This document shows positions 1 through 64,000 of a stretch of 64,000 nucleotides of DNA, in pieces. The notes beneath the pieces were generated by a model. That model made no database searches, was not told the origin of the DNA, and saw only the letters and a list, made by a program, of their open reading frames with translations. The DNA lies in contig CANQFD010000003.1 of NCBI GenBank assembly GCA_947598325.1, positions 22,860 to 86,859 of the forward strand. The letters are read 5' to 3'. The stretch comes from an uncultured Bacilli bacterium (GTDB lineage Bacteria; Bacillota_I; Bacilli_A; RF39; UBA660). Every line of letters starts with the position of its first letter. Position 1 is the stretch's first letter. Position numbers and translations under genes: made by a program.

Positions 1-358
1 GCGCTATTATATCTAGCATTCTTAGAAAATTAATATTCTTTTTCTTACAAAAAACATATACAAATAAAGCACCAAATATAAGCCCGCCATGAATTGCAAG
101 ACCTCCATTTCTTATTGCAAATATATCAATTGGGTTATTTAAATAGTATTTATAATTAAATATTACATAATATAGTCTTGCTCCTATAATTCCTATTATT
201 AATCCATAAAATATCATATCACTAATCAAATCTTTATTTATACCATGTTTTTTTGATTCTTTTATAATTAATACATAAGCTATAATAACCCCAAGTAATA
301 TAAATATTGAATAAAAATAAATGTTAAAACCTAGTATATTAAATGCAACCCTATTCAT
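1..358 (-). CDS. lgt: Prolipoprotein diacylglyceryl transferase, 5' part (runs off window)
   Basis: Manual translation from ATG at 358: MNRVAFNILGFNIYFYSIFILLG...GIIGARLYYVIF...RNGGLAIHGG, containing the Lgt GARLYYV and GGLAIHGG motifs; not in ORF track. Confidence 0.93.
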   Translation of the reverse strand, partial: MNRVAFNILGFNIYFYSIFILLGVIIAYVLIIKESKKHGINKDLISDMIFYGLIIGIIGARLYYVIFNYKYYLNNPIDIFAIRNGGLAIHGGLIFGALFVYVFCKKKNINFLRMLDIIA

Positions 359-785
359 TATTACACCTTCTTATGATAGGTTTTATTATTAATTCCTCCA
401 TAAAAAAATTCATTACACTTATCATAACCGCAATAAGAACTCCACTTATAATACCATGTATATGAAAGTGATTACCTAATATAAAATCAACTATTTTTAA
501 AATAAATAAATTAATAAATGGATAAAATAGACCAAATGTTAGTCCTGTTATAGGTATTGTTAATTTAAAAATGATTGGTTTTATAGTTTTATTAAGTAAA
601 TATATTATTAATACTGCAAGGAAACCATATAGAATATTATCAATGTCAAAAGAATTAAATATTTTATCTATTAAAACTAAAACTATCGTGTATCCTATCA
701 TATAAAGTATCCAGTCAATAAATTTATTTAATTTTATTTCATGACCTTTTTCTGTAATAATCTTCATATTAATCATATCCTTCAC
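351..785 (-). CDS. Phage holin family (YvlD-like) membrane protein
   Basis: 4-TM protein with IKPIIFKLTIPITGLTFGLFYPFIN motif; lies between uvrA and lgt like B. subtilis yvlD. Confidence 0.75.
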   Translation of the reverse strand: MKDMINMKIITEKGHEIKLNKFIDWILYMIGYTIVLVLIDKIFNSFDIDNILYGFLAVLIIYLLNKTIKPIIFKLTIPITGLTFGLFYPFINLFILKIVDFILGNHFHIHGIISGVLIAVMISVMNFFMEELIIKPIIRRCNNE

Positions 786-828
786 GTTTAATAATTATAT
801 CATCAATTAAGAAAAATAAAAAGACATT

Positions 829-3639
829 TTATAAAACATCTTTTAAAAATTTCCCTGTATAACTCTTTGTTTCTTGTACAATCTTTTCTGGTGTTCCACT
901 AAATATTATTTCTCCACCATCATCTCCGCCTTCAGGTCCTAAATCAATTATGTGATCAGCTTGTGCTATTACATCTAAATTATGTTCTATAATTATTACT
1001 GTATCACCATTATCTACTATTCTATTTAGTATTTTAAGTAACTTCTTAATATCATGTGTATGAAGACCTGTTGTAGGCTCATCTAAAATAAATAAGCTTT
1101 TCCCTGTAGGTTTTTTCTGAAGTTCTTTTGCAAGTTTTACTCTTGATGCTTCACCACCAGATAATGTTGGTGCACTTTGACCTAACTTCATATATCCTAG
1201 ACCAACATTTAAAAGAACTTCTAATTTGGATTTTACTTTTGGAATATTTTCAAAAAACATATAAGCATCTTCTACTGTCATATTTAAAACATCGTTTATA
1301 TTTTTTCCCTTATATTTTATTTGAAGAGTCTCACTATTATATCTTGTCCCGTGACAAATTTCACAAGGAACATATACATCTGGAAGAAAATGCATTTCTA
1401 TTTTTTTAACTCCATCTCCAAAACATGCTTCACATCTTCCACCTTTTACATTAAATGAAAATCTTCCTTTATCATATCCTCTTATCTTAGCTTCTTTAGT
1501 ACTTGCAAAAACATCCCTAATATCATCAAATACTCCTGTATAAGTTGCAGGATTACTTCTTGGAGTTTTTCCAATAGGATCCTGAGATATATTAACTATT
1601 TTATCTAAATATTCTATTCCTTTTATTTCTTTATGCTTTCCTGGTCTTTCCTTTGTTTTATATAATGAATTTCTAACAACCTTATATAATATTTGATTTA
1701 CAAGAGTAGATTTTCCTGATCCTGACACTCCTGTTACACATATAAATTTTCCAAGTGGGAACTTAACATTTATGTTTTTTAGATTATTTTCTTTAGCACC
1801 TCTTACTTCTAAATTTAAACCATTTCCTTTTCTTCTCTTTTTTGGAACTTCTATTCTTTCTTTTCCAGATAAATATTTTCCTGTTATACTATTTTCATTT
1901 TCCATAACCTCTTTAGGAGTACCAGTTGCAACCACATAACCACCTTTTTCTCCTTGCATAGGACCTATATCAACCAAATAATCAGCTTGAAGCATAGTAT
2001 CATGATCATGTTCAACTACAATAAGTGTATTACCTAAATCTCTCATTTCTATCATAGAGTTAATTAACTTTTGATTATCTCTTTGATGAAGTCCAATTGA
2101 TGGTTCATCTAGAACATATAATATTCCTGTTAATCTAGAACCTATTTGTGTAGCAAGTCTTATTCTTTGACTCTCCCCTCCAGATAAAGTTGCAGCTGTT
2201 CTATTTAATGTTAAATATTCAAGACCAACATTTATTAAAAATTCTAATCTATCTTTTATTTCTTTTAATATAATTTCAGATATTTGCTTTTGTTCTTTAG
2301 TAAGTTTTAGTTTATCAATAAATTCATATAATTTTTTTATACTTAAATTACAAACATCATATATATTTTTATTATTTATATAAATATTAAGAACACTTTG
2401 TGATAATCTAGCACCATGACAATGTTCACATTCTTGTTCAACCATATATCCTTCAAGCCACTGTCTAATAAATGAAGAAGTTGTTTCTTTGTATCTTCTT
2501 TCAAGCAGATTTATTACACCTTCATATACTTCTATTTTATTATATGTATTACCACTTTTTGAGTAAAAATTGAAGTGAATAGGTTTATCACTGCCATAAA
2601 GAACTAAATTTATTTCTTTCTTACTTAACTTTTCCACAGGTTTATTCATATCTATATTATTTTTTTTACAAAATGTTTCTAATTTTTGGATATATATATT
2701 TGTATCTTCCATATTCTTAAATGGAAGAATTGCTCCTTCACTTAAAGTTTTACTTCTATCTGGGATTACTAAATCAACATCCATTTTTTGTTTAAAACCA
2801 AGTCCTTTACAATATGGACATGCACCGTATGGAGCATTAAACGAAAATATCCTTGGTTCTAGTTCCTTAAGTGAATAATTACAGTGTGGACATGCAAATG
2901 TCTCACTTAATATTATTTCTTCCTTTCCAATAACATCTACAATAACCTTTCCCTTTGATAATTTAGATGCAGTTTCAAGTGATTCATACAACCTACTTCT
3001 AATACCTTCCTTAATTATAAGTCTGTCAATTATTACATCAATATTATCTTTTTTATTTTTCTCCAAAATAATTTCTTCGCTTAAATCATATATTTCTTTA
3101 TTTATACGTACTCTAGCATAACCTTCTTTTCTTAGATTATTTAAAGTATCAATATGAGTCCCTTTTTCTCCTTCAACAACTGGACTTAATATCATTATTT
3201 TAGTTCCAATATCAAGTTCTAAAATCTTGTTTGTCATCTCTTCAATAGATTGACTCGTTATTGGAATATGATGATTTGGACAATAAGGAATTCCTATTCT
3301 AGAAAATAACAATCTTAAGTAATCATATATTTCTGTTACTGTTCCAACAGTACTTCTAGGATTTCTATTAGTTGTTTTTTGATCAATACTAATAGATGGA
3401 CTTAATCCTTCTATTAAATCAACATCTGGTTTTTCTGAACCACCTAAAAATTGTCTTGCATAACTACTTAAGCTTTCAACATATCTTCTTTGTCCTTCAG
3501 CATATATTGTATCAAATGCAAGTGATGATTTACCAGAACCCGATACACCTGTCATAACTATTAGTTTATTTTTTGGTAAATCTAAATCTATATTTTTTAA
3601 ATTATTTTCTCTCGCTCCTCTTATTATTATTTTATCCAC
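829..3639 (-). CDS. uvrA: Excinuclease ABC subunit A
   Basis: Two ABC ATPase domains (GVSGSGKS, LSGGE), zinc fingers, 936 aa. Confidence 0.99.
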   Translation of the reverse strand: MDKIIIRGARENNLKNIDLDLPKNKLIVMTGVSGSGKSSLAFDTIYAEGQRRYVESLSSYARQFLGGSEKPDVDLIEGLSPSISIDQKTTNRNPRSTVGTVTEIYDYLRLLFSRIGIPYCPNHHIPITSQSIEEMTNKILELDIGTKIMILSPVVEGEKGTHIDTLNNLRKEGYARVRINKEIYDLSEEIILEKNKKDNIDVIIDRLIIKEGIRSRLYESLETASKLSKGKVIVDVIGKEEIILSETFACPHCNYSLKELEPRIFSFNAPYGACPYCKGLGFKQKMDVDLVIPDRSKTLSEGAILPFKNMEDTNIYIQKLETFCKKNNIDMNKPVEKLSKKEINLVLYGSDKPIHFNFYSKSGNTYNKIEVYEGVINLLERRYKETTSSFIRQWLEGYMVEQECEHCHGARLSQSVLNIYINNKNIYDVCNLSIKKLYEFIDKLKLTKEQKQISEIILKEIKDRLEFLINVGLEYLTLNRTAATLSGGESQRIRLATQIGSRLTGILYVLDEPSIGLHQRDNQKLINSMIEMRDLGNTLIVVEHDHDTMLQADYLVDIGPMQGEKGGYVVATGTPKEVMENENSITGKYLSGKERIEVPKKRRKGNGLNLEVRGAKENNLKNINVKFPLGKFICVTGVSGSGKSTLVNQILYKVVRNSLYKTKERPGKHKEIKGIEYLDKIVNISQDPIGKTPRSNPATYTGVFDDIRDVFASTKEAKIRGYDKGRFSFNVKGGRCEACFGDGVKKIEMHFLPDVYVPCEICHGTRYNSETLQIKYKGKNINDVLNMTVEDAYMFFENIPKVKSKLEVLLNVGLGYMKLGQSAPTLSGGEASRVKLAKELQKKPTGKSLFILDEPTTGLHTHDIKKLLKILNRIVDNGDTVIIIEHNLDVIAQADHIIDLGPEGGDDGGEIIFSGTPEKIVQETKSYTGKFLKDVL

Positions 3640-3739
3640 TCAAAACACTTCCTTCGGCATATTATTATACCAAATTTATTAAAATTTATGTAGCGAACAT
3701 TTTATATTTTGAATATATTATTTAAGAATAGGAGATTTT

Positions 3740-4270
3740 ATGAGTATATTATTGTTTATAACAAGTATAAATAAAACTTTGGATAATGTTGATAAAAAAG
3801 ATTATATAGAGTTAATAAATAATTTAAAAAAAATTATGGAAAATAATTATATTGACTTAACATATATTAGTTTTTGTGATAATACTCCAAATAAAAATAT
3901 GATTCTTTATCATACGCGAAATATAGATTATAATATTAATACTAATCATATATATTTAGGAAAGCAGTTTTTAGGCAATGCATATTATAATGATATAAAT
4001 TCTGGAGAAATACTTTATAAAAATGGTAAATTAAATAAATTAAGTGAAATAATTAATTATGTTAAAGAGCTTGAAAATAATTATAATGAAGTCAAACTTA
4101 TAATAGTTGATAATGAATTAAACACTAATATATATGAAAATGAATTAAATCAATGTGGTATCAATCCTCTTGCTTTAATTTCACATACAACTTCGCTTAA
4201 AGAAATAAACGAATATCTACAAAATTTAAGTGATATTAAAAAAAAGAATTTAAATGTTAAATTAACTTAA
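3740..4270 (+). CDS. Hypothetical protein inserted between uvrB and uvrA
   Basis: 176-aa ORF with GGAG RBS; weak resemblance to a degenerate HAD fold. Confidence 0.75.
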   Translation: MSILLFITSINKTLDNVDKKDYIELINNLKKIMENNYIDLTYISFCDNTPNKNMILYHTRNIDYNINTNHIYLGKQFLGNAYYNDINSGEILYKNGKLNKLSEIINYVKELENNYNEVKLIIVDNELNTNIYENELNQCGINPLALISHTTSLKEINEYLQNLSDIKKKNLNVKLT

Positions 4271-4280
4271 ATTCTTTTTT
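4240..4280. terminator. Bidirectional intrinsic terminator
   Basis: AAAAAAGAATTTAA...TTAAATTCTTTTTT inverted repeat at convergent gene ends. Confidence 0.7.
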
Positions 4281-6231
4281 ACTGCATTTTTATCTCAAAT
4301 AATAAATCACGAAGATATGTTGCTCTTTCAAAATCCAATTCCTTCGCTGCTTCCATCATTTCTTTTTCTAATTTTTCAATTACTTTCTTTTTATCTTTTC
4401 TTTTATAAATTTCAGATATTTTTTCATCTTTTATTTCATCCGTATTCTTAATTAAATCTTGAATATCTTTTTTTATTGTAGTTGGAACTATATTATGTTT
4501 TCGATTGTAATCTTCTTGAATACTTCTTCTTCTTTGTGTCTCTTTAATAGCCTTATCCATGGCATCACTTATTTCATCCGCATACATTATTACATTACCA
4601 TTTGAATTTCTAGCTGCTCTACCTATTGTTTGTATTAAACTTCTTTCACTTCTTAAAAATCCTTGCTTGTCAGCATCTAAAATAGCTATTAATGATACTT
4701 CTGGAATATCTATTCCTTCTCTAAGTAAATTAACTCCTACTACCACATCATACTTTCCTAATCTTAAATCACGAACAATTTCCATTCTCTCTAAAGTCTT
4801 TATTTCATTATGTAAATACGCAACCTTTATATCTGCATTTTTTAAATAATTTGTTAACTCCTCACTCATCCTTATCGTTAGTGTAGTAACAAGTGTTCTT
4901 TCATTTTTAGCGATTCTTTTTTGAATTTGTTCTATTAAGTCATCTATTTGATTTAAAGTTGGTTTTATTTCTATTGTTGGATCTAAAAGCCCTGTTGGTC
5001 TTATTATCTGTTCTACAATTTCCCCACCAGTTTTTTCAAGCTCATAATCTCCAGGAGTTGCTGAAACATATATAACTTGATTTATTTTATTTTCAAATTC
5101 ATCAAATTTAAGAGGTCTATTATCAAGGGCACTTGGAAGTCTAAATCCATACTCAACTAATATTGATTTTCTTGCTCTATCGCCATTATACATAGCGCGA
5201 ACTTGTGGAAGAGTTACATGAGATTCGTCTATTACTAATAGAAAATCTTTAGGAAAAAAGTCAATTAATGTAGTTGGTGTTTCACCTTCTTTTCTAAAAG
5301 CTAAATGCCTGCTATAATTTTCTATTCCTTTACAAAAGCCTGTTTCTTCCATCATTTCTAAGTCATAATTAGTTCTTTGTTCCAATCTTTGAAATTCCAA
5401 AAGTTTATTATTTTCTTTAAAGTATTTCAATCTATCATTTAATTCTTCCCTAATATTTTTAATTGCTTTTTTTAGCTTTTCCTCACTTGTTACAAAATGT
5501 GAAGCCGCAAATATCGTTATAGTTTGTTTTTGACTTATAACAGCTCCTGTAACTGTATCAAACTCAATTAACTTTTCAACTTCGTCACCAAACAAATCTA
5601 TTCTATATGCCGTATTTCTTGAATAAGCTGGAACAATTTCAATAGTATCCCCTCTTGTCCTAAACGTACCACGAACTAAATCCATATTGTTTCTCTCATA
5701 GAGCATTTCAACTAGTTTTTCTAAAATCTTATCCCTATCAATAATATCTCCTACTTTTAAAGATAAAATTTTATTTTCATATTCCTCTTTTTCACCTAAA
5801 CCATAAATACATGATACCGAAGCAACTACTATTACATCATCTCTTGATATAAGGGCTGATGTTGCACTATGTCTAAGTTCATCAATTTCATCATTTATTG
5901 ATGCATCCTTTTCAATAAATGTATCACTAGATGGTACATAAGCTTCCGGCTGATAATAATCATAATATGATACAAAGTATTCTACTCTATTCTCAGGAAA
6001 TAATTCTTTAAACTCTGAGTAAAGTTGTCCCGCAAGCGTCTTATTATGGGCTAAAACTAAAGTTGGTTTATTAACTTTCTCTATTACATTTGCAATAGTA
6101 AAAGTTTTACCTGTTCCTGTTGCTCCTAATAAAACCTGGTTTTTCTTGCCTTCGTTAATTCCTTTAACTAACTCTTCTATTGCTTCCGGTTGATCACCTG
6201 ATGGTTTATATTTAGATACTAATTTGAACAT
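4279..6231 (-). CDS. uvrB: Excinuclease ABC subunit B
   Basis: [22 protein letters not shown] motifs; start placed at ATG 6231 (MFKLVSKY) behind GGAGGT RBS. Confidence 0.99.
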
Positions 6232-6337
6232 ATTTACCTCCTTACTATTGCTACTCTCAATCACGAATTTACCAAATAACACTAAACAATATTAAATCAA
6301 TTTCAATACTATATTTTATCACTATTTTATAAACAAA

Positions 6338-6365
6338 ACAAGGAAACTACTATATGTTTCCCTGT
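6338..6365 (-). terminator. Intrinsic terminator upstream of uvrB
   Basis: ACAGGGAAAC-N8-GTTTCCTTGT followed by T-rich tract on minus strand. Confidence 0.55.
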
Positions 6366-6482
6366 TATTATTTTTAGCTTTTTTGATATATTTAATAAAA
6401 ATTACTAAACAAATCAAATAAAACAATATTTTTCTATTAAAATCAAAAATAGCAATTTATAATATATTATTTTTATTAATTT

Positions 6483-7388
6483 TTACCATTTTTTATAAAA
6501 AAATATTACTGCGTTAGAAGATTCATCAATTCCTATTATTTTATATTCACCATGATTACAATAACTAGAATTATCACAGAATCCGTCTAAATAATATATA
6601 TTAAAGGCACTTATATCTTCTTTTTTTGTATATTCAAGAAAGTTATCATCTAAATAATACTTATTTTTTATAAAATTAAACTCTCCATTATTTTTTGAAA
6701 TCTTTTTAATATCTTTTTTATAATTTTGAATTAGAGAATCATTAGATTCATAATATAATGAAAATACTTCACTACCCTGTAAAAAAGAGGGATGATAATG
6801 AAATATGATATTCCTTACGCCTTTTGGAATTTTATTAGGAAATTCAAATTTTTTCTTAAAATAAAAATTTCGTACTCTCCAATAATTTATGCTATTATTT
6901 ACTCCATCACTTGCCATAATAAAAATTGTAGAAGTTAATACAATAAAAATATACAGTATAGAAGAAAAAATTAATAAAATTTGTATTAAATTTATTTTCT
7001 TAAGTTTTAAAATTTGTTTTCTATTTAAGTAAATTAATATTAATGAAAACATAGTTGGAATAAAGAATAATATAGTAATAATTACTGATTTAAAAATATC
7101 TTCTATAATGAATATACTTCTAAAGTAAATAAATGTAAGAAAATTAAGTATTGCACATAAATACACAAAATTTTCGGAAAAAAATTTTATTATTTGTAAA
7201 TTTCTTAATTTTAAGTAAATTAACGTAATTGGTAATGCTATCAAAAACCATATAAATATTATTATAATCATTCCAATAAATGTATCAAAAAAATCTTTAA
7301 CACTATCTGAATCAATAACCATAATTATAATAAATAAAAATGTTGGTATTAAAAATATTTTAAGATAGCATTTTATATTTTCTTTCAT
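6483..7388 (-). CDS. Hypothetical multi-pass membrane protein with C-terminal soluble domain
   Basis: About 5 hydrophobic segments then a hydrophilic domain; GGAGG RBS. Confidence 0.75.
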   Translation of the reverse strand: MKENIKCYLKIFLIPTFLFIIIMVIDSDSVKDFFDTFIGMIIIIFIWFLIALPITLIYLKLRNLQIIKFFSENFVYLCAILNFLTFIYFRSIFIIEDIFKSVIITILFFIPTMFSLILIYLNRKQILKLKKINLIQILLIFSSILYIFIVLTSTIFIMASDGVNNSINYWRVRNFYFKKKFEFPNKIPKGVRNIIFHYHPSFLQGSEVFSLYYESNDSLIQNYKKDIKKISKNNGEFNFIKNKYYLDDNFLEYTKKEDISAFNIYYLDGFCDNSSYCNHGEYKIIGIDESSNAVIFFYKKW

Positions 7389-7421
7389 TATAGTTATTCC
7401 TCCTATAATTATAATTTTTAC

Positions 7422-7961
7422 TTACTTTATATTACTTTTTATTTTACTACGATAAATATCTTTCCTTATACCTCTAACAAATTCAATTTGTTCTGTATTT
7501 AATGCTGTTTTTTCTATTATGTTATCATTTTCTATATCTACTAAGTGAAAATAATGATTAGTTTCTATTATTTTTTTTAAATCTTTATAATCCACTCTTA
7601 CAATAATATAATTACTTCTTTTAATAAAATAATTACTATAAAATTCCATAGTATATTTCTTAGCATTAGATTCTTTTTCAAGTCTTTGATATCTAACTTG
7701 TATTTCTCCTTTAAGTTTGCATAATTTAATTAATAGAAATACTCCAATAATAGGGAGATATGCCTCTAATACATTTATTATTGAACCCCTATCAAAAGTA
7801 TTTAAAATTAGCACAAAAATTAGAAATAATATAGAATAAAATATAAAATTGATCCATAATGTAAGTTTAAAAGTTTTAACATAATCATTATATTGTTTGA
7901 TATCAATTTCTCCGCTTACATCAAAAATTTTTTTCTCTTTTTTATTTAAAATATTATTCAT
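7422..7961 (-). CDS. YcxB-like membrane protein (paralogue 1)
   Basis: 2 TM plus YTMEFYSNYF...VDYKDLKKIIETNHYFHL C-terminal domain. Confidence 0.65.
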   Translation of the reverse strand: MNNILNKKEKKIFDVSGEIDIKQYNDYVKTFKLTLWINFIFYSILFLIFVLILNTFDRGSIINVLEAYLPIIGVFLLIKLCKLKGEIQVRYQRLEKESNAKKYTMEFYSNYFIKRSNYIIVRVDYKDLKKIIETNHYFHLVDIENDNIIEKTALNTEQIEFVRGIRKDIYRSKIKSNIK

Positions 7962-8011
7962 AATTAAAATTACCCTTTCTTTTTTTTCTTTACTTAGTAA
8001 AGTTAGTTAAA

Positions 8012-8542
8012 TTAATTCTTGATTTTATTATAATAAATTCCTTTTCTTATATCTCTAATAAATTGAATTTGATCTTCATTTAGTCCTGACTTTTTAAAAC
8101 TTACATTAGTACTTTTAAACTCTATATGAAAATAATTATTAGTCTCTACTACTTTTTTTATTTCCCCATAATCTACTTTCATAACAATATAATCTCCTTT
8201 TTTTATGAAATAATTATTATAAAATTCTATAGTATATTCCTTATCTTTAATTCTTTTTTCAACACTATTATATCTAAGATTTTTTTCTCTTTTTATTCTA
8301 CATAATTTAAATAAGATAAAAACTATTGCAACAATACTATATTTTACAATTAAATCAATTATCGTACCTCTTTGAAAAGTATTTATTGTGAGTACTAGCA
8401 ATAAAAATAATGTTAAATAAGATATATAATCAAGAAATATTAATTTTTTTGAAACATTCAAGTAATCACTAAATTGTTTAATATTAAATTCTCCTTTTAT
8501 GGAAAATAATTCTTTTTCACCATTATTTAAATTTTTATCCAT
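8012..8542 (-). CDS. YcxB-like membrane protein (paralogue 2)
   Basis: Aligns end to end with the neighbouring ORF (YTIEFYNNYF...VDYGEIKKVVETNNYFHI). Confidence 0.65.
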   Translation of the reverse strand: MDKNLNNGEKELFSIKGEFNIKQFSDYLNVSKKLIFLDYISYLTLFLLLVLTINTFQRGTIIDLIVKYSIVAIVFILFKLCRIKREKNLRYNSVEKRIKDKEYTIEFYNNYFIKKGDYIVMKVDYGEIKKVVETNNYFHIEFKSTNVSFKKSGLNEDQIQFIRDIRKGIYYNKIKN

Positions 8543-8807
8543 ATTTTAAATCACCTTCTATTTTATTGTATCACAATTTATAATAAATTCACTTTTTTTG
8601 AAATATTTTATATTATTCTAATCTGATGTATTATTATCAATATACTTTTTTATTTTCAATATGATTATAATTTCTATATTTTTTATTTTTTTATTTCATA
8701 TCCTGACATTTTAAAACTATTTAAATCTCCAAGATAAACTATTTTTTTCTTATTTATTACTGGGCATATAATATAACATATTAAAGAATTTAATTTATCA
8801 AAAAAAG

Positions 8808-8842
8808 AATGACCATGGTACAAATATGTATGATGGTCATTT
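8808..8842. terminator. Hairpin, probable terminator
   Basis: AATGACCAT...ATGGTCATT inverted repeat flanked by A and T tracts. Confidence 0.5.
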
Positions 8843-8928
8843 TTAATGTGAAGAAGTTCCATAGCTATATATTACTTTACTATTTATGATATAGTTTTAT
8901 TGTTTACATTCATATCCAGATTCTTTCC

Positions 8929-8964
8929 ATTATGAGCTAAAACTAAGGTTGGTTCATTAACTTT
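8929..8964 (-). repeat. 36-bp degenerate copy of uvrB nt 6043-6078
   Basis: attatgagctaaaactaaggttggttcattaacttt vs attatgggctaaaactaaagttggtttattaacttt (33/36); reads [12 protein letters not shown] vs Uvr[13 protein letters not shown]. Confidence 0.85.
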
Positions 8965-8984
8965 TTATAATATTAAATACATGA

Positions 8985-9866
8985 TTATTTTTTATATTTT
9001 TTGTTCATAAATGCTCTATCAGTTTCTATCCTAGATAAGGCATATTTAACATTTAATTCTCCTTCTTCATTAAAAATATCAAAATTATCTTCTTCTATTT
9101 CTGATAATGTTTTTTGTATTGAAGAGTTATCTAAATTACATAATAAACTGCGTAAGTAAATACTTCTTATATAGGAATTAAATGGTTTATTAATATCTAG
9201 TTTTGATCTCATTATATATATTTCATTTAATAGTCTATTACATGATGTTGTATACATTTCCTCTATGTAGAATGTTTTAAATATATCCCAAAGTTCTTTA
9301 AATAACAAATTTTCTTTTTCAATTAAGTTATCAACATCAAAATTATTGTTTATTAATTCTTCTTCTAAATATGGATTAATAAACATTGATTTATGGATTA
9401 TATTCATTTTTTGTTTCATAAATAGATTTTCATCATATAACAACAAATCAAGAAATCTTAGTTCAATTTTTGAACTTATTTTAAATTTTAATTCTTCTTT
9501 TGCATTATTATATAAATTTTTATCTATTTTCATTGATAATTTTTTATCTCCTATTAACAACATATCTTTAGAATTATTTTCTGGTACATAAATTTGTAAC
9601 ATTTGTTTATAAATTCTTAAAAATATACGTCTTATAATAGATAAATTTTTATCATTGAAAAGAATTATTTCATGATTAGAAAAATCCTGTTGATTTTCAT
9701 ATAAAGTTTTATATTTTGTATATATACTTTCTAATTCTTCTAAGGTTAATTCGTTATATAATTGATCTTCTTTATGTATTATATCTTTAATTTTATTACG
9801 ATTTCCATATGGAAATTCATAATAATTATATAAATCTGATACTATTTCTATTATTTTATTTTCCAT
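8985..9866 (-). CDS. Hypothetical soluble protein
   Basis: 293-aa ORF, AGGTG RBS, no recognisable motif. Confidence 0.75.
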   Translation of the reverse strand: MENKIIEIVSDLYNYYEFPYGNRNKIKDIIHKEDQLYNELTLEELESIYTKYKTLYENQQDFSNHEIILFNDKNLSIIRRIFLRIYKQMLQIYVPENNSKDMLLIGDKKLSMKIDKNLYNNAKEELKFKISSKIELRFLDLLLYDENLFMKQKMNIIHKSMFINPYLEEELINNNFDVDNLIEKENLLFKELWDIFKTFYIEEMYTTSCNRLLNEIYIMRSKLDINKPFNSYIRSIYLRSLLCNLDNSSIQKTLSEIEEDNFDIFNEEGELNVKYALSRIETDRAFMNKKYKK

Positions 9867-9919
9867 ACTTGTTCACCTAAAATTATACTTTTAAATTAAT
9901 TTATATATAAATAATAATC

Positions 9920-10390
9920 TTATAATGTTTTTTTAACATTATCATTATATTCATAAAAATTAATTATATCTTGATATGTTTCAGTAGTATATATTTTTAC
10001 TCCTGCGAACTCCTTTGCAAATTTTGGATCTTTATAAAATTTAAGCATTCTATCATCATAACAAAGTGTTCCTTCTTTGTTAATGTAATATGATCCATTT
10101 ATATTCTCTTTATCACAATCTGCAATTCTTATTATTTCGTTTTTAATATCGTTTGCCATTAAATATCTAAATTCATCAAAATTACATTTATGATTTTTTA
10201 AAGCCATACCATTTAAATCCATTTGAGAACAGATCTTTATATAATCATCTTCACTTACATTACACACATAAAATGCTAAGTCCTTATATAAATCAATAAA
10301 TTCATATATTGTAAGTGGAAAAATATCCTTTAATCCTCTATATTGAGCAACAACAGTTTTTCTATTAAACGAATCGTTATTATTTTTCAC
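9920..10390 (-). CDS. Hypothetical soluble protein
   Basis: 156-aa ORF, GTG start, GAGGGGG RBS, own promoter. Confidence 0.75.
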   Translation of the reverse strand: MKNNNDSFNRKTVVAQYRGLKDIFPLTIYEFIDLYKDLAFYVCNVSEDDYIKICSQMDLNGMALKNHKCNFDEFRYLMANDIKNEIIRIADCDKENINGSYYINKEGTLCYDDRMLKFYKDPKFAKEFAGVKIYTTETYQDIINFYEYNDNVKKTL

Positions 10391-10424
10391 TTTTTTACCC
10401 CCTCATAAAATTTTAATAGTACAT

Positions 10425-10453
10425 ATTCTATCCTAAATGGTCTTTAATGTCAA
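10425..10453 (-). promoter_or_regulatory. SigA-type promoter for the 10390/9866 genes
   Basis: TTGACA-N17-TAGAAT on minus strand. Confidence 0.75.
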
Positions 10454-10493
10454 ATTTTTTTGCAATAATAAAAAGAATCCTTTAAGATTCTTT

Positions 10494-11666
10494 CTATTGA
10501 TAATAACTTGTTCTATCTCTATACCATGTATAATGTGCTGGAAAATTTATATAATCTCTTGGATCAACTGTTTCACTTAAGCTTTGGCAACTCTTAACTC
10601 CTAAACAAATATTTAGATGTAAATGATCACCAAAACTATGTCCTGTATTTCCCATATATCCAATAACAGTATCTTTAGTTACAATTGAACCTTGACTAAC
10701 ATTTATACCACTTAAATGTCCATATAGTGAAGTATAAACTTTTCCATTTATATTATGTTGTATAACTATGTATTTTCCATAACCAACACCTGGTGTATAG
10801 TTCGAATTTGTTTTTACAACTATTCCATCAGATATTGAATATATTTTTGTTCCTCCTGAATTTGAAATATCTACACCTGCATGATATCTATAGCCTCCGC
10901 CTGGCATTGGATCTTTATTCCATTTACTTTGCATAAATCCTGATTCAGTTGGTCTCCAGAATTTAGTTCCAGGAGGGATTTGTCCTCTAGCACAAGTTGA
11001 AATATCCTCATTATCTTTACATCCATTTTTTTGATAAAAATTAAGTATTGATTTCATATCTTTTATTTCATCTTTTATAGATGCACAGTCATCATCTAGT
11101 GCTTTTCTTTCTTGCGCTAATACTACTAATTTTTCAGATAATTCTTTTTGAAGAGCTTTTAAATCCTCTTCTTTTTTATGAATTTTTACTATATTTTCAT
11201 TGTTTTGTTTTATCATGCTATGCATATCATCTATTAATTTATCATTATAATTTGATAGTTGTTCTGTTACAGAAACTCTATATATAAAATCTGTTATACT
11301 ATCTGCTGAAAATATATATTCTAAATATGTTGACTCTCCATCTGAAACTTGGAAAAATCTCATTAGATCTTTCAATTCTTTATCCTTTTTTAATATTTCT
11401 GAGTTTAATCTTGATATTTCTGAATTTATATTTTGTATTTCTTTATTTGCAGCATCTAGTTCTCCATAAATACTTTGAACTCTTGTCTTTGCTGACGAAA
11501 TTTGAGAATCTGTCGCTTTAAGACTGTTATTTGTATCGCTGTATCTTTTTTCTAATTCATTATACTCTTGTTTTAATTGACCTAAAGTTTTTGCATCTGC
11601 ATTAATAGGAAAAATTATTACAAATATTGTTATAAACAATAATATCTTACTTACATTCTTTATCAT
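10494..11666 (-). CDS. Coiled-coil + M23 peptidase, FtsEX-associated cell-wall hydrolase
   Basis: Signal peptide, PcsB/CwlO-type coiled coil (YLEYIFSADSITDFI), M23 motifs HAGVD, YGHL, HLH; follows ftsX. Confidence 0.9.
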   Translation of the reverse strand: MIKNVSKILLFITIFVIIFPINADAKTLGQLKQEYNELEKRYSDTNNSLKATDSQISSAKTRVQSIYGELDAANKEIQNINSEISRLNSEILKKDKELKDLMRFFQVSDGESTYLEYIFSADSITDFIYRVSVTEQLSNYNDKLIDDMHSMIKQNNENIVKIHKKEEDLKALQKELSEKLVVLAQERKALDDDCASIKDEIKDMKSILNFYQKNGCKDNEDISTCARGQIPPGTKFWRPTESGFMQSKWNKDPMPGGGYRYHAGVDISNSGGTKIYSISDGIVVKTNSNYTPGVGYGKYIVIQHNINGKVYTSLYGHLSGINVSQGSIVTKDTVIGYMGNTGHSFGDHLHLNICLGVKSCQSLSETVDPRDYINFPAHYTWYRDRTSYYQ

Positions 11667-12586
11667 ATTTTTAAATACTTCCTAACAGCGCTACTACTTC
11701 CTATCATACCAACTATTACACCAATAATTGCAAGTATAAGTGATGCTATAAATACAAATGGGAAAGGTTCAATTAATTTAATGAATTCAGAGAATATCTT
11801 TCCTCCTGTTTTTTCATATAAAAAATTATATCCATAGATTGTTATAAGTATAGGAATTATAGATCCAATTAATCCTATAAACAAACCTTCTATAACAAAT
11901 GGTTGTTTTATTGAAGTATTAGATGCTCCTACCAATCTTTTAATCTCTATTTCTTCTTGTCTTGAGAAAATAGTTATCTTAATTGTATTTATAATTAAGA
12001 AAGCTGTTACTACAATTAATGAAATAACTATTATTAACAATATTTTTTCTATAATCTTAAAAATTGATATAAGAGAATCTATCATACCCTCACCATATCT
12101 AACCATTTGAACACCATCTATTTTTTCAATTTGATTTGCTGTTTTTGATATTTTTTCAGAGTTTTCAACTTTAACTAAATATGTATCATATAATGGATTT
12201 TCTGAATCAGACCATGATGACATTATATTATTAAATACTTCTGATTCTTTTTTCATTCTATCTGCTATATCTTTTTTAGAATCAAAACTTACAGACTCTA
12301 TATTATTAAGTTTTTCAATACTCTTTTTTATTTCATTTATTTTATTTTCATCTGCATCTACATTTATATATGTTACAATTGTAAAATCATCTCTTATAAT
12401 CTTTGTAAAATTTTCTACATTTAATGAACCTATTATGGAAACTGCTACTAAAATAAGTGTCACTGTTATACACGAAATTGATGCCATTGATAAACTAAAA
12501 TTTCTAATTACGTTTTTAAGACCATCTCTTATATTTCTAAATAATATTCTAACATTTTTCATTTTTATCATAAGTTCCTTTCTCAA
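11663..12586 (-). CDS. ftsX: Cell division permease FtsX
   Basis: RNFSLSMASI, NTIKITIFSRQEEIEIKRLVGA, PFVIEG motifs. Confidence 0.95.
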   Translation of the reverse strand: MRKELMIKMKNVRILFRNIRDGLKNVIRNFSLSMASISCITVTLILVAVSIIGSLNVENFTKIIRDDFTIVTYINVDADENKINEIKKSIEKLNNIESVSFDSKKDIADRMKKESEVFNNIMSSWSDSENPLYDTYLVKVENSEKISKTANQIEKIDGVQMVRYGEGMIDSLISIFKIIEKILLIIVISLIVVTAFLIINTIKITIFSRQEEIEIKRLVGASNTSIKQPFVIEGLFIGLIGSIIPILITIYGYNFLYEKTGGKIFSEFIKLIEPFPFVFIASLILAIIGVIVGMIGSSSAVRKYLKI

Positions 12587-13247
12587 AATCTTTTTTTAGT
12601 TTACCTTTGTCTAGAAGTATAACCCTCTTTTTCATTTTATTAACAATATCCCTATCATGAGTTACAACTATTACCGTTGTACCTAAATTATTAATTACCT
12701 CTAAAACTTTCATTATTTCAAGCGATGTATCTGGATCCAAATTTCCAGTTGGCTCATCACATATTAACAATTTTGGAGCATTTACAATAGCCCTCGCTAT
12801 TGCAACTCTTTGTTGCTCCCCACCTGATAGTTGATCAGGATAACTTTTAACCTTTTCTTTTAATCCAACTAAATCTAATGCTTTCAAAGTCTTTGCTCTA
12901 ATTTCTGTTTTATCATAACCAAACATTTCTAGAACAAATGCAACATTTTCATAAACAGTAAGTCTAGGTAATAACTTAAAATCCTGAAACACAACACCGA
13001 TTTTTCTTCTTAGTTTATATGTTTTTCTATTCTTTAACTTACCTACATTTACTCCACCTATAATTATTTCGCCTTTTGTTGGTCTTTCTTCTCTATATAA
13101 CATTTTTATTAATGTTGATTTGCCGCTTCCAGATGCTCCTATAATAAAAGCAAAATCCCCCTTTTTTATATTTAGATTTAAACCATATAATGCAGTAACT
13201 CCAGATGGATATGTTTTTTCAACATCAGTAATCTTTATAAATTCCAT
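12549..13247 (-). CDS. ftsE: Cell division ATP-binding protein FtsE
   Basis: GASGSGKST, LRRKIGVVFQDFKLL, LSGGEQQRV, DEPTGNLDP. Confidence 0.96.
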   Translation of the reverse strand: MEFIKITDVEKTYPSGVTALYGLNLNIKKGDFAFIIGASGSGKSTLIKMLYREERPTKGEIIIGGVNVGKLKNRKTYKLRRKIGVVFQDFKLLPRLTVYENVAFVLEMFGYDKTEIRAKTLKALDLVGLKEKVKSYPDQLSGGEQQRVAIARAIVNAPKLLICDEPTGNLDPDTSLEIMKVLEVINNLGTTVIVVTHDRDIVNKMKKRVILLDKGKLKKDFEKGTYDKNEKC

Positions 13248-14155
13248 TATATCTGGCCCCTTTCTTTTTCATGGTTTCTATGATTATCTGCACCATATAC
13301 TTGATATGAATCGGATATATTAAAGAATGCATTTGGATCTATTTGTAAAATACCTTCCCTTGCTTTAAAGTATTCTGATGTAGGTATTACAGCCATTATC
13401 ATCTTTATTTTATCATTGCTATAGCCACCATGTGCATCAATTATTGTTATTCCTCTAGATAAATTTTCTAAAATATATTTTCTTACTCTTGCCTCTTCAG
13501 TTGTAACTATATAAAATGTTTTATTATTAGATATACCTAATACTACCTTGTCTGTTATAATACTAATAATATACAGTATAATAAGCGCATATAGTACTAT
13601 TCTCCATCCAAATTGGTAACCTGCAAATAATACAATAAATCCATTTACTATTAAAGTTGCATTACCAAAGGATAATTTAAATTTTTTAACTAATATATGT
13701 ATTATTGTGTCTGTTCCTCCTGTACTAAATCCAGTTTTGCTTGTCAGCCCAGATGATATTCCTGCTAAAACTGCACCACATATTGCAACAAGCATTATAT
13801 CATCTTTTGGAATTGATATAGTTACATCCTGAGTTAACTTTACGAATAAAGGATATACTAAAGATCCCACAACAGAATTTAATGCCTTTTTCTTACCAAG
13901 AAATATAAAGGCCAATATAAGAGCTAAAATTTGAACTATTAAAATTGTTACAGATGGATCTAAAAAATCTTTGAATACTGTCGCTATACCACCTGATCCA
14001 CCATATACTAGGTTTTGTCTTAGGAAAAATACATTGTACGCTATTGCGGATATAAATAAACCTATTATCAATTCTAAATATCTTTTTAGTAAATTTTTAT
14101 TTTCAACTATACCAAGAATATCTTCATCTATTAATTTTCTTTTTATTATTCCCAT
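13247..14155 (-). CDS. YitT family (YvjA-like) membrane protein
   Basis: GGSGGIA, FSTGGTD, C-terminal IDPNAFF; between prfB and ftsE as in Bacillus; start at 14155 behind GGAGGT. Confidence 0.88.
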   Translation of the reverse strand: MGIIKRKLIDEDILGIVENKNLLKRYLELIIGLFISAIAYNVFFLRQNLVYGGSGGIATVFKDFLDPSVTILIVQILALILAFIFLGKKKALNSVVGSLVYPLFVKLTQDVTISIPKDDIMLVAICGAVLAGISSGLTSKTGFSTGGTDTIIHILVKKFKLSFGNATLIVNGFIVLFAGYQFGWRIVLYALIILYIISIITDKVVLGISNNKTFYIVTTEEARVRKYILENLSRGITIIDAHGGYSNDKIKMIMAVIPTSEYFKAREGILQIDPNAFFNISDSYQVYGADNHRNHEKERGQI

Positions 14156-14169
14156 ATAAACTACCTCCA

Positions 14170-15256
14170 CTACATTTTCAAATATCCTTCTATAAATTTA
14201 TCAATATCTCCGTCCAAAACTTTTTGTACATCGCTAGTTTCTTCTCCTGTTCTATGATCTTTAACCATTGAGTACGGATGCATTACATAGCTTCTTATTT
14301 GAGAACCAAAATTTATATCACTTTGATTTTTCTTCTCTTCATCAAGTTCTTTTCTTCTTTTTTCTTCTTCAATTAAATAAAGTTTAGACTTTAATATTTT
14401 CATAGCAATTTCCTTATTTTTTAATTGACTTCTTTCATTTTGACATGTAACAGTTATTCCTGTTGCTATATGAGTAATTCTAACCGCACTGTCTGTTGTA
14501 TTTACTCCCTGTCCTCCTGGACCACTACTTCTATATACATCAATTTTTATATCACTATCTTTTATTTCAATATTAATTTCATCATTTATTTGAGGAGTAA
14601 CTTCAACGGATGCAAATGATGTATGTCTTCTATTTGCTGAATCAAATGGGGATAACCTAACTAATCTATGTACGCCTTTTTCACTCTTAAGATATCCATA
14701 TGCATTAAGTCCTTTGATAAGCACTGTTACCCTTTTTATTCCTGCCTCTTCCCCATATAATGTATCTAAAATTTCATATTTAAATGATTTTTTATCACAC
14801 CATCTTAAATACATTCTAAGTAACATGGAAGCCCAATCGCAACTTTCAGTTCCGCCTGCTCCCGAATGTATTTCTAATATTGCATTTTCTTTATCCTCTT
14901 TAGATGATAATTTTACTGACATTTCTAAATCAGAAATTTGTTTTTTCAAATCAGAAATATTAAGCGTTATCTCCTTAATCAAATCTTCATCATTATAATC
15001 AATAATTTCTTCATAGGAGTCTAATGTTTCTTTTAATTTTTCAACATTTGAAATTATTTTATTATCATCACTTATCTTTTTGGATAAATCAATAGTTTCT
15101 TTTGACCCCCAAAGTTCTTTTTGCTGCATAGTTTGAAGTTTTTCTTCTAAACTTTTTATAGATGCTTTTTTTCCATCTACATCAAAGTAACCTCCAAACA
15201 TCACAAAGTTTTTGTTTTAATGACAATAAGTCTTCCTTTATACTCTTTATATCCAT
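14170..15256 (-). CDS. prfB: Peptide chain release factor 2 with programmed +1 frameshift
   Basis: ATG 15256 gives [24 protein letters not shown] then CTT-TGA at 15187-15182, preceded by internal SD GGAGGT; downstream frame has SPF and GGQ. Confidence 0.97.
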
Positions 15257-15290
15257 ATCATCACCTAAATTATTATAACATAAATCGACA

Positions 15291-15320
15291 AAAAAACAAA
15301 TGGATTTATATTCCATTTTT
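15291..15320 (-). terminator. Orphan intrinsic terminator upstream of prfB
   Basis: AAATGGA-N7-TCCATTT followed by GTTTTTTT on minus strand. Confidence 0.5.
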
Positions 15321-15585
15321 AATAGCATTTGTAGAATAAAGAAATTAAAATTAAAAAATAAAGTTATAAATTTGGAACTTTTTGTTTGTAATAATTAATT
15401 ATATCTCTAAAAGTTATCTAATTTTATAATGAATTTTTAGTTTGTTTTGTAAAGTTTTTACAAAAAATTGTCTAAATTATGTTAATATGTTTCAAAATTT
15501 GACAATTTATTATATAATGATCATAGAATATGAGAGTATTCCAATCATAAAGTATATTTTTTAAAAAGTGTTGTGAGGTGAGTTA

Positions 15586-16026
15586 ATGGAGGTTATATTT
15601 AGAAAAGCTACTTTTGATGATGTAGAGCCCATTATTACTTTATGTAATGAGTGTTTTAACGAAAATACATCTTTAGATTATGCAAAAGAAAATTTTAAAG
15701 AAACGGAAAATGACCAAAATCAAATATATATTGTTGGTTTAGCTGATGGAAAAATAGTTGCTCATGCAAAACTTACAATTATTCCAACTATGTACGAAGA
15801 TATGAATACTTATGCAATATTAAACCATGTCTGTGTTAAACCTGAATTAAGGCGTGGTCATATTGGAACTAAATTGTTGGATGAATGTTTTAAAATAGCA
15901 AAAGAAAATAATTGTAAATGTGTTGAATTATGGTCAAAGAACTTTAGGGTACCTGCTCATGTTCTTTATCATAATTATGGCTTTGAGGTTATGGATGCAA
16001 AATTTTTTACAAAGGATGTTAAATAG
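15586..16026 (+). CDS. GNAT family N-acetyltransferase
   Basis: VCVKPELRRGHIGTKLL acetyl-CoA motif A; LYHNYGF motif. Confidence 0.92.
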   Translation: MEVIFRKATFDDVEPIITLCNECFNENTSLDYAKENFKETENDQNQIYIVGLADGKIVAHAKLTIIPTMYEDMNTYAILNHVCVKPELRRGHIGTKLLDECFKIAKENNCKCVELWSKNFRVPAHVLYHNYGFEVMDAKFFTKDVK

Positions 16027-16037
16027 GAGAGTGAAAT

Positions 16038-17218
16038 ATGAAAATTAGTAATATTTATGTTGGTGGTTGGTTTCAAAGAACCATGCTACAATTATCTGAA
16101 ATTTATGATTTTTTAAGAGCTGGAAAAAGTCAGTTACATTTAAATCAAAAAAACTTGATGAACATTTAAAAAATTTGGAAATAGGTAATATTAATTATGG
16201 TGTTTCTGGTGAAGAGTATGTTGAGTTCACAACAGCATTAAATATTAAGGTTAAAATATTTGAAGATGGGCTAATAGTATTAAATAATGAACACGTTAGT
16301 GAAGATACTTTATTTTCTGATATAAATAAGGTACAAGATTATTATGAAAAGAGACTATCCCCTGCATTTAATTATTTATTCAGTTTAGGAGCACCTGTAC
16401 CAAAAGAACTTGCTAATATAGAAACAGTATATCCGTATTTTATTGTCTGTGATAATGCAACTAAAGATGAAATAAATGATCTACTATCAAAAACTGAAAA
16501 ACAAAAATATTTTGAGTTTAAAAATGATAAATATGAAGTTATTCGTGGAGATAAATATTATTTCATTAATAATAAAAAACAATCTAATGAAAATATTGAA
16601 AGATATATTGAAGAACAAATATTTATTAGAGAATTTAAAGGACAATTACATAGATATTTAAATATCCATAGAATAATATGGGAAAAGATTGATGCAGTAA
16701 AGGAAAATGCTCATGTCAAAGGCTCTGATATTGTTAAATTTACTACAAAATTAGAAGGATATGCTAAGACAATTAATTTAATTGATGGTCGTATTAATCA
16801 AATGGGAACTTATATTTCAACAAGAGAAAAAATTGCAAAAAATGATCAAGAGCTTTCTGAATTTTTAGCAATATCAGGATATAGATATGAAACATTACGA
16901 GATACATTAGATTATATAAAATATTTATGGGGTATGACAAAGAACTATGTATCAGCAGCACAAAAATTATTTGATGGATTAAAAGCAGATGTAACAAGCA
17001 AATCAGTTGAAAGTTTAACTATTGTTACATCAATGAGTGCTGGTGCAGCATTACTTGATTTATTTACAGAGTCAGCACCTACTTTTACAGCATTCGGTTT
17101 TATTTATTTCTTTATTCTAGCATTTATTGGTTGGGGTTCAACTAAAATTCTTGGTTCAATCGCATCTAGAAGAAAATATGAAGTTTCAGATATAGAATAT
17201 GAAAAAGATATTAAATAA
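16038..17218 (+). pseudogene. Frameshifted gene for a membrane protein with long helical domain and two C-terminal TMs
   Basis: RBS GGAGAG + ATG 16038 (MKISNIYVGGWFQRTMLQLSEIYDFL) stops early; one extra A in the A7 run at 16147-16153 joins it to the 16175..17218 frame. Confidence 0.75.
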
Positions 17219-17237
17219 AAAGATATTTTAAATTTTA

Positions 17238-17285
17238 AGAATACTAAAAAAGATCCTAAATGATTAGGATCTTTTTTAGTATTCT
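17238..17285. terminator. Bidirectional terminator, 22-bp perfect inverted repeat
   Basis: AGAATACTAAAAAAGATCCTAA-ATGA-TTAGGATCTTTTTTAGTATTCT between convergent genes. Confidence 0.85.
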
Positions 17286-18130
17286 ATTTCTGTACTATAC
17301 CAATAATAGTTGTTATTAGAACCTTTTTTAAATGTATGTTTAAAAGTATAAAAATCTTGTATGTTTTCTTTTATATAATTTTTTCCAGCTGAAGAAGCAT
17401 TTGTTAATTCTGAATTCTCATCTACTTTATATTTATAAACACTTTCATCCTTTTTAGTTGTTTTAAAAACTTCAAATTCATAATATTCTCCTGTAACAAA
17501 TCCTGCTTTTTCTAATACTATTAACTCATCATTGTCAGTTTTATAATCTATAATTTTATTAACTTTTTCAAGCCCTGCGGCTCCTCTTCCATAAAACGTA
17601 CAATATAAATTATCAGAACTTTTTTTAACAGCACCTCCTGGATATGGAAATTCATTTACTAACTCTGAATAATCATAAGTTTCTTTTAATTTATTTTTTA
17701 GTTCTTCTTCAGTTGTACATTTATTTGCAAAACCTCTTACTTCAGAATCACTACTATTTCTAATTACACTATCTTCCACTTTATTAGTTTTATCAAATAC
17801 CATTGGATATATTGTTGTCGTTTTATCTATAGTTTCCATAGTACTCTTTTCTCCTGAATATGCATCATTATTACTTCCAGATTCATTTCCATCATCTTCT
17901 AAAACCATTGGAACAGTTGCTAAATATTTTTCTAATTCTTCTTCTGAAATTTTTATTTGTTCTTCCTTTTTAGTTTCTTTTTTATCAACTACTTTATCAG
18001 ATTCTTTAACATTAAATACTTTATCATAAATAATATAACTACCCATTCCTATTACTAATAGTATTAAAACTATTACTAAAGCTACTAGTCCTTTACTATT
18101 TTTTGTTTTTACTACTACATTTTCATTCAT
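17276..18130 (-). CDS. N-terminally membrane-anchored variable surface protein (cassette A)
   Basis: MNENVVVKTKNSKGLVALVI leader, single TM ending IIYDKV, then hydrophilic domain ending YYWYSTEIEY. Confidence 0.85.
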   Translation of the reverse strand: MNENVVVKTKNSKGLVALVIVLILLVIGMGSYIIYDKVFNVKESDKVVDKKETKKEEQIKISEEELEKYLATVPMVLEDDGNESGSNNDAYSGEKSTMETIDKTTTIYPMVFDKTNKVEDSVIRNSSDSEVRGFANKCTTEEELKNKLKETYDYSELVNEFPYPGGAVKKSSDNLYCTFYGRGAAGLEKVNKIIDYKTDNDELIVLEKAGFVTGEYYEFEVFKTTKKDESVYKYKVDENSELTNASSAGKNYIKENIQDFYTFKHTFKKGSNNNYYWYSTEIEY

Positions 18131-18225
18131 TCTTATTTCCTCCTATTTAACATAAGTATACCCCCCACACAAAAGTTTCAAGTAAAAAAGTTACTTTTTT
18201 AGTAACTTTACACTTTTATTTATTT
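18072..18225 (-). repeat. Promoter+RBS+leader module, copy 1 (G6 tract)
   Basis: 154 bp, identical to 18957-19112 except one substitution and a 2-nt shorter C run. Confidence 0.97.
18155..18181 (-). promoter_or_regulatory. SigA-type promoter with poly-G spacer, 15-bp spacing (predicted weak/OFF)
   Basis: TTGAAA-cttttgtgtGGGGGG-TATACT. Confidence 0.75.
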
Positions 18226-18331
18226 AATTATTATTTACAATGTAAGAATCATTAACGGAGTTTATTAAATTTCTACTATTACAATTTCATTCATATTTAC
18301 TTAACTCCATTTAAGATATTTACTACTTTCT

Positions 18332-19015
18332 CTATGGTCTATTCTTTGGCATCATTTCTTTTAATGCACGTAAGAAATATACTGATTCTTCTGGATTTAA
18401 TTCTTGAGTTGATTTTTCTAATTTAATTTCTTTATATTTTGCTTTAAAATCCTCAGTATTATATGTACCTGCAATATTTGAATCTATAAGTTTAGTTGCT
18501 GAAGAAATTTTTATATCACTAACAATATTTTCTACATTATCTGAATCATCTGATATTATGTATATAGCCATACCTCCACTAAGTTCAAACATATAATTTA
18601 GATGAATTATATCACCTTCAATGGTATAATTACCATAATATCCAACTACTGACTCTCTAGACATTTCATAATAAAATAGACCATTTTCAAATAGAGTTAA
18701 CGTAAAATTATCACTTTCACCTTCACTATCAACGTAATCATTACCAGATTCGTCAGTACTATATGGCTCACTAACAAATTTATAAATACCAGTCATATTT
18801 TTATAATTATACTTTTCTGATACATTGTTTTTTGACTCTTTAACATTATTATTGTCAGCTTTAACATTTTGTGTTTTTTCAGATTTACCACTATTATTAA
18901 TTACTTTATCATATGCTGTATACCCTATAAGCACTATTACCATTATTAGTAATATAATTACTAAAGCTACTAGTCCTTTACTATTTTTTGTTTTTACTAC
19001 TACATTTTCATTCAT
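18332..19015 (-). CDS. N-terminally membrane-anchored variable surface protein (cassette B)
   Basis: Same first 20 aa as cassette A, TM ending TAYDKV, unrelated beta-rich ectodomain (GIYKF...LTLFENGLFYY...YGNYTIEGDIIHL). Confidence 0.85.
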   Translation of the reverse strand: MNENVVVKTKNSKGLVALVIILLIMVIVLIGYTAYDKVINNSGKSEKTQNVKADNNNVKESKNNVSEKYNYKNMTGIYKFVSEPYSTDESGNDYVDSEGESDNFTLTLFENGLFYYEMSRESVVGYYGNYTIEGDIIHLNYMFELSGGMAIYIISDDSDNVENIVSDIKISSATKLIDSNIAGTYNTEDFKAKYKEIKLEKSTQELNPEESVYFLRALKEMMPKNRP

Positions 19016-19112
19016 TTTTATTTCCTCCTATTTAACATAAGTATACCCCCCCCACACAAAAGTTTCAAGTAAAAAAGTTACTTTTTTAGTAACTTTACAC
19101 TTTTATTTATTT
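18957..19112 (-). repeat. Promoter+RBS+leader module, copy 2 (G8 tract)
   Basis: 156-bp direct repeat of 18072-18225. Confidence 0.97.
19040..19068 (-). promoter_or_regulatory. SigA-type promoter with poly-G spacer, 17-bp spacing (predicted ON)
   Basis: TTGAAA-cttttgtgtGGGGGGGG-TATACT. Confidence 0.8.
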
Positions 19113-19365
19113 GTAATTTTTATTTCGTAATTTGATTTATCTATTTTTGAGTTGGAGTTCTTCACATTTGACTCATCATTACTTTTATCACTTGTTCATT
19201 TGTTGGGATATATTTCTTCCCATAAATTTATGACTTACAAAAAAAATATATTACTGCCCCTATTTAATTTAAATTTAAGTTTAAAAAGACTTACCCTATT
19301 CAATAAAAAAATTAATATTCAACGATGTTACTTCTGAATATTAATTTTTATATTTTTTCAATTTC

Positions 19366-19875
19366 TTAGTTGCTTGATCCAAATTCTTGTATCATTCCAT
19401 CTTTTGGTAATTCATTGAAATAAAAATATACTGCTCTTGCTATTCCGCCATGTGTTACCAAAAGAATATTTTTATCTTTATATTTTTCTTTTATTTCATC
19501 TAAAAAAAGTTTAATTCTTTTAAATAAATCCTGTATAGTTTCTAACCCCTCTACTTTTGCTTTGGAGTAATAGTTCCAATAATCAGTATTATAAAACTCT
19601 CCAAGGTCTTTACCAGTATATATACCGCAATCTCTTTCTTCAATTCTTTTATCAAAAATTACTGGAACATTATTAACATTTATAATATCACAAGTATGTT
19701 TAGTTCTTAATAATGGCGAACAAATAATTAAATCAATATCTAAATTTTTAATAGCCTTTTGGGCTTTTTTAGCTTGTAATATTCCTATTTCATTTATATC
19801 TTCATCTAACTTCCCATTATATTTTTTCTCAACATTACATTTAGTCAGCCCATGTCTAATTACATATAATTTCAA
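19366..19875 (-). CDS. Histidine phosphatase (phosphoglycerate mutase-like) family protein
   Basis: LYVIRHG, CSPLLRT, LLVTHGG motifs; TTG start with GGAGGTG RBS; C-terminus may be slightly truncated. Confidence 0.92.
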   Translation of the reverse strand: MKLYVIRHGLTKCNVEKKYNGKLDEDINEIGILQAKKAQKAIKNLDIDLIICSPLLRTKHTCDIINVNNVPVIFDKRIEERDCGIYTGKDLGEFYNTDYWNYYSKAKVEGLETIQDLFKRIKLFLDEIKEKYKDKNILLVTHGGIARAVYFYFNELPKDGMIQEFGSSN

Positions 19876-20072
19876 TTATAGTCACCTCCCATATAAAACA
19901 TAATTACATATTAAAATGTTACCGTTGTTAAACTCTTGATTTTACGTGGCTTTTTGGTATTTTTGGGAGCAAATTGAATTTTTTGTGCACATTCTGAGCA
20001 CATTTTTATAGTTTTAGGGTTTTTTTATCATTTTTTCAAAACTCTATGCCGTGCACCCCCTTATAAAACCTA

Positions 20073-22565
20073 CTACTTTCCACAACAATTTTTGTATTTC
20101 TTTCCACTTCCACAAGGGCACTTTTCATTCCTACCGATTTTAGTTACTCTTTTTGGTTTATTTGAACTATCTTTTGAATCATTTGTTTTTGTTGTTTTAG
20201 TAACCTTTTTTCTTTCTAAGTTTTGTCTTATTTCTGCTTTTAGTAGATATACTGTTGTATCTTTACTAATTTTTTCTAACATTTCATCAAATAATTCAAA
20301 TCCCTCATTTGTATATGCAACAAGAGGATTTGTTTGTGCATAGCTTCTAAGACCAATTCCTTCTTTTAAATGATCCATTGTATTTATATGCTCCATCCAA
20401 TGTGTATCTATAACTCTTAATGCTATTACTTTTTCAAAATCATTAACGATTTCTTCTGGTAAATCTTTTATTTTTTCTTCATATTCTCCTATTATTTTTT
20501 CTTCCAAGATTTTTATAACATCTTCTTTTGATTTATTTATTATTTCTGATAATTTTACACTAGAATTTTTAAGTAAATTTTCATTTACATGTTCACATAT
20601 TTCTGAACAATCAAATTCTAACAATTCATTTTGATCAATCAAATGTGCTGAAATCAAATCATATATATGATTTTTTATTAAGTTTATTATTGAATCATGT
20701 ATTGAATCTCTATCTAATACTTCATTTCTTCTCTGATACATAATTTCTCTTTGTTTTGCCATAACATCATCATATTGAAGAAGAGTTTTTCTTATATCGA
20801 AATTATTACCTTCTACTTTCTTTTGAGCTGTTTCAACATTTTTTGTCATTGTTTTACTTCTAAAATTAATCGTAGTTCCAAGACCTGCTGCTTCAAGTAT
20901 ATTTTTGAATCTATCTGTTCCAAATCTTACCATTAAATCGTCTTCAAAACTTACATAAAATTGTGTATAACCTGGATCTCCTTGACGACCAGAACGACCT
21001 CTTAACTGGTTGTCTATACGTCTTGATTCATGTCTTTCAGTTCCAATAACACATAATCCACCAAGTTCTCTTACTCCTTCACCAAGTTTAATATCTGTTC
21101 CACGACCAGCCATATTAGTTGCAATTGTAACAGAATTAAGTTGCCCTGCTTTTGCTATTATTTCAGCCTCACGAGCATGGTTTTTAGCATTTAAAACCTC
21201 ATGCTTAATTCGTTCTTTTTTTAGTAAATCACTAATTATTTCACTAGTTTCTATTGCAATTGTACCAACTAATATTGGTTGCCCTGTTGAATGTCTTTCT
21301 TTTATTTCTTTAACAATAGCTGCATATTTGTCCTTTTTAGTAGCAAATATTAAATCAGCCATATCTTTTCTTATTACTGGTTTATTTGTTGGAATTTGTA
21401 TTACATACATATTATATATATTTCTAAATTCTTCTTCTTCTGTTTTAGCCGTACCTGTCATACCAGATAATTTTTTATACATTCTAAATAAATTTTGGAA
21501 TGTAATAGTTGCAAGTGTCTTTGTTTCCTCCTGTATTTTAACTCCCTCTTTTGCCTCTATTGCTTGATGTAAACCTTCAGAGAAAGCTCTTCCATGCATA
21601 AGACGACCTGTAAATTGATCTACTATTACAACTTCACCATCTTGAACAACATAATCAACTTCATTTTTCATTGTATAATTAGCTCTTAATGCTTGATTAA
21701 CATGATGAACAATAACTGAGTATTTAATATCATACATATTATCTATTCCATAAAAAGACTCACATTTTTTACTTCCTTCATCTGTTAAACTAATACTATT
21801 AGTTTTTTCATCTATAGTATAATCTTCATTTTCTTTTAATCTTGAAACAAATCTTTGTGCATCCTGATATTGATTATTTGAATGCATCGCACCCCCAGAT
21901 ATTATAAGTGGTGTTCTAGCTTCATCTATAAGCACAGAGTCAACCTCGTCGACTATTGCAAAATTAAGAGGTCTTTGTACTCTATCTTCTTTTTTTATAA
22001 CCATATTATCTCTTAAATAATCAAAACCAATTTCATTATTTGTTGAATATAATATATCTGAATTATATTGTTCTCTTTTTTCTTCAGGAGATAAATCTCT
22101 TGAATTAATGCCTACAGTTAATCCTAAAAATTTAAATATTTGCCCCATCCAATTCGCATCACGACTTGCTAAATATTCATTTACTGTTACTATATGGACT
22201 CCTTCACCAGTAAGCGCATTTAAATATGCTGGCATAACTGAAGTTAAAGTTTTACCTTCACCTGTTTTCATTTCTGCTATATTTCCATAATGTATAGCAA
22301 GAGCTCCCAATATTTGTGTATAATATGGTTTTTCAGAAATAACCCTATTAGCAGCTTCTCTAACCGTAGCAAAAGCATCAATTATTATATCTTCTAATGT
22401 TTTACCATTTTTTAATTCTTCTTTAAATATGTTGGTTTTTTCTTTTAATTGCTCATCTGTTAATTTTTCATATTCATCATTTTTTTCTTCTATTTTATCT
22501 GCCATTTGCATGAACTTTTTTAATTCTTTATATTCAAAATCAAAAAGACTTCTAAATATGTTCAT
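20073..22565 (-). CDS. secA: Preprotein translocase subunit SecA
   Basis: EMKTGEGKT, DEVD, NMAGRGTDI, C-terminal SEC-C CPCGSGKKYKNCC. Confidence 0.99.
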   Translation of the reverse strand: MNIFRSLFDFEYKELKKFMQMADKIEEKNDEYEKLTDEQLKEKTNIFKEELKNGKTLEDIIIDAFATVREAANRVISEKPYYTQILGALAIHYGNIAEMKTGEGKTLTSVMPAYLNALTGEGVHIVTVNEYLASRDANWMGQIFKFLGLTVGINSRDLSPEEKREQYNSDILYSTNNEIGFDYLRDNMVIKKEDRVQRPLNFAIVDEVDSVLIDEARTPLIISGGAMHSNNQYQDAQRFVSRLKENEDYTIDEKTNSISLTDEGSKKCESFYGIDNMYDIKYSVIVHHVNQALRANYTMKNEVDYVVQDGEVVIVDQFTGRLMHGRAFSEGLHQAIEAKEGVKIQEETKTLATITFQNLFRMYKKLSGMTGTAKTEEEEFRNIYNMYVIQIPTNKPVIRKDMADLIFATKKDKYAAIVKEIKERHSTGQPILVGTIAIETSEIISDLLKKERIKHEVLNAKNHAREAEIIAKAGQLNSVTIATNMAGRGTDIKLGEGVRELGGLCVIGTERHESRRIDNQLRGRSGRQGDPGYTQFYVSFEDDLMVRFGTDRFKNILEAAGLGTTINFRSKTMTKNVETAQKKVEGNNFDIRKTLLQYDDVMAKQREIMYQRRNEVLDRDSIHDSIINLIKNHIYDLISAHLIDQNELLEFDCSEICEHVNENLLKNSSVKLSEIINKSKEDVIKILEEKIIGEYEEKIKDLPEEIVNDFEKVIALRVIDTHWMEHINTMDHLKEGIGLRSYAQTNPLVAYTNEGFELFDEMLEKISKDTTVYLLKAEIRQNLERKKVTKTTKTNDSKDSSNKPKRVTKIGRNEKCPCGSGKKYKNCCGK

Positions 22566-22636
22566 ATTATCATCTCCTAATAATAATTATAACAAATTTA
22601 TTTACTATACACAATAAAAGTGCTTATAATAAGCAC

Positions 22637-23293
22637 CTAAATTTTCTGACTTTTTTGATAATTTTTTATTAATCTAACAAGAAGTACTGCTATACATAAA
22701 ATTAATACAGTTAACATTACTATTTGTGAATATGAAATTTTATTTAATCTTTTTGTAAATTGAAAAAGAATTTTTTTTCTATCTGTATTTTGATTAATAG
22801 TCCATGTATAAGTATCTTCACTAATATTATCAGCATTTGAAATTAGAACTTTAAAAGGAGTTTTAATATTTATTTGCAAAAAATTTATATCGCTTTCATT
22901 GCCAATAAGTGATGACTCATTTTGATTTTTAATTTTAACATACTGATCAATATATATATCAACATATTTTTTATTTTTATTATAGCTTATATTATCAATT
23001 AACTGATGATATATTTTACTTTTTAATATATATTCATCTATTGTATTGTATTTTTCTTTATATTCTATAATTATTTCATCTGAAGTTTGTTTAACTTTAT
23101 ATTTATCTCTATCAATTTTATTATCATCAAATATTTTTATAGTCTTATTGTATACATTGTCATTATTATCCAATGATAAATACAAACTTTCATCTATAGA
23201 CAAATCTTTATTAATATTAATATCATAGTTCCCTGAACATCCCGTTAATATAAATATTAAGAATAAAATTAATAATTTTTTTATTTTTTTCAT
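22637..23293 (-). CDS. Putative lipoprotein
   Basis: Lipobox LTGC, ISNAD...YTW motif, C-terminal TM. Confidence 0.75.
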   Translation of the reverse strand: MKKIKKLLILFLIFILTGCSGNYDININKDLSIDESLYLSLDNNDNVYNKTIKIFDDNKIDRDKYKVKQTSDEIIIEYKEKYNTIDEYILKSKIYHQLIDNISYNKNKKYVDIYIDQYVKIKNQNESSLIGNESDINFLQINIKTPFKVLISNADNISEDTYTWTINQNTDRKKILFQFTKRLNKISYSQIVMLTVLILCIAVLLVRLIKNYQKSQKI

Positions 23294-23294
23294 A

Positions 23295-24194
23295 TTATAC
23301 CCTCTTTATTAAATAATAATGTAATGTCTGATTATTAATTGTATTTTGATCCCAATCAGAACCAGTTCTATTAGCTTTTAATACATTTCCATAAGCGTTG
23401 GAAGAACTTGGACATATATAATCATAGTTACTATCATTTGGATCAGCAATTATATATTTACCTTCTAAATTTATATTATATATTACTATGAATGTATCAC
23501 CACATGTTAAATTTGAATCTTCTTTTGCATCTACCTCTGCTATAACAATTCCACCATTTACTATAGCATTACTAACATCAAGACTAGATATTTCAGAAAT
23601 TTCAATTCCTGCATATCTATCTTTTAATGCATTAAATACATCTACTATGTTGACAGACTCACTACAATTGTTTGCTTCATCAGATAAATATAAATCCATT
23701 ATATCTACTGGAGAAATATTACTATCTAATAGAGATGATATTGCCATTGAAACTGATGTTATAGGTGCACCATATTTATTCATATATGAATTTTCATAAA
23801 TACTACATGTTAATTTTTTTGATCCTATTAACTTATTATTTTGATTATAATAATAAAATTTATTACCTTGATATGTTTTATAATAATTATCTGGCTCTAT
23901 TTCATATATATCTTCATAATATTCATTTGAATTATGTGAATTATTATAATTAATGATATCTTTTTTTAACTTCATTCTTTTTATTCCATCTATATTTGAA
24001 TTGTATATGCAACTATTAAGATTAAAAACATTTAAAATAAGTAATGTTAGTAAAAGTACAATTTCAATGATTATAAAGTGTTTCATATTATATTTTTTTC
24101 TATTTAAAAATATTAAAAAAGGAATAATAATAACTATTAGCAACTTTAAAATAAGAAAAATATATAATATTACAACATTATCGCAAAAATTCAT
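23295..24194 (-). CDS. Membrane-anchored C39-like peptidase homologue, probably inactive
   Basis: 2 N-terminal TMs; YYYNQ, YGAPITSVSMAIS, GDTFIVI, YIIADP follow the C39-like pattern without catalytic Cys/His. Confidence 0.65.
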   Translation of the reverse strand: MNFCDNVVILYIFLILKLLIVIIIPFLIFLNRKKYNMKHFIIIEIVLLLTLLILNVFNLNSCIYNSNIDGIKRMKLKKDIINYNNSHNSNEYYEDIYEIEPDNYYKTYQGNKFYYYNQNNKLIGSKKLTCSIYENSYMNKYGAPITSVSMAISSLLDSNISPVDIMDLYLSDEANNCSESVNIVDVFNALKDRYAGIEISEISSLDVSNAIVNGGIVIAEVDAKEDSNLTCGDTFIVIYNINLEGKYIIADPNDSNYDYICPSSSNAYGNVLKANRTGSDWDQNTINNQTLHYYLIKRV

Positions 24195-24206
24195 ATATTA
24201 TTCCTC

Positions 24207-24998
24207 CTAACAACCTATTATCTTTTCATACTTTCCATTAACGTATTTATACATCGCATGACAATCATTTCTAATATCCCCATATCTTGTTTTATTAACT
24301 ATTATTTCATATATATTATCTTCATTATAATCTATAATATTTGTTAAATATATTGCTTTTTCTGATAATTCTTTATTAACATCAACTATAACTTTATCAA
24401 CAATTTTAATATTATTATTTATAACACAAAATATAATTGAAAAGGCTACATCTTTTTCACCTTCAGTATAAAAATTACTAATATTAAATAAATAGTCTTC
24501 ATTTCCATCATTATTAATATCAATAACATTTTTATAAGTAAGCATATTGTTAATAGAAATATCTATAGAATATTTGTTTAAAACATCATTTATATATTGC
24601 TCGTCATATTCTGTTATTGTATCCATCATTTCTAAATTTCCTACTTTTACCTTTTTAGGACCAATTACTGATAAGACATTACTATTCATTTCTATGTTTT
24701 CATAATTTTTGCTATATATTTCTAAACCATCTTTTGTTAAATTTAAATAAGCATTTTCTAATATTTGATTATAGCCATTATAAACGTATGCTTCTTTAAA
24801 TGATAATCTTTTCAATTTATTTAAATTTGATTCCATCCACTTATTATCTTTATATTTCCATACTGTACTATTGCCAATAATCATATATGTTGAATTTTTC
24901 TCTATTATTGATAAATATATAATATAAAATAATATATTTAGTATCGAGAATATGAGCATTAATATTAATATTTTTTTATATTTCATAAATTCACCCAC
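24207..24998 (-). CDS. Membrane-anchored hypothetical protein with DxNxDG-type loops
   Basis: N-terminal TM; IDINNDGNEDY and IDYNEDNIYEI Ca-binding-like motifs. Confidence 0.7.
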   Translation of the reverse strand: MGEFMKYKKILILMLIFSILNILFYIIYLSIIEKNSTYMIIGNSTVWKYKDNKWMESNLNKLKRLSFKEAYVYNGYNQILENAYLNLTKDGLEIYSKNYENIEMNSNVLSVIGPKKVKVGNLEMMDTITEYDEQYINDVLNKYSIDISINNMLTYKNVIDINNDGNEDYLFNISNFYTEGEKDVAFSIIFCVINNNIKIVDKVIVDVNKELSEKAIYLTNIIDYNEDNIYEIIVNKTRYGDIRNDCHAMYKYVNGKYEKIIGC

Positions 24999-26183
24999 TT
25001 ATTGTTTTACTTTAAATAATGCTACTTGGTTTGACCCCGATGCAAAGCATGGATACTTTGATGCTGTTAAATTTGTACTTGTTGATCCTGGATCTGCCAT
25101 AATAATTTTTGAGCCTTCAACACCTATTATTGCAACCCAGTGTTGTCCACAATTTGGACTTTTTACCTCTGCTACGGGATAATAACCTTGCTGTATGTAA
25201 TTTTTTAATTGTCTTGCTTTTGCTGTTATATTTCCTGTAACTGTTCTTTGACCTTTATATTCAAAGTTTGGCGCTATACTTTTCCAGCCAGTCCATGTAA
25301 ATGCTCCACTAGAAGTCAATCCGCCATTCTTTTTTATTGTTGTTATAAATACACCTGGATCATAATTGGCTACAGTTGCAGTATTAGAATTTGCAACTTG
25401 AATAGATACAGATGTTACAAGACATCCTATCGCAGATACTGTTCTTGAACCCATAGGAATTGATTTCCAGTCTCCCTCATATTGTTTCCATGAAAGAAAA
25501 TCTCCTGTGTTTGAAGATGTATATGTTTTTGCATTTGAAGTTTCTGATTTTGGAACATATACAATATTATATTTTGACTTTGCTAATATCGTATTATATT
25601 TACATGAATAAGTATCACCTGATAAAAAGTATCCTGATTCATTATAACCTAAAACAAGGCGTGTTAATATTGGTGCAAAGAATAGAGCTAAAGTTGCAAG
25701 TAGTCTCTTGAAAAATTTGGTTGAAGCTTTTTTTAATGCTTGCTGATCTGATAATATTGTCGCTTTTGAAAAATCTAGTGTGCCAAATAATATTAAAAGT
25801 ATAGGTCCTGCTATATAAAAAACAGTCATTACATTATTGATTAAATTATCTATGGTATCATTAAATATTTTTCCACAATTTTCCTCATTATCTTTTAAAA
25901 TTACATCTACTTTATCCTGTGTATTTTCACAACTAATTTTATGTTCTTTAGCAGTAAACAAATTAGATAAAATTACATTTTTTTGTAAATTTAAATCATT
26001 ACACATATTTACTACTTTACTATCTTCTGTTTTAGTACAATCAATATTTAATAATTTATCTGTAATTTGATAATATTCATCTACATCTTTTTCTATATCT
26101 GCACAGCTTTGTGCAGAAACGTTAATAACGTTGAAAAAAAAGCTTAACAATAAAATTGTAATGATAAAATATATTTTTTTCAT
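24999..26183 (-). CDS. Secreted/membrane protein with pilin-like TM hairpin and C39-like peptidase domain
   Basis: Signal peptide; GPILLILFGTLDFSKA...KFFKRLLATLALFFAP; WKQ, IGCLVTS, QHWVAI, MADPG catalytic set. Confidence 0.75.
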   Translation of the reverse strand: MKKIYFIITILLLSFFFNVINVSAQSCADIEKDVDEYYQITDKLLNIDCTKTEDSKVVNMCNDLNLQKNVILSNLFTAKEHKISCENTQDKVDVILKDNEENCGKIFNDTIDNLINNVMTVFYIAGPILLILFGTLDFSKATILSDQQALKKASTKFFKRLLATLALFFAPILTRLVLGYNESGYFLSGDTYSCKYNTILAKSKYNIVYVPKSETSNAKTYTSSNTGDFLSWKQYEGDWKSIPMGSRTVSAIGCLVTSVSIQVANSNTATVANYDPGVFITTIKKNGGLTSSGAFTWTGWKSIAPNFEYKGQRTVTGNITAKARQLKNYIQQGYYPVAEVKSPNCGQHWVAIIGVEGSKIIMADPGSTSTNLTASKYPCFASGSNQVALFKVKQ

Positions 26184-26256
26184 AATTATATCCTCTTATA
26201 AGATTATATAATATAGTTAAAATATTTACAAGAAAAAAAAGAAAGTAAAATACTTT

Positions 26257-26775
26257 CTATTCAGTTTCAATGACACCATAATTGCCATCTTTTCTTTTAT
26301 ATAAAACACATATATTTCCTGAATTAACATCTTTAAATACAAAGAACGAATGACCTAACATATTCATTTGTAATATTGCTTCTTCTTCATCAATAGGTTT
26401 CAATTCAATATTTTTTCTTTTAACAATTGTTTCTTCTGATTCTTCTTCATCTTGATAGAAATCATCAATAAATGTCTTACTTATCTTTGAATTGATCTTA
26501 TCTTTATTCTTTCTTATTTGTCTTTCTAATTTATCAACTATTATATCAATAGCAGAATATAAATCCTCATGAGTTACTTCATTTCTTAATGTAAAATGCT
26601 TTGTTGGAATAGTAACTTCTATCGTCTGCATTCTTCCATTTAGTTTTGTTGAAACGTATGCCTCAATATCATCTGATTGTTGAAAGTACTTGTCTAACTT
26701 ATTAAGTTTACTTTCAATATAATTCTTTATTGCCTGAGTATTCTCAATTTTTTGACTTCTGATAACATATTTCAA
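26257..26775 (-). CDS. hpf: Ribosome hibernation promoting factor (long HPF)
   Basis: DLYSAIDIIVDKLERQIRKNK, EEAILQMNMLGHSFFVF, YKRKDGNYG; TTG start at 26775 behind AAGGAG. Confidence 0.95.
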   Translation of the reverse strand: MKYVIRSQKIENTQAIKNYIESKLNKLDKYFQQSDDIEAYVSTKLNGRMQTIEVTIPTKHFTLRNEVTHEDLYSAIDIIVDKLERQIRKNKDKINSKISKTFIDDFYQDEEESEETIVKRKNIELKPIDEEEAILQMNMLGHSFFVFKDVNSGNICVLYKRKDGNYGVIETE

Positions 26776-26822
26776 AATTATCATCTCCTTTTTAGAATTA
26801 TAACACATAAAATAAAAAACTA

Positions 26823-27050
26823 CTATACAATAGCAGTTAATTCTTCTTCTTTTATTGCTTTTACATTTGTAGCTTGTAAGCCTTTTTCTGTTTTTATTAA
26901 ATCAAACTCAACAGTTTGACCTTCTGATAAAGTTTTATAACCTTCTTGATTAATTGCAGTATAGTGAACAAAAATATCTTCATCCACTGAACCGTTTATA
27001 AATCCATACCCCTTTTCATTATTAAACCACTTTATTATTCCTTTTGACAT
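26823..27050 (-). CDS. Cold-shock protein
   Basis: GIIKWFNNEKGYGFI, DIFVHYTAI, GLQATNV. Confidence 0.97.
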   Translation of the reverse strand: MSKGIIKWFNNEKGYGFINGSVDEDIFVHYTAINQEGYKTLSEGQTVEFDLIKTEKGLQATNVKAIKEEELTAIV

Positions 27051-27343
27051 TTTTTATTCCTCCTTCTCATGCCTACAATATAAATATACATCCTAAACAT
27101 AACACAATTCAAGAAATTTCAATCCAAAAAAAACGACATATTTTTTTCAGGCATTATTTATAATAACAATATTTTTCAATAAAATATTTTTTTCTAACAA
27201 ATTAGACGTTTTTTTCGTTTTTTTCGATAATTTTAACAAAAAAATTAATAAAATTTTAAATAAATCAAATATTAATATATATTTTTTAAAATTTTAATAT
27301 ATATATAATAATTATGATATTATTAAAATGCAGGGTGATTATT

Positions 27344-27955
27344 TTGAAAAATGCGTTAATTAACAAATGTATGAATTTAATAAGATCTTATAATAAAAAT
27401 TATACAAAGAAACAACTTGATACAATTAAATATGGACTTGAGGGATTATATTTAACTATAACTAAATTAATTATAATTTTTATAGTATCCATTGTGCTTG
27501 GTATATTTAATGAAGTATTATGTTTAATTGTTACTTTTAATATAATTAGACTATTTTCATTTGGTGTACATGCGAAAAAGAGCTCACACTGTATGATTTC
27601 ATCGCTTATATTTTTCATTACATTTCCATTAATATGTAAATATGTTACTATTTCTAAAGAATTAAAAGAGATTTTAGCGATTCCGTTAGTTATATTAATA
27701 GGAATTTATTCCCCTGCTGATACGGAAAAAAGACCATTAAAAGACAAGAAAAAAAGGATAATATATAAAATACTATCTATTATTATAGCTAGCATATTTA
27801 TGATTTTATCCATAAAAATACAAAATAATACTTTATCTAACAATTTTATGTTTGCAGTTATAATTCAGATAATAATTATTTTGCCAATAACTTATAAGAT
27901 TTTTGGTGTCTCTTATAAGAATTATAAAAAATATGAAAATAATAAGGAGGATTAG
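27344..27955 (+). CDS. agrB: Accessory gene regulator B (AIP maturation protease)
   Basis: IKYGLE, IRLFSFGVHA...C, YSPADTEKRP motifs; likely TTG start at 27344. Confidence 0.95.
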   Translation: MKNALINKCMNLIRSYNKNYTKKQLDTIKYGLEGLYLTITKLIIIFIVSIVLGIFNEVLCLIVTFNIIRLFSFGVHAKKSSHCMISSLIFFITFPLICKYVTISKELKEILAIPLVILIGIYSPADTEKRPLKDKKKRIIYKILSIIIASIFMILSIKIQNNTLSNNFMFAVIIQIIIILPITYKIFGVSYKNYKKYENNKED

Positions 27956-27957
27956 AA

Positions 27958-28077
27958 ATGAAAAGCTTTTTAGTTGGTGCTTTAGCAACAATTGGTACTA
28001 TTTTAGGAACAATTGGTACTAGTGCTTGTGTTATAGCTATTTTTGATGAACCAGAAATGCCTGATTCATTACAATAA
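27958..28077 (+). CDS. agrD: Cyclic thiolactone autoinducer precursor AgrD (39 aa)
   Basis: AAGGAGG RBS; MKSFLVGALATIGTILGTIGTSACVIAIFDEPEMPDSLQ; directly after agrB; below ORF-track cutoff. Confidence 0.92.
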   Translation: MKSFLVGALATIGTILGTIGTSACVIAIFDEPEMPDSLQ

Positions 28078-28108
28078 AAACAATAGATTTTAAAAATCTA
28101 TTGTTTTT
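28076..28108. terminator. Bidirectional terminator between agrD and agrC
   Basis: AAAAACAATAGATTTT-A-AAAATCTATTGTTTTT. Confidence 0.85.
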
Positions 28109-29400
28109 TATTTTAGGCTAATCATAACAGTTTGTTTAAATAAATCTTTGCCTATATCATTAAATGTTTCTATTTTTGAATTGTTTTTAGATATATCTTT
28201 TACTATAGATAATCCAAATCCATGCCCTGCACCTTTTGTTGTAAATCCTTTTTTACCTATTTTTTCTATATTTACACTTTTATCATATGTGTTACCTATT
28301 GTTATAATTAAATAATTATCGTCTATCTTCATGTCTATTTCTATCTCTTTTTTATCTGCTTTTGATGATGCTTCTATTGCATTATCTAAAAACACTCCAA
28401 ATAGTTTTGTTATATCTCTATACATTGATACATCAAAGCTTTCTTCAAATACATTTTTTACTTCTTTATCTATATATAAAAATGGTCTAATTCCTAATTC
28501 TTCCATTTTTCCTAATTTGTGATATATTAAACCCTTTATACCTCCATCTGGAAAATAACTTAATTGTTCGACAGTATAATTCTTTCCACCTTTTTGTTCT
28601 TTAATTATAGTTTCTAAATATTCCTTTAATTTTTTCTTATTATCTATATATCCATTTAAAACCATTAGTTGATTATTATACTCATGATTCTTTTTACCTT
28701 GTTCATTTATTATTTTTTCATATTTTGACACATATTCTAACATCATATTATATTCTTTTTCTATATTATCTTTTGTTATCTTATTATAAATAATTATTAC
28801 ACTCATTAATATAACAAATATTATCATTCCTATATTTATATAATAAGATAAATTTTTTTCATACGTAAAATAATTATTTGTTATTAACATTATAATTATT
28901 ATTGTAAATAAACATATATATACTTTCATTTCATAATTATTTAATAATTTTCCTTCGTGCTTTTGTACAAATTTTTGTAATGGTTTTATCTTTGATATTA
29001 GACAATTTACGAAAGTATTAATTACTGAAAATAATAACATTGAATATTCAAAGTTGTTATAATTCTCTGTGGAATATTTAAACAAAAATAACATTATAGC
29101 TGTTAGTATTATTTCAACAGCATAAATTAAAAAAACATATATCAAACTATAATAAATAGACTTCCCTAAATTCTTTTTAAACAAAATAAAATAATTAGTT
29201 AGTATTATAACAATAAGACTAAACATTACTCTTGTAGCAAATGTAAAAAACATAGTATTTATTGTAAGTAATATAGTTGTAATAAATACAAATAACACTA
29301 TTTCTTTCTTTTTAAACCTATTTCCTGTCAAGTTTTTTAATATATATACTATTCCTATTGATGAAATTAATGTACTTAATACTATATTTATCATATTCAT
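28108..29400 (-). CDS. agrC: AgrC-like sensor histidine kinase (GHKL)
   Basis: About 6 TMs, KNHEYNNQL H-box, FLDNAIEAS N-box, GFTTKGAGHGFGL G-box. Confidence 0.9.
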   Translation of the reverse strand: MNMINIVLSTLISSIGIVYILKNLTGNRFKKKEIVLFVFITTILLTINTMFFTFATRVMFSLIVIILTNYFILFKKNLGKSIYYSLIYVFLIYAVEIILTAIMLFLFKYSTENYNNFEYSMLLFSVINTFVNCLISKIKPLQKFVQKHEGKLLNNYEMKVYICLFTIIIIMLITNNYFTYEKNLSYYINIGMIIFVILMSVIIIYNKITKDNIEKEYNMMLEYVSKYEKIINEQGKKNHEYNNQLMVLNGYIDNKKKLKEYLETIIKEQKGGKNYTVEQLSYFPDGGIKGLIYHKLGKMEELGIRPFLYIDKEVKNVFEESFDVSMYRDITKLFGVFLDNAIEASSKADKKEIEIDMKIDDNYLIITIGNTYDKSVNIEKIGKKGFTTKGAGHGFGLSIVKDISKNNSKIETFNDIGKDLFKQTVMISLK

Positions 29401-29424
29401 TCTTTATTTCAACTCCTTATTGTA

Positions 29425-30066
29425 TTATATCAGTTGGTTATTAATAATCTCTGAATCTTTGACTTTATTTATATTTATAAATCTATCTTTTATCTTAACA
29501 AATCTATCATCTAAATCTTTAGTTATTGAAATCATTGGAATACTAACTTCATATTTGTTATCTTCAGTTTTAATTATTGTCTTTCTTTTGTTATTATCAT
29601 ATTTAATATAAAGTATTTCGTTATAATGAATATTATAATGTTTATTTCTAATTTCAATATCTAAAATTTTAGATTCAGGATAAATATCCAATATTGATCG
29701 TATTTCGTTTGATAAACATGCCTCATAATTATCAAATTTTGAAATAAAATTATATATTAATAATTTTGATTTTAGTGTATATGGTAAATATTCAGTATGT
29801 GCGGTTGAAATTATTATAAAACTATCCAAATCATTTTCTCTAATTTTTCTTGATATTTCTATTCCTGATATATTTTTTAACTCTATGTCTAAAATATAAA
29901 TCTTTTTCATATTTTTTTCTTTTATTAGTTTTTTTAAATCGTCATTGTATTCTGTAAATGGATGTATTTTATAATTTATATTATTATTAAACATTGTTTT
30001 GTTTATAATATTAATATTTTTTTGAAGGATTATTTTATTATCTTCACATACAATAAAATTTAGCAT
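29425..30066 (-). CDS. agrA: AgrA-like LytTR response regulator
   Basis: IVCEDN, YILDIE, SGIEISRKIRE receiver; short LytTR domain. Confidence 0.85.
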   Translation of the reverse strand: MLNFIVCEDNKIILQKNINIINKTMFNNNINYKIHPFTEYNDDLKKLIKEKNMKKIYILDIELKNISGIEISRKIRENDLDSFIIISTAHTEYLPYTLKSKLLIYNFISKFDNYEACLSNEIRSILDIYPESKILDIEIRNKHYNIHYNEILYIKYDNNKRKTIIKTEDNKYEVSIPMISITKDLDDRFVKIKDRFININKVKDSEIINNQLI

Positions 30067-30157
30067 TTTTACCCCTCCTAACCAACCATTATCGATTATA
30101 TCACATTATTACCATATTTTGGAAAGTTTTGTCGAATTAGAAAAATAAAAAAGTTAA

Positions 30158-31231
30158 TTATTTTTTCTTTATAATTAACTTTTCTTTCATTTCTTTTTGG
30201 AGTTTTTTTCTATCAAATAAGATATCTGTTGTTAGTACAAACCACATTATAATTATAAACAAAATCGCATATATTATCTGACCTAGTTTAACATTACCAA
30301 GAACATATACTAGGGATGCGAAAGAGAATAATATATTTATTGCATATATAATTAATACTGATTTAACTTGGCTAGATGTCATTTGAAGTAATTGATGGTG
30401 TAAATGTTGTTTATCTCCTTTTGTTGGAGATTCTTTCTTTATTAATCTTCTTAATATTGCGAATAGTGTATCTAATATAGGTATTGCTAGTATTAAAACT
30501 GGAACTACAAAGGATGTTATTGTTATATTTTTAAAGCCTAATAGTGATATAACCGCTATCATATAGCCTAAAAACATGGACCCACTATTTCCTAAAAATA
30601 TTTTAGCGGGGTGAAAATTATGTAATAGAAAACCTAAGGTTGCACCTGTCATTATTAAAGTTAATGATGCATCTAATCCATTATATATTCCCATTGAATA
30701 AATAATTATTGATATTGTTATAAAAAATATTGTTGCTATTCCTGAAGCTAGTCCATCAAGTCCGTCTATAAAATTCATACAATTTATTATAGCAACAATG
30801 AATATTACTGTTAAAGGCTTTGCTAATGAACCAAAATTAATATATATACCATATGCTGAAACATCATACATTATTATTCCACCATAACAAACTACTACTA
30901 ATGCTGCAGCTATCTGTCCTACAAATTGTACTTTTGCAGGTAGTCTTTTTATATCATCAAATATTCCTGTTAATAACATTATTATTCCACCTATTAGTAT
31001 TGATATCATTTGTGGAGTTTGATTACAGAAAAGCATGTATCCTAGTAAAAATCCTAAAAATATACCAACACCGCCTAGTTTGGGAATTGGAGTTTTATGA
31101 ATATGTCTTCCACCTGGCATATCAATTGCACCTATATGAAATGCTATTCTTTTAATAAATGGTATTATTAGTGCTACAAATATAAAAACTATTAATATTA
31201 TTTTTATATTATCAAATAAGTTACTGCTCAT
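30158..31231 (-). CDS. tagO: Undecaprenyl-phosphate GlcNAc-1-phosphate transferase (MraY/TagO family)
   Basis: RHIHKTPIPKLGG, GIFDD, NFIDGLDGLA, NFHPAKIFLG, HLHH. Confidence 0.92.
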   Translation of the reverse strand: MSSNLFDNIKIILIVFIFVALIIPFIKRIAFHIGAIDMPGGRHIHKTPIPKLGGVGIFLGFLLGYMLFCNQTPQMISILIGGIIMLLTGIFDDIKRLPAKVQFVGQIAAALVVVCYGGIIMYDVSAYGIYINFGSLAKPLTVIFIVAIINCMNFIDGLDGLASGIATIFFITISIIIYSMGIYNGLDASLTLIMTGATLGFLLHNFHPAKIFLGNSGSMFLGYMIAVISLLGFKNITITSFVVPVLILAIPILDTLFAILRRLIKKESPTKGDKQHLHHQLLQMTSSQVKSVLIIYAINILFSFASLVYVLGNVKLGQIIYAILFIIIMWFVLTTDILFDRKKLQKEMKEKLIIKKK

Positions 31232-31283
31232 AACATCACCTAATTTAATTATAACATAATATTAAAAAAAATAAGTATTAAAC

Positions 31284-32273
31284 TTATTTCTGTAGTAAAT
31301 TTATATTATCTAGCATTATTGCAGTTCCCTGTGCAACACATGTTAGTGGATCTTCTGCAACTTTAATTGGGACTTTTAATTCTTCTTCTAATAATTTATC
31401 TATACCATCTATTAATGCTCCACCACCAGTTACAACAATTCCTTTATTAACTATATCTGCTGAAAGTTCAGGCATCGTCTCTTCAAGTACATTTTTAGCT
31501 GCGTATATTATTTTATAAATTGCATCTTTTAATGCTTCTTGAACCTCTTTTGAAGATATAGTTATGCTATTAGGAAGACCTGTAACTAAATCTCTTCCTC
31601 TTATTGTTTTTTTACCTTTTTTTGATTCAGGATATACAGTTCCTATTTCTGTTTTAATATCTTCTGCAGTTCGCTCACCTATAAGTAATTTATACTTATT
31701 TTTTACATATTTTATTATTTCCTGATCAAATAAATCACCTGCTACTCTAATTGATTTACTTGTTACTATATCCCCTAACGATAGTATGGCTATATCAGTT
31801 GTGCCTCCACCTATATCAATAACCATACTAGCGGAAGGAACAGATATATCAAGACCTGCTCCTATAGCTGCAACTTTTGGCTCTTCTTCTACAAAAACTC
31901 TCTTTGCACCTGTTACCTCTGCAGCTTCTTTTATTGCATTTCTTTCAACCTGAGTAATGTTTGAAGGACAACATATAAGTATTCTTGGTTTTGAAAATTT
32001 GCCTTTTCCCTTTACTTTTTTTAAAAATATATTTAACATTGCTTCAGTTAATTCAAAATCTGCTATTACTCCATCTTTAAGAGGTCTTATAGCTTTAACT
32101 TTTCCAGGAGTTCTTCCTAGCATCTGATGAGCTTCTTTTCCAACTGCTAGAATTTCTTTTGTTTCAGAGCTTACTGCGACTACACTTGGTTCATTTAAAA
32201 CAATACCTTGTCCTTTTACATATATTAAAACATTTGCTGTTCCTAAATCTATTCCAATATCCTTACTCACCAA
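31284..32273 (-). CDS. mbl: Rod shape-determining protein Mbl/MreB from internal start
   Basis: Internal AAAGGA RBS 8 nt before TTG at 32273; DIGGGTTD, TGGGALI; spoIIID-adjacent position as for Bacillus mbl. Confidence 0.85.
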   Translation of the reverse strand: MVSKDIGIDLGTANVLIYVKGQGIVLNEPSVVAVSSETKEILAVGKEAHQMLGRTPGKVKAIRPLKDGVIADFELTEAMLNIFLKKVKGKGKFSKPRILICCPSNITQVERNAIKEAAEVTGAKRVFVEEEPKVAAIGAGLDISVPSASMVIDIGGGTTDIAILSLGDIVTSKSIRVAGDLFDQEIIKYVKNKYKLLIGERTAEDIKTEIGTVYPESKKGKKTIRGRDLVTGLPNSITISSKEVQEALKDAIYKIIYAAKNVLEETMPELSADIVNKGIVVTGGGALIDGIDKLLEEELKVPIKVAEDPLTCVAQGTAIMLDNINLLQK

Positions 32274-32543
32274 GATATCATTCCTTTCTAATTTCTTATA
32301 TTTCATTTTTGTTGCATATCCACCATTTATATGTCTTATTTGTAAATGATACTTTAATATTTTTTCAACCTGATTATATAAATTTTTATCTATATAATAT
32401 AATCTTTCATGTAAATCTTTATGTACTGTACTTTTGCTTACATTTTTATTAAAAGCTATTTCCCTTATAGTTTTTTTTGTATTAATAATATAATTTGCTT
32501 CATCTATAACTCTTTTATATATTTTATTATCCAATGAAAACAC
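31284..32543 (-). CDS. In-frame SpoIIID-Mbl (MreB-like) fusion ORF
   Basis: N-terminal ~85 aa is SpoIIID (TIREIA...VSKSTVHKDLHERL...RHINGGYATKMKY), continuing without a stop into DIGIDLGTAN MreB/Mbl. Confidence 0.9.
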   Translation of the reverse strand: MFSLDNKIYKRVIDEANYIINTKKTIREIAFNKNVSKSTVHKDLHERLYYIDKNLYNQVEKILKYHLQIRHINGGYATKMKYKKLERNDILVSKDIGIDLGTANVLIYVKGQGIVLNEPSVVAVSSETKEILAVGKEAHQMLGRTPGKVKAIRPLKDGVIADFELTEAMLNIFLKKVKGKGKFSKPRILICCPSNITQVERNAIKEAAEVTGAKRVFVEEEPKVAAIGAGLDISVPSASMVIDIGGGTTDIAILSLGDIVTSKSIRVAGDLFDQEIIKYVKNKYKLLIGERTAEDIKTEIGTVYPESKKGKKTIRGRDLVTGLPNSITISSKEVQEALKDAIYKIIYAAKNVLEETMPELSADIVNKGIVVTGGGALIDGIDKLLEEELKVPIKVAEDPLTCVAQGTAIMLDNINLLQK

Positions 32544-32588
32544 CTCTATAATAAAATATATAATTATTTGTTATTTTTTATGATTATT

Positions 32589-33230
32589 TTATAGTTCATT
32601 TAATTTCTTATCAAAATATTTTTCAGGATTTACAATTTTTCCATCATATATTAGTTCAAATAATAATCCATTATCAATTGTTTCTCCCAAATTAATATTT
32701 CCACTTTTTCCTATTATGTCTCCTTGATTAATTGTTTGATCTTTTTTAACATTTATTTCTGATAATCCCTCATATGTGCTAATTAAATTATTGGCATGTT
32801 TTATTTCTACAACATTCCCTAGTATTTCATCTTTCTTTATATCCACTACAGTTCCATCTAATATTGAAACTATTTCAAATGGTTCATCCGATTTATATAA
32901 AACACCTGAATTTTGCATATATGTGTCATTATAAAATATTATTGCATTTTGTTTATCTTCATCGGATGATTCTAGATCATAAAATTTTTTTGATACTTGT
33001 ACTTTATCAGATGTATATGGTTTTGATATTGCTATATCTGTATTTGCTACTGGAACTTCATTTGTTAATATGGTTTTATTAACATATACATAATCTGATT
33101 CATTACTTGCTACTTTTTGATTTTGCGTCTTATCTAATAAAACTAATGACATTATTATAGCTGCGCATGCTATACCATAAATCATTGGCATTACAAATGG
33201 TTTTAATTTTCTTTTTTCCATATTATTCAC
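32589..33230 (-). CDS. spoIIQ: Stage II sporulation protein Q (degenerate M23)
   Basis: N-terminal TM, YMQNSGV, LGNVVEIKH, NPEKYF; lies between spoIID and spoIIID. Confidence 0.82.
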   Translation of the reverse strand: MNNMEKRKLKPFVMPMIYGIACAAIIMSLVLLDKTQNQKVASNESDYVYVNKTILTNEVPVANTDIAISKPYTSDKVQVSKKFYDLESSDEDKQNAIIFYNDTYMQNSGVLYKSDEPFEIVSILDGTVVDIKKDEILGNVVEIKHANNLISTYEGLSEINVKKDQTINQGDIIGKSGNINLGETIDNGLLFELIYDGKIVNPEKYFDKKLNEL

Positions 33231-33274
33231 CTCATTTTAAGTTTGGTGAATTTTAAATAAATTATACATTTTAT

Positions 33275-34210
33275 TTAAATTTTTTCTATTTGAGTACCCT
33301 GATAATAATATTTTAATATTTCTTGATAATTTTTATTTTGTTTTGCAAGAGCATTTGCACCATACTGGCTCATACCTACACCATGTCCATAACCTCTTGT
33401 TTTAATTATAATTTTATTATTATTTTTATTGATATCAAAATCATTTGATCTTAAAGATAACTTTGTCTGAAAATTTCTTCCTTTGAATTCTACATTATTT
33501 ATTTTTAGGCTATATACCCTGCCAGATTCTGTTTTTACTATATCTGTTATATCTAAATTTTCTGAATAATTGAGCCCTAGTTTATTATAAAAATCTCTAA
33601 TATCAAATTCCTTTGTTGTTTCAAATGAACTAGTTTCACTCTTATCAAAACTACTATCTACAACTTTTAAATAAGGTAAATCTTGTCCAAATACATTTTT
33701 ATTATCTTCTGTTTTTCCATTACTAGTAGAAAAAAAGAAAGCATATATTACATCGTTATTGTATGTTATATACTCACCTCTAGTTTCATCAATACTCTCT
33801 TTTATTTTAGATATATATTTATCATAATTATCTTTCCATTTTTCTCTTAATACTGATTCATCTTGATAAACTTGAGAGCTTGTATCATCTGTAACATCAT
33901 ATTCTTTATCTTTATTATTTTGGATTTGTTTTAGGGCATATGTTCTTGCTGCTACGGCTTGTGCCTTTAATGCTTCTTTTTCAAAATAAACAGGTACCTC
34001 TGATGAAACAACTCCTATTAAATATTCTTCTAAATTTATTTTTTCAACTGTATTATCACTTTTTAATACTCTTATAGTCTGTTCTTCTTTATTTGTATTA
34101 AACCCTGATATTATTGTTTTTAAAGTGAAATCATAAAAAAAATGAATTATAAAACCAGGTATACTTATTATTAATACTAGTAATATTATTAGTCTTTTCA
34201 TAGTTATCAC
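33275..34210 (-). CDS. spoIID: Stage II sporulation protein D (lytic transglycosylase)
   Basis: LEEYLIGVVSSE, EALKAQAVAARTY, GYGHGVGMSQYGA. Confidence 0.95.
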   Translation of the reverse strand: MITMKRLIILLVLIISIPGFIIHFFYDFTLKTIISGFNTNKEEQTIRVLKSDNTVEKINLEEYLIGVVSSEVPVYFEKEALKAQAVAARTYALKQIQNNKDKEYDVTDDTSSQVYQDESVLREKWKDNYDKYISKIKESIDETRGEYITYNNDVIYAFFFSTSNGKTEDNKNVFGQDLPYLKVVDSSFDKSETSSFETTKEFDIRDFYNKLGLNYSENLDITDIVKTESGRVYSLKINNVEFKGRNFQTKLSLRSNDFDINKNNNKIIIKTRGYGHGVGMSQYGANALAKQNKNYQEILKYYYQGTQIEKI

Positions 34211-34216
34211 CAGTAA

Positions 34217-34245
34217 AGTATATGCTAATTATTTAATTCATATTC
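34217..34245 (-). promoter_or_regulatory. Possible SigE-type promoter of spoIID
   Basis: GAATATG-N14-CATATACT just upstream of spoIID; spoIID is SigE-dependent in Bacillus. Confidence 0.4.
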
Positions 34246-34662
34246 CTTAATTTTATTAACCCTTCTATTATGTCTTTCTTCTTTTGAAAATGGTGTATTT
34301 ATAAATTCTTCAATTAATCTTTTAGCTCTTTTTATAGATATATTTGAACCAAAAGCTATTATGTTTGCATCATTATCGTTTCTTGTAGCTCTTACGTCTT
34401 TTATACTTGTTACTCTTGCACATCTAATACCCTTAACTTTATTACATGCTATACTCATTCCTATTCCAGAGCCACATATAGCAATTCCATAATCAAGTTG
34501 TTTTGTTGATACTTTTTCACCTAATTTGAATGCATAATCTGTATAATCAACATTCCCTTTTTTATTAGTACCTAAATCTACAAAATCTACATTGCTTAAT
34601 TCTTTTTTTATTTTATTCTTAAGTTCATATCCATGGTGATCAGATATTATTCCTATTTTCAT
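34225..34662 (-). CDS. rpiB: Ribose-5-phosphate isomerase B
   Basis: SDHHGYELK, ICGSGIGMSIACNKVKGIR, RHNRRV. Confidence 0.95.
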   Translation of the reverse strand: MKIGIISDHHGYELKNKIKKELSNVDFVDLGTNKKGNVDYTDYAFKLGEKVSTKQLDYGIAICGSGIGMSIACNKVKGIRCARVTSIKDVRATRNDNDANIIAFGSNISIKRAKRLIEEFINTPFSKEERHNRRVNKIKEYELNN

Positions 34663-34730
34663 AAAAATTCCTCTATTCCTAATAAATTATAACATACAAA
34701 AAAAATTAGAACAATGTTCTAATTAATTAT

Positions 34731-34958
34731 TTATTCTTCTGTTTTTTTTGCTTTGTTTTGATTAATACCATATTTAGCATTAAATCTTTCAACTGCACCA
34801 GCTTTTGACGCAATTGTTTGTTTTCCTGTATAAAAAGGATGACATTCTGAACAAACTTCTACATGTATTTCATCTTTTGTTGATTTGGTAGTCCATTCAC
34901 TTCCACAAGCGCATTTAACTTTAGCATCCTTATAAACTACATTTCCTTCTTTTGCCAT
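34731..34958 (-). CDS. rpmE: 50S ribosomal protein L31 (Zn-binding type)
   Basis: CACG...[13 protein letters not shown]; start MAKEG behind GGAGA. Confidence 0.96.
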
Positions 34959-35027
34959 ATATATATCTCCTTCCGCCATAACTATTACAAGCTATAGAAT
35001 TATTAAAATCTATATTATTATAACAAT

Positions 35028-35753
35028 TTAACTTTCTTTGTGCAAGTCTAAATCGTTAATTTTTAGTATTATCTTCTTATATATCGCCATATTACCCTCG
35101 TTTGTTATATAAACTGGATAGCTTTTTGTTAAATAATCAGCATTTTTATTTAAAATACTAAATAAATCAATGTATATAATATTGTTATTTTTAGTTAATT
35201 GCTCTACTTTCTTATTTATATAGTTATAATATTTATCATTATTTACATTATTAGTATCATTAAAATAGCCTAGAAAAATTATTTTTTTACTATTTAAGCT
35301 TTTTATTTTATTAAATAGCTCATTTATATCTAATACTACTTGATCTAAATATTTATATATTTCATAATCTTGATTATTATCATCTATTTTAGATAATTTA
35401 TAGTTTATTTCATTATTTCCTATATTTAATATTAAAACATCAGTTCTTTTTATTATATTTTGTATTGAAATATTATCTATATTCAGATTTTGATCTATAT
35501 CATTTATAACATCTATTATTCTTATATCTTTCTTTATAAAATCTTTTGAATAAAAACCTAAAATTTCTTCATCATCTAACTTCTTTGATATTAAGTCTGC
35601 AAAATTAATTGATTTTAAATTATTAGAAAATAATTCTTTATCCCCCAAAATTGTATAATTTATTTCGTTATTATTATTTTGTATATATGAAATTAATATT
35701 ATTAAAGAGAAAAATATTAAAACAAGAATTATTTTCATTTTCATTAGACCCAT
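35028..35753 (-). CDS. SGNH/GDSL hydrolase-like membrane-anchored protein, degenerate active site
   Basis: YTILGD, LNIGNNE, YITNEGN blocks; expected catalytic Ser/His not evident. Confidence 0.65.
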   Translation of the reverse strand: MGLMKMKIILVLIFFSLIILISYIQNNNNEINYTILGDKELFSNNLKSINFADLISKKLDDEEILGFYSKDFIKKDIRIIDVINDIDQNLNIDNISIQNIIKRTDVLILNIGNNEINYKLSKIDDNNQDYEIYKYLDQVVLDINELFNKIKSLNSKKIIFLGYFNDTNNVNNDKYYNYINKKVEQLTKNNNIIYIDLFSILNKNADYLTKSYPVYITNEGNMAIYKKIILKINDLDLHKES

Positions 35754-35773
35754 CCTTTATAATTTATATTAAA

Positions 35774-37030
35774 TTATATTTGAATAAGTTCAATTTTAGC
35801 ACCTATTTTTTTTAGTTTTTCAACAATATTTTCATATCCTCTAAGTATATAGTCAGCTCCACTTATTGTTGTTGTACCACTTGCCAATAATCCTGCGATT
35901 ACTAAGCCTGCCCCTGCACGTAAATCTGTAGCAGATACATCGGTTCCAACAAGATTTGTTTTGCCTCTTATAGTTGCTTTATTTCCCTCTACTTTCGATA
36001 TTGCACCCATCTTACATAATTGATATAGATTTAAAAATCTATTTTCATATAATGTTTCATGAATTTTGGACTCTCCTTCTGCTTGTGTCATAAGGCTTGC
36101 TATTATTTGTTGTAAATCTGTTGGAAAACCTGGATATACTTGAGTTCTAACATTTACCTTTCTTAATTTATTTTTATTTGTTACTTCTATTTTATCACCA
36201 TCTATATGCAAATCTACTCCCATTTCCAATAACTTTTGAAGTGGTGCATAAATATGTTCTGGTATAACATTTTCAACAGTTAATTTTTTACATACTGCTG
36301 CTCCTATCATTATATAAGTGGCAGCCTCTATTCTATCTGGTATAACTTCATGAATACAAGATTTTAAATATGAAACTCCTCTTATTTTTATATTGCTAGT
36401 TCCAGCACCACTTATTTTTGCTCCCATAGAATTTAAAAAAGATGCTAAATCTACTATTTCGGGCTCTTTTGCAGCATTTTCTATTATAGTTGTGCCCTTT
36501 GCTTTAACAGCAGCCAAAATAATATTAATCGTTGCTCCTACACTAGAAATATCTAGATATATACTATTACCAACTAGTTCGTCTGCCGTTATTGTATATT
36601 TATTATTATCTTGAACTACTTTTGCACCCAATGCTTCAAAACCCTTTAAGTGAAGATCAATTGGTCTTGCCCCTATTGTACATCCACCTGGAAAATACAT
36701 TTCTATTTTCTTATGTCTACCTAATAAAGCTCCCATAAAATAATATGATGCTCTAAGTCTTTTTGATGCATCCTCTGGTATTGGTTTATTTTCTATATTA
36801 CAAGAATCAATAGATATCTCTCCATTATCTGTCCTTTTTACTTTTGCACCTAAGTATTCTAATATATCCTCTAATGCATCTATATCTGATATGTTTGGAA
36901 CATTTGTTATTGTTACATTTTCATCACATAATATCGCAGCAGGAATTAAAGCAACAGCACTGTTTTTAGATCCACTTATACTAACTGTTCCCTCTAATTG
37001 TTTTCCTCCATTTATTTTTAATATTTTCAT
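35774..37030 (-). CDS. murA: UDP-N-acetylglucosamine 1-carboxyvinyltransferase
   Basis: SGSKNS, LRASYYFMGALL, PGGCTIGARPID, YPGFPTDLQ, TDLRAGA. Confidence 0.97.
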   Translation of the reverse strand: MKILKINGGKQLEGTVSISGSKNSAVALIPAAILCDENVTITNVPNISDIDALEDILEYLGAKVKRTDNGEISIDSCNIENKPIPEDASKRLRASYYFMGALLGRHKKIEMYFPGGCTIGARPIDLHLKGFEALGAKVVQDNNKYTITADELVGNSIYLDISSVGATINIILAAVKAKGTTIIENAAKEPEIVDLASFLNSMGAKISGAGTSNIKIRGVSYLKSCIHEVIPDRIEAATYIMIGAAVCKKLTVENVIPEHIYAPLQKLLEMGVDLHIDGDKIEVTNKNKLRKVNVRTQVYPGFPTDLQQIIASLMTQAEGESKIHETLYENRFLNLYQLCKMGAISKVEGNKATIRGKTNLVGTDVSATDLRAGAGLVIAGLLASGTTTISGADYILRGYENIVEKLKKIGAKIELIQI

Positions 37031-37158
37031 ATTAGCCTCCTAAACTATTGTCTATATTAACATATGCTAAATATATGAATTTGCTTTATCTATTTTTTTA
37101 ATTTTATCACAATATATCAAAAAAAAATACTCTATTTTATATTTTAGAGTATTTAATC

Positions 37159-38190
37159 TTATAAAGTAAATGTATAAGTATATTTATCATCAATCATTTC
37201 TTGCATATTTAACTTTTTACTTATTAATAATTGTTTCTTTTTATTTAATAAGTCTGCCTTAGATGTTTCAAGATATCCTGCTTCAGTTAATAATTGATTT
37301 GAAAAAGTACACATATCTTCTTCATATTTAGTTCCGATTCTGCTATTTCTAGCATCGTTATACTTTTTGTATAAATCTTTTGGAACTTGTAATCTTTGTC
37401 TTAAATAACTATCAACTAAATCATTATTTTCAATTTCCTCATTAGTATATCCAATTTTTAATTTTTTTCCATCTGGTGAATTGATATATATTGCGTTTGG
37501 AGTTACTAATTGACATAAATTTACCATTTGAAATTTTGTTGCAGCAGCTACATATAATCCACCTGAATTTGCATAAGACATTTCACTTCTCATTTTTCCA
37601 TTGTCTTGATCATATTCAACAGTTTCCATTTTTGCTGTCATTTTTCTTATCTTTTTAGCTGTTGCTTTTGTATATCTTTTTGTTTCTTTAAGCTCACTTA
37701 ATGCTTCATTTCTTAATTTTTCATATTTTTGTACAAGTTCTTTAATATCTGGTGAATTGATAATAAATTCTGATACATCAGGCATCTTTATTATCTTTTT
37801 AATCTTTTTATTATCAAAGTTAGCATTATCTATTGCTTGAATCATATTATCTGATAATAAACTATTATCCACTAAAGTTAAAGCTGCTTGTATTTGACTA
37901 ACATTATAATCTTCTACTTTATCGTTTATTACATTACCCATTACTATAACATCTTCTTGTGTTGCTCCAACTGATTCATAAAAATCTGTATATTCGTTAT
38001 ATGAATTCATTGCAACTTCAGTAATTTGATTTTGTAATATTTCTTCTTCACTTAATACTTCTTCAGTTGTTTGTGATTCTGTTGTAGTTTCAACTTGTTT
38101 TTCTTCTTTGTTTGCACATCCATAAAGGCTGAATAACATTGATCCTATAAGTGCAGTAGTAATAAATTTTCTATATTTTAAATTTCTCAT
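37159..38190 (-). CDS. Hypothetical lipoprotein
   Basis: Lipobox LYGC, E/T-rich linker, helical domain. Confidence 0.75.
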   Translation of the reverse strand: MRNLKYRKFITTALIGSMLFSLYGCANKEEKQVETTTESQTTEEVLSEEEILQNQITEVAMNSYNEYTDFYESVGATQEDVIVMGNVINDKVEDYNVSQIQAALTLVDNSLLSDNMIQAIDNANFDNKKIKKIIKMPDVSEFIINSPDIKELVQKYEKLRNEALSELKETKRYTKATAKKIRKMTAKMETVEYDQDNGKMRSEMSYANSGGLYVAAATKFQMVNLCQLVTPNAIYINSPDGKKLKIGYTNEEIENNDLVDSYLRQRLQVPKDLYKKYNDARNSRIGTKYEEDMCTFSNQLLTEAGYLETSKADLLNKKKQLLISKKLNMQEMIDDKYTYTFTL

Positions 38191-38209
38191 TTTTATCCCC
38201 CTTTATATA

Positions 38210-39604
38210 TTACATATTATTTGATAAAGATAAAGTTTTTGCTGATTCTTGTTCTTGTTTTAATGCTTTTAAATAATCCAATTGCTCTTCGTACATTTTT
38301 TTAACTGATGATATTGTTTGAGCTTCTATTGTATCTTCTTCTGTATTTTCTTCTACTGTATTTTCTTGTGTTGTATCTTCTTCTATTGGATCATCATAAC
38401 TATAATCTTGCTTTTCTTCTTCAACTATAGTTACATTAGAATCTGTTTCTTCTGTTGTATTATCTTGTGTTGGTTGTTCATTTACTACATCTTTATTTGT
38501 TTCTTCTGCTTCTGGTGTTTCTTGTGGTTTATTTGCTTCTTCTTCTGATCTATTTGCTTCTTCCTCTGATACAACATTACCATTTAAATCATAGTAAGTT
38601 TCATCTTTTTTATCTGATTCAATAGGATCATTTAAATTATAATTTGGTTCAGGTTTTTCTGTTGTTCTATCACCAGTTTCTGGATCTATATAATATACTC
38701 CTCCTGGGTTTTCTGTTGTTGTTGATGTATTATCCTTTGATGTATCTTTTGTTGTATCTTTTGTTGTATCTTTTGAAGTATCCTTTTTAGTGTCTTTTTT
38801 AGTATCTTTACTAACTGATTCTTTATTTTTTCCTTTTGTTGAATCTGTTTTCTTCTCTGACACTTTTGTTGCAACTATTTTTTCTTCACTCTTATTTTTA
38901 TTAGTTGCTTTTTTAGCTTTTTCTACTTTTTTAGCTGTTGGCATTGAAGAACTTGATACAGTTACATTTTTATTTTCTTTTTCATCATTATTTGATGTTT
39001 TTTCTTTTTTAGTTTCTTTATCTTCTTTTTCATCTAATAATTCACTATCATCTTCGTCAAAAGAATACTTATTATTGTCATCTTCAAATACAAATGAATC
39101 TGTTTCTTCTGGTGTAGTCATTTCTTCTGTTGTAGATGCAGAATTATCATTGTAGTTATCTTCTTTTTGTTTTTTTCTACCTATTCCAAATATTGTAGTT
39201 CCTAATAATGATACCACTAAAACACCTGCTGTTATTATTGCTGCTGTTTTTTTATCTAATCTATGTTCTTTAAATGGTCTCATAATAAAATTTCTATGTT
39301 TGTATGTTGGTTTATTTTGTGAACTAAATATATATGAACTGTTAGCAATTAATGTATCTCTTTCATTTTCTAAGCTTTCTCTAATTTCATCATTTTCTAT
39401 ATTTTCTATGTCCATATCAATTAAATTATTATATTTACTTTTTAGAAGTTCCTTATATTGTGCTATTTGTTTAGAAATTTTATTTGCAGTATTTAAATCT
39501 TCTTCCTTTAAAGCTTTTTTCTCTTCTTTTAATAATATTTGTATTTCTCTTGCAATACTTTCATATGATTGATTTTGTTTTCTTATTTCTTCTGCCATAG
39601 TCAA
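38210..39604 (-). CDS. Hypothetical single-TM protein with long low-complexity charged region
   Basis: Cytoplasmic coiled coil, TM near residues 122-140, K/D/E/T-rich tail with KDTx repeats. Confidence 0.8.
   Translation of the reverse strand: MTMAEEIRKQNQSYESIAREIQILLKEEKKALKEEDLNTANKISKQIAQYKELLKSKYNNLIDMDIENIENDEIRESLENERDTLIANSSYIFSSQNKPTYKHRNFIMRPFKEHRLDKKTAAIITAGVLVVSLLGTTIFGIGRKKQKEDNYNDNSASTTEEMTTPEETDSFVFEDDNNKYSFDEDDSELLDEKEDKETKKEKTSNNDEKENKNVTVSSSSMPTAKKVEKAKKATNKNKSEEKIVATKVSEKKTDSTKGKNKESVSKDTKKDTKKDTSKDTTKDTTKDTSKDNTSTTTENPGGVYYIDPETGDRTTEKPEPNYNLNDPIESDKKDETYYDLNGNVVSEEEANRSEEEANKPQETPEAEETNKDVVNEQPTQDNTTEETDSNVTIVEEEKQDYSYDDPIEEDTTQENTVEENTEEDTIEAQTISSVKKMYEEQLDYLKALKQEQESAKTLSLSNNM
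38731..38810 (-). repeat. Imperfect 12-bp tandem repeat (KDTx, about 6 units)
   Basis: Encodes KDTKKDTKKDTSKDTTKDTTKDTSKD. Confidence 0.8.
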
Positions 39605-39631
39605 TTCCCCCTTCTCGTAATGACAGGCAAT

Positions 39632-39660
39632 ATATTATCATAAGTTATCACTTTTGTCAA
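39632..39660 (-). promoter_or_regulatory. SigA-type promoter for the 39604/38190 operon
   Basis: TTGACA-N17-TAATAT. Confidence 0.6.
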
Positions 39661-39805
39661 TTTTTTATAAGAAATATTATTAAAATTTTGTTTAGTTTTT
39701 AAATTGAAGTTATACAAAGTAAATTTCTTTTTATAATACTTTTACAAATATTTCGTCTTTTTTTCATTTTGATTTATCATTTACTTGAAAAATTTATTTT
39801 TTAAT

Positions 39806-40339
39806 TTAATCAAAGTATTTTTTTATTAATTCTTTTACAAAAAAAGTATATTCTGCATTTGAACTTTCTGATTCATCAGCTTCTACTAGACAAAGTGGAG
39901 GAAATAATACACACCACCAATTGTCACCATCTCCATTACCTAGTGTTATTACTAATGATTCATACTTTCCTTCTTTATATACTATTCCTTTGTATTTCTT
40001 TTTAGGAAAATAGTTATAACCATAATTTATTTTATAATCTTTATCATAATTTAAGTTATTTAACGTATCTTTAACTAGTTTATCTAATACATCTATATTA
40101 TCTTTCATTATATTTCTAGTTGTATTTATATCATCAACGCCTTCTAATAATTCAAATATTTTATTTTGAACAACATTTCTTAACTGTATCTTTATATTTT
40201 GATCATATACACTGTTACTGTTTGCTATTATTCTAAATCTAATTGCTTCATTTGGAATTATACTTTCTTCTGCTTCTGATTTATTAAATACATAAAACAT
40301 TGATATTATTGCTAATATTAATATTATATATTTTTTCAT
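39806..40339 (-). CDS. spoIIR: Stage II sporulation protein R
   Basis: IPNEAIRFRIIANSNS, FPKKKY, GDGDNWWCVLFPPLC; follows prmC as in Bacillus. Confidence 0.96.
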   Translation of the reverse strand: MKKYIILILAIISMFYVFNKSEAEESIIPNEAIRFRIIANSNSVYDQNIKIQLRNVVQNKIFELLEGVDDINTTRNIMKDNIDVLDKLVKDTLNNLNYDKDYKINYGYNYFPKKKYKGIVYKEGKYESLVITLGNGDGDNWWCVLFPPLCLVEADESESSNAEYTFFVKELIKKYFD

Positions 40340-40384
40340 AAAAAAATCATCCTTTCATTTTGTTTATGGATGATTAAAACATTT

Positions 40385-41110
40385 TTATTCAAAATTACTT
40401 ATAAATATCATTCTATCTCTTCCTTGCATATCTTTTTCCACATTAATTTTTACATTTTTTAAATATTTATTTACTATTGTTTTTATTTCTTCTGCTTGAG
40501 TCATTCCTATCTCAAAACAAATTAAGTATTTATCTTTTAATATTTTCTTTATATTTTTGAGAATTTCTTCGTAAAAATATAAACCATTATTATCCGCAAA
40601 TAAGGCTAAATGAGGTTCATTATTATAAACAATATCCATTATTTTTTCTTTTCTTGATATATATGGAGGATTACTTATTATACAATCAAACTTTTCTTTT
40701 ATTCCATCATATATATTAGTATTAATAAATTCTATTGATGTATTATTTTGTTTTGCATTATATTTAGCTACTTCTAATGCTTCTTTTGATATATCAGTTG
40801 CAACTACACGTGAATTTATTACTTCCTTTTTTAAAACTATACTAATGCATCCAGAACCTGTTCCTATTTCTAGAATAGATGGTTTATTAAAATTTTTATT
40901 AAGTAGTTCTTTTGTTTTAGATACTAATTCTTCTGTTTCAAATCTTGGAATAAGTACATTTTTATCAACATTTATTTTATATCCACAAAAATCTACATTA
41001 CCAATTATATACTGAATAGGTTCACCACTATTAAGTCTTTTAATCCCCTCATCTAATTTAGATGGTTCTAGATATTTTTTTAAATATTCCTTGTCCGTCA
41101 TTTTAATCAC
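40385..41110 (-). CDS. prmC: Release factor glutamine methyltransferase
   Basis: GEPIQYIIG, LIPRFETEEL, GTGSGCI, SNPPY. Confidence 0.96.
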   Translation of the reverse strand: MIKMTDKEYLKKYLEPSKLDEGIKRLNSGEPIQYIIGNVDFCGYKINVDKNVLIPRFETEELVSKTKELLNKNFNKPSILEIGTGSGCISIVLKKEVINSRVVATDISKEALEVAKYNAKQNNTSIEFINTNIYDGIKEKFDCIISNPPYISRKEKIMDIVYNNEPHLALFADNNGLYFYEEILKNIKKILKDKYLICFEIGMTQAEEIKTIVNKYLKNVKINVEKDMQGRDRMIFISNFE

Positions 41111-41134
41111 TTTTTTATAAATCTATTGTTCATT

Positions 41135-42190
41135 TTATTCACCTGCTAATTTTCTTCTCTGATCCTCATTAATTAGTGCATCTATTATTTCATCTAATTT
41201 TCCTTGCATTATTTTATCCAAATGCATTAATGTTAAATTAATTCTATGATCAGTTACTCTATTTTGAGGATAATTATATGTTCTTATCTTTTCTGATCTA
41301 TCACCTGTACCTATTTTACTTCTTCTTTCATCAGTTATTTCCTCATTTTGTTTTCTTTGTATATCATCATATACTTTGCTTTTTAATATTTGCATTGCCT
41401 TTTCTTTATTTTTTAACTGACTTCTTTCATCTTGACAAGTTACAACTGTATTTGTTGGTAAATATGTTATTCTAACAGCACTGTCAGTTGTATTTACACC
41501 TTGACCTCCAGCACCACTACTTCTATATACATCTATTCTTATGTCTGATTCTTTTATTTCTAAATCTATATCTGTTGCCTCTGGCATTACAACAACAGTC
41601 GCAGTTGATGTGTGAACTCTTCCTTGTGATTCAGTTGTTGGTACCCTTTGAACTCTATGAGCTCCTGATTCATATTTTAATTTTGAATATACATTTTCAC
41701 CTTTTACCATAAATTCTATTTGTGAATATCCTCCACTAGTACCTAATTCCTTATTTATTATCTCTATCTTCCAACCCATTGATTCTACATATCTGCTATA
41801 CATATCAAATAGATCACCTGCGAACAAATTTGCTTCGTCTCCTCCTGCTGCTCCTCTTATTTCTACTATTATGTTTTTCTCATCATTTGGATCCTTAGGT
41901 AATAATAAAATTTCTAGTTCTTTTTCTATTTCATTTTTTTTAACTTCTAAATTTGATAATTCCTCTTTTGCATATTCTGACATTTCCTTATCATTTATCA
42001 TTTCTTTAGCAACATCAATATTAGCAATTACCTCTTTATAGGTTTTATATTTATCTACTACTTCACTAAGAGATGATTGTTCTTTTGATAAAGATGTCAT
42101 TAATTTTACATCACTTAAGATTTCAGGTTTACTTAATTCTTTTTCCAAATAATTATATTTTTTAAGTGTTTCTTCTAATCTTTCGATCAT
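41135..42190 (-). CDS. prfA: Peptide chain release factor 1
   Basis: HRVQRVPTTE (PxT), GGQ, RTYNYPQNRVTDHRI. Confidence 0.98.
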   Translation of the reverse strand: MIERLEETLKKYNYLEKELSKPEILSDVKLMTSLSKEQSSLSEVVDKYKTYKEVIANIDVAKEMINDKEMSEYAKEELSNLEVKKNEIEKELEILLLPKDPNDEKNIIVEIRGAAGGDEANLFAGDLFDMYSRYVESMGWKIEIINKELGTSGGYSQIEFMVKGENVYSKLKYESGAHRVQRVPTTESQGRVHTSTATVVVMPEATDIDLEIKESDIRIDVYRSSGAGGQGVNTTDSAVRITYLPTNTVVTCQDERSQLKNKEKAMQILKSKVYDDIQRKQNEEITDERRSKIGTGDRSEKIRTYNYPQNRVTDHRINLTLMHLDKIMQGKLDEIIDALINEDQRRKLAGE

Positions 42191-42198
42191 TTTATCAC

Positions 42199-42642
42199 CT
42201 ATTCCTCTATTTCTTCATCATTTATTATTGTTAAATCCCCTATTTCTTCATCTGCGTCCATATCATCGATTGAATCGTCACTATAATCGTCTTCATCTAT
42301 TTCTTCTTCATTTTTATTTTCTTCTTCATCTTCTTCATCAATTGAATCTTCCTCTGCATCCTCTTCTTCGCCTTCATCTATTATTACTTTTACTACATGA
42401 TTTTCTTTTAAATCCCAATTTACACTATCAATTAATATAAATCTTTTATCAGTTGAAAGCGCAGTAAAGAAGTCTCCTATTTTTGTTTCAAATTCTGTCT
42501 CACTTAAATCTAATAAAGAGCAAACCTCTCTAAATAAGTTTGGTGTATTATATTGTTTTTTATCTTCTTTTATTATTTCATACGCAATATCAATGTATGA
42601 CATTAACTCCAATTCTAATTTTTCTTTTTTTCTTATACTCAT
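42199..42642 (-). CDS. rpoE: RNA polymerase delta subunit
   Basis: MSYIDIAYEI, FFTALSTDKRF, WDLK, acidic C-terminal tail. Confidence 0.93.
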   Translation of the reverse strand: MSIRKKEKLELELMSYIDIAYEIIKEDKKQYNTPNLFREVCSLLDLSETEFETKIGDFFTALSTDKRFILIDSVNWDLKENHVVKVIIDEGEEEDAEEDSIDEEDEEENKNEEEIDEDDYSDDSIDDMDADEEIGDLTIINDEEIEE

Positions 42643-42645
42643 AAT

Positions 42646-44271
42646 TTACATCCTTTCCATTGCACTAACACCTATAAGTGCTAAAGCATTTTTAATTGTT
42701 ATTTTTACTGAGTTTATTATAGCTAATTTTTCCTTAGATAATTCTATATTATCAGTTAATATTCTCTCTTTAGAATAATAATTATGAAATAAACTAGCTA
42801 ACTCATATAAGTAATTGGTTATCAAATGTGGTTGTTTTTTTATTGCTGAATCTTCAACCACATTAACAAACTCATATACTTTACTTATCAAATTATATGC
42901 AGAATCTGTCATTGATGACTCATATTTTGTTGCTAATTCTATTTTTTTCTCCTTTGCTTCTCTTAAAATAGAACATATTCTAGCATGTGCATATTCTACA
43001 TAATAAACTGGATTTTCATTTCCTTTCTTTGTCGCTAAATCCATATCAAAATCCATTTGAGAATCTAAACTTCTAAGTGAAAAGAAATACCTAGCTGCAT
43101 CTACACCAACTTCATCTATCAATTCCGATATAGTTACTGTTTTTCCTGTTCTTTTACTCATTTTTACTTCTTCATTATCTTTTATTAATCTAACTAATTG
43201 TAATATTTTTATACTTAATTTACTATCATCATATCCTAAGGATTTAATAGAAGCTTTTAGTCTAGATATATATCCATGATGATCTGCTCCTAAAACATCA
43301 ATGAGTTCATCATAACCTCTATCTATTTTATCTAAATGATATGCTATATCAGGAGTCAAATATGTATAAAGACCATCACTTTTTATTAGCACCCTATCTT
43401 TATCATCTCCATATTTTGTTGTTTTTAGGTATACAGCATTATCTTTTTCATATAAATCATCTTGTTTTTTAAATTTCTTTATACATTCTTCTATTCTTCC
43501 TTTTTTTCTTATATCTTTTTCACTAGTCCATATATCAAAATCTACTCTAAATCTTTTTAAATCAACTTTTATTTGATTTAATAATTTTTCTAATCCTATT
43601 TGTTTAAAAAATTCTAAATCTTCATCTAGTTTTGTATCCTGATATTTTTCCTTTATTTCTTTTGCTATAGAAATTATTTCTTGTCCATGATATCCATTTT
43701 CTGGTAGTTCCTCTTTAAAGCCACATAACTCTTTATATCTTATATAAATAGACAAACCAAGATTATCAATTTGATTACCAGCATCATTTATATAATATTC
43801 TCTAGTTACATTATAGCCTGCAAATTCTAATATATTGCATAAACTATCACCATAGGCAGCACCTCTTGCTGTTCCTAAATGTAATATTCCTGTTGGATTT
43901 GCACTTACATACTCAACATTTATTTTTTTATTCAATCCTATATCTGATTTACCGTAATCTTCTTTTAGTTTATTTATAGTATTTAAACCTTCAAATAAAA
44001 ATGATTTTTTTATATAAAAGTTTATAAAACCTGGATTTACAATTTCTATATTTTCTATATAATCTTCTTTTATTTGATCTACTATTTCTAATGCAATGTC
44101 CTTAGGATTTTTTGATAATTTTTTACATAAATGCATTGCTATGTTAGATGAGAAATCACCATTTTTTTTATTTTTTGGTATTTCTACTACTATATCAGAA
44201 ATATTTATATCAATTTCTAATTTTTTTAAAGAATTTAATATCAAATTTTTTATCATTTTTCTTAAATTCAT
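42646..44271 (-). CDS. argS: Arginine--tRNA ligase
   Basis: VEYVSANPTGILHLG, GADHHGY, KMSKRTG, YVEYAHARICSI. Confidence 0.98.
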   Translation of the reverse strand: MNLRKMIKNLILNSLKKLEIDINISDIVVEIPKNKKNGDFSSNIAMHLCKKLSKNPKDIALEIVDQIKEDYIENIEIVNPGFINFYIKKSFLFEGLNTINKLKEDYGKSDIGLNKKINVEYVSANPTGILHLGTARGAAYGDSLCNILEFAGYNVTREYYINDAGNQIDNLGLSIYIRYKELCGFKEELPENGYHGQEIISIAKEIKEKYQDTKLDEDLEFFKQIGLEKLLNQIKVDLKRFRVDFDIWTSEKDIRKKGRIEECIKKFKKQDDLYEKDNAVYLKTTKYGDDKDRVLIKSDGLYTYLTPDIAYHLDKIDRGYDELIDVLGADHHGYISRLKASIKSLGYDDSKLSIKILQLVRLIKDNEEVKMSKRTGKTVTISELIDEVGVDAARYFFSLRSLDSQMDFDMDLATKKGNENPVYYVEYAHARICSILREAKEKKIELATKYESSMTDSAYNLISKVYEFVNVVEDSAIKKQPHLITNYLYELASLFHNYYSKERILTDNIELSKEKLAIINSVKITIKNALALIGVSAMERM

Positions 44272-44651
44272 AATTGTAACTCCTTTATATTTATATTAAA
44301 TTGAAATTTACCTGTATATTCTCCTGAAATCCATAATTCATATTCAATTATTATTTCATTAGTGTTTATAATAAGTAAATTTGTTATAATTTCTGTATCA
44401 ATATAAAAATTAAGTTCTTTAATATAATACTTTGTTTGGGTCTTTTTATTCTCTATAAATTCAAATATAATTAATGAGTCATTTGTTTCCTTTTTTAATA
44501 TAATCTTATCTTTTTCTATATTTATATTAAATTTTGAATCTTCATCTTTAAAATCTATATTTTTATTTTTTTTATAGTGGGCTAAAATATTATTTTTTTT
44601 TATATTTTCATCATTATTCTTTATAATGTAGTCAATATAACATTTTTGCAT
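44268..44651 (-). CDS. DUF1934 (YwiB-like) protein
   Basis: Small beta-rich protein directly upstream of argS as with Bacillus ywiB. Confidence 0.6.
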   Translation of the reverse strand: MQKCYIDYIIKNNDENIKKNNILAHYKKNKNIDFKDEDSKFNINIEKDKIILKKETNDSLIIFEFIENKKTQTKYYIKELNFYIDTEIITNLLIINTNEIIIEYELWISGEYTGKFQFNINIKELQL

Positions 44652-44759
44652 AATATCACCAAACTTTTTCAAGTGCAATTATATCACATATATAGTAAAA
44701 TTGCACTCATATTTTATATATTTTTTTACATAATAAAAATAGAAATAATGGTGATTTAA

Positions 44760-46691
44760 ATGAAAAGAAGAAAAATACTATTAAAATTGTTTGTTTTTTT
44801 TGTTTTTTTTATATGCATTTTATTTACATTTTTATATTTTTTTATTAAATTTTCACCAAAATTAGATTTAAAAAAAACTAATAATATAATTCTATATGAT
44901 AAGAATAATGATGTTTTTTTTAAAGGAAATGGATCTAAAGAATGGATAGCTTTAAAATTAATAGATAAAGATTTGATAAATGCCACTATATCAATAGAAG
45001 ATAAGAGATTTTATAAACATAATGGGTTTGATTATATTAGAATATTAAAATCGATATATAATAATATTAAATCTAAAGATATTGTAGAAGGCGCATCTAC
45101 TATTTCACAACAATATGCTAGAAATTTATATTTAGATTTTGATAGAAATTGGAATAGAAAAATAAAAGAAGCATGGCTTGCATTAAAATTAGAAATAAAT
45201 TATTCTAAAGATAAGATTTTAGAAGGATATTTAAATACTATTAATTATGGTAATGGAGTTATGGGTATTCAAAATGCAGCTAGATATTATTTTAATAAAG
45301 GTTCTGAAGATTTAACTTTAGCTGAAGCTGCAATGCTGGCAGGTATTCCTGGTTATCCACAGGAATATTCTCCAATAAATAATGAAAGAAATGCAAAAAA
45401 GAGACAAAAAGTTATTCTTGATAGCATGGTAAAAAACGGATATATATCGAAAAAAGAGGCAAATGACGCATATAACGTTAATCTCACATACTATGGAAAA
45501 AAGGATAATTTAAACTTATCAACTTTATTATATTATAAAGATGCAGTTATAAATGAACTAGAAAATTTGAAAATAATACCTAATGATTATTTAGATAATA
45601 AAGGTTTAAAAATATATACGAATTTGGATTTAGAAGCACAAAGTTCTTTAGAAAATGCAATTAAAAGTAATATTGATGATGATAATGAAATTCAAACAGC
45701 AAGTGCTATTATAGAAAATAAAAGTGGAAAAATAATTTCTTTAGCGGGTGGTAAAAATTATGAGAAAAGTCAATATAATAGAGTATTATATTCTAAAAGA
45801 CAAGTAGGATCTACAATGAAACCATTTTTATACTATGCAGCTTTAGAAAATGGTTTTACTCCATCATCTACATTTTTGTCTGAACCAACTACATTTAGTT
45901 TGAATAACAATCAGACATATAGTCCTAATAATTTTGCAAATATTTATCCATCTTATCCTATTCCTTTAATTTTAGCTCTTGCGTATTCAGATAATATATA
46001 TGCTATTAAAACACATTTATTTTTGGGAGAAGATGCAATGATTGATGTAGCGAACAAAGCTGGTATTAATACAAATTTAAAAAGAAATGTATCTCTTCCT
46101 TTAGGAACTACTGAATTAAATATAATTGAGTTTCTTAATGCATATTCTACTATTGCTAATAATGGTATTAGAAATGATACATATCTTATAAGAAAAATTG
46201 TTAATGATAAAGGAAATGTTATTTATAAACATAAAAATAACAGTAAAAAAGTTTTAAATAGTAATTATACTTATATATTAAGTGAATTACTTAGTAATTG
46301 TTATGACAATACCTTAAGTGATTATACAACTCCAACTTGTTTAAGTATTAAACCTAAATTAACAAAAAAATATGCTATTAAAACAGGTAGTACAAATACC
46401 GATTCATGGATAGCAGGATATAATAAAGATTATACTCTAGGTGTTTGGGTTGGATATGATAATAATAGAGAACTCGAAAGGAAAGAATTGAAATATTCTA
46501 AAAATATATGGGCTGATTCAATTGAAAATTATTTAAGGAATAAAGAAGATTCGTGGTATAAAAAACCAAAAAATGTAATTCCTGTATTAGTAAATCCACT
46601 TAATGGTAAATTAGCTACAAATAGTTCTCCAAGAAAAAAAATAATATATTATCTTAAAGGAACGCAACCAACTGAGTATGATTCGGAATAA
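44760..46691 (+). CDS. Class A penicillin-binding protein (PbpG/YwhE-like)
   Basis: EDKRFYKH, GASTISQQ, RKIKE transglycosylase; STMK, SDN, KTG transpeptidase motifs. Confidence 0.95.
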   Translation: MKRRKILLKLFVFFVFFICILFTFLYFFIKFSPKLDLKKTNNIILYDKNNDVFFKGNGSKEWIALKLIDKDLINATISIEDKRFYKHNGFDYIRILKSIYNNIKSKDIVEGASTISQQYARNLYLDFDRNWNRKIKEAWLALKLEINYSKDKILEGYLNTINYGNGVMGIQNAARYYFNKGSEDLTLAEAAMLAGIPGYPQEYSPINNERNAKKRQKVILDSMVKNGYISKKEANDAYNVNLTYYGKKDNLNLSTLLYYKDAVINELENLKIIPNDYLDNKGLKIYTNLDLEAQSSLENAIKSNIDDDNEIQTASAIIENKSGKIISLAGGKNYEKSQYNRVLYSKRQVGSTMKPFLYYAALENGFTPSSTFLSEPTTFSLNNNQTYSPNNFANIYPSYPIPLILALAYSDNIYAIKTHLFLGEDAMIDVANKAGINTNLKRNVSLPLGTTELNIIEFLNAYSTIANNGIRNDTYLIRKIVNDKGNVIYKHKNNSKKVLNSNYTYILSELLSNCYDNTLSDYTTPTCLSIKPKLTKKYAIKTGSTNTDSWIAGYNKDYTLGVWVGYDNNRELERKELKYSKNIWADSIENYLRNKEDSWYKKPKNVIPVLVNPLNGKLATNSSPRKKIIYYLKGTQPTEYDSE

Positions 46692-46724
46692 AAAATTATA
46701 AAAAAATTAGAAATATAAATATTC

Positions 46725-47858
46725 CTAATCTCTACTTACTTTTATAACAAATTGATATAAATTTTCAAAATCATACTCTTCTAGTTTGACTTTGAATCCT
46801 AATGAATTTATTTCATTAATTAAATTATTTATTTTATCTATTACAATTTTTATATCAAAAGGTTCTAATGAATTAAATGGAGGTATACTTTCATCTATCA
46901 TCTCTATATCACTATCATCTTTTTTATCTATTTTAATATTAGAATCTACTTGTGTCATAAAATCGTTTATTGGATTTATTTTTTCATCTTTTATAATATC
47001 ATCTTTAATATCAATAATAGGCTTATTGTTTGAATTATCATATTTATTTAATAATGCTTCTATATTATCATTGCTATTAGAAACTGGCATATTAAAGAAA
47101 TTATCTAAATTATTTTCTATTTTTTCTTCTTGTTCCATTTTTGGCATTTGTACATCGATATTTTCTGTATTTATAAATTCAGGGAATGCAGTATCTTCTT
47201 TATTATTTAATACATTTGATAAATTAGAAACTTGTACAAATTCATCATTTTTGCCTAATTTATTAGATATTAATTTTTCTGTATCCCTTACATTTAATTT
47301 TTTAGTTATAATTTCATCAAGAAGCTTTTTTTGTTCTTCTTTATCTTCTATTTTTAATAAACTTCTAGCATGTCTTTCAGATATTCTATTGTTTAATAAT
47401 GCATCTTGTACTTTTTCATCTAAATTTAATAGTCTTAATTTATTTGATATTGTTGCTTGTGTTTTACCCATTCTTACTGCTAATTGATCTTGGGTTAAAT
47501 ATCCTCTATCTAATAATTTTTTATATGATTTTGCTTCTTCTATTGGAGATAAATCTCTTCTTTGAATATTTTCTACTATTGCTACCTCTGCAGATTCATT
47601 ATCATTTAAATCTATTATTACTGCAGGTACTTTATTTAAGCCAGCAATAAAAGCTGCTTTATATCTTCTTTCTCCAGCTATTATCTCATATTTATCTGAT
47701 ATTTTTCGAAGAACTAAAGGTTGAATTATACCATGTTGTCTGATAGACTCAGCAAGTTCATTTAGTCCCTTTTCATCAAATGATAATCTAGGTTGAAATC
47801 TATTTGGGATTATATCGTCTAACGATACCTCGATTATTTCTTTCTCCATTCCATTCAT
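46725..47858 (-). CDS. noc: ParB-family protein in the noc position
   Basis: PNRFQPR, IAGERRY, ENIQR, HTH, HARSLL; directly downstream of rsmG. Confidence 0.75.
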   Translation of the reverse strand: MNGMEKEIIEVSLDDIIPNRFQPRLSFDEKGLNELAESIRQHGIIQPLVLRKISDKYEIIAGERRYKAAFIAGLNKVPAVIIDLNDNESAEVAIVENIQRRDLSPIEEAKSYKKLLDRGYLTQDQLAVRMGKTQATISNKLRLLNLDEKVQDALLNNRISERHARSLLKIEDKEEQKKLLDEIITKKLNVRDTEKLISNKLGKNDEFVQVSNLSNVLNNKEDTAFPEFINTENIDVQMPKMEQEEKIENNLDNFFNMPVSNSNDNIEALLNKYDNSNNKPIIDIKDDIIKDEKINPINDFMTQVDSNIKIDKKDDSDIEMIDESIPPFNSLEPFDIKIVIDKINNLINEINSLGFKVKLEEYDFENLYQFVIKVSRD

Positions 47859-47911
47859 ACTTAACCCTCACTTCTTATTCTTATTTATAGTTTACAATAA
47901 AAATCCATTTT

Positions 47912-48616
47912 TTACAATGGATTTTTACTAATTTTACCAAAATTACGTGGATATTTTTTATTTGTTTCATCGTCTTTTTTTATTTTTATTAAATTTCTAT
48001 TTGAATTTTCTATAGGTAATTTAAAATTTATTACATCCTCTATATGAGAATTTAATTTTAATAATGAATTTGTACTTTTTTCTATTTCATCATCTATATT
48101 TGCTTTCATTGTAATAAAATAACCACCTTTTTTTACTAAAGGTAAACATAATTCATTTAGTATATTCAATTTTGCTACTGCCCTTGATACAACTATATCA
48201 AATTTTTCTCTTGTTTCTTTTGCATATTCTTCTGCTCTTATATGAATAGCAGTTATATTTTTTAAATCTAACTCTTTAATTACTGCATTTAAAAATTTTA
48301 TTCTTTTTTCTAATGCATCTATTAGTGTTATATTAAGATTTGGAAAACAAATTTTTAGAACGATTCCTGGAAATCCTGCTCCAGTTCCTATATCACAAAC
48401 AAATATATCTTCTTTTAAATTAATAGCTTTCATTAATGTCAAACTATCATAAAAATGTTTCAAGTATACCTCTTCTTTTTCAGTTATTCTTGTTAAATTT
48501 ATTTTATTATTCCATTCAATTAATAGTTCATAATACTTTTCTAAATTATTTAATTGTAAATCATCTAAATATATATTTAATTTTTTTAATTCATCTATAA
48601 AAATTTGTTTATTCAT
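47912..48616 (-). CDS. rsmG: 16S rRNA m7G527 methyltransferase
   Basis: [30 protein letters not shown]. Confidence 0.97.
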
Positions 48617-50426
48617 TAAAATACCTCTTCATATATATAGATAATATAGATATATCAGAAGGATTTACACCACTGATTCTTAAAGCTTGTCCAAAATTTT
48701 CTGGTTTTATTTCTTTTAACTTTATTCTTGCTTCACTAGCTAAATTTGGAACTTTATCGTAATCAATGTCTTTTGGTATTTTTTTATTTTCTAATTTTTT
48801 CATTTTTTCTGCTTCTTTTTTAGTCTTTTTTATATATCCTTCATATTTACATATTATTTCTGCTTGTTCAAGTTCCAATATATCATATTCTTTATCTAAT
48901 TGATTTTTTATTTCATTAATACTTACTTCTGTTCTTTTTAAATAATCATATCCTGTCATTTTTTTATCTGATTTTATTTTTATATTTTTTAAATTTTCAA
49001 TTATTTCATTGATATTTTTTTCTTTATTTAGTAATCTATTATATTGTTTATCATCGATAAGACCTACTTGATAACCATATTTTCTAAGTCTTAAATCTGC
49101 ATTATCATGTCTTAAAAGAAGTCTATATTCTGCTCTTGATGTTAATAATCTATATGGATCCTTAACCCCTTTTGTTATTAAATCATCTATTAATACACCT
49201 ATATATGCCTCATCTCTACCTAATATTAAAGGTTCTTTATTTTTTAATTTTAAGCTTGCATTTATACCTGCCATTAAACCTTGAGCAGCAGCTTCTTCAT
49301 AACCACTTGTACCATTTATCTGTCCTGCTGTATATAAATTTTCAATTATTTTTGATTCTAGTGTTAATTTTAAGTCTCTAGGGTCTATTGCATCATATTC
49401 AATTGCATATGCATATCTAAGTATTTTTGCTTTTTCAAGACCTGGAAGAGAATGAACCATTTTTTCTTGAATATCATAAGGCATACTTGTTGAAAAACCT
49501 TGAATATATATATCATCATAATATCTGCTTTCAGGTTCTAAAAATAATTGATGCCTTTCTTTATCTGCAAATCTAACTATTTTATCTTCTATTGATGGAC
49601 AATATCTTGGACCTGTTCCTAGTTTTTCATAAAATCCACCATACATACTAGATTTATCTAGATTTTCTCTAATTATTTTATGAGTTTCTTCTGTTGTATA
49701 AGTCAAATAACATGGTTCTTGACTTTCAATAGTATAATATGGGTCATTATCAAATGAAAATGTATATAATTTATTATCTCCATCTTCTCTTTTTGTTTTT
49801 GAAAAATCTATAGTACTTCTATCAACTCTTGGTGGTGTTCCTGTTTTAAGTCTTAATATTTTAAAACCTAATTTTTCTAGATTTTCGCTTAAATATAGTG
49901 ATGGTCTTTCTCCTTTTGGACCAGAAATTGTTCTTTGATCTCCAACTAAAATATTTGCTTTCATGTATGTTCCAGTTGTAAGTATTACAATGTTAGATAA
50001 AATTTCTTTCCCTGTGGATAATTTAACACCTTTTATTTTTTTATTTTCTACTATTAATTCTTCTACAATTTCCTCTACTATATCTATATTTTTATGATTT
50101 TCTAATAATCTTATCATTTCTTTTGGATAAGTTATTTTATCACCTTGTGCCCTAAGTGATCTAACTGCTGGTCCTTTACTACTATTGAGCATTTTCATTT
50201 GAATTAATGTTTTATCAGCTACTTTACCCATCATTCCACCCAAAGCATCTATTTCTCTTACAACAATTCCTTTTGCAGATCCTCCAATGGATGGATTACA
50301 TGGCATCATAGCAATTGTATTTTTATTACCTGTAATTAATAAAGTTTTATTTCCCATATTAGCAGACGCAAATGTTGCTTCTATTCCAGCATGTCCACCA
50401 CCTACTACAACTACTTCATACTTCAT
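48609..50426 (-). CDS. mnmG: tRNA uridine-5-carboxymethylaminomethyl modification enzyme
   Basis: [43 protein letters not shown]. Confidence 0.98.
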
Positions 50427-50506
50427 CTATTGCACCCTCTTTTTGCAAATGTATTATACTACAAGATTAATTTTTATACAATTAAAGAAAAAATAATATT
50501 TTTATA

Positions 50507-51472
50507 TTATTCTAATATAGTTTGCAGTAAAGATTCTACCTTTTTTTCTTCATATACTATAGAATATAAAGTAGATATTATTGGACATTCAATTTTATAT
50601 TTATCTATTATATCTTTTGCTATACTAAGGTTATCTAAACCTTCTATAACCATACCAATTTCTTCTTTTATTTCATCTAAGTTTTTATTTTTTGATATAA
50701 GAATACCTGCTCTTTTATTTCTACTATTATTACTACAACATGTTACTATTAAATCGCCAAGGCCTGATAAACCATAAAATGTTTCTTCTTTTGCACCTAT
50801 TTTTAAGCCTATTTTTTTTATTTCATTTAATCCTTTTGTTATTAATGATGCTTCTATATTGCTACTATATCCTAAGCCTGATAAAATACCTGATGCTAAA
50901 GCAATTATATTTTTCATAGAACCACCTATTTCAGTGCCTATTACATCATTACTTATTTCTATTGAAAAACTATTAGAGTTAAATAAATTTTGTATTTCAT
51001 AAGCAAATTTATTATCTAGTGTTGCAAATAGAATATTAGTAGGCATATTTTTTATAACTTCTTCTGCATGACTTGGACCTGATAATATTCCTACTAAATT
51101 ATTTGGTAATTCTTCTTTTACAATTTCTGATAATAACTTATTAGTATTTTTTTCTAAACCCTTTGAAGCAATTATAATTTTTTGAGTTGATACATATTTC
51201 TTTATATTTTTGCATGTTTCTCTAATAACACTTGATGGTGTTACTAAAAATATGTAGTCCGAGTCTTTAATAGTTTCATCATATGATGTATAACATTTTA
51301 TAGATTTATTTAATTTAGAATTTTCTAAAAACATACATCTATGTTCATTATTTATTATATTTGCCTCTTCTTCTTTAAAAGACCATACTTTTACTATATT
51401 TCCTTTATTTGCTAAATGATTAGCAAGTGCACATCCAAAACTTCCACTACCTATTATTGCTATATTTTTCAT
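50507..51472 (-). CDS. gpsA: NAD(P)H-dependent glycerol-3-phosphate dehydrogenase
   Basis: IGSGSFG, SKGLE, LSGPSHAEEV, KNIIA, GLGDLIVTC, SRN. Confidence 0.95.
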   Translation of the reverse strand: MKNIAIIGSGSFGCALANHLANKGNIVKVWSFKEEEANIINNEHRCMFLENSKLNKSIKCYTSYDETIKDSDYIFLVTPSSVIRETCKNIKKYVSTQKIIIASKGLEKNTNKLLSEIVKEELPNNLVGILSGPSHAEEVIKNMPTNILFATLDNKFAYEIQNLFNSNSFSIEISNDVIGTEIGGSMKNIIALASGILSGLGYSSNIEASLITKGLNEIKKIGLKIGAKEETFYGLSGLGDLIVTCCSNNSRNKRAGILISKNKNLDEIKEEIGMVIEGLDNLSIAKDIIDKYKIECPIISTLYSIVYEEKKVESLLQTILE

Positions 51473-51478
51473 TGTTAC

Positions 51479-52831
51479 CTACTTTCCTAAACAAAAGTTA
51501 CTAAATAAATTATCAATTAACTTATCATCATAACTCTCTCCTATTATTTCATTTAATATTTCACATATTTCTTTTATATCAATTTCAAGCATATCTATTG
51601 GAATATCTTCTTTTAAAGATTTTTCTAAATTTTTAGATGCTTTTATAGCCTTTTTTATAAGTGATATTTGTCTTGAATTAGATAAATATGTAAAATCTTT
51701 ATTATTCAATTCATCTAAATTAAAGATATTACTTATTTCTTTTTTTAATAAATCAAGTCCATCATCTTTTAATGCAGAGATTTTTACTACTTTTTCATTT
51801 TTTAATTTATCTAAATCTATTTTTTCTTCTAAATCTATTTTATTTATTACTATTATTCTTTTTTTATTTTTTGTTTTTTCTAATAATTTTTCATCTTCAT
51901 TTGTAAAATTTTCATTATTATTAAAAACTAATATTATTAAATCTGAGTTTTTTATTAAATTAAGAGATTTTTCTACTCCTATTTTTTCTACAACATCATT
52001 TGTATTTCTTATTCCCGCAGTATCTATTATATTTAATAATATTCCATTTATTCTTATTTGACCTTCTACTATATCTCTTGTTGTTCCTGCAATATTAGTA
52101 ACTATAGCTTTATCTTCTTCTATTAATTTATTTAATATAGAACTTTTTCCAACATTTGGTTTACCTAAAATTAAAGTATTTATACCCTCTTTTATTAATT
52201 TACTATTTTCTGATTCATCCAATAATTTCATTAATTCTTTATTTATATAATTTGATTGTTCCATTATTTTTGTTTTTGTAACTACTTCTATATCATTATA
52301 TTCTGGATAATCTATATTAACTTCTATATTAGCATTTAAACTTATTAAATTATTTATTATATCTTTTATTAATTTTGATATTTTTCCTTCAACACCATTT
52401 AATGCAAGTTTTCTAGAATTTTCCGTTTTTGATTCTATTAAATCCATTATACTTTCTGCTTCTAATAAATCTATTCTTCCATTTAAAAATGCTCTTTTTG
52501 TGAATTCACCAGGTTCTGCAAGTCTTGCACCTTCTAATAACAAAATTTCTAAAATTTTATTTGTTGTTGCTACACCACCATGAGCATTTATTTCAACTAT
52601 ATTTTCCTTTGTAAAAGTCTTTGGTGATTTCATAACCGATACCATTACTTCATCTATTATTTCATTTTCATATTTAATATAACCATAATTTATTGTATGT
52701 GATTCTACTTTATTCAAATTCTTTGTAAATATTTTATTAACTATATTTATAGAATTTTCACCACTTAATCTTATTATAGATATTGCGCCAACACCAAGTG
52801 CTGTTGAAATTGCACATATTGTATCATTCAT
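51479..52831 (-). CDS. mnmE: tRNA modification GTPase
   Basis: DTICAIST, GKPNVGKSS, GTTRD, DTAGIR, FCLGK. Confidence 0.98.
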   Translation of the reverse strand: MNDTICAISTALGVGAISIIRLSGENSINIVNKIFTKNLNKVESHTINYGYIKYENEIIDEVMVSVMKSPKTFTKENIVEINAHGGVATTNKILEILLLEGARLAEPGEFTKRAFLNGRIDLLEAESIMDLIESKTENSRKLALNGVEGKISKLIKDIINNLISLNANIEVNIDYPEYNDIEVVTKTKIMEQSNYINKELMKLLDESENSKLIKEGINTLILGKPNVGKSSILNKLIEEDKAIVTNIAGTTRDIVEGQIRINGILLNIIDTAGIRNTNDVVEKIGVEKSLNLIKNSDLIILVFNNNENFTNEDEKLLEKTKNKKRIIVINKIDLEEKIDLDKLKNEKVVKISALKDDGLDLLKKEISNIFNLDELNNKDFTYLSNSRQISLIKKAIKASKNLEKSLKEDIPIDMLEIDIKEICEILNEIIGESYDDKLIDNLFSNFCLGK

Positions 52832-52882
52832 AAAATTATCACCTACTTTTCTATACTATTATATCATAATGAAAAAAAAGAA

Positions 52883-53491
52883 CTATTTAGATGGTTTTAT
52901 TACAACATATCTATTAGGTTCTTCTCCTTCACTTTCTGTTTTTATACCTTTAAAATTTTTTAATACCTCATGTACTATTCTTCTCTCATATGAGTTCATT
53001 GGATCCATCTTTATTTCTATATTAATTTGAGATACTTCTTTAGCTAATTTTTTTGCTAAATATTCTATATTTTTCTCATGTTTTTCTTTATAATTTTCTA
53101 CATCTATTATTATATTTGTAAATATACCAGTTTCTTTATATATAGCTTGTTTTACTAATGTTTGAATTGAATTTAATGTTCTACCATTTTTTCCTATTAA
53201 TATTGAATTATTATTAGATTTTATTTTTATTAATATATATTTATCCATTCTTTTAGATTCTATTTCTACTTCTAGTCCCATAGATTCTACCAATGTTTTT
53301 ACATATTTTTTGGAAAATTCTAAAACATCTGTTTTTAATATAACATTTAGTATATATTTTTTCTTTTTTAGTAAACCAGACGATTCTTCTGTAATTTTAT
53401 ATATTAATTCATCATCTTTGACATCTAATTCTTTAATTGCTTTTAATATTAATTGTTCTATATTTTTACCTTCAAAATTATATACTTTCAT
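52883..53491 (-). CDS. jag: RNA-binding protein Jag/KhpB/EloR
   Basis: LIGKNGRTL KH domain, PMNSYERRIVH R3H domain, SEGEEPNRYVVI. Confidence 0.95.
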   Translation of the reverse strand: MKVYNFEGKNIEQLILKAIKELDVKDDELIYKITEESSGLLKKKKYILNVILKTDVLEFSKKYVKTLVESMGLEVEIESKRMDKYILIKIKSNNNSILIGKNGRTLNSIQTLVKQAIYKETGIFTNIIIDVENYKEKHEKNIEYLAKKLAKEVSQINIEIKMDPMNSYERRIVHEVLKNFKGIKTESEGEEPNRYVVIKPSK

Positions 53492-53495
53492 TTTA

Positions 53496-54428
53496 TTATA
53501 CCTCTTTCTCAAATGATTTCTTAACCATTAAATTTTGAATAATAGTAAATACTGTAGATGCTATCCAATATAATGATAATGCTACTGAAAAATTAAGAGA
53601 CATTATTGAAATCATTATTAACATTATATTCATCATAGTATTTGGATTTATATCATTTGTTTGAGGTGTTGGAGCTGTTTTATTTAATTTTTGTGATATA
53701 TATGTTGTTATTATTATTAATAAAACTATTATTATATATTGATAATGTCCTGATGTTATTGCTTTTAAAGGTGTTGTTCCAAGTATTAAACCAAATAAAT
53801 TTTCTTCAAAAATAACTGGTACTCTATTGATTGCTTCAAAAAAACCAAATAATAATGGAATTTGTATAAAAGCAAATAAACAACTAGAAAATGGATTAAT
53901 ATTATATTTTTTATATAACATCATCATTTCCATAGATTTTTTATTAATAGATTCTTGATCATTTTTATTTTCATATTTTTTATTAATTCTATCCATTTCT
54001 GGCTGCATTTTTTTCATATTTTCTGATTGCATAGCAGTTTTTTTAGTAAATGGAGCAAGTAATATTCTTATTACAATTGATAATATAATTAATGCTATAC
54101 CATAGCTATTTACTAAGTTACCTATCTTTAATGTTAACCATGCAAGTGGTTTAACTACTAATGTTTCCCATAAATTATTATAATTGCCATCACTTGGAGT
54201 AAAACTATTACAAGATGGTAACTTTTCTATATTTACTTGTTTTTTATATTTGTTATATTCTTTAATAACACCTTTATTTTCAGGTTTACATAATATATTT
54301 TCATTTAATGTAATTTTAACATTTGAATCCTCATAATACACAATTTTATTAGTTTTTGGATCCTTTAGAGTTACTGTACAACCTGTTAATAATATTACTA
54401 CAAAAGAAAGCATCAATATTTTTTTCAT
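53496..54428 (-). CDS. yidC: Membrane protein insertase YidC/SpoIIIJ
   Basis: Lipobox LTGC, YGIAL, MQPEM, LYKKYNINP, LYW. Confidence 0.95.
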   Translation of the reverse strand: MKKILMLSFVVILLTGCTVTLKDPKTNKIVYYEDSNVKITLNENILCKPENKGVIKEYNKYKKQVNIEKLPSCNSFTPSDGNYNNLWETLVVKPLAWLTLKIGNLVNSYGIALIILSIVIRILLAPFTKKTAMQSENMKKMQPEMDRINKKYENKNDQESINKKSMEMMMLYKKYNINPFSSCLFAFIQIPLLFGFFEAINRVPVIFEENLFGLILGTTPLKAITSGHYQYIIIVLLIIITTYISQKLNKTAPTPQTNDINPNTMMNIMLIMISIMSLNFSVALSLYWIASTVFTIIQNLMVKKSFEKEV

Positions 54429-54436
54429 TTTATCAC

Positions 54437-54781
54437 CTAATCTAATATTTTTGAAATTATATTTATTAATTCATCATTTTTTTCATGATAATTTATATTA
54501 TTTATTTCTTTAGATACAATTATAACATAATCTGTACCTGTTTTAAATAATAAATTACTTTTATCTAGTATATCTTTTATTTGTCTTTTGTTTTTGTTTC
54601 TATTTACTGCATTTCCTATTTTCTTTGAAACACATATAGCAAATCTATAATTTTTTAAATTATTTTCTTTATAATATATATAATAATATTTATTTTTTAT
54701 AAATTTACCATTATGTATTATATCATTTATTTCATCAGATTTTTTTACAATATTTATTTTTTTTATGATAATCACTTCCAT
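54437..54781 (-). CDS. rnpA: Ribonuclease P protein component
   Basis: VSKKIGNAVNRNKNKR RNR motif; between rpmH and yidC; start uncertain. Confidence 0.95.
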   Translation of the reverse strand: MEVIIIKKINIVKKSDEINDIIHNGKFIKNKYYYIYYKENNLKNYRFAICVSKKIGNAVNRNKNKRQIKDILDKSNLLFKTGTDYVIIVSKEINNINYHEKNDELINIISKILD

Positions 54782-54818
54782 TCATACAAAAAAAACCACT
54801 TATATAATAGTGGATTTA

Positions 54819-54941
54819 TTATTTAGATAAAACTTTACGGCCTTTTTTTCTTCTTTTATTTAATATATTACCTTTTACTCTAGAAAAAAATCCATGTTTC
54901 TTAGCTTTTTTTCTATTATTTGGTTGAAATGTTCTTTTCAT
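54819..54941 (-). CDS. rpmH: 50S ribosomal protein L34 (40 aa)
   Basis: Manual translation [40 protein letters not shown]; GGAGGTG RBS. Confidence 0.97.
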
Positions 54942-54973
54942 TTTTGCACCTCCAAGTTCATAAAAACATTACA

Positions 54974-55002
54974 ATTATATACGTTTTTAATTATAAAGTC
55001 AA
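54974..55002 (-). promoter_or_regulatory. rpmH promoter
   Basis: TTGACT-N17-TATAAT. Confidence 0.75.
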
Positions 55003-55418
55003 TTTTTTTACTTAATTTTTTTATTTTTTTACATTATAATTTTTAAATATTATTATTTAAAAAAGTACTCATTCTATAAATTTGATATTTTTTTCCACAA
55101 TAAAAAATATTAATATTTTAAAATTATTAAAAAACTGTGGAAATTTTTTTCTTTTTCTCTTATAATATAAGGTCAATAAAAGTTATAAACATTATAAACA
55201 CTATTGTTGATAAATTTTAATTGTTTATAATTTTAATGTTTAAAAAAAATTTGTGGAAAATGTGGAAAACTATATTAAACTCTTATATTACATAATATAA
55301 TTTTCAACTTTTTCTGTTCATAACTTTTATCATTCAATTTTTTTATTGATTTATCAATAAAATAGGTTATAATTAACTTATAAATAAACTATCTAATAAT
55401 ATCAGGGGAGGTGGTTTT
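55003..55418. other. oriC region I (DnaA-box cluster upstream of dnaA)
   Basis: TTTTCCACA 55091, TGTGGAAAT 55136, TTATAAACA 55183 and 55192, TGTTGATAA 55205, TGTTTATAA 55222, TGTGGAAAA 55252 and 55261; gene-strand switch here. Confidence 0.85.
55346..55373 (+). promoter_or_regulatory. Putative dnaA promoter
   Basis: TTGATT-N16-TATAAT. Confidence 0.5.
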
Positions 55419-56777
55419 ATGAACATAGAAAGTATTTGGAATAGATTTTTAAATGATATAAAGAAAAGAGTTAGTTCTTTATCATATAATACTTGGTTTA
55501 AAGATTCTAATTTAGTCTTATTAAATGAAGAACATGCTATTATAATAGTTCCAACTATTGCCCATAAAAAACACCTAGCAGAATCTTATATTGATATTAT
55601 AAAAGAAATTTTTAATGAAATTACAGGAACAAATTTTAATATTGAATTTTTATTAGAAAATGAATACATAAAAGAAGATATAAATAAAGATGAAAAGATA
55701 GAAGAACTTGGAGTTCCTTATAATAGTCCTGAGAAAGCTAATTTAAATCCTGATTATACTTTTGAAAATTTTATAGTAGGGGAGAGTAATAGATTTGCTC
55801 AGGCTACAGCTCTTGCAGTAGCAGAAAATCCTGGAAAAATGTATAATCCTCTTTTTATATATGGAAATAGTGGGCTTGGAAAAACTCATTTAATGCAAGC
55901 TATTGGTAATTACATTATTCAAAATTCTAATAAGAGAGTTTTATATGTAACAAGTGACCAATTTATAAATGATTTTTTAGGATTAAATAAAAAAAATAAA
56001 GATGGTAATAATTTTGATTATATTGATTTATTCAAGGATAAATATAGAAATATAGATGTACTTATTATAGATGATATTCAATTTTTAGGTAATGCACCTA
56101 AAACACAAAATGAATTTTTCCACACTTTTAATACTTTATATGATGATAAAAAACAAATTATTATTTCATCGGATAGCTCGCCAGATGATTTAAAACATTT
56201 AGAAGATAGACTTAGAACTAGATTTAATTGGGGATTAAAAGTAAATATTTTTCCACCAGATAATTTGCTTAGAAAAGAAATATTAAGAAAAAAAATGTCA
56301 AACATGGATTTTTCTAATCATATGAGTGAAGAAGCCATTGATTATATTGCTAATATGTGTCACTCAGATATTAGAAGTTTAGAAGGAGCTTTAACTAGAG
56401 TTTGTGCATATTCTACTATATTTTTTGAAGAAGAAATAACTCTTGATTTAGCAATTGAAGCACTAAAAGGTACTATAACTCAGTCAACTAGTTTTAAAAA
56501 CGATATTCAAAAAATACAAAAGGTAGTATCAGAATATTATAATGTAAGTGTAGAGGATTTAAAATCTAAAAAAAGGGTATCAACTATTGCTTTTCCAAGA
56601 CAAATAGCTATTTATTTATCAAGAAATTTAACGGATGAATCTTTTCCAAGAATTGGAATGGAATTTGGAGGAAGAGATCATTCAACTGTTATACATTCAT
56701 GTGATAAAATTGCAAATGAAATAAAAAACAATAGTCAGCTTGCAAAAATAATAGAAGAAATAAAACAAAAATTGTAA
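55419..56777 (+). CDS. dnaA: Chromosomal replication initiator
   Basis: YNPLFIYGNSGLGKTHL, DDIQF, RQIAIYL, GGRDHSTVIH. Confidence 0.99.
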   Translation: MNIESIWNRFLNDIKKRVSSLSYNTWFKDSNLVLLNEEHAIIIVPTIAHKKHLAESYIDIIKEIFNEITGTNFNIEFLLENEYIKEDINKDEKIEELGVPYNSPEKANLNPDYTFENFIVGESNRFAQATALAVAENPGKMYNPLFIYGNSGLGKTHLMQAIGNYIIQNSNKRVLYVTSDQFINDFLGLNKKNKDGNNFDYIDLFKDKYRNIDVLIIDDIQFLGNAPKTQNEFFHTFNTLYDDKKQIIISSDSSPDDLKHLEDRLRTRFNWGLKVNIFPPDNLLRKEILRKKMSNMDFSNHMSEEAIDYIANMCHSDIRSLEGALTRVCAYSTIFFEEEITLDLAIEALKGTITQSTSFKNDIQKIQKVVSEYYNVSVEDLKSKKRVSTIAFPRQIAIYLSRNLTDESFPRIGMEFGGRDHSTVIHSCDKIANEIKNNSQLAKIIEEIKQKL

Positions 56778-56961
56778 AAAAGTGGAAAACTTTATTTTTC
56801 ACCAAAATAATTAACATTTATTAACAATATAAAAATAAGCATTCTATTATATATAAACTTAAGTTTTTTAATTATTAACAATTTCAACAGTAATAAAAAA
56901 AATAATATTTATTTAATTATAAAATAATGATATAATTATCATAAGTCATGGAGGGTTTATT
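56778..56961. other. oriC region II (dnaA-dnaN intergenic, AT-rich unwinding region)
   Basis: Degenerate boxes (AGTGGAAAA, repeated TTATTAACA) and a very AT-rich tract; bipartite oriC is typical of Bacilli. Confidence 0.6.
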
Positions 56962-58083
56962 ATGAAATTTAGTATAAAAAAGGAAATATTATTAGAAAAT
57001 TTAAATAATGTTATTAAAGCTGTATCTACTAAAAATGTAATTCCAATTTTAGGAGGTATAAAATTTAATTTAACAGAAGAGGGTTTATTCTTAACTTCAA
57101 CAAATAATGAAATAGATATAGAAAGTTTTATAGATAAAAAATATATAGATAATTTAGAAAAAACAGGAACAATTGTAATTCCAGGAAAATTTTTAATTGA
57201 AATTATAAGAAAATTAAGAGATGGAATAATAAATATAGAAGTAGTTGATGGATTAAAATTATTAATATTTAATGATAATTCTAATTTTAGTTTAAATGGT
57301 ATAGATTCATCAGAATTTCCAAATATAAATTTAGATATATCAACAAATCCTATTATTTTAAGTAAAAAAGTAATAAAAAATATTTTTAATCAAACATTAT
57401 TTGCTACATCAACTCAAGAGTCAAGACCAATATTAACAGGTATTAATTTTAAAATAGAAAATAATAATATGGAATGTATAGCAACTGATTCTTATAGATT
57501 AGCGAAAAAATATATAGAATTGGATCAAACTGTTGATAATTTGATAAATATAGTAATTCCAGGTAAAAATATAGGTGAATTAATTAAAATATTAAATGAT
57601 GAAGATGAAAATGTAGAAGTTCATATTTTCTCTAATAAAATTTTATTTAAATTTGATAATATTTTATTTCAATCACGCTTATTAAATGGTTCTTTTCCAG
57701 ATACATCAAGATTAATACCAAATGATTTTCTTTATGAAATAGAAGTAAATTTAAATGAATTTTATGAAGTAATAGATAGAGCTGCTTTATTAACTAATGA
57801 AAGAGAAAAAAATGTAATAAAATTTGAAACTAAAGGGAATGAAGCAATAGTTAGTTCTAATATACCAGAAATAGGTAAAGTAGAAGAAAAATTAAATATT
57901 AATAAAAATAATGACTCTGATATTAAAATTTCATTTTCATCAAAATATATGATGGAAGCTTTAAGAACTATTAATAGTCAAAATATAAGAATATATTTAA
58001 ATTCTGATGTTAAACCAATTATTTTAAAAAATGATGAGGATGAAAATTTATTACAATTAATACTTCCTATAAAAACATATTAA
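56962..58083 (+). CDS. dnaN: DNA polymerase III beta clamp
   Basis: SRPILTGI, ATDSYRLA, SRLLNGSFPD, QLILPIKTY. Confidence 0.98.
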   Translation: MKFSIKKEILLENLNNVIKAVSTKNVIPILGGIKFNLTEEGLFLTSTNNEIDIESFIDKKYIDNLEKTGTIVIPGKFLIEIIRKLRDGIINIEVVDGLKLLIFNDNSNFSLNGIDSSEFPNINLDISTNPIILSKKVIKNIFNQTLFATSTQESRPILTGINFKIENNNMECIATDSYRLAKKYIELDQTVDNLINIVIPGKNIGELIKILNDEDENVEVHIFSNKILFKFDNILFQSRLLNGSFPDTSRLIPNDFLYEIEVNLNEFYEVIDRAALLTNEREKNVIKFETKGNEAIVSSNIPEIGKVEEKLNINKNNDSDIKISFSSKYMMEALRTINSQNIRIYLNSDVKPIILKNDEDENLLQLILPIKTY

Positions 58084-58211
58084 TAAAAAATGTAAAAATT
58101 AATGAAAAAGATAAAAAATTACAAATTTCGACAAATTTTTTATTTTTTTTTTGCTTAAATAGGGGATAATTATTTTTTTTAGTAAAAATAATTAATGAAA
58201 GGAAAAAAAAT

Positions 58212-58664
58212 ATGGAGCAATATGAAGTAAATTCAAAAACTATAGCTTTAATTCCTATAAATATAGAAAAAACGAGGATAATTGAAGTTGATAGAACATT
58301 TGTAGTAAATATGAATTGTATGAAAATAATAGAAAGGAGTTGTGAATATTTTGGTAGTTCATATTTAGGAAGGCATTTAGGTACTAAAAATCTTATAGGC
58401 ATTAGTCATAAATCACCTATAATTATAGAAGAAAGTAGAAATTTAATATATTTTCCGACAACATCTCCTAGGTTAGAAGGATGTTCTTGGTTTGCACTTA
58501 AATATATTTCGGATTATAAATCAAAAAATGGGAAATCTTTAATTTATTTAGAGAATGGTGAAAGTATAGAAGTTAATATATCAATAGGATCATTTGATAA
58601 TCAATATTTAAGAGCTACTAAACTTGAATCAATGCTTAGAAAAAGAAAAATAAGTTTAGAATAA
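58212..58664 (+). CDS. comK: Competence transcription factor ComK family protein
   Basis: YEVNSKTIAL, IIERSCEYFGSSYLGR, HKSPIII, FPTTSP...CSW motifs. Confidence 0.88.
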   Translation: MEQYEVNSKTIALIPINIEKTRIIEVDRTFVVNMNCMKIIERSCEYFGSSYLGRHLGTKNLIGISHKSPIIIEESRNLIYFPTTSPRLEGCSWFALKYISDYKSKNGKSLIYLENGESIEVNISIGSFDNQYLRATKLESMLRKRKISLE

Positions 58665-58821
58665 ATTAAAAACATTTTATATAAGAAAAATATATAAAAA
58701 TATTTAAAAAAATTGTATATTTTCTTAAATAAAGTGTTTTTTTATGGTATAATATCATTGTATGTATAGGAGCATTATTTATATATTAAGGTGAGAATAT
58801 GGTCATAAAAATAGGTTTAAA

Positions 58822-61849
<3,028 letters not shown>

Positions 61850-61865
61850 AAGGGAGTATTAAAAA

Positions 61866-64000
61866 ATGAATCATAGTAGAGATAGATTAGAAGAAAATAA
61901 TATTGTTGATGAAATAGAATCATCATTTATTGATTATTCACTTAGTGTAATAACCTCTCGTGCACTCCCAGATTTAAGGGATGGTTTAAAACCAGTTCAC
62001 AGAAGAATTTTATGGTCAATGTATGAATCTGGATATACTCCTGATAAACCACATAGAAAATCAGCTCGTATAGTTGGTGATGTTATGGGTAAATATCATC
62101 CACATGGAGATTCAAGTATATACGAAGCAATGGTTCGTATGGCACAAGGATTTAGTTATAGAAATTGTTTGGTTGATGGACATGGAAATTTTGGAAATAT
62201 AGATGGTGACGGTGCAGCAGCAATGCGTTATACTGAATCAAGACTTTCTAAAATTTCATTAGAATTACTTAAAGATATTAATAAGAATACAGTAAATTTT
62301 ATTGATAATTTTGATGTAACTGAAAAAGAACCAGAAATTTTACCATCAAGATTTCCAAATATTCTTGTAAATGGAACAATGGGAATTGCTGTTGGTATGG
62401 CAACAAATATTCCACCACATAATTTAGGAGAAGTAATTGATGGATGTATTGCGTATATTGATAATCCTCAAATAGATACAATAGGATTAATGGAATATAT
62501 AAAAGGACCAGACTTTCCAACAGGAGGTATAATTTTAGGAAATAGTGGAATAAAAAAAGCATATGAAACAGGAAGAGGAACTATAACTATTAGGAGTAAG
62601 GCAACAATTGAAGAAAAAAATGGAAAGCATTCTATAGTTATTACTGAAGTACCATATGGTGTCAATACATCAGATTTAAAGAATAAAGTTGCAGAACTAG
62701 TACATAATAAAACAATTGATGGCATTGCAGATTATCATACTGATTTAAAAAATGGTGTAAAAATAACTATTACTTTAAAAAAAGATGCAAATGCACAAGT
62801 TGTTCTTAATAATTTATATAAACATACGCAATTTCAAAATAATTTTGGAATCATATTCTTAATGTTAGATAAAGGAGTTCCAAAAACTTTAGGATTAAAG
62901 GAAATTATAAAAAAATATATTGAGTATCAAAAAGAAGTTATTGTAAGAAGAACAAAATTTGAACTTGATAAAGCAGAAAAAAGAGTTCATATATTAGAAG
63001 GTTTAAAAATAGCACTTGATCATATAGATGAAGTTATAAAATTAATAAGAGGATCTAAATCAGATGAGGAAGCAAGAGAAGGATTAATGTCTAAATTTGG
63101 ATTAAGTCAAGCTCAAGCAGATGCTATTCTTGAAATGAAATTAAGAAGATTAACTGGTTTAGAAAGAGATAAAATAGAAAATGAATTAAATGAGTTATTA
63201 GCAAAAATAAAAGAATTAAAAGAAATTTTAGCATTTGATGAAAAAATTTATGGAATAATAAAAGAAGAATTATTAGAAATAAAAAATAAATATAGTGATG
63301 ATAGAAAAACTAAAATAGATATGACTGCAATTGATTATATAGAGGATGAATCATTAATACCAATTGAAGATATAATTATAACACTAACAAATAAAGGTTA
63401 TATAAAAAGACTTAAATCAGATACTTATAAAATACAAAATAAAGGTGGAGTAGGAGTTAAAGGTATGTCAACAAATGAGGAAGATTTTGTTGAAAAAATG
63501 ATAACCGTAAAAACTCATGATTATATATTATTCTTCTCAAATAAAGGAAAAGTATATAAAATTAAAGGATATGAAATACCAGAATTTAGTAGACAAGCTA
63601 AAGGATTACCTATAATAAATTTATTACCAATAGAAAAAGATGAAAAGATAAATTCAATTCTTAATATTTCAAAAGAGGAAGAAAATAATTATATATTATT
63701 TGTTACAAAAAAAGGATTAGTAAAAAGAACAAATATTGAAGAATTTGATTCAATTAGAAAGAGTGGAAAAATAGCAATAACACTTAAAGAAGAAGATGAA
63801 TTATTATTTGTAACTAAAACAAATGGTGAAGATGAAATTGTTATTGGTGCATCAAATGGAAGAATAGTAAGGTTTAATGAAAAAGAAATAAGAATTATGG
63901 GTAGAACAGCAAGTGGAGTAAGAGGTATTAATATTCCAAACAATTCTATATGTGTTAGTTCAGAAAAAGTAAATGAAGATAGTGATATATTAATAATGAC
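61866..64000 (+). CDS. gyrA: DNA gyrase subunit A (runs off window)
   Basis: Manual translation from ATG 61866: [38 protein letters not shown], GyrA-box-like QNKGGVG. Confidence 0.98.

Follow-up and report, generated by a model that had tools for sequence, protein, structure and literature searches.

A probable pair of phase-variable promoters with poly-G spacers ahead of two tandem membrane-anchor genes in an uncultured gut Bacilli bacterium

The window analysed here, a stretch of 64,000 nucleotides from an uncultured Bacilli bacterium of the rabbit gut, carries on its minus strand two tandem genes, A and B (Table 1), each beginning within one copy of a module that comprises a terminator-like hairpin, a predicted promoter, a ribosome-binding site (RBS) and the first 20 codons. 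Minus-strand reading, a repeat finder, within-genome BLAST and MAFFT are concordant on this two-copy module, which a first, sequence-only reading had proposed; as that reading held, the copies A (156 nt) and B (154 nt) differ solely in the length of a G run and in one base, with 1 substitution in the 148 module positions outside the tract (MAFFT). The repeat finder pairs 18161-18225 with 19048-19112 (65 nt at 100%) and adds an ungapped stretch of 126 nt at 92%. BLAST of the module inside the genome aligns 154/154 query bases at 98% identity (E 1.2e-72) and returns exactly two copies in this 89%-complete genome, the shared sequence ending 59 nt inside each ORF. A weak match at window positions 51850-51901, within an ORF for a GTPase-like protein of 450 aa, was dismissed as chance. 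The degenerate partial module found between the two genes hints at past turnover at the locus.

Table 1. Features of the locus, in window coordinates.
Feature	Position	Strand	Basis
Gene A, 227 aa: N-terminus short and basic, single membrane helix, outer domain without known family	18332..19015	-	ORF, profile searches; model pLDDT 48
Gene B, 284 aa: N-terminal anchor as in A, other outer domain, conserved FKHTFKK..YYWYSTE end	17276..18130	-	ORF, relatives; model pLDDT 80.8
Module copy A, 156 nt: hairpin, G8 promoter, RBS, gene A codons 1-20	18957..19112	-	Repeat finder, BLAST, MAFFT
Module copy B, 154 nt: hairpin, G6 promoter, RBS, gene B codons 1-20	18072..18225	-	Repeat finder, BLAST, MAFFT; G6 also in contig X6 record 19
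Putative promoter A: TTGAAA 19068-19063, 17-nt spacer, TATACT 19045-19040	19040..19068	-	Register equals TTGACT-17-TATAAT of G001 homologues
Putative promoter B: TTGAAA 18181-18176, 15-nt spacer, TATACT 18160-18155	18155..18181	-	Sequence reading
G8 tract adjoining the -10 box; no G/C run in the genome is longer	19046..19053	-	Run count; G9 variant in run X5 contig
G6 tract adjoining the -10 box	18161..18166	-	Run count; contigs
Terminator-like hairpin at 5' end of module A: 9-bp stem, 5-nt loop, T run	19074..19096	-	Pattern match
Same hairpin at 5' end of module B; would terminate the gene A transcript	18187..18209	-	Folding, pattern match
Single inter-module substitution, 2 nt before ATG: A at 19017, G at 18132 (gene strand)	19017	-	MAFFT, contigs
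Degenerate partial module between A and B: RBS and MNEIVIVEI-stop, without promoter boxes	18270..18318	-	76-78% to both modules
Long inverted repeat 3' of gene B, between convergent genes, terminator-like	17238..17285		Sequence reading

In both copies the promoter reads TTGAAA-N9-G8/G6-TATACT and lies 24 nt 5' of the ATG, and the coordinates bear out the spacers first reported, 15 nt with G6 and 17 nt with G8. The assignment of the promoter boxes is reinforced by a genome of the same genus (G001), in which the homologous module lacks a G tract and reads TTGACT-17-TATAAT in the same register, with a spacer equal to the 17 nt of the G8 copy (MAFFT). The homologues there, three clustered paralogues, share with modules A and B the hairpin, the -35 and -10 boxes, the RBS and the N-terminus. 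An extended -10 role was rejected, no TG preceding TATACT. The hairpin pattern has 2 matches in the window against 0.01 expected, and the hairpin of copy B folds at -11.2 kcal/mol (z -3.6); since such a terminator-like hairpin begins each module, A and B look like separate transcription units. A 21-mer of the gene start, searched against public collections, gave chance matches in unrelated contigs of higher G+C content (L031, L033-L037), with the exception of G001, and a strict pattern across the tract returned 0 records from a metagenome contig collection.

The products of A and B are predicted to be N-terminally membrane-anchored surface proteins that have the anchor in common and little else. 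In BLASTP they align over residues 1-40 only (72.5% identity), without significant match beyond residue 40, which agrees with the original view that the ectodomains are unrelated past ..YDKV. The outer domains have no match above the cut-off in Pfam or NCBIfam; among 5.8 billion proteins, 6 relatives of A and 11 of B were retrieved at E<=0.01, none with a name, and an Atlas search with A and B returned 'hypothetical protein' clusters only. The model of gene B has 0 PDB matches in Foldseek at E<=0.001, its last ~100 residues giving only weak NTF2-like/PARC6-type matches, and the model of gene A is of low confidence (pLDDT 48), too poor for Foldseek. Within the genus, the N-terminus MNENVVVKTKNSKG, followed by the membrane helix and YDK, stands before no fewer than four unrelated outer domains, namely those of A, of B, of the 206-aa proteins P0005/P0006 and of the three G001 paralogues, so that the notion of a constant expression and anchor module set on interchangeable outer domains gains weight. 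Alike anchors begin tandem genes in many genera.

The genome (942,887 bases, 24.9% G+C) is a metagenome bin of 13 contigs, 89% complete, in which TGA terminates translation (prfB frameshift site) and the GC skew of regions with minus-strand genes is about -0.2 to -0.39. G runs are indeed rare in this AT-rich DNA: genome-wide there are 103 G/C runs of exactly 5, 14 of 6, 1 of 7 and 1 of 8, and about 0.1 runs of 8 or more are expected from base composition by our own arithmetic. The 16 runs of at least 6 in 943 kb comprise, by reading, 7 Shine-Dalgarno-like sequences shortly 5' of a start codon, 4 runs within long ORFs, 1 in a tRNA-like sequence, 2 in a short repeat on C7 and the 2 at this locus, which are the only promoter-spacer runs of this length in the whole genome. 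Tracts of G6 and G8 are at or under the lengths commonly held to be hypermutable, G8 being borderline. A mismatch-repair-deficient background was rejected because both MutS and MutL are present and intact.

The locus was found in 8 sequencing runs, all as assembled contigs and none recorded as RNA. In an independent study, a gapless contig with unique flanks on both sides (X6 record 19, window 18031-18736) has G6 at copy B; another contig (X1 record 5) has G8, and contigs of two studies reproduce both genes. Run X5, from another study, contains one contig (depth 4.5) with G9 and the copy-A base at 19017, which in a 31-mer graph is unphased to A or B; over the 2.4 kb compared, the contig set of this run has one difference besides G9. 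A contig of run X7 (depth 2.8) that joins a G6, copy-B-type module to gene A was rejected as a case of module exchange, the shared stretches of 60-65 nt being too long for phasing in a 31-mer graph, and the uncovered part of copy B in X1, X5 and X7 was set aside as a repeat-skipping effect. Among the contigs of four runs there are no deletion or inversion joints at the module, and the early suggestion that it may serve as a recombination site is thus left without direct support.

Poly-G promoter spacers recur well outside this genome. In a family survey of 201 genomes, one per genus, the pattern TTGAM..G7+..TATAMT occurs in 43 genera, with 170 matches (both strands summed) against 1 for the reversed pattern, and the poly-C counterpart has 0 matches in the same 201 genomes. 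With G6+, 8 of 12 genomes of the genus are positive (25 matches against 0 in the control); in a sample of the class, the pattern occurs in 15 of 201 genomes (35 against 1). Tract lengths range from 6 to 14 across relatives, the tract adjoining the -35 box in some site classes and the -10 box in others; for tracts adjoining the -10 box the modal spacer is 19 nt (17/39 sites), so that a 17-nt rule may not give ON and OFF here. Paralogous copies with the same flanks often have unlike tracts, for example G9-G14 in 12 copies (G019), G9/G11/G10 (G165) and G10/G12 (G020) in tandem, G6/8/9/10 (G061), G7/G8 (G195) and G7/8/8 plus an interrupted GGGGTGGG (G024); two other genomes, G071 and G069, are uniform, with seven copies each, all G8. 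The view of the G tract as an element that is maintained while varying in length gains much strength from this recurrence in the surveys and from the differences between paralogues. The spacer sequence beside the tract is conserved between genera (TTGACAAAAnGCnT-Gn-TATAMT), and GNAT orthologues in two species both have a G-rich spacer (G10; GGGGAGGGGGG).

The genes that follow such promoters are mostly, though not always, of the kind expected for the cell surface. An N-terminal hydrophobic segment was found by regular expression in 47/56 of the ORFs 3' of tract promoters at the loci retrieved, compared with 125/555 (22.5%) in the genome of the window, a contrast whose binomial P overstates the case as the 56 ORFs include paralogues and are not independent; 3 further ORFs read as signal peptides, and 6/56 look cytoplasmic. 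To restrict the targets to surface proteins would thus be too narrow a view of the lineage, a few of these promoters being followed by genes of cytoplasmic appearance. Tandem cassette sets occur in G165, G195, G020 and G071. Pilin-like N-termini (KGFTLIELLAV) stand behind poly-G promoters in G020, G053, G006 and G005, in genes other than A and B, and relatives G082 and G087 have G tracts in the 5' coding sequence. A search of one literature collection returned no description of such promoters in such lineages.

Taken together, the two promoters are probably a slipped-strand phase-variable pair, that is, a known mechanism in a new lineage, and independent slippage switching of A and B is the explanation of the whole that we favour with moderate confidence. 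According to this model, each gene would have its own sigma-70-type promoter, in which the distance between -35 and -10 is set by the poly-G tract; slipped-strand mispairing during replication would add or remove G residues and so create a new spacer length, and the spacer length would in turn set the strength of the promoter, independently for each gene and reversibly. The outcome would be a population heterogeneous in two distinct membrane-anchored surface proteins, while the shared module (terminator, promoter, RBS, cytoplasmic tail and half of the membrane helix) would be kept near-identical by recent duplication or gene conversion. On this model the 17-nt spacer (G8) would presumably be the ON state and the 15-nt spacer (G6) the OFF state, and slippage would have to proceed at a useful rate at tracts of these lengths, as we infer that it does.

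A simpler account, rather unlikely in our judgement, is that the promoters are fixed and do not switch: after a recent duplication or conversion of the module one 2-nt slip would have become fixed, leaving one strong promoter with 17 nt and one weak promoter with 15 nt, and the tracts, given their shortness and efficient repair, would not vary at a meaningful rate in this species. The modest G6 and G8 of this locus, set against G9-G14 in relatives, are what this account would expect, as are the presence of MutS and MutL, the G6 seen again at copy B in another study (X6) and the uniform G8 of the seven copies each in G071 and G069. It sits poorly with a 2-nt difference in the tract as against a single substitution in 148 other positions, and with the G9 variant of run X5 (one contig, depth 4.5); moreover, uninterrupted tracts of varied length are kept family-wide, and this upkeep argues for selection on mutability.

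Alternatively, the G run could be a sequence-specific promoter element that is read by RNA polymerase or a regulator and marks a surface and pilus regulon, the length differences being tolerated noise. G always on the sense strand could mean such a sequence-specific role (in the 201 genomes, about 170 matches for poly-G and none for poly-C), and the conserved sequence adjoining the tract, the modal spacer of 19 nt and the G-rich spacer retained by the GNAT orthologues of two species point the same way. We nevertheless consider an element of this kind improbable, as the tract lies beside -35 in some classes and beside -10 in others, its length varies from 6 to 14 and the homologous module of G001 has no tract at that place; in addition, sense strands have a strong G>C skew, which by our own arithmetic makes G7 seeds ~90 times likelier than C7 and may account for the strand rule. 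Least credible of all, to the point of being very hard to sustain, is an assembly artefact, with one collapsed or mis-resolved repeat and tract lengths that are consensus errors. The genome is a 13-contig metagenome bin, the 154-nt repeats exceed the graph word size and Logan contigs break inside the module; against this, contigs of two studies give both genes, with G8 (X1 record 5) and with G6 between unique flanks (X6 record 19), and the same architecture appears in dozens of other assemblies.

The locus may be a small outpost of something larger. We see about even prospects for a lineage-wide contingency-gene system in uncultured, ~1-Mb, AT-rich gut Bacilli, in which sense-strand poly-G in promoter spacers (in some genera, in the first codons) would be the switch. 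Under its control would stand tandem cassettes for three kinds of product, namely anchored surface proteins, secreted proteins like TasA and proteins like type IV pilins, with one constant 5' module per family, giving herbivore-gut commensals a mycoplasma-style combinatorial surface. The G-only strand rule, together with the 19-nt modal spacer, hints that promoters with G tracts have a geometry of their own, and the natural series from G6 to G14, in two tract positions and on the G strand only, offers a view of the effect of a spacer G tract on a Gram-positive-type promoter. Repeat-slippage phase variation is known chiefly from cultured pathogens; if it operates here, a large family of uncultured gut Bacilli with reduced genomes, with the pattern in about a fifth of the 201 sampled genera, would bet-hedge its surface and pilus genes likewise. 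This would bear on how members of such a family deal with antibody of the host, with phages and with neighbours, on the treatment of homopolymer 'errors' in strain-level metagenomics and on why promoters of this kind are breakpoints in the assemblies.

Among the systems with which the locus can be compared, to our knowledge Campylobacter and Helicobacter lack MutS/MutL-type mismatch repair. Three papers describe in their small, AT-rich genomes many intergenic and intragenic G/C homopolymers that control surface-related genes (PMC6321876, PMC8355987, PMC2823697). As in these phasomes, both promoter tracts and 5'-coding tracts (G082, G087) are found among the relatives studied here; unlike in them, MutS and MutL are present, G stands on the sense strand only and the genome has just two candidate tracts. 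In Neisseria meningitidis, the poly-G tract of porA is located between -35 and -10. A poly-G tract within the promoter alters the expression level of the surface protein, as stated in PMC3639595. PorA belongs to a Gram-negative pathogen and is encoded by a single gene, whereas paired or tandem cassettes with one module are found here, in uncultured Bacilli of the gut commensal type. In Bordetella fim, the homopolymer in the fimbrial promoter spacer is poly-C, with its own regulator dependence; the present tracts are on the G and not the C strand and belong to another phylum, and the likeness lies in the relatives, some of whose type IV pilin-like genes stand behind poly-G promoters. The class III signal of type IV pilins reads G-F/M-T/S-L-x-E after a short basic leader, unlike A and B, which read ..NSKGLVALVI.. 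without Glu at +5. The vlp genes of Mycoplasma hyorhinis are clustered, and their promoter and signal sequence lie in a 5' region that is highly conserved, ahead of divergent outer parts; their tract is poly-A and their products are lipoproteins with internal repeats. The locus departs from them in its poly-G tract, in TGA as a stop codon, in N-termini that have neither cysteine nor lipobox and instead a membrane-helix anchor running into ..YDKV, and in having no in-frame tandem repeats of note (Tandem Repeats Finder gives short, low-score, AT-rich rows). For vlp, maa2 and vmm, a passage of PMC2268961 reports that nucleotide indels between -35 and -10 switch transcription ON and OFF. With these three systems, of M. 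hyorhinis, M. arthritidis and M. mycoides, respectively, the locus shares a genome-reduced, AT-rich host and surface-protein genes, and with Vlp in particular a gene cluster in which a conserved 5' module precedes divergent outer regions, with two genes and a relic here and three genes in G001.

Genes A and B, which encode anchored proteins in tandem, are each headed by a copy of a promoter-plus-anchor module carrying a run of eight G (G8) before A and of six (G6) before B. From 5' to 3' the module comprises a hairpin followed by T's, TTGAAA, a spacer of 9 fixed nucleotides plus the G tract, TATACT, AGGAGG at 8 nt ahead of the ATG, and the coding start, into which it extends for 59 nt. The repeat finder gave 65 nt at 100% identity on the upstream side of the tract and 126 nt, without gaps, at 92%, BLAST inside the genome aligned all 154 module bases at 98%, and MAFFT left two differences only: the G run has a gap of 2 nt, and 19017/18132, two bases 5' of the ATG, is A/G. 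All three agree with the sequence-only reading, which had claimed a single substitution plus G-tract length; the sequence likewise confirms its –35/–10 spacers of 17 and 15 nt, since 9 fixed nucleotides are completed by G8 or G6. No third full copy was found by BLAST in the window's own genome (942,887 bases, 13 contigs, 89% complete, 24.9% G+C).

Features of the poly-G locus and of neighboring genes in the window
Feature	Position	Strand	Remarks
Gene A	18332-19015	minus	227 aa, tandem with B
Gene B	17276-18130	minus	284 aa, tandem with A
Module copy ahead of gene A	18957-19112	minus	repeat finder, BLAST, MAFFT
Module copy ahead of gene B	18072-18225	minus	repeat finder, BLAST, MAFFT
Degenerate partial module between A and B	18270-18318		RBS + MNEIVIVEI-stop
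prfB (release factor 2)	14170-15256	minus	shift site 15182-15187
GNAT acetyltransferase gene	15586-16026		
218-aa ORF	22637-23293	minus	lipoprotein-type N-terminus

The assignment of the –35 and –10 boxes is supported by G001, a genome of the same genus, in which three genes carry a homologous module with the same hairpin arms, TTGACT, 17 nt, TATAAT, AGGAGG and MNENVVV; this spacer has no G run, and its length is that of the G8 state. The hairpin of the A and B modules has a 9-bp stem (RNA fold –11.2 kcal/mol, z –3.6), and its pattern occurs twice in the window against 0.01 expected. Isolated sites in the window's own genome and in others (G007:C46, G009:C2, G013:C5, G027:C2 and others) also match the hairpin part (module positions ~1-46) at 83-96%; this terminator-like motif seems to be widespread.

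G runs are indeed rare in this DNA, with only 16 G/C runs of at least 6 in the whole genome (14 of 6, a single one each of 7 and 8), next to 103 of exactly 5. The sole run of 8 is the G8 of module A, and the only runs of at least 6 in promoter spacers are those of the two modules; of the others, seven are Shine-Dalgarno-like by reading, long ORFs contain four, a short repeat two and a tRNA-like stretch one. The run of 7 (G000:C1:197430-197436, outside the window) is Shine-Dalgarno-like, 5 nt ahead of an ATG, and six further G6 runs are placed likewise.

The two proteins share the N-terminus MNENVVVKTKNSKGLVALVI followed by a hydrophobic helix ending in YDKV, and the basic residues preceding the helix suggest, by the positive-inside rule, an N-in, C-out orientation. 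Past residue 40 no similarity is detected by BLASTP, so the outer domains are unrelated, as had been proposed. The idea of a constant anchor on interchangeable ectodomains is further borne out by relatives, where the same N-terminus heads a third outer domain in the 206-aa proteins P0005/P0006 and, in G001, a fourth carried by three tandem paralogues. Neither A nor B matches Pfam or NCBIfam above cut-off, and a search of 5.8 billion proteins gave 6 matches to A and 11 to B at E≤0.01, none of them named. The small family to which B belongs has an invariant motif, K-H-T-F-K..YYWYSTE, at the C-terminus. The structure model of B is confident (pLDDT 80.8, pTM 0.70) and has no PDB match in Foldseek at E≤0.001, only weak NTF2-like hits over its final ~100 residues; the model of A is poor (pLDDT 48). 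Lipoprotein signals, which A and B do not use, are present in this genome, as indicated by the 218-aa ORF (..LILFLIFILTGCSG..), which has a second hydrophobic stretch near its C-terminus.

G runs were also noticed in the promoters of anchored paralogues in other genera. In five relatives searched for G7, nearly all long G runs lie in promoter spacers (4/4 in G024, 3/3 in G061, 1/2 in G001) or in first codons (11/16 in G082, by reading; one G11 in G087) of a multigene family. An unbiased pattern (TTGAM, 1-14 nt, G7, 0-8 nt, TATAMT), with the reversed pattern as control, was matched in 43 of 201 genomes of the family, one per genus, by about 170 sites (the sum of two columns, a few overlapping alternatives being counted twice) against 1 in the control. 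With G6 or longer, 8 of 12 genomes of the genus gave 25 matches (control 0), and with G7 or longer in a class-wide sample 15 of 201 genomes, the window's own included, gave 35 (control 1), clustered in a few families. When C7 replaced G7, none of the same 201 family genomes matched (0 matches; control 12, summed). The tract is thus always G on the sense strand, which may come from a strong sense-strand G>C skew or from a sequence-specific role. Many of these promoters are no more than about 170 nt away from the end of a contig (e.g. G019 C10, C11, C17, C31, C41, C43 and C55; G006 C14, C19, C24, C46 and C50), and the assemblies tend to break at these multi-copy modules.

Tract length varies between paralogous copies with identical flanks: G9 to G14 over twelve copies (G019), G9 to G12 (G214), G9/G11/G10 in three tandem genes (G165), G10/G12 in two tandem pilin-like genes (G020), G7/G8 (G195), G6/G8/G9/G10 (G061), and G7/G8/G8 plus two interrupted GGGGTGGG (G024). 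By contrast, the seven copies in each of G071 and G069 are uniformly G8. Among the fetched loci, the modal spacer is 16 nt where the tract is nearer the –35 box (15/42 sites) and 19 nt where, as in A and B, it adjoins the –10 box (17/39 sites; canonical, 17), so that ON and OFF states are not confidently readable from a 17-nt rule.

The fetched loci comprise 81 distinct sites with G6 or longer in the spacer, 67 of them followed by 450 nt or more of sequence; at 56 of these 67, a Shine-Dalgarno-preceded ORF of at least 70 aa lies within 200 nt. An N-terminal hydrophobic stretch was found by a crude regex in 47 of these 56, against 125 of 555 ORFs of the window's own genome, an enrichment that the nominal P overstates, since the set includes non-independent paralogues and kin. 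Of the nine misses, three are signal peptides by reading. Among the products are members of the YDK-anchored family and type IV pilin-like proteins (KGFTLIELLAV), proteins whose ..YAYF.. N-termini are reminiscent of TasA-type signals, and other secreted proteins. Six ORFs look cytoplasmic, among them an ABC ATPase, small acidic proteins and, in G003:C10 (L191) and G001:C25 (L192), orthologues of the GNAT gene of the window, which sit behind TTGACA-N9-G10-TATACT and TTGACA..GGGGAGGGGGG-TATACT, respectively; no G run was seen 5' of the window's own copy. Type IV pilin-like genes (N-terminus MKKKGFTLIELLAV...) controlled by promoters of the poly-G spacer type at G020:C20 (L140/L163, the tandem pair), G053:C3 (L136), G006:C2 (L184) and G005:C3 (L185) are candidates for phase-variable pili or pseudopili of this family. 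In G082, which belongs to another genus, 11 or more paralogous genes (L088, L108, L116-L118, L120, L124-L128) bear G9/G10 within the first ~15 codons, just 5' of the membrane helix (ATG aag aat gaa ... ctat-Gn-tactttacaaat...); in L124 (G9), the copy read through, the frame meets TAG soon after the tract, and G11 is similarly placed at L089 of G087. The G082 tracts look like translational phase-variation switches.

At the locus itself, eight public runs from two studies, listed as "rabbit gut metagenome" or "gut metagenome", hold the sequence as assembled contigs, none on record as RNA. Of the four examined, X1 contains the 156-nt module, again with G8. Copy B is covered by X6, which comes from the other study, together with unique sequence on both sides, and there the tract is G6. 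A contig of X5 (depth 4.5) carries an additional G (G9) along with the copy-A base at 19017, and X7 joins a G6, copy-B-type module to gene A (depth 2.8); phasing is impossible for these two contigs, which may be graph chimeras, because the stretches shared by the two copies, at 60-65 nt, are longer than the 31-mer word. Read conservatively, X5 provides one new tract length (G9) from a strain that is nearly identical. None of the four runs showed a joint that would mark a deletion between the repeats.

Slipped-strand mispairing in the G tract would alter –35/–10 spacing, and this classical process is the most likely switch at the promoters of A and B, with the caveats that MutS (856-aa frame) and MutL (590-aa frame) are encoded in the genome and that the local tracts are short. 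Nearby, prfB has a classical programmed +1 frameshift (ATG at 15256, 24 codons, CTT TGA after GGAGG, the +1 frame going on as DVDGK...), which implies that this genome reads TGA as a stop codon (table 11 rather than 4).

Literature searches on phase variation, poly-G promoters and metagenome-assembled genomes returned cultured pathogens only, and nothing relevant was retrieved either for RF39 or RFN20 in connection with phase variation or homopolymeric tracts, or for uncultured gut Bacilli or Mollicutes in connection with contingency loci or simple sequence repeats. The mechanism itself is known, and this lineage appears to be undescribed as its carrier; the significance lies in the breadth of the poly-G promoter pattern over an uncultured gut lineage. 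Promoter-spacer change is an established switch for vlp, maa2 and vmm (PMC2268961), and the porA promoter poly-G is an established case of the mechanism (PMC3639595). The modules of A and B resemble these systems in that switching is proposed to operate via promoter spacing.
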